The notes under the pieces are model-generated. The model was not told where the DNA came from and made no database searches. It saw nothing but the letters and a program-made list of their open reading frames with translations. The translations under genes were made by a program, and so were the position numbers. This document shows, in pieces, positions 1 through 14,747 of a stretch of DNA of 14,747 bases (the first letter of the stretch is position 1; every line of letters begins with the position of its first letter). The stretch lies in assembly GCF_018420025.1 (NCBI RefSeq), contig NZ_JAEDAM010000026.1:1-14747 (forward strand), in the 5' to 3' direction. The stretch comes from Candidatus Vampirococcus lugosii (GTDB taxonomy: Bacteria > Patescibacteriota > Gracilibacteria > Absconditabacterales > Absconditicoccaceae).

Positions 1-445
1 TATCATATTCATCTATCAATATTACTACTTGTTTTCCTGTTTTTTCATATATTTTCTCTGCTAAATATCATAAATCAAAATCATCTACAAAATCTTCTAA
101 ATTATATATTTTATCTTCTATATATATTTCTAATTTTTGTTTTATAAACTTTTCTATATCTTTAAATTCATTATAACTTGCAAAACTCATATACACTACT
201 GGATTTATTTCTTCAAAATTTCGTTTATCATAAATATATGTATTTTTGAATAATTCTTTTTCTCACATATATAAATATTTTATCATTGATAATGTCAATG
301 ATTTCCCAAATCTTCTCGGTCTAGATAAAAAATAATATTTATTACTTATCAATAAATTATGTATTGTTTTAGTTTTATCTACATAGTAACTATTTCTTGT
401 TATTAATTCTCTAAAATCTTGTATTCATATCGCTATTTTTTTCAT
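1..445 (-). CDS. AAA-ATPase-like domain protein (PF09820 / DUF1703-type predicted ATPase). N-terminal 148 codons only; the C-terminus lies beyond the left edge.
   Basis: ATG at 445 on the minus strand. Table-25 translation: MKKIAIGIQDFRELITRNSYYVDKTKTIHNLLISNKYYFLSRPRRFGKSLTLSMIKYLYMGEKELFKNTYIYDKRNFEEINPVVYMSFASYNEF...GKQVVILIDEYD, open to the window edge. IGIQDF, YYVDKT, FLSRPRRFGKS and LIDEYD are hallmark blocks of this family. There are three in-frame TGA codons, one inside the conserved IGI block. Confidence 0.8.
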
Positions 446-481
446 TTCTCTATTTTTTTTTAACATTACTAAATCTCTTTC

Positions 482-509
482 ATTATAATTTTTTCTTTAC
501 CAAAATCAA
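482..509 (-). promoter_or_regulatory. Possible sigma70-type promoter for the AAA-ATPase-like gene
   Basis: Minus strand reads TTGATT (509-504), a 16-nt spacer, then TATAAT (487-482), about 37 nt upstream of the ATG at 445. Such hexamers arise easily by chance in DNA this AT-rich. Confidence 0.25.
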
Positions 510-519
510 TATTTTTTTC

Positions 520-531
520 CCGCCCGGGCGG
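520..531. repeat. Perfect 12-bp all-GC palindrome CCGCCCGGGCGG, 4 nt beyond the leader-distal CRISPR repeat
   Basis: Read directly: tttttttc-CCGCCCGGGCGG-ttcc, then the repeat. It is the only all-GC block in this AT-rich intergenic region (446-535). It contains CCCGGG and is preceded by T7 on the plus strand. Confidence 0.9.
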
Positions 532-535
532 TTCC

Positions 536-2761
536 ATCTACAAAAGTAGAAATATTATACGAATTATAAAGTAATGTTGATGATTGCTGGACTCAGTTAT
601 CTACAAAAGTAGAAATATTATACGAATTATAAAGTTATTAATATATAAAATAGCTATTAAATCTACAAAAGTAGAAATATTATACGAATTATAAAGAATA
701 TTTTTTTGCTTTATTGCTCAAAAAATCTACAAAAGTAGAAATATTATACGAATTATAAAGATGGATGATGTTATTGATTTATTTGAATCTACAAAAGTAG
801 AAATATTATACGAATTATAAAGTATATCACTTACAAAAATGATTCATAAGCTATCTACAAAAGTAGAAATATTATACGAATTATAAAGATGTATTGAATA
901 GAATATTAGAAGAGAGAATCTACAAAAGTAGAAATATTATACGAATTATAAAGTTAACTATTAATATATATGATATGAAAGATCTACAAAAGTAGAAATA
1001 TTATACGAATTATAAAGTCATTATGCAACATTAAGTCAAATACAAGATCTACAAAAGTAGAAATATTATACGAATTATAAAGAATGCTGAATATAATCGT
1101 GGCATAGAATCTACAAAAGTAGAAATATTATACGAATTATAAAGAAACTATTTGGATAAAATGGGGCGAAGACAATCTACAAAAGTAGAAATATTATACG
1201 AATTATAAAGTTATTGAAGCTATATATTACACAAAACAGAATCTACAAAAGTAGAAATATTATACGAATTATAAAGTATCAAGTGTGATTTCTCACCTAG
1301 CTTTGATCTACAAAAGTAGAAATATTATACGAATTATAAAGATATGATTCATCATAAAAATTTTTCTTATCTACAAAAGTAGAAATATTATACGAATTAT
1401 AAAGTTGTGAATTTATGTGAAGCCGAGTTAATATCTACAAAAGTAGAAATATTATACGAATTATAAAGCATAAATACACTATAGAGAATATTATTTATCT
1501 ACAAAAGTAGAAATATTATACGAATTATAAAGACTATATCAGATAGTATTGCAGAGTTAATCTACAAAAGTAGAAATATTATACGAATTATAAAGAAATA
1601 ATTAATGATTTAATCAACTTAAATCTACAAAAGTAGAAATATTATACGAATTATAAAGTAATCAAAAGCATCCTAGTAACAGAAATACATCTACAAAAGT
1701 AGAAATATTATACGAATTATAAAGATTGACTACATTGTTGGGACTTAAATGATCTACAAAAGTAGAAATATTATACGAATTATAAAGCTGTATTAGTTAA
1801 TTCAACATCTCAAACCATCTACAAAAGTAGAAATATTATACGAATTATAAAGCAGATGAACCCGCCCAGATACTGACCCAATATCTACAAAAGTAGAAAT
1901 ATTATACGAATTATAAAGAAGAAAAAATACAAGTTCTTACAGAAGAGCTTATCTACAAAAGTAGAAATATTATACGAATTATAAAGTATAAGGTTGATGA
2001 AAGCGTCGCCAAAATCTACAAAAGTAGAAATATTATACGAATTATAAAGAATACTCCAGATATAAGAAACTATTAATCTACAAAAGTAGAAATATTATAC
2101 GAATTATAAAGATGTATTAACTGTATTAAAACAAGCAAGATCTACAAAAGTAGAAATATTATACGAATTATAAAGTCCTGTCGCATCTTGAAAAGTATAA
2201 AAATCTACAAAAGTAGAAATATTATACGAATTATAAAGCTTGGGACTGACATTTTGCATATTATAATCTACAAAAGTAGAAATATTATACGAATTATAAA
2301 GTTATGTTAATATTGGTGATGAGACAACACATCTACAAAAGTAGAAATATTATACGAATTATAAAGTTTAGGCAATGTTGTTCAATCATTATAGTAATCT
2401 ACAAAAGTAGAAATATTATACGAATTATAAAGATATTATGATACAATATGTGAAATTTATTATTATCTACAAAAGTAGAAATATTATACGAATTATAAAG
2501 TCATAAAATAAGATAAATATGCTTGGTCAATCTACAAAAGTAGAAATATTATACGAATTATAAAGGTAACTCCAACTTTACAAGCTTTATGATATATCTA
2601 CAAAAGTAGAAATATTATACGAATTATAAAGAATTAAATTTAAAATGCCAAACTGGACAAATCTACAAAAGTAGAAATATTATACGAATTATAAAGTTTG
2701 AAAATTTGTTAGTCTTGAAACAATGATCTACAAAAGTAGAAATATTATACGAATTATAAAG
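536..2761 (-). CRISPR. Type V-A (Cas12a-type) CRISPR array with 35 identical 36-bp repeats and 34 unique spacers (26-32 bp)
   Basis: The plus-strand repeat is ATCTACAAAAGTAGAAATATTATACGAATTATAAAG. The minus strand reads CTTTATAATTCGTATAATATTTCTACTTTTGTAGAT, which has the canonical Cas12a 3' handle (TCTAC-TTTT-GTAGA stem-loop plus T). Repeat starts are 536, 599, 661, 725, 787, 853, 918, 982, 1047, 1109, 1175, 1241, 1306, 1369, 1433, 1497, 1560, 1623, 1689, 1752, 1817, 1883, 1951, 2014, 2076, 2140, 2203, 2266, 2331, 2397, 2465, 2530, 2596, 2661 and 2726. The handle orientation and the adjacent cas2 both indicate minus-strand transcription, with the leader on the right (2762 onward). Confidence 0.98.
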
Positions 2762-2785
2762 ACCGATTTTGGCTTGTTTACTAGA

Positions 2786-2825
2786 GTTTCGGGAGCATAC
2801 AGATTTTTATCCGAGCTTCCGAAAC
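2786..2825 (+). other. GC-rich 11-bp stem / 18-nt loop hairpin inside the repeat-proximal leader
   Basis: GTTTCGGGAGC (2786-2796) pairs with GCTTCCGAAAC (2815-2825). As plus-strand RNA this gives 10 Watson-Crick pairs plus one G-U. As minus-strand RNA that position becomes an A-C mismatch. No U-tract follows on either strand. Confidence 0.5.
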
Positions 2826-3013
2826 CCAGTTGGACCGCCAATCCATTTTTATAAAGACTATAGGTTTGCAATTTTTTATATTTTGCATATTATTCCATAT
2901 AATCACACTTTACAATCCACATCGTTATTTCTATCTTTGTTTTTTTCTAATTCGTATTATTATATTTCATATAATATCTTTTAATGATCTTCTTATATAA
3001 TTCGTATTTATTC

Positions 3014-3041
3014 ATTATAATAATTTATTCTTATTTTGCAA
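3014..3041 (-). promoter_or_regulatory. Near-consensus sigma70-type promoter in the leader (candidate pre-crRNA promoter)
   Basis: Minus strand reads TTGCAA (3041-3036), a 16-nt spacer, then TATAAT (3019-3014). The predicted start near 3007 is about 245 nt upstream of the first repeat. The AT-rich background lowers specificity. Confidence 0.4.
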
Positions 3042-3058
3042 ACTTTTTTAATATAAAT

Positions 3059-3337
3059 CTACATAAACAATAAATCACTTTCTTCATTTACTGCATATCA
3101 ATATCTAATTACTTTCTTTTTACATCATTCACACATACCAAATATAAGAATACTATCAGTATTCTGAAATGATTTTGCAAAAATTTTTTCTACTTCTACC
3201 AAAATTAAATCTAAAATTCTTTGACTATTTTTGATCTCAAAAACTGAATATTGCAATCTCCTACCATATTTTTTTAAAAATTTGGAAAATTTTGTTCTCA
3301 CTTTATCATTACTTATATCATAAGACACTATCAACAT
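3059..3337 (-). CDS. cas2: CRISPR-associated endoribonuclease Cas2 (92 aa under table 25)
   Basis: MLIVSYDISNDKVRTKFSKFLKKYGRRLQYSVFEIKNSQRILDLILVEVEKIFAKSFQNTDSILIFGMCEGCKKKVIRYGYAVNEESDLLFM*. It has the N-terminal (V)SYDIS Asp motif and the LQYSVFE block typical of Cas2. The track ORF (3125-3337) stops at a TGA; reading it as Gly extends the protein to a normal Cas2 length, ending at TAG 3059-3061. Confidence 0.88.
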
Positions 3338-3348
3338 TTTACTTTAAT

Positions 3349-4305
3349 TTAAATACTAAAAAAATCTAATTCTTCCAAATCATCTTTTACAAATGCTCTA
3401 TAATAACTTTTACAAAACTTAAAAATTCATTCTTTATTTTCCAATATCGGTTCCAATAATAATTTTACATAATAATTTCTATTTTTCCAAGGAAGCCAGT
3501 ATTCTCCTTTTCCAAATTTAAAATCTTTTTCATTTATTTGATTCAAATTATTCATTTTTACAATTTGTTTATCTACAATACACCTAAAAGGTTCTACTAA
3601 ATCACAAACCAAAGATTTTCTTTGAAAAAACATTTGATGATAAAATCATTTATAAATATCAAATCAATAAAGATTTAAATTTGATTCTATAAAATTATAC
3701 AAAAAAGTATACCCTATATCCATAAGTAAATTTGTAGGATCAACTTTAGTCCTAGGCATTCTTTTGTACCAATTCAAATTTTTAAAATATATTTCAAAAA
3801 ATATTTTGGAAATATTTCATTCATATCATCTCAAAGAATCTTGATTTTCTGTTTTATTAAGATTTTTAATCAAAATTTTAATTTTATTTATTCATTCTTT
3901 TATTTTTTCATCTTTATTTCTAATATTTTTCAATAAAGAAAGTTGATTTTCTGCTTTATTATTTACTATTTTTTGTGAAAGCATAAGTTCTTGATCAAAA
4001 TTATATTGCTTTTGTCTTAACAAAAAATTTCATTCTAATTGATTTCATATCAAAAATTTAGGAGCAAGATTATGATTTAAGAAATAAACACTAATCCCAA
4101 ATTCTAATAATTTATTTATTAATTTAGTAGTAATAGTACAATCTCATATTACAAATAAATAAAAAATTTTGTAACAAGATGCTTGATTTACTAATTTTTC
4201 ATCTTGATAAATTGCGATATTATCATTTTTGAGTTTTAAGTTCTTAAATTCATCACTAGTAATAACAACTATTTGTTTTTCTTCAAAATCTTTATAAGAA
4301 AGCAT
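3349..4305 (-). CDS. cas1: CRISPR-associated integrase Cas1 (318 aa under table 25)
   Basis: MLSYKDFEEKQIVVITSDEF...FVIGDCTITTKLINKLLEFGISVYFLNHNLAPKFLIGN...LRGYEGNISKIFFEIYF...DPTNLLMDIGYTFLYNFIESNLNLYGFDIYKGFYHQMFFQRKSLVCDLVEPFRCIVDKQIV... The Cas1 catalytic blocks are present (GxEGN Glu, FYHQ His, DLVEPFR acidic). The track fragment 3427-3633 is in frame with the ATG at 4305. Several in-frame TGA fall at Gly-typical positions (VIGD, GYEGN, LYGFD). Confidence 0.93.
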
Positions 4306-4330
4306 TTTTGAGTTAATTATGAGTTAAAAA

Positions 4331-4879
4331 TTATTTGTAATAATCACACAATTCATTGTATATACATTTTTCACATTTTTTAAAATTTTGATTGAATTTA
4401 GAATTCAAATTAAAGTTTTGAAAATCTTTTATTAATTTTTCAAAATCTTGAATTTCTTGTTCTCAAGGAATTTTAATCTCATAATTTTTATTGTCTTGCA
4501 AAGAATGTATTTTTATTTTATTTATTTCATATCACATTTCTATCATACAAAAATATTGAGCATATACTTGCCAGATATAACCTTGATAAATTTTGACAAC
4601 TTTACTTTTTCTTTCTATTAAAGTTTTGTTAACAAAATCAAAAAGGTCTATTTTCCCAGTTAGTAGGTATTTATTTGAAAAAACAGAAATTCATTGTAAT
4701 ATATTTTTGGAAGTGCTATATTTTGCCTTATCTATATTTTCGTGATTGTGTTTACCTAGAGTTTGAGCTTTTTGATGATAATTTTTGGTATTGTATTTGG
4801 CATATAGTTCATGAAAATAAATAGATCTTGGGCAAAAGATAAAGTCGTTAAGTGTAGAAATTTTTATATAGTTTTGCAT
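4331..4879 (-). CDS. cas4: Cas4 RecB-like (PD-D/ExK) nuclease with 4-Cys Fe-S cluster motif (182 aa under table 25)
   Basis: MQNYIKISTLNDFIFCPRSIYFHELY...NILQGISVFSNKYLLTGKIDLFDFVNKTLIERKSKVVKIYQGYIWQVYAQYFCMIEMGYEINKI...KKCEKCIYNELCDYYK*. It has the N-terminal CPR Cys, GKID, IERK (ExK), QVYAQY (QxxxY) and a C-terminal CxxCxxxxxC. The track ORF 4691-4879 is its N-terminal piece, cut at a TGA. Confidence 0.9.
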
Positions 4880-4891
4880 TTTTATTTTTGG

Positions 4892-7800
4892 TTATGAATT
4901 AATTTGTTTTTTAATATATTCCATTCATTTTTTAGCTATATTGTAAGTAGCAAGATCATCTCAAGAGTTGATGAAATCAAATCAATGTCTTTTATTTTTC
5001 ATATGATAATTACAAGTATTATTTTCTGTTTTTTTCGCTTTTTTTAAGTTATTTCAATAATCAATTCAATTATTTTCTTTGTAATGATGCATTGAATTTT
5101 CAAATTTTGGTCATTTTCAATGTCAAAATAATTTTTCATTACAAACAGGACAAGCACTTGAAGTATTATATTTATTTATATATCAAATAATTCATAATTG
5201 ATCTAATTTTTTATCACTTTGAAAAGAAAAAACTTGTTTATAATTTGGAGGGACTTTTCATAGTGAAGAAAATTTTTGTAATAATTTTTCTTCTATTCTA
5301 CTTCATAAAGTTGTATTATTTTTTTCAAAATCATTTTGTTTTTTGGATAATTCAAAATCTTCAAAAAATATCATTCAAGGATATAATTCTTGCAAATATA
5401 TTATTATTCAAACCATATTAGCACAAATTGCATTTCTTAAATTATTTATTTTTAAAATAGAAATATTATTTTCATTTTCATCAAATTTATTTTTATTTAA
5501 ATATTCTTGTAATTCTTCTATAATCTCTTCCTTTGAACAAATAACATTTTCTTTATAATAATATAAAAATTCTTTTTTTTCTATACAATTTATAGTTATA
5601 TTATAATCATCATCCAAAATTTTATAATCTTTAATTTTTTTGGCATATACTAGATCATAAATTTTTCTTTTTGCTGAAGCTATTTTTAAATTTAAATATG
5701 TTGATAAATCTCAATTTAAATAGATTCTTCCATTTATAAATTTTGCTTTAGTTAAATCTATACATGAAACTTCTTTTTCATCATAAAAATCTGGATGTGT
5801 ATCAAAAGTATAATATGATAAATTTTTATAAATTGGAGTTCATTTTTCATTTGTAGCTTTTAATCATTTTTCATTTAGTTCATAAACTTTAATTTTTACT
5901 CATTTATTATTTTCTTTTGAAAAATCAAAAATTCATAAACTTACAAGTTCATTTTCTCATCTATCAAGTCAATAAAAATATTTAAAAGAATTTTCTTTAT
6001 TAAAATCTTTGTTATATTTATTATAAAAATTTAAAATTTCATCTGTTTCTTTAAAATTTAAATCAATTGATTTATTAAAAGAATTTTGTGTAATACTTGT
6101 TGTTAAAATATATCTATCATATAATTTTCTATTAAATTTCAATCAAGAATATTTTTTTTCAAAATTTTTGTCTTTTTCTATAAAACTAATTTTTATTTCT
6201 GGATTTATACGAATAGGAAATTTTTCTTTTTCATTATCTTCAGTCCAAAAATTCCACCATACTTTAGTATAATTATTTGGTTTTTCTCTTTTGAATTCTT
6301 TTTTTGTTTCTAATTTCTTTATTTCTTCTTCATCATATTTTTTTAAATCATAATTGGTAATTTTATAAAGTTTTGCTTCAAAATTTTCTATAATTTCTTG
6401 TTTTGTTTTATCTGATATAATAATTTTTTCTCTTTTATAACAAACTTTTTTTAATTCTTCTTCAAATTTTTCTAAATTTTCAAAATCTTTTTTTATAAAA
6501 TCATCAAATCAATCAAAATATTTTATAGAAATTTGTTTTTTTGTTGATTCAAGATTTAATACAGTTTTATAAAAATCTATAAGCAATTTTTCATCATTTT
6601 CTCAATTTTGTTTTTTGAATTCAAATTTATCTTTTAATTTTCATTTATTAAAAAAAATTTTATATTTATATTTACATATATTTTTATTTAAATTTTTTCT
6701 AAATGAATCGTCTACTTCTTTTCTAAATGAATTATATAAATCTTTTCTAAATGAATTATCTACTTCTTTTAATTTTCAATGTATATTTTCAACTTCTTTT
6801 CAAAAACAAAGTTTATCCAAAGCTCTTAAAGTAAATGATTCAAATTTATATAAAATCCATTCTCAATTATTTTCATTTTGTAAATTATCTATAAAATATT
6901 TTGATTGATTTAAATTTGTTTTGTATTTAGAAATCTCTTTTTTTGTATCTCTTGGAATAGTAAGTAAATATTTATTATTTTTATTTTCAAGAATTAAAGC
7001 CCAACTATTTGTTTTTTCAGCTTCAATTTTTTCTTTTTCAATTGATTTTATAAGTGCTTTTATTTTACCATATTCCGTTGCAATTTTTTTGTATTCATTA
7101 CAAAAGTTTTTAAATTTATAAAATTTAAATTTTCATTTTCTATTTCATTCAAAAAAATATTGTCATCTTTCTTTTTTTAATTCTGTTATTTTTTCAAAAA
7201 AATTTTCTTTTTCTATTTCTCAAAATTTTTCTCAAAATTCATTATTATATTTTTCTAAATTATATTTTATTTCTTCATTTTTTTGCTCTTTATTTTTTGC
7301 TTTTTTAATATTTAAAATATCTGATTTTGCTGTTGATAAAATTAAAATAGCCTTTGTTAAATCTAAAATATTTTTATATTGATCTTTATCAAAAATATCA
7401 TTATATAATGAAATATTTAAATCAATATTTTCTCATTTTGCTTTTGCTTCTAAATATTTTAAAAAATTTGATTTTTGTTCTGTTTTATATTCTTTCATTA
7501 ATTCATATGCTCTTTTTATTTCTAAATCTCAAATATCACTTGTAATATATTTACAAAATCAAGAATTTTTTATATTATATATATTAAATATGTTTTTTAT
7601 TTTTCTCTCTTTTTTATTAAAATAAGTAAATTCATTTAATTTTTTATTATTTTCTTTTTCTTTTTCTAATATATTTTTGTCATAATTTTTGGGTTTTTTG
7701 TTTACGGTAAAATAATTAAAACTTGCTTTTTCAATTACTTGTCATGAATTTTTTGGCAAAAGATGTTTTTCAATATTTATAATTAATTTTTCTGTTTTTT

Positions 7801-8368
7801 TAATTTTTTCTTTTATATCATTAATTTTTTTTGATATTTCTGCTTCTTCTATATTTATATTATTAAATAATTCTTTTAAAAAATTAAAATTTGTTATTTT
7901 TGAAATTTGATAAAAAAAATAATTCAAATCTGAATTTCTGGCTTTATCTTCTTGATTTCTAAATCATAAATTTTTAATTTTTCCTAAAAAAAAATTATTA
8001 TCATTTTCAAAACTTTTAAATCTATCTAATAGATAATCTAATTTTTTACTTTCTCAAATTTCAATTTGATTATTTCATTTTTTAAGAAATATAATATTTT
8101 TATCATAAAATTCTCTTTTTGTATAATTTTTTAAAAAACTAAATTTTATTTTTAATTTTTTATTTAATTTTTCTTTATTAAAATTAAAAACTATTTCTGG
8201 AAAAATTGAAAGTATTTTTTCATAAATTTCAACAAATTTTTTTAAATTTTCATCTAAATTTCATTCATATTTTGGTTTAATTAATTCTTCATCAAAATAA
8301 GGCTTTAACTCAAACCTAACTGTTTTATTTACCTCATACAAATTTTGTAAATTTTTTATATTTGTCAT
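4892..8368 (-). CDS. cas12a2: Second type V effector: a divergent Cas12a-derived nuclease of 1158 aa with a Cas12a2-like architecture
   Basis: It is continuous under table 25 (3477 nt), and track fragments 7742-7927 and 5408-5617 are in frame. The N-terminus MTNIKNLQNLYEVNKTVRFELKP parallels the Cas12a NLYxxSKTLRFELKP. Other Cas12a-like blocks are SWALILENKNNKYLLTIPRD, LYKITNYDL and NRKLYDRYILTTSIT. RuvC-I is YFYGLDRGENELV (D802), RuvC-II is GMIFFEDFE (E1003) and RuvC-III is SGDDLATYNIAKKG (D1137). The RuvC-I to RuvC-II distance is 201 aa, against 85 aa in the adjacent Cas12a. The RuvC-II to RuvC-III distance is 134 aa, against 239 aa. That shorter region holds only ACPVCNEKLFGHGKG...NTCNYHMKN (CxxC...CxxH). 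The family call (Cas12) is strong; the Cas12a2 assignment rests on architecture only. Confidence 0.8.
6695..6766 (-). repeat. In-frame 3 x 24-nt tandem repeat inside the second effector gene
   Basis: The plus-strand units are TTTTCTAAATGAATCGTCTACTTC, TTTTCTAAATGAATTATATAAATC and TTTTCTAAATGAATTATCTACTTC (6695-6718, 6719-6742, 6743-6766). They encode EVDNSFRK-DLYNSFRK-EVDDSFRK (residues ~535-558). Confidence 0.9.
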
Positions 8369-8393
8369 AATAATATTTTAATTAATTAAAAAT

Positions 8394-11300
8394 TTAATCT
8401 TGTACAAACTTATCCCAATCATCATCAGAAATATATAAATCAGGTTTTTCAATATTATCATCAATATTATTCAAAATCATAATTCATTTCCTAGCAATAT
8501 TATATGCCCCATTTGCATCAGCATTAAAATTTTTTCACTGTAATCAATCTTGACTATGATAATCACAAGATGGACATATAATATAATCTATATCATTTTT
8601 GCTATCTGAATTTCTCAACTGCAAAAGCAAATTGAAATAAAAAGTCAAAGATTTATAAAATTTTGCATCTTTATCAAATATTTGTTTATTTATATTTCCA
8701 TACAAATCTATATTTTCATTTTTGAATAAATTATTTAATCAATCATTAATATTAATTTCTTCAACTTCCATTTTTTTTGTATTAAATTTTAATCTATTAT
8801 TTAAACTATTGATATTAAATTTAGTTTTATTTGTATTTTGCTTTTTCTTTTTGTCTTGTATAATTTGGTAATCAAAAATAAATTTATTTCAATCAAAACT
8901 AATATCTACATTTTCAAAAAATTTTTTTTGTTTTTCTTTTGTAGCAGAATTTGAAATATAAACATTTTTTCTAAATCAACAAACTGGACAAGTAGTAGAA
9001 GTATAATTTGCTCTAGTATAAAACATTATTCAAGATTGTTTATATTTTGCTATATCTTGATAATCGTTAACTTTTGGCACTAATTGCCAAGCTTTAAGAT
9101 AAGAACCAATTTCATCAAGTTTTTTATTTTTATCAGTTAGATAATTTAATTTTTTTGCCAAAGCTAATTCTAGTTTTTGATAAACTTGTTTTTCAATTTT
9201 TTGTCTTCATCTTTTGAATCACATATTTAAATCTTCAAAAACAATAATAGCATTATATTTTATAATTAAATCAGCTAATTTATTTACTACTTGAGAAATA
9301 TATCAATTTTTCAATTCTTTAATATTTTCTATTTCTCACCAAGATATTCTTGCATCTTTTCTTGATTTTTCTATAGTTTCCAATTTTTGTAAATAATTAA
9401 TTTTATTTACTATATTCAAAGTATCTACTTCATAGATCTTTCAATTTCTATCAATTACAGAATAATATGCCAAATGTTTTTCTCATCTATCTATTCAAAT
9501 AATTTTAATATCTTTATTTTTATATAGATATTCATTTATCATTTGATTAAAATAATATTTATCTCATTTATTTGCATTTAATGTAATAGAAATATGAAAA
9601 AGTATTTTATCTTGAGAATATCTTTTATGTTGTATTATCTCTTTTCAAGATTTATCAAGTTTTTTATTTAAATCATCAGTTTTATCTCTGAAAAAAACTT
9701 CTGCTCATCAACTTAATTTTATTACCAAATTTTCCAAATTTTGAGGATCAAACAAAAGTTTGAAATATTTGGTATGAATATTTTCTTTACTTCAAGATTT
9801 TTTAAATTTTGAAAAATCTTTATTATATATTTGAAAAAGATATAGTTCTCAAGATTGTATTTTAAAATCAATAAAACTTGAATCAATTTTTGAGAAATTA
9901 AGAGAATACATTTTTTCTTCAATATCTTGATAAAATGTAGCTAAATCATTATAATCTTTTGATTCAATACTAGATAAATCATATTTATCAGAGTAAAGAA
10001 ACAATAATCATTTTTTGTAATAATTAATAAGTTTTTTTAATTTTGTAGGGTCAAACTTTTCTCATTGTTCTTTACTTGCTTGAAATATATCAAATTCTTT
10101 TTTAATATCAGCAATTTCTTGATTATATCAAAAATTTTCAATATATTTTGATAAATATTTATTTAGTTCATTTCAAGTAAGAGAATTTAATTTTTTTTGT
10201 AATGGAAAAAGTAATCTTGGTAATTGTCTATAAACATTATTCAGTTGTTTATAATTCATTTTTTCATAAAAATCTCATCAAGTATATTCATAATTTTTAA
10301 ATAAATTATTATTTTTCAAAATTCATAAATAATAATTTCAATCTTTTTTTAGAATTACTCAAAGTCTTTCTTTTTCTTTATCTTTATCCCAACCAGTAAG
10401 AAATTGAGAATTATCAAAATTTAATTTAAATTTATCAGTTTTTATTTTCTTTTTGGTCAAATAATTTCTTATCAAATTGTAATCTTTCCATATTTCATAA
10501 TCTGTATAATAATCATTTAATTCATTATAAAAATTATTATCAGTTTCTTTATCTTCTACTTTTTTTCTATTTTTTTCTAATACAAAATATTTCATCATAC
10601 TATAAACTGACAAAACTGAATCAAAATAATTTTTGATAATTAATATATTATCTTTATTTTTTTCAAAATTTGAAAGAATAGTATTTAAAGATTGTTCATA
10701 TTTAATTAATTCATCAATATTTTTATTTAGTTCATAGTTAAATATATTTAGAAAATTTTCATAAATAGTTTTATTTTCAAAAATTATATTTTTATTTATA
10801 TAAATATGTTTAAATACATCTTCAAGTTTTTGGTATGGAATATTTTCAAGAATATTTTTTAGTTCTGCAAAATTTACAAAATCAGCAATTTCTCATTTAC
10901 CAAAAAATCATCTAATATAATCCCATCCAGAAAAATATTTACTTGAAATTGTATTAATTGCTTGTTTAGTAATATATATTTTATCTAATTCATATTTTTT
11001 ATTTTCTACAACAAAAGAATTTATCAAATTTTTAGCTTGATTAACTTTTTGTTTATTTTTTGAGATACTAATTTTTATACTTTCTATAAGTTCATTATCA
11101 TCTTGTATATCTTCTATAAAATTTTGTTTTAAATTTTCCGAAAGAATTTGTTTATAAAGTAATTTAAATTTTGGGAATTTTATATCTTTTTTATTAGATT
11201 GAATTTGTTTTTGTTTAAATAGATTTATTTTTTCATTTATTCATTGTATTTTTTCTCAATTGTCTAATGAATAACCTCATAAGACTTTATTATAATTATC

Positions 11301-12020
11301 AATTCAATCTTGCAAAAGACAATTATTATAAAAATCTAATTCAAAAATAGCTTTTTCATCTTGTGATAATTTATTTTTTATAAAATCTGGAAAATTATTT
11401 TTAAAATTTTGGAAATCTTGAATATTTTTAATAAAAGTGATTAAATTTTCATCAATAGCTCTCGTGGCAACTGCTCCTGCTTTGCCATCTTCAGCATAAA
11501 AATTTTTTCTAGATTCATTAAAATTTGCAAAATAAGTAAAAAATCTATCAAATTTAGCAAATAAATCTTTTTGTTCTGGATAAAATTCTCACATAAGTTT
11601 TAAAATTTCTTTTTCATTCAAAACTGAAATTCATCATTTTTTAAGAAAAGAATATTTCTGTTTCCACTTATTTCATTGAGATTCAAAAAACTTTACAAGT
11701 TCTTTTCTTAAATTTTTGGATATTTTTTCAAATTCTTTTTGTAATTTTTTATTTTTTTTATTTTCTGGAGATTTATTTAATTCAATGTAAGAATTATAAA
11801 AATCTTCTAGTTGATTTAGATAAATATTTTGTAAAGCTTGTTTTACAAATTTACGATGTAGATCATCAAAATAATCTTTTATTTTTGTATAATTTACTTG
11901 TACTTGTCTATCTTTTTGGATAATTCAATCTTTTTTTAGATTATCTAATGTATTTGAAATAGGTTTTAGTTCAAATCTCAAAGTTTTTGATATTTCATAA
12001 AGATTAGTAAAATTTTCCAT
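8394..12020 (-). CDS. cas12a: Cas12a (Cpf1) type V-A effector nuclease, 1208 aa under table 25
   Basis: MENFTNLYEISKTLRFELKPISNTLDNLKKDGIIQKD...FANFNESRKNFYAEDGKAGAVATRAIDENL...NNCLLQDGIDNYNKVLGGYS...FLTGWDKDKEKERLGVILKKDGNYYLGIL...[35 protein letters not shown]...LSGGAEVFFRDK...HKRYSQDKILFHISITLNANK...[23 protein letters not shown] (RuvC-I D844)...[57 protein letters not shown] (RuvC-II E929)...QSGIMFYTRANYTSTTCPVCGF...YIICPSCDYHS...NFNADANGAYNIARKGIMIL (RuvC-III D1168). By my hand count about 40 in-frame TGA codons are present, and they repeatedly fall on invariant Gly positions. Track fragment 10359-10613 is in frame. Confidence 0.95.
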
Positions 12021-12083
12021 ATTTATTATTTAAAAAATTAAAATATTATATGTAAGAAATAGTAGAGTTGTTTACAGTTTTTT

Positions 12084-12344
12084 TTATTTTCAGTGATAAA
12101 ACTCATCTATAATTTCATATGGTGTTTTATTATCAATTCATTTATGAAGTTTGACACAATTATATCGATTTACAAACCTTTTTAAAGACTTTTTTCTATT
12201 TTCTCTTGAAATAAATGTTTCTTTACTATGTCGCATATCCATTAATGTTCTTATTACTCTTTCAGCTTTACCGTTTGTTTGTGGTCTTTTTACTTTTGTG
12301 TATTTTTTCTTTGTTCATGCTTCAAGACAATATTTCAATTGATG
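12084..12344 (-). pseudogene. C-terminal fragment of an rve (DDE integrase-core, IS481/IS3-like) transposase
   Basis: The minus-strand frame reads ...HQLKYCLEAGTKKKYTKVKRPQTNGKAERVIRTLMDMRHSKETFISRENRKKSLKRFVNRYNCVKLHKGIDNKTPYEIIDEFYHGK*, with stop TAA at 12084-12086. RPQTNGKxER...YNxxxxHxGIxxKTPxE is the characteristic end of the rve integrase core. The N-terminal catalytic part is absent, and the fragment abuts the oppositely oriented IS4-type fragment at ~12332-12344. Confidence 0.75.
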
Positions 12345-12921
12345 ATAATAATTTATATAAAGCAATAGATTATCTTGAAGATAATCAAAATGATATAGAA
12401 AATAAATTATTCAAAAAAAGAAAAGATGCTAATTGTAAATTATATTTATATGATATTACGAGTACATATTTTGAATAAAAAGCTGTTGAAATGGCAAAAT
12501 ATTGATATAGTAGAGATAAAAGAAATGATAGATTGCAAGTAAATATATGATTAGTAACAGATACTAATTGATATCCTATAAGTATAGAAATATTGGAATG
12601 AAATATAAATGATAAATCTACACTACAATCAAAAGTAAATGAATTAAAAGAGTTAAATGACATATTTTTATGTGTTTTATTAGTTATTATTTACTTCAAG
12701 ATTTTAGATTAAAAGTTAAAGATTTATTACAAGAATATATATTATTAACTGAATTAAAAAATGTAAGTAAAGTTTACTTTAAAATAGATAATATACATAT
12801 AAATAAAGTAGAACAAATAAATGAGCTTCAAGAAAAAATATTTAAATTATTTAAAATAAAAATAGATTTGTGTAGTACACAAATCTATTTTTATTTTCTT
12901 CCAAATCCTTGTCTAAATTAA
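12332..12921 (+). pseudogene. IS4/IS1634-family (DDE_Tnp_1-type) transposase pseudogene with N-terminal truncation, an in-frame TAA and an internal deletion
   Basis: Frame 1 reads ISIDDNNLYKAIDYLEDNQNDIENKLFKKRKDANCKLYLYDITSTYFE*KAVEMAKYGYSRDKRNDRLQVNIGLVTDTNGYPISIEILEGNINDKSTLQSKVNELKEL. This matches the LYDxTSTYFEG...GYSRDxRxDxxQ...G.P...E...GN..D block around the first catalytic Asp. At ~12660 the frame changes to (M)CFISYYLLQDFRLKVKDLLQEYILLTELKNVSKVYFKIDNIHINKVEQINELQEKIFKLFKI, the family C-terminal tail. The segments that should carry the second Asp and the Glu are missing. Confidence 0.75.
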
Positions 12922-12956
12922 GGATTTAGAAATTTTGTTCTACAAAGATGAGGTTA
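12781..12956 (+). mobile_element. Right-end segment of IS4/IS1634-type element, copy A (near-identical to the inverted copy at 14569-14747)
   Basis: Positions 12781-12956 match the reverse complement of 14569-14747 almost base for base. Differences cluster around the palindrome, plus one substitution in the second hairpin (aaattaagg vs aaatcaagg). Weaker similarity continues outward, for example ATAAATTTCCACTAATT at ~13012-13028 against its complement at ~14484-14500. Confidence 0.85.
12853..12897 (+). terminator. Long AT-rich palindrome (22-bp arms, 1-nt centre) at the end of the IS transposase reading frame; candidate intrinsic terminator
   Basis: AAAATAAAAATAGATTTGTGTA-g-TACACAAATCTATTTTTATTTT. 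It is followed by a second 8-bp hairpin, AAATCCTT-gtctaaatt-AAGGATTT (~12903-12927). The left arm is diverged in copy B. Confidence 0.45.
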
Positions 12957-13109
12957 AAGCATTTAAACTTAATTTTAATGTCTCCTTTATACATATTTTT
13001 TCATAAATTTCCACTAATTCCACCTTTTTTATTTATTGTTTTTATTAGTTCTTAATTAACTTTTCAAAGTTTTTAATATTTCATATTACTGCAGAAAATT
13101 AGAAAAATT

Positions 13110-13137
13110 TTGATTTTTTTTGTAAAAACAATACAAT
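13110..13137 (+). promoter_or_regulatory. Possible sigma70-type promoter upstream of the small ORF / Kazal-like gene
   Basis: TTGATT (13110-13115), a 16-nt spacer, then TACAAT (13132-13137). The AT-rich background makes chance occurrence likely. Confidence 0.25.
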
Positions 13138-13202
13138 TAGTTTGTCCGACTTTATTTAAAGTTTGGATATGACTGTAAACACTCCATCAAAAGGTGAAAG
13201 AT

Positions 13203-13289
13203 ATGTCTTCTCAAAACTATGTTTTTAATGATGAGTTGGTTCTAGATGAGCCCTGGGATAGTTTTGACTGGGAAGAGACTTGTTTCTAA
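13203..13289 (+). CDS. Hypothetical 28-aa acidic peptide (MSSQNYVFNDELVLDEPWDSFDWEETCF)
   Basis: The ATG at 13203 is preceded by AAGGTGA, 5 nt upstream. No comparable Shine-Dalgarno precedes the cas gene or Kazal-like gene starts I examined. It lies in a locally GC-richer block (~13140-13290). Stop TAA is at 13287-13289, followed by a weak hairpin and a T-run. It could equally be a gene remnant. Confidence 0.3.
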   Translation: MSSQNYVFNDELVLDEPWDSFDWEETCF

Positions 13290-13418
13290 AAATCTCAAAA
13301 AAAGACTTGATTTTTTTAAAAAAAAGTATAATATTAATATACACTATAAATTTATAAAATCTTTATGTAGAACAATTTATATTTTATAGTATATTTATAT
13401 ATATAAACTTCAATTTTT

Positions 13419-13898
13419 ATGAAAAAAATATTATTATTATTTTTACTTTTAAGTTGTATTCCAATTTCTTTAACTAGTGCTAATAATACTTTATTTGAAG
13501 ATAAACCTACTAATGGTGGTGATATTGATTGTAATGAAGATTATGAGCCTGTATGTTGATATGATTCAAAAACTTATAGAAATGAGTGTAAAGCAAAAAA
13601 TGAATGAGTTAAAGTTTATTATAAATGAGAATGCTTATCTGTAAAAATGGAGAGTAAGATACAAGAATATGTTTTTGGTAAATTAGATCGAATGTTTAGT
13701 CGTCTTGTTTGAACTGATGAAGAAAAAATTATGCGTGTTTGAAATATAATAGATAATTTTGAAAATAGATTAGAAAAATTAGATGTTTCATCTAGAAGGT
13801 ATAGTATGATTTGATATATTTTAAGATCTTTAAATGATTATATAGATAAAATTTTAGAAGAAGATTTAAATATAGATTGATATTATTTGGATGAGTAA
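13419..13898 (+). CDS. Secreted (possibly lipoprotein) Kazal-like domain protein with a helical C-terminal region, 159 aa under table 25
   Basis: MKKILLLFLLLSCIPISLTSANNTLFEDKPTNGGDIDCNEDYEPVCGYDSKTYRNECKAKNEGVKVYYKGECLSVKMESKIQEYVFGKLDRMFSRLVGTDEEKIMRVGNIIDNFENRLEKLDVSSRRYSMIGYILRSLNDYIDKILEEDLNIDGYYLDE*. It has a hydrophobic signal peptide with an LLSC lipobox-like site. The bacterial Kazal-like pattern C-x8-PVCG-xD-x-TY-xNxC-xA-xxxGV-x-V-xxx-G-x-C is present, and all three pattern glycines are encoded by TGA. Confidence 0.75.
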
Positions 13899-13935
13899 AT
13901 GATTTTTGGGTATAATATTAGTTTTTTGTTTTTAA

Positions 13936-13986
13936 AATTAAGAAATAAAGTATACTAAAACTACTTTATTTCTTAATTTTTTTTTG
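13936..13986 (+). terminator. Rho-independent terminator of the Kazal-like gene
   Basis: A perfect 17-bp stem, AATTAAGAAATAAAGTA (13936-13952) with TACTTTATTTCTTAATT (13962-13978), and a 9-nt loop. It is followed by a run of T residues, 38 nt after the stop codon. Confidence 0.6.
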
Positions 13987-14052
13987 AAAAATTAAAAAAA
14001 TATATATAATTGGAGTATTTAAATTTATCTTTGTAAGCAAAAAATAGCTAAT

Positions 14053-14133
14053 TTCAAATCTCAAAGTTTTTGATATTTCATAAAGATTAGTAAAATTTTC
14101 CGTATTTTTTAATAAAAAATTAAAATATTATAT
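14053..14133 (-). pseudogene. Duplicated remnant of the cas12a promoter-proximal region plus its first 17 codons (start codon mutated)
   Basis: Positions 14053-14133 align with 11970-12051. The match is exact over the 51 nt encoding MENFTNLYEISKTLRFE except that ATG becomes ACG (plus strand ccat to ccgt at 14100-14103). The ~30 nt upstream carry a few substitutions and one indel. Confidence 0.9.
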
Positions 14134-14153
14134 AAATAATATTACATATAAAC

Positions 14154-14195
14154 AAAAAAATCAATTTATTTTTATATTTGATAATAAATTGATTT
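14154..14195 (-). terminator. Candidate minus-strand intrinsic terminator upstream of the cas12a promoter remnant
   Basis: A 13-bp AT-rich stem (14158-14170 pairs with 14183-14195) and a 12-nt loop. It is followed on the minus strand by TTTTGTT (14157-14151). The stem is low in GC, so it is weak. Confidence 0.3.
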
Positions 14196-14568
14196 AGATA
14201 ATATATATAATATCAAAAAAATTGAAATAAAATTCTTAAATAAAATTTTTATATTAAGTCTTTTATAAATAGAATCATAAAAAAGAGCTTGTTATTTATC
14301 AAAAGACAAAAGGAAGATAATAATTAATAATTTTTGAAATTGATTTAATATTAAGAAAAGCTTTAGATAAATTTGTCACACTTGGTTAAATAGAATTCTG
14401 ATAAGTTGATATAAATATTTTGGTATAAAAATCTAAAAAGTTATGAGAATATAGTTAATAAAATAATTAAAAAAGAGTGAAATTAGTGGAAATTTATCAA
14501 AAAAATATTTTTTTATCAGAAATTAGTAGATATTTTTTAAAAAATAAAAAAGTATTAAAAGTATTGTA

Positions 14569-14747
14569 TAACCTCATCTTTGTAGAACAAAATTTCTAAA
14601 TCCTTGATTTAGACAAGGATTTGGAAGAAAATAAAAATAGATTTGTGTACTACACAAATTTTATAATTTTATTTTAAATAATTTAAATATTTTTTCTTGA
14701 AGCTCATTTATTTGTTCTACTTTATTTATATGTATATTATCTATTTT
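14569..14747 (-). mobile_element. IS4/IS1634-type element copy B (right end, inverted relative to copy A); continues beyond the window
   Basis: This is the reverse complement of 12781-12956. Diverged similarity extends inward to ~14478, so the true IS terminus probably lies between ~14478 and 14569. Confidence 0.85.
14661..14747 (-). CDS. IS4/IS1634-family transposase, C-terminal 28 codons (the gene continues off the right edge)
   Basis: The minus frame reads KIDNIHINKVEQINELQEKIFKLFKIKL* with TAA at 14661-14663. It is identical to the copy A tail, but here a proper stop is retained. This copy may therefore be intact. Confidence 0.7.
   Translation of the reverse strand, partial: KIDNIHINKVEQINELQEKIFKLFKIKL

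Follow-up and report, generated by a model that had tools for sequence, protein, structure and literature searches.

Results

The type V locus and its genes

The window analysed here, a stretch of 14,747 nt, is a whole contig of Candidatus Vampirococcus lugosii, a predatory bacterium (Moreira et al. 2021, Nat Commun 12:2454, PMC8080830), and bears its type V CRISPR-Cas locus; the GC content is 19.4%. The genes of the locus are all encoded on the minus strand: cas12a comes first, then a second effector gene assigned below to the Cas12a3 clade, cas4, cas1 and cas2, and the repeat array follows. With TGA read as a sense codon the features are:

1 to 466, minus: PF09820 AAA-ATPase-like gene, 5' part, truncated by the contig start; 3 in-frame TGA, one CGA (codon 82); Pfam PF09820
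536 to 2761, minus: CRISPR array; 35 identical 36-nt repeats, 34 spacers of 26-32 nt
3059 to 3337, minus: cas2; 92 aa, 2 TGA, stop TAG; Pfam PF09827, 63 bits
3349 to 4305, minus: cas1; 318 aa, 9 TGA, stop TAA; Pfam PF01867
4331 to 4879, minus: cas4; 182 aa, 3 TGA; Pfam PF01930, 35.7 bits
4892 to 8368, minus: second effector gene (Vamp_48_93, Cas12a3 clade); 1158 aa, 41 TGA
8394 to 12020, minus: cas12a; 1208 aa, 40 TGA, stop TAA; TIGR04330
12084 to 12428, minus: integrase-core (rve_3) fragment, mobile-element remnant; 4 TGA, 2 CGA; Pfam PF13683
13419 to 13898, plus: secreted Kazal-type inhibitor-like protein; 159 aa, 7 TGA, 1 CGA; Kazal_1 30.2 bits, Kazal_2 27.4 bits
14050 to 14127, minus: duplicate copy of the cas12a upstream region and first 17 codons; 92% identical to 11970-12042, ATG changed to ACG

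The last of these is a remnant and not a gene. Mobile-element debris and an inverted duplication are seen at the right end of the contig.

Read on the minus strand, the CRISPR repeat is CTTTATAATTCGTATAATATTTCTACTTTTGTAGAT; in the repeat fold its 3' end forms a Cas12a-type stem-loop with a 5-bp stem and a 4-nt loop, of the form UCUAC-NNNN-GUAGA. The number and sizes of the spacers match those published for V. lugosii, where a type V locus with Cas1/Cas2/Cas4/Cpf1 and 34 spacers of 26-32 bp is described (PMC8080830). The cas12a product contains the Pfam REC1 and RuvC_1 domains and has a Cas12a as its best PDB match (E=4e-172). The initial annotation had claimed a complete type V-A system, and Cas12a, Cas4, Cas1, Cas2 and an array with a Cas12a-type repeat are indeed all present; judged on gene content and homology, the type V-A assignment holds, with a Cas12a that exceeds the cutoff of the curated model and carries RuvC, and with cas4-cas1-cas2 and the array adjoining. 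That annotation did not separate the second, 1158-aa effector gene from cas12a.

The origin of the DNA in a table 25 lineage, claimed from the letters alone, was also borne out. When TGA is translated as glycine, the products of cas12a, of the second effector gene (all 41 TGA) and of the Kazal-type gene are identical to the V. lugosii NCBI proteins MBS8121957.1, MBS8121966.1 and MBS8121961.1 respectively, placing the contig in the phylum Candidatus Absconditibacteriota. The table 4 (Trp) translation of cas1 (P0121) shares a 90% cluster with MBS8121963.1, the 318-aa type V Cas1 of V. lugosii, to which it is likened via that cluster. An Rfam search of the window gave no match, and tRNA genes were found neither in the window nor in 12 related loci; 38 tRNA genes are reported for V. 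lugosii (PMC8080830).

Reading frames with and without TGA as a stop

With table 11 the stop-to-stop ORFs reach 177 aa at most, and those of at least 100 aa sum to 824 aa, whereas reading through TGA gives a longest ORF of 1211 aa and a total of 4247 aa; freeing TAG in place of TGA leaves ORF lengths unchanged. Once TGA is a sense codon, 109 in-frame TGA are distributed across eight coherent genes (those listed above, from 2 in cas2 to 41 in the second effector), and the seven genes that end inside the window all stop at TAA or TAG. It is clear that this pattern is specific to the frame: frame 0 of cas12a and of the second effector gene contains 40 and 41 TGA and no internal TAA or TAG, while the other two coding-strand frames contain 56-108 TAA each. 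Restoration of ORFs solely by TGA readthrough was also seen in 12 of 12 related loci. The statements that the long genes are broken by many in-frame TGA (about 40 in cas12a, which is the exact count), that readthrough gives intact proteins and that standard gene calling fails here are thus all correct.

ORF lengths are the same under table 4 as under table 25, and the proposed comparison of the three tables, though it restores the genes, is by itself unable to tell these two apart. Composition differs between them. Among the glycine codons of the window genes, 109 are TGA and 27 are GGN, and TGA is, as had been proposed, the dominant one (about 80%); glycine content is 4.0% with TGA included and 0.8% without it. 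Tryptophan content stands at 0.5%, and table 4 would raise it to 3.7%.

The amino acid at TGA

The residues found in homologues at the TGA positions were tabulated. Among 90 distant homologues of Cas12a, Gly accounts for 44% of the residues in TGA columns (background 4.3%) and Trp for 2.5% (background 1.5%), and no conserved Trp column carries a TGA; the TGG columns are 59% Trp. Six of the 90 have 3-15 Trp at conserved-Gly columns and look mistranslated themselves, which would account for much of the 2.5%. For the second effector, Gly makes up 36% of the TGA columns (background 3.4%). About one third of TGA columns are variable or gapped and are uninformative in either direction.

All of the motifs quoted in the initial annotation are present with TGA at the glycines named (IIGIDRGE, NGYIS, NMGFKRGRQK, QSGIMFY and NIARKGIM in Cas12a, GYEGN in Cas1, IGIQDF in the PF09820 protein, PVCG, EGV and KGEC in the Kazal-like domain and HKGIDNKTP in the rve fragment). 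TGA does sit on family glycines, but the claim that the glycines are invariant does not hold for NMGFKRGRQK, where distant homologues have mostly R and I at the two positions (Cas12a 934 and 938) and Gly in a minority.

Codons were then compared between orthologues of at least 45% identity, a comparison that is independent of any translation table. Opposite the TGA codons of the window (n=484) there were 321 TGA, 75 GGN and no TGG; opposite window TGG there were 74 TGG and no TGA, and opposite window GGN there were 63 TGA and 46 GGN. That tryptophan is still encoded by TGG, as in GWDKDKE and KAWQL, is confirmed by these two codons never being exchanged.

Five of the six families score higher against their profiles with glycine, the gain being 4.6 to 90.6 bits. 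Translating TGA as Gly rather than Trp raises the score of Cas12a against TIGR04330 from 699.1 to 789.7 bits (+90.6; cutoff 300), of Cas1 against PF01867 from 163.7 to 189.3 (+25.6), of the Kazal-type protein against Kazal_2 from 16.8, which is under the cutoff, to 27.4 (+10.6), of the PF09820 fragment from 118.3 to 126.6 (+8.3) and of the rve_3 fragment against PF13683 from 44.1 to 48.7 (+4.6); Cas2 is neutral (Gly 63.4, Trp 64.7). In solved structures (PDB), TGA positions 54, 160, 163, 214 and 221 of Cas1 align to Gly of Cas1, and the TGA of the Kazal PVCG and KGEC motifs align to Gly of Kazal domains. Four independent tests (homologue residues, codons, HMMs and structures) therefore support the reading of TGA as glycine in V. 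lugosii, and the preference of TGA columns for Gly over Trp is as the initial annotation had expected.

Alternative readings of the code

The reading that survives best alongside TGA as glycine extends it and does not replace it: table 25 with a further change, in which CGA, and perhaps CGG, specifies tryptophan and not arginine. We give this an even chance. Such a change of CGA/CGG has been predicted for Absconditabacteria (Shulgina and Eddy 2021, eLife 10:e71402, PMC8629427), and the window has 4 CGA and no CGG against 75 AGA. Changing Arg to Trp at the three CGA sites that lie inside Pfam domains raises the score in each case, from 126.6 to 129.4 bits in PF09820 (+2.8) and from 48.7 to 53.0 and 50.4 bits in rve_3 (+4.3 and +1.7); the same change at 10 AGA-Arg control sites in these two domains gave -5.7 to +0.3 bits, 9 of the 10 being negative, and each CGA gain is above all ten controls. 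Of the 8 aligned codon pairs that involve CGG in the related loci, 5 have TGG opposite it. Against this, only three codons are testable and two of them are inside a degraded transposase fragment; results in the closest relative locus (L001) are mixed, with the CGA of a PAS domain clearly favouring Arg (-0.6 to -5.3 bits), one neutral (+0.2) and one favouring Trp (+2.2); and the codons opposite CGA in related loci are mainly Arg codons (35 of 78 pairs), a result driven by a higher-GC locus (L008). The code of V. lugosii may, on these alignments, differ from plain table 25 at CGA.

That TGA encodes tryptophan, as in table 4, is very improbable. The equal ORF lengths are compatible with it, and most close relatives in a large protein collection show W at the TGA columns; the W in these proteins is, however, a product of gene calling, as the same proteins contain 3-5% Trp and 0.2-0.4% Gly and their NCBI versions have G. 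Furthermore, the lack of any TGA-TGG exchange in 484 aligned codons, the lack of TGA on conserved Trp columns and the drop of 4.6 to 90.6 bits in HMM score are each against Trp, and the codon-level and HMM tests refute it, in agreement with the earlier argument against table 4.

A true stop at TGA in a heavily pseudogenised or mis-assembled locus is less probable still and is refuted by frame specificity and conserved TGA positions: the contig does come from whole-genome-amplified material and has the rearranged right end described above, but the eight frames are broken by 109 TGA and by no TAA or TAG, TGA is kept at 321 of 484 positions in orthologues from independent samples, and all 12 related loci behave in the same way.

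The second effector

Pfam and NCBIfam searches of the second effector gave no match. It had been named as a 1158-aa protein (Vamp_48_93) between Cpf1 and Cas1 and put forward, on account of its description as carrying a PolC motif, as a candidate for a new effector (PMC8080830). Searched against the PDB with phmmer, it matched only Cas12a3 chains, 21we (E=9.5e-71) and 9hlx (E=2e-55). Its alignments to ca1, Rb2 and Gr2Cas12a3 extend for 697-792 aa (E between 2e-28 and 3e-46), its matches to ca40, ca82, Ap and ca70Cas12a4 cover only 20-92 aa, and a crude neighbour-joining tree sets it apart from the Cas12a4 anchor. The RuvC residues are intact (D802, opposite D712 of Ba1Cas12a3, E1003 in FFEDFE and D1138 in SGDDLATYNIAKKG) and a CxxC...C..H zinc ribbon is present. 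By sequence comparison, the second effector is assigned to the Cas12a3 clade.

In this protein 202 aa separate RuvC-I from RuvC-II, compared to 274-330 aa in members of the Ba/Ba1-like subgroup; the median for the family is 232 aa, and the long insert may therefore be specific to the Ba-like subgroup. The second effector has no counterpart for residues ~886-965 of Ba1Cas12a3, which take in most of the tRNA-loading domain of that protein (855-960), or for residues ~900-978 of BaCas12a3. RNA-triggered cleavage of tRNA 3' CCA tails by Cas12a3 has been demonstrated biochemically for Ba1, Sm3 and ca23Cas12a3 only. Neither V. lugosii nor its sequence was found in the supplementary files available for the Cas12a3 study (Nature 649:1312).

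Discussion

The window is almost certainly the type V locus contig of V. lugosii, in which UGA specifies glycine, the assignment of NCBI table 25. With A+T pressure strong (19% GC), UGA has come to be the principal glycine codon, and termination is left to UAA and UAG only. From the literature on the clade, a tRNA-Gly whose anticodon is UCA would read UGA, and release factor 2 is presumed to be absent; the main text of the V. lugosii paper makes no mention of RF2 (PMC8080830).

Neither the recoding nor the Cas12a CRISPR locus is new: both have been described before, and public databases annotate them correctly. The code goes back to reports of 2013, including Rinke et al. 2013, as cited in PMC8080830 and PMC8629427, and the V. 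lugosii genome was annotated with Prodigal and table 25, with UGA stated to be Gly (PMC8080830). Since the recoding is textbook knowledge for the clade and the contig is published and annotated, no new biology is added. What remains of use is a caution: table 11 shatters V. lugosii genes, and in many of the large public protein sets the lineage appears in table 4 translation, with Trp replacing about 80% of glycines. This mistranslation costs Cas12a about 90 bits of HMM score and would corrupt proteins that are expressed or modelled from it. Two side results may be of modest use, the placing of the “candidate new effector” of 2021 in the Cas12a3 clade and a small, local hint of CGA recoding; if CGA is Trp, deposited table 25 proteins show Arg where the cell inserts Trp.

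A wider reading joins these two, and we hold it tentatively, as somewhat improbable when taken whole: V. lugosii would read CGA as Trp besides UGA as Gly, and the second effector would be a Cas12a3 with a short insert and without most of the tRNA-loading domain of the Ba1 type. It would use a single array together with a DNA-cutting Cas12a, and perhaps has a substrate preference other than that of the characterised tRNA-tail cutters.

Table 4, in which UGA is Trp, is known from Mycoplasmatales, Entomoplasmatales and some endosymbionts, including several insect ones. The present locus resembles it in the sense reading of UGA, a very A+T-rich genome and identical ORF lengths, and differs in the amino acid, which is Gly here. 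With table 25 it shares UGA as Gly, UGG as Trp, stops at UAA and UAG, low GC and membership of the Absconditabacteria; unlike plain table 25, CGA may lean to Trp. The prediction of Shulgina and Eddy for CGA/CGG is matched by the rarity of CGA (4), the absence of CGG and three testable sites that favour Trp, although the sample is tiny and a close relative gives mixed results. The published V. lugosii locus (PMC8080830) is the same DNA, and the difference lies in Vamp_48_93 now being placed in the Cas12a3 clade. Compared to the Cas12a3 nucleases (Ba1Cas12a3 and BaCas12a3; Nature 649:1312, 2026; NAR 2026), the second effector is alike in its chain match, RuvC residues and zinc ribbon, and its gene adjoins cas4-cas1-cas2 and an array whose repeats are of the Cas12a type, as in Cas12a3 systems. 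It is unlike Ba/Ba1Cas12a3 in its shorter RuvC-I/II stretch and in being without most of the tRNA-loading domain and, unlike the Cas12a3 nucleases compared, it is encoded in tandem with a canonical cas12a.

Reading frames and layout of the locus

The window (14,747 nt, 19.4% GC) is poorly resolved by translation table 11, in which UGA is a stop; stop-to-stop ORFs reach 177 aa at most, and those of 100 aa or longer sum to 824 aa. When TGA is read through, these values become 1211 aa and 4247 aa respectively, as expected from the proposal in the initial annotation that read-through leaves the genes uninterrupted while table 11 reports fragments. Freeing TAG instead of TGA gave no comparable gain. 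The genes and flanking features are as follows, the order on the minus strand being cas12a, second effector, cas4, cas1, cas2 and array.

8394-12020, minus strand: cas12a, 1208 aa, 40 TGA codons
4892-8368, minus strand: second effector, 1158 aa, 41 TGA codons
4331-4879, minus strand: cas4
3349-4305, minus strand: cas1, 9 TGA codons
3059-3337, minus strand: cas2
536-2761, minus strand: CRISPR array, 35 identical 36-nt repeats and 34 spacers of 26-32 nt
1-466, minus strand: 5' part of a PF09820 ATPase gene, flanking the locus
12084-12428, minus strand: rve_3 fragment, flanking the locus
13419-13898, plus strand: gene for a secreted Kazal-type protein, flanking the locus

The type V-A genes that had been reported here are present, but the effector region, previously taken as one gene, is actually two. 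The 3' end of the array repeat, UCUAC-UUUU-GUAGA-U, is the Cas12a handle. The spacers have a higher mean GC content than the contig (27% vs 19%), and the two leader-proximal spacers had no exact match in IMG/VR, in agreement with the published absence of phage matches for the spacers (Moreira et al. 2021; PMC8080830). Rfam, searched at gathering thresholds, gave no match in the window.

In frame 0, the two large genes contain 40 and 41 TGA codons, the former exactly the number estimated by hand for cas12a, and zero internal TAA or TAG; the other two coding-strand frames contain 56-108 TAA each. This cannot be chance. All genes that end inside the window terminate in TAA or TAG. That TGA is a true stop and the locus pseudogenised is ruled out by the frame-specific absence of TAA/TAG and by the conservation of TGA in orthologues.

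TGA is read as glycine

Since tables 4 (UGA as tryptophan) and 25 (UGA as glycine) yield identical ORFs in the window, the two amino acids were tested separately, in four ways. For Cas12a, TGA codons were replaced by X and the protein was aligned with 90 homologues no more than 42% identical to it. Its TGA columns contained 44% glycine (background 4.3%) and 2.5% tryptophan (background 1.5%), and its TGG columns 59% tryptophan; 11 of the 18 strongly conserved glycine columns are TGA in the window, as against none of the 14 conserved tryptophan columns. Six of the homologues have 3-15 tryptophans at conserved glycine columns; these are probably recoded genes to which table 4 was applied, and much of the tryptophan at TGA columns comes from them. 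In the second effector, TGA columns were 36% glycine against a background of 3.4%. The motifs quoted in the initial annotation were all found, with TGA at each glycine named, although the claim that these glycines are invariant fails for NMGFKRGRQK, where distant homologues have mostly R and I.

Codons were also compared directly between the window and orthologous genes, at least 45% identical, of related loci, a comparison that needs no translation table. Opposite window TGA (n=484) were 321 TGA, 75 GGN and no TGG; opposite window TGG (n=93) were 74 TGG and no TGA, as it should be if TGG still encodes tryptophan; opposite window GGN (n=143) were 63 TGA and 46 GGN. Composition can be read in the same way: glycine makes up 4.0% if TGA is included but an implausible 0.8% if it is not, and under table 4 tryptophan would reach 3.7%.

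Five of six curated profiles favoured glycine, Cas2 being neutral.

Profile scores in bits with TGA translated as glycine or as tryptophan
TIGR04330 (Cas12a): glycine 789.7; tryptophan 699.1
Cas1 profile: glycine 189.3; tryptophan 163.7
PF09820: glycine 126.6; tryptophan 118.3
Kazal_2: glycine 27.4; tryptophan 16.8, under the cutoff
rve_3: glycine 48.7; tryptophan 44.1
Cas2 profile: glycine 63.4; tryptophan 64.7

In solved structures from standard-code organisms, the residues corresponding to Cas1 TGA codons 54, 160, 163, 214 and 221 are glycine, as are those at the TGA positions of the Kazal PVCG and KGEC motifs; the rve fragment had no meaningful match in the PDB. Table 4 is ruled out by the profile scores and by the complete lack of TGA-TGG exchange in 484 codons. 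The initial observation is therefore confirmed and its interpretation, that TGA is glycine and not tryptophan, supported by all four approaches.

UGA clearly acts as a sense codon for glycine and is under purifying selection as such; it is also preferred for this residue: the eight genes combined contain 109 TGA, 27 GGN and 16 TGG, so that its description as the main glycine codon holds. The preference fits A+T pressure, because TGA replaces the G+C-rich GGN. In V. lugosii, UGA would be decoded by tRNA-Gly(UCA) with RF2 lost, both steps being taken from the clade literature, where this mechanism is accepted (summarised in PMC8629427). No tRNA genes were found in the window or in the 12 related loci.

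CGA as a possible tryptophan codon

Absconditabacteria have been predicted to read CGA and CGG as tryptophan (Shulgina and Eddy; PMC8629427), and the code here could be table 25 with CGA read as tryptophan rather than arginine. The window contains 4 CGA, no CGG and 75 AGA codons; the CGA codons are codon 82 of the ATPase gene, codons 66 and 88 of the rve fragment and codon 91 of the Kazal-type gene. At the three CGA sites within Pfam domains, changing arginine to tryptophan altered the score by +2.8, +4.3 and +1.7 bits; the same change at ten AGA sites in the same domains gave -5.7 to +0.3 bits, nine of the ten being negative. All three CGA values lie above all ten controls, which by rank is 1 in 286. 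Against this, two of the three testable codons sit in a degraded gene, the rve fragment, and L001, the closest related locus, gave a mixed outcome in which one PAS-domain CGA clearly prefers arginine. When metagenomes were scanned for close relatives of the ATPase fragment that might show CGA-TGG exchange, none was found. The chances of the tryptophan and arginine readings of CGA appear about even; the former is a modest lead, in part foreseen by the published work.

The right end of the contig

This end resembles mobile-element debris. The 78 nt at 14050-14127 are a copy of the cas12a upstream region and first 17 codons, with ATG changed to ACG, 92% identical to 11970-12042 and 2 kb upstream of the cas12a start; it is left over either from a rearrangement or from a lost copy of the effector. 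The interval separating it from the original holds the rve_3 fragment, the Kazal-type gene and further transposase-like ORF pieces. ORFs at 12215-12712 on the plus strand resemble IS4/IS1634-type transposase pieces by eye and gave nothing significant in Pfam. Further, 12781-12956 (~176 nt) is an inverted repeat, at 99% identity, of 14569-14747, the extreme end of the contig. This terminal inverted duplication may be a mobile-element boundary, or a chimera of whole-genome amplification and assembly, the latter being possible because the genome was obtained by whole-genome amplification (Moreira et al. 2021; PMC8080830).

Relation to published and deposited sequences

The second effector translated with all 41 TGA as glycine is identical to an NCBI protein of V. 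lugosii, and the glycine translations of Cas12a and the Kazal-type gene are deposited V. lugosii proteins, named Cas12a/Cpf1 and Kazal-type inhibitor. V. lugosii is classified in Candidatus Absconditibacteriota, so the lineage suggested from the code was the right one. Moreira et al. 2021 called its genes by Prodigal with table 25, giving glycine for the reassigned UGA, and described a class 2 type V system with Cas1/Cas2/Cas4/Cpf1 and 34 spacers of 26-32 bp; they proposed the 1158-aa Vamp_48_93, in the Cpf1-Cas1 interval, as a candidate new effector (PMC8080830). Vamp_48_93 is the second effector of the window, encoded between cas12a and cas4. Cas12a from SR1 and Gracilibacteria is likewise already in the literature and NCBI. 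The finding is correct, but code, organism, locus and annotation are all public, having been published and correctly annotated before.

In a large public protein collection, most relatives have tryptophan at the TGA columns (3-5% tryptophan, <0.5% glycine). The entries concerned are P0121, P0001-P0030, P0242-P0252, P0261 and P0262; only NCBI entries carry glycine. P0121 is the Cas1 of V. lugosii itself, assembled from read archives, and represents the window's cas1 translated by table 4; it sits in one 90% cluster with the 318-aa Cas1 deposited for V. lugosii. Automated pipelines frequently fall back to table 4 for the Absconditabacteria lineage. NCBI labels several MAGs of the related loci 'Candidatus Peribacteria', although TGA is clearly a sense codon in them.

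The second effector and its clade

The second effector has no Pfam or NCBIfam match. In the PDB only Cas12a3 chains match, 21we (E=9.5e-71) and 9hlx (E=2e-55). Cas12a3 nucleases are RNA-triggered and cleave tRNA CCA tails, and Cas12a4, their sister clade, cleaves RNA more broadly (Nature 649:1312, 2026). Since the supplement of that paper tabulates Absconditabacterales members under Cas12a4, both clades were tested, with sequence stretches from the supplementary FASTA; the V. lugosii name and the second-effector sequence were not found in the supplementary files searched. Alignments to ca1, Rb2 and Gr2Cas12a3 covered 697-792 residues (E 2e-28 to 3e-46), as against 20-92 residues for ca40, ca82, Ap and ca70Cas12a4, and in a crude neighbour-joining tree with tryptophan and glycine masked the protein stood apart from the Cas12a4 anchor. 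Assignment to Cas12a4 is rejected, since the protein aligns along Cas12a3 members instead.

In related loci of the recoded lineage, cas12a is also paired with a second effector whose clade differs by locus: Cas12a4-like in L001 (13178-16621), ca82Cas12a4 in L009 (~8104-11631) and Cas12a3-like in L010 (~2133-5915). Identification of the collection entry P0261 as ca82Cas12a4 proved wrong; it is the second ORF of L009 that corresponds (identity 100% if TGA is read as glycine and 97.5% if it is masked). Within the second effector gene of the window, 6695-6775 comprises three tandem 24-nt units encoding an 8-residue motif three times (NSFRKDLY/NSFRKEVD/DSFRKNLN) where the protein is variable.

The RuvC residues D802, E1003 and D1138 are present. 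By sequence, the second effector belongs to the Cas12a3 clade, an assignment that does not imply tRNA-tail cutting. Together with its short insert, this membership is a modest lead, partly anticipated in print. In comparison with the characterised nuclease Ba1Cas12a3, it lacks a counterpart of residues ~886-965, most of the tRNA-loading domain, the gap being about 80-110 aa. RuvC-I and RuvC-II are separated by 202 aa, compared to 274-330 in Ba-like members; the median for the family is 232.

Follow-up and report, generated by a model that had tools for sequence, protein, structure and literature searches.

The window, the whole 14,747-nucleotide stretch of DNA analysed here, derives from Candidatus Vampirococcus lugosii, an Absconditabacteria (SR1) bacterium, and carries a CRISPR–Cas locus with two large effector genes. 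The second effector gene lies directly between cas12a and cas4, and forms one operon with cas12a, cas4, cas1 and cas2, together with a single CRISPR array (Table 1). The array repeat terminates in a 5′ handle of the Cas12a type, and its 3′ end is one loop nucleotide off the crRNA scaffold used for Cas12a, Cas12a2, Cas12a3 and Cas12a4. Transposase fragments and a duplicate of the 5′ end of cas12a, scar-like in appearance, lie upstream of the operon. Neither an Rfam nor a tRNA scan of the window returned a match. The product of the second effector gene matches an NCBI protein of Ca. Vampirococcus lugosii with 100% identity; the 2021 Vampirococcus genome paper had flagged this protein as a candidate for a new type V effector. 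Literature searches returned no paper in which Vampirococcus is tied by name to Cas12a2 or Cas12a3.

Table 1. Features of the two-effector locus, with positions in the window
Feature	Positions	Strand	Details
CRISPR array, only one in the window	536..2761	-	35 identical 36-nt repeats CTTTATAATTCGTATAATATTTCTACTTTTGTAGAT (minus strand); 34 spacers of 26–32 nt
cas2	3059..3337	-	92 aa
cas1	3349..4305	-	318 aa; V-A 'PREFRAN' subtype
cas4	4331..4879	-	182 aa; V-A 'PREFRAN' subtype
Second effector gene (Vamp_48_93)	4892..8368	-	1158 aa under code 25; Cas12a3 clade; range includes TAA stop
RuvC-III, residues 1131–1158	4895..4978	-	catalytic D1137 codon 4958–4960
Zinc-ribbon region replacing Nuc, residues ~1066–1130	4979..5173	-	~65 aa; C1073xxC1076 5141–5152; C1119xxH1122 5003–5014
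RuvC-II region, residues 971–1060	5189..5458	-	catalytic E1003 codon 5360–5362
tRLD-equivalent segment, residues 905–973	5450..5656	-	69–70 aa versus 152–153 aa in Ba1Cas12a3; predicted three-strand beta sheet and one helix
Insertion domain, residues ~817–970	5459..5920	-	at the Cas12a bridge-helix position; ~116 extra residues versus Cas12a
RuvC-I strands, residues 796–816	5921..5983	-	catalytic D802 codon 5963–5965
Canonical cas12a	8394..12020	-	1208 aa; REC1, REC2, PI, RuvC and NUC domains

The window reads as genetic code 25. Translation with table 11 yields almost no open reading frames and no long ones, and reading TGA as a sense codon opens long frames on the minus strand. Because four of the cas genes hold 93 in-frame TGA codons against 19 GGN codons, and because the glycine of the Cas12a IDRGE motif is encoded by TGA, this codon was assigned to glycine; code 4, in which TGA specifies tryptophan, was dropped on the same codon counts and motif positions. 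Under code 25, the second effector is read without interruption from 8368 to 4895, a frame of 1158 codons followed by a TAA stop at 4892–4894. It contains 41 in-frame TGA codons, 20 of them within residues 802–1158. The interval that a first-pass annotation had singled out as re-engineered relative to Cas12a, 4892–5965, corresponds exactly to the stretch from the D802 codon through the stop codon.

The RuvC spacings in this C-terminal half were compared with those of the neighbouring Cas12a, and the values given in the first-pass annotation proved exact. The distance from RuvC-I to RuvC-II is 201 aa in the second effector (D802 to E1003) versus 85 aa in Cas12a (D844 to E929), and that from RuvC-II to RuvC-III is 134 aa (E1003 to D1137) versus 239 aa (E929 to D1168). 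The longer first interval had been attributed to an insertion of ~115 aa with no Cas12a counterpart, and ~116 extra residues are indeed found in place of the bridge helix, within an insertion domain of ~150 aa. In contrast to Cas12a, which has a bridge helix and a ~140-aa Nuc domain (Pfam NUC), the second effector has neither: nothing in it corresponds to the SRKDARISW... motif of the Cas12a bridge helix, which aligns to a predicted loop, and Pfam, whose NUC and RuvC_1 domains are both recognized in the neighbouring Cas12a, assigns no domain to the second effector, a 'Protein_K' match being sub-threshold and spurious. What the two proteins have in common is the RuvC D-E-D core, the N-terminal 'NLYE..KT.RFELKP' motif and the repeat, and the PADLOC 'Cas12a' profiles match the second effector from end to end (3.5e-176). 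The catalytic residues D802, E1003 and D1137 of the split RuvC domain align with the published Ba1Cas12a3 triad D712/E1032/D1137, and the triad is kept in 131 of 140 relatives. Within the family, a spacing of 201 aa between the first Asp and the Glu is near the shortest (minimum, 194 aa; median, 232 aa).

In place of Nuc, the second effector has a zinc-ribbon region, in which CPVC at residues 1073–1076 and CNYH at residues 1119–1122 were recognized. The first knuckle (C1073 and C1076) is present; the second consists of C1119 alone, followed by H1122, whereas MG60_9Cas12a3 and Rb2Cas12a3 keep two Cys there. Three of the four essential zinc-ribbon Cys are retained; nothing corresponds to the third canonical Cys, and the ribbon is unusual in this respect. 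Further conserved His are found at positions 1083, 1094 and 1095. Among 12 relatives, H1083 and H1095 are present in all 12, H1122 in 11, and 11 have either H or C at position 1094, a conservation that indicates selection. The reading of this region as a CxxC...CxxH metal site is plausible, but the ligand set named in it is not the only candidate; the conserved His at 1083, 1094 and 1095 may substitute for the lost Cys. BaCas12a3-type enzymes have a CXXC/CXXXC zinc ribbon (PMC13594972), the two-knuckle form described for Cas12a3. In SuCas12a2, mutation of the zinc-ribbon Cys abolishes activity (PMC9811890, PMC9849127), so that the departure from four Cys makes metal binding and activity less certain in the second effector.

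Structure prediction and fold comparison of the C-terminal half, which had been proposed as a check, returned the Cas12a3 NUC lobe as the best match. The AlphaFold2 model of this half exhibits a pLDDT of 81 and a pTM of 0.85. Structure modelling drew on 16–18 homologs only, several of which are mistranslated (W for G). An alignment-based profile search of a set of 5.8 billion proteins returned nothing beyond the first 19 proteins, such that the structure models rest on shallow alignments. In the comparison of the C-terminal half alone, TMq is 0.67–0.71 for Cas12a3, 0.55 for Cas12a2 and ≤0.35 for Cas12a. The full-length model gives the same order, with TM of 0.69–0.70 for Cas12a3 binary complexes, ~0.44 for Cas12a2 and ~0.3 for Cas12a. 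An internal region of 8-aa tandem repeats is modelled with low confidence.

The low confidence of that region, the loss of one canonical zinc-ribbon Cys, and the scar-like cas12a duplicate and transposase fragments upstream could be read as signs of a decayed or non-catalytic paralog, such as a crRNA-binding regulator, or of a frameshift or mistranslation artefact. We consider this very unlikely. The gene is a single intact frame of 1158 codons in code 25, all three residues of the D-E-D triad are in place and conserved, the replacement His residues of the zinc ribbon are conserved across 12 relatives, and the predicted fold is confident. Homologs also align throughout the region of the extra residues, and AlphaFold2 folds it confidently; these residues are real and did not arise from a frameshift.

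The two changes relative to Cas12a had led the first-pass annotation to Cas12a2. They are as described for that family, in which an insertion replaces the bridge helix and a zinc ribbon replaces Nuc (PMC9811890, PMC9849127). However, Cas12a2, Cas12a3 and Cas12a4 all exhibit a first interval of 186–320 aa between the catalytic Asp and Glu and a short interval from Glu to the second Asp; because the insertion and zinc ribbon are common to the three families, on their own they cannot tell Cas12a2 from Cas12a3 or Cas12a4. Sequence search, a bootstrapped tree and the fold comparison all place the second effector as a new member of Cas12a3, the sister of Cas12a2 that was described by Dmytrenko et al. 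2026 and Li et al. 2026 and named in that year. A phmmer search of a labelled reference set matched all of its Cas12a3 references, with E-values from 2e-150 to 6e-32; at E ≤ 10, it matched none of the Cas12a2, Cas12a4 or Cas12a references. In a neighbour-joining tree (977 columns), the second effector falls within Cas12a3 with 100/100 bootstrap support, and Cas12a2 forms a separate group, also at 100/100. The closest named reference is MG60_9Cas12a3 (494 bits, 2e-150), with Rb2Cas12a3 at 320 bits in the same clade (100/100); a literature search on MG60 effectors as Metagenomi 'V-A prime' gave nothing useful. RoiCas12a3 and Rb2Cas12a3, both from Ca. Roizmanbacteria, and MG60_9 share with the second effector the order RuvC-I, insertion, RuvC-II, zinc ribbon, RuvC-III, as well as a CPR (Candidate Phyla Radiation) origin. 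A sequence search of the PDB matched Cas12a3 structures only (9.5e-71 and 2e-55). By sequence and fold, the best match among solved structures is to the tRNA-tail cleavers Ba1Cas12a3 and BaCas12a3 (PDB 9hlx, 9hm4, 21we and 21wj), which are ~22–24% identical to the second effector and have the same crRNA handle type and an aligned triad. The first-pass annotation had offered a new V-A-derived variant as an alternative, and this was right in essence; the variant received the name Cas12a3 in 2026.

If the second effector were a Cas12a2, RNA would trigger it to degrade dsDNA, ssDNA and RNA. It has both marks of Cas12a2 relative to Cas12a, it stands in tandem with cas12a beside a shared array, as in some Cas12a2 systems (PMC9811890, PMC9849127), and Cas12a2 structures rank second among its fold matches. 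We nevertheless regard this identity as extremely improbable. No Cas12a2 reference, an SR1 Cas12a2 included, was matched by phmmer at E ≤ 10, and SuCas12a2 (PDB 8d49, 8d4a and 8d4b) is missing from the PDB sequence matches, gives no pairwise sequence match, lies in a clade apart at 100/100 and reaches TM of only ~0.44–0.55. In SuCas12a2, the aromatic clamp pairs Y465/Y1080 and Y1069/F1092 are needed for dsDNA degradation, and Cas12a3 proteins are described as lacking the clamp regions (Dmytrenko et al. 2026; Li et al. 2026). At the three clamp positions compared, the second effector retains a Phe for F1092, has Lys for Y1069 and lacks the ~20-aa Cas12a2-specific loop in which Y1080 lies; two of the three are therefore missing, and only three of the four essential zinc-ribbon Cys are kept. 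Cas12a2 degrades dsDNA, and Cas12a3 enzymes do not (PMC12851939). Assignment to Cas12a4 has even less to recommend it. Several members of that family come from SR1/Gracilibacteria, the C-terminal motif HGFDFINSGDDLATYNIAKKG of the second effector resembles ApCas12a4, and the spacings between catalytic Asp and Glu are similar; but ApCas12a4, ca40, ca48 and ca70 were all unmatched by phmmer at E ≤ 10, and the position of the second effector within the Cas12a3 clade at 100/100 is well away from Cas12a4.

Within Cas12a3, the insertion may hold a tRNA-loading domain (tRLD), which positions the tRNA CCA tail in Ba1Cas12a3 and BaCas12a3 and whose deletion abolishes tRNA cleavage in both enzymes studied (PMC12851939, PMC13594972). 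The domain is present in ~35% of Cas12a3 homologs (PMC13594972), and the second effector belongs to the short-insertion, tRLD-less majority. In the second effector and its closest tRLD-less relatives (RoiCas12a3, Rb2Cas12a3 and MG60_9Cas12a3), the equivalent segment measures 69–91 aa, and 108 of 114 family representatives likewise have a short segment. HMMER alignments to the Cas12a3 PDB sequences skip target residues 885–966 and 900–978. An early multiple alignment, in which only ~25 residues could be aligned to the tRLD, was overturned by a more careful local alignment, in which Ba1Cas12a3 and the second effector have a ~70-aa core in common and Ba1Cas12a3 has two extra insertions. Compared with Ba1Cas12a3, ~80 aa of the tRLD are missing from the second effector, and conservation is lacking in the REC2 T-arm loop. 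Of the CCA-binding residues of Ba1Cas12a3, R902 is matched by an Asp, and Y922 and N924 belong to an insertion that only Ba1 has. Two characterized enzymes with short segments behave differently. Sm3Cas12a3, with a segment of 74 aa, trims tRNA 3′ tails (PMC12851939). RoiCas12a3, from a CPR bacterium, cleaves target RNA and is a strong collateral RNase; its tRNA pattern differs and it does not trim tRNA tails (PMC13594972). A missing tRLD is therefore uninformative on substrate preference.

Taken together, these observations suggest, with a probability of roughly 0.8, that the region is the NUC lobe of a compact, tRLD-less effector of the Cas12a3 clade that would perform RNA-triggered RNA cleavage alongside Cas12a. 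By analogy with characterized homologs (PMC12851939, PMC13594972), the second effector would bind crRNAs from the array that it shares with Cas12a and would recognize complementary RNA, not DNA, next to a protospacer-flanking sequence. Recognition of the target RNA would open the RuvC site, which would then cleave non-target RNA and bring about growth arrest (abortive infection), complementing the cutting of DNA by Cas12a. Cas12a3 loci often accompany Cas12a systems (PMC13594972), and the locus of one relative (P0004) likewise contains Cas12a, cas4, cas1 and cas2. A V-A-type array with cas1, cas2 and cas4, as in the window, is itself among the traits described for Cas12a3 (Dmytrenko et al. 2026; Li et al. 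2026).

As to what would be cleaved, broad collateral RNA cleavage resembling that of RoiCas12a3 has about an even chance, and it is expected because the Ba1-type tRLD and the CCA-binding residues are absent. Trimming of tRNA 3′ tails in the manner of Sm3Cas12a3 is less likely. A tRNA-tail-specific enzyme of the Ba1Cas12a3 or Sm3Cas12a3 kind, which upon target recognition would remove tRNA 3′ CCA tails, is suggested by membership of the same clade and by Sm3Cas12a3, which trims tRNA 3′ ends despite an equally short segment (74 aa; PMC12851939). We consider that specificity possible but on balance improbable: the CCA-positioning tRLD of Ba1Cas12a3 and BaCas12a3 is missing, nothing corresponds to R902, Y922 or N924, residues of the REC2 T-arm loop differ, and tRLD deletion abolishes tRNA cleavage in both enzymes studied (PMC12851939, PMC13594972). 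Moreover, the tRLD-less CPR enzyme RoiCas12a3 differs in tRNA pattern and is a strong general RNase (PMC13594972), and the second effector scores 320 bits against Roizmanbacteria Rb2 versus 274 bits against Smithella Sm2. What probability remains falls to some other activity or to inactivity of the second effector.

A more speculative proposal, which we hold to be doubtful, is that the Absconditabacteria/Gracilibacteria sub-branch (P0001–P0012), to which the second effector belongs, constitutes a functionally distinct Cas12a3 subtype. It would be set apart by the most compact insertion domain of the family and by a His-rich ribbon composed of CxxC, H1083, H/C1094, H1095 and C1119xxH1122, without the third canonical Cys. 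Because the zinc ribbon and tRLD jointly gate the substrate groove in BaCas12a3, the remodelled ribbon might set a collateral preference other than that of Ba1Cas12a3 (tRNA CCA tails) or RoiCas12a3 (general RNA). Were this so, such an effector and Cas12a would draw on one array and work side by side in an epibiotic predator with genetic code 25.

The assignment to Cas12a3 fixes the annotation of a protein recorded as 'hypothetical protein'. In public protein collections, many relatives carry Trp in place of Gly, a mistranslation caused by reading TGA with code 4. Sm3Cas12a3 and RoiCas12a3, the two tRLD-less enzymes that have been tested to date, disagree on the collateral substrate. The second effector, which is compact, has no tRLD and has an altered zinc ribbon, is a useful natural comparison for the determinants of collateral substrate in Cas12a3. 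For the organism, the locus indicates that a CPR predator carries two effectors beside the only array of the contig: a Cas12a that targets DNA and a Cas12a3 that, by homology, senses RNA.

Almost no open reading frames were found in the window under the standard bacterial code, and reading TGA as a sense codon gave a series of long reading frames on the minus strand. Across four cas genes, in-frame TGA occurs 93 times and GGN 19 times, and in the IDRGE motif of Cas12a the glycine codon is itself TGA. Because of these codon counts and the IDRGE position, tryptophan was rejected as the meaning of TGA in favour of glycine, and the locus is read with genetic code 25. The resulting second effector is 100% identical to a Candidatus Vampirococcus lugosii entry at NCBI annotated as 'hypothetical protein'. 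The 3′ end of the CRISPR repeat (...AAUAUUUCUACUUUUGUAGAU) is one loop nucleotide apart from the 'Cas12a/2/3/4' crRNA scaffold of Dmytrenko et al. (PMC12851939). Between cas2 and the first repeat, ~85 nt that are strikingly GC-rich for a contig of ~20% GC fold back into one extended hairpin (−31.6 kcal/mol, z = −3.7; none of 200 shuffles equally stable). Rfam and tRNA scans returned no match for this stretch, which may represent either a small RNA or an element of the leader.

Features of the locus and its surroundings (window coordinates)
Feature	Position	Strand
cas12a, 1208 aa	8394-12020	minus
second effector, 1158 aa	4892-8368	minus
cas4, cas1, in order between second effector and cas2		minus
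cas2	3059-3337	minus
leader, ~300 nt, between cas2 and array		minus
array, 35 identical 36-nt repeats, 34 spacers of 26-32 nt	536-2761	minus
GC-rich hairpin	2770-2860	minus
three tandem 24-nt repeats in second effector	6695-6766	
cas12a upstream region and first 17 codons	11970-12042	
~75-nt copy of the preceding, 92% identity	14053-14125	minus
transposase-like ORF fragments	12084-12712	both
32-nt duplicate, 97% identity	12853-12884 and 14628-14659	
159-aa Kazal-like protein	13419-13898	plus

The first-pass annotation had proposed that the second effector carries a large insertion in place of the bridge helix and a zinc ribbon in place of Nuc, and had read these changes as those of Cas12a2 or of a new V-A-derived variant. 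The catalytic triad D802, E1003 and D1137 aligns with D712/E1032/D1137 of Ba1Cas12a3, which were established by experiment (PMC12851939). The resulting spacings of 201 and 134 aa, compared with 85 and 239 aa in the neighbouring Cas12a (D844, E929, D1168), reproduce the annotated values exactly, and the annotated interval 4892-5965 is bounded exactly by the D802 codon and the stop codon. In a 40-sequence alignment, ~116 more residues than in Cas12a lie between RuvC-I and RuvC-II, and the Cas12a bridge-helix motif (SRKDARISW...) aligns with a predicted loop. In Pfam searches the neighbouring Cas12a gave NUC and RuvC_1, and the second effector gave no domain. A frameshift or mistranslation artefact is excluded because the reading frame is unbroken, homologs can be aligned across the entire C-terminal region, and an AlphaFold2 model of the last 369 residues reaches pLDDT 81 and pTM 0.85. 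In the REC/PI region, the tandem repeats encode 8-aa units (NSFRKDLY, NSFRKEVD and DSFRKNLN; residues ~535-561), where model confidence is low.

An insertion replacing the bridge helix and a zinc ribbon replacing Nuc are the two differences from Cas12a given in the Cas12a2 papers (PMC9811890, PMC9849127), but they do not single out Cas12a2. The sister clades Cas12a3 and Cas12a4, introduced by Dmytrenko et al. in January 2026, retain the RuvC motifs and zinc ribbon (PMC12851939), and in our alignment the RuvC-I Asp to RuvC-II Glu spacing is 186-320 aa in Cas12a2, Cas12a3 and Cas12a4 versus 85-98 aa in Cas12a. The second effector was compared with 22 labelled references (Supplementary Data 1 of PMC12851939, all lengths agreeing with the published table). 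With phmmer, all Cas12a3 sequences were matched, from MG60_9Cas12a3 (2e-150) to Ba2Cas12a3 (6e-32), and no Cas12a2, Cas12a4 or Cas12a sequence at E≤10. A neighbour-joining tree of 977 trimmed columns placed the protein within Cas12a3 (bootstrap 100/100), where MG60_9Cas12a3 and 15 metagenomic proteins join it in one sub-branch (100/100). The sole matches in a PDB sequence search were two Cas12a3 proteins (9.5e-71 and 2e-55). The full-length AlphaFold2 model (pLDDT 78.6, pTM 0.66) best matched Cas12a3 binary complexes (TM 0.69-0.70, E ~1e-47), compared with ~0.44 for Cas12a2 and ~0.3 for Cas12a; the C-terminal half ranked identically (TMq 0.67-0.71, 0.55 and ≤0.35). The SuCas12a2 aromatic clamp, Y465/Y1080 and Y1069/F1092, is required for dsDNA shredding (PMC9811890, PMC9849127). 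In the second effector, Y1069 is replaced by Lys, the Cas12a2-specific ~20-aa loop bearing Y1080 is absent, and F1092 alone is matched. Given the phmmer result, the clade, the weaker fold match and the mostly missing clamp, Cas12a2 identity is rejected; the protein is a Cas12a3.

The zinc ribbon departs from described forms. Four cysteines are essential in SuCas12a2, namely C1170, C1173, C1188 and C1191 (PMC9811890, PMC9849127), and BaCas12a3 has CXXC/CXXXC (PMC13594972). Nothing corresponds to the third Cys in the second effector or in the 11 relatives closest to it. The C1073-P-V-C1076 sequence of the first knuckle does not vary. Among these 12 proteins, H1083, H1095 and C1119 are conserved in 12/12 and H1122 in 11/12 (Tyr in one); 11/12 have His or Cys at position 1094. 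Because other His residues are conserved, the annotated CxxC...CxxH metal site is plausible but not the unique ligand set; judged from conservation, the fourth ligand could equally be H1094 or H1095, no less than H1122.

Characterised Cas12a3 enzymes are triggered by RNA targets bearing a purine-rich protospacer-flanking sequence, cut RNA rather than DNA, and provide phage defence with growth arrest and no SOS response (PMC12851939). By analogy, the second effector would perform RNA-triggered RNA cleavage. The tRNA-loading domain (tRLD) of Ba1Cas12a3, insertion-domain residues 855-960, uses R902, Y922 and N924 to clamp the CCA tail at the tRNA 3′ end, and its deletion abolishes tRNA cleavage (PMC12851939). 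Measured between the conserved 'AKRKIY' and 'INxLR' helices, the equivalent segment is 69-70 aa in the second effector versus 152-153 aa in Ba1Cas12a3; Y922 and N924 fall in an insertion found only in Ba1, and R902 aligns with Asp. When aligned by HMMER with the two Cas12a3 proteins of solved structure, the second effector leaves out target residues 885-966 and 900-978. What remains is predicted by AlphaFold2 to be a three-strand β-sheet and one helix. The segment is short (63-119 aa) in 108 and long in six of 114 triad-intact, full-length family representatives, the Asp to Glu spacing of 201 aa is near the family minimum of 194, and Li et al. found the extra domain in only ~35% of Cas12a3 homologs (PMC13594972).

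tRNA-tail specificity may persist without a Ba1-type tRLD, because the Sm3Cas12a3 segment (74 aa) is as short, and Ba1, Ba, Sm3 and ca23 all cut off tRNA 3′ tails (PMC12851939, PMC13594972). The tRLD-less RoiCas12a3 from Roizmanbacteria combines efficient target RNA cleavage with strong general collateral RNase activity and a different tRNA pattern (PMC13594972). In phmmer, the second effector obtains a higher score with the Roizmanbacteria reference than with the Smithella one; the CCA contacts are absent from the protein, as are the REC2 T-arm loop residues. By homology, general collateral RNA cleavage is the somewhat likelier activity (probability roughly 0.5); tail trimming, for which the Sm3 precedent speaks, is a more doubtful prospect.

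The window contains one array, whose repeat is compatible with both effectors, and the second effector gene is flanked by cas12a and cas4. By analogy, the single array and gene position fit the cooperative model put forward for Cas12a/Cas12a2 tandems (PMC9811890, PMC9849127). Cas12a3 loci are frequently found with Cas12a systems (Li et al., PMC13594972). One homolog, 51% identical and from a Ca. Altimarinota genome, lies in a locus that also includes Cas12a, cas4, cas1 and cas2, though in another arrangement. The P0012 homolog (locus L003, 9001-12630) has no cas1, cas2, cas4, cas12a or Cas12a-type repeat within 9 kb on each side and appears to be an orphan effector. Since one homolog shares a Cas12a locus and another stands alone, the pairing is recurrent, not obligatory. 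The P0012 homolog adjoins an integrase and a ClpB-like ATPase; in homolog locus L001 (Ca. Altimarinota), the Cas12a3 homolog is separated from cas12a by a DNA methylase and a 354-aa protein without a Pfam match (12744-14934).

Upstream of the operon, the copy of the cas12a 5′ end lies 2.1 kb from the real gene, with ATG changed to ACG and a reading frame that decays past 'TENFTNLYEISKTLRFE'; it looks like a rearrangement scar. Between it and the cas12a start, short ORF fragments suggest IS insertion or decay; one resembles the C-terminus of an rve-type integrase ('...KPQTNGKAERVIRTLMD...') and the other is IS4/IS1634-like. The 32-nt duplicate contains the palindrome ATTTGTGTA(G/C)TACACAAAT and could be a terminator or repeat element boundary. 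The 159-aa protein carries a signal peptide, and its cysteines follow a Kazal-like pattern (CNEDYEPVCGYDSKTYRNECKAKNEGVKVYYKGEC); in L001 and L002, too, Kazal-domain genes lie close to the effector homologs.

Moreira et al. 2021 singled out Vamp_48_93 (1158 aa, between Cpf1 and Cas1; PMC8080830) as a candidate new type V effector, and the relatives they referred to are Cas12a3 in present naming. The 'Cas12a' profiles of PADLOC from 2023 cover the protein over its full length (3.5e-176). Our literature search found it nowhere named as Cas12a3, and it is absent from the ortholog table of Dmytrenko et al. (PMC12851939); it is a previously unlisted Cas12a3. Ten aligned database homologs (P0002, P0003 and P0005-P0012) have Trp at its conserved Gly positions (YWLDRWENE, SWDDLATYNIAKKW); their genes use code 25, but public protein sets give them as read with code 4, a mistranslation that will impair profile and structure-prediction quality for Gracilibacteria and Absconditabacteria proteins. 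The protein itself is of modest interest for its compactness, its remodelled zinc ribbon and the question of substrate preference among tRLD-less Cas12a3 enzymes.
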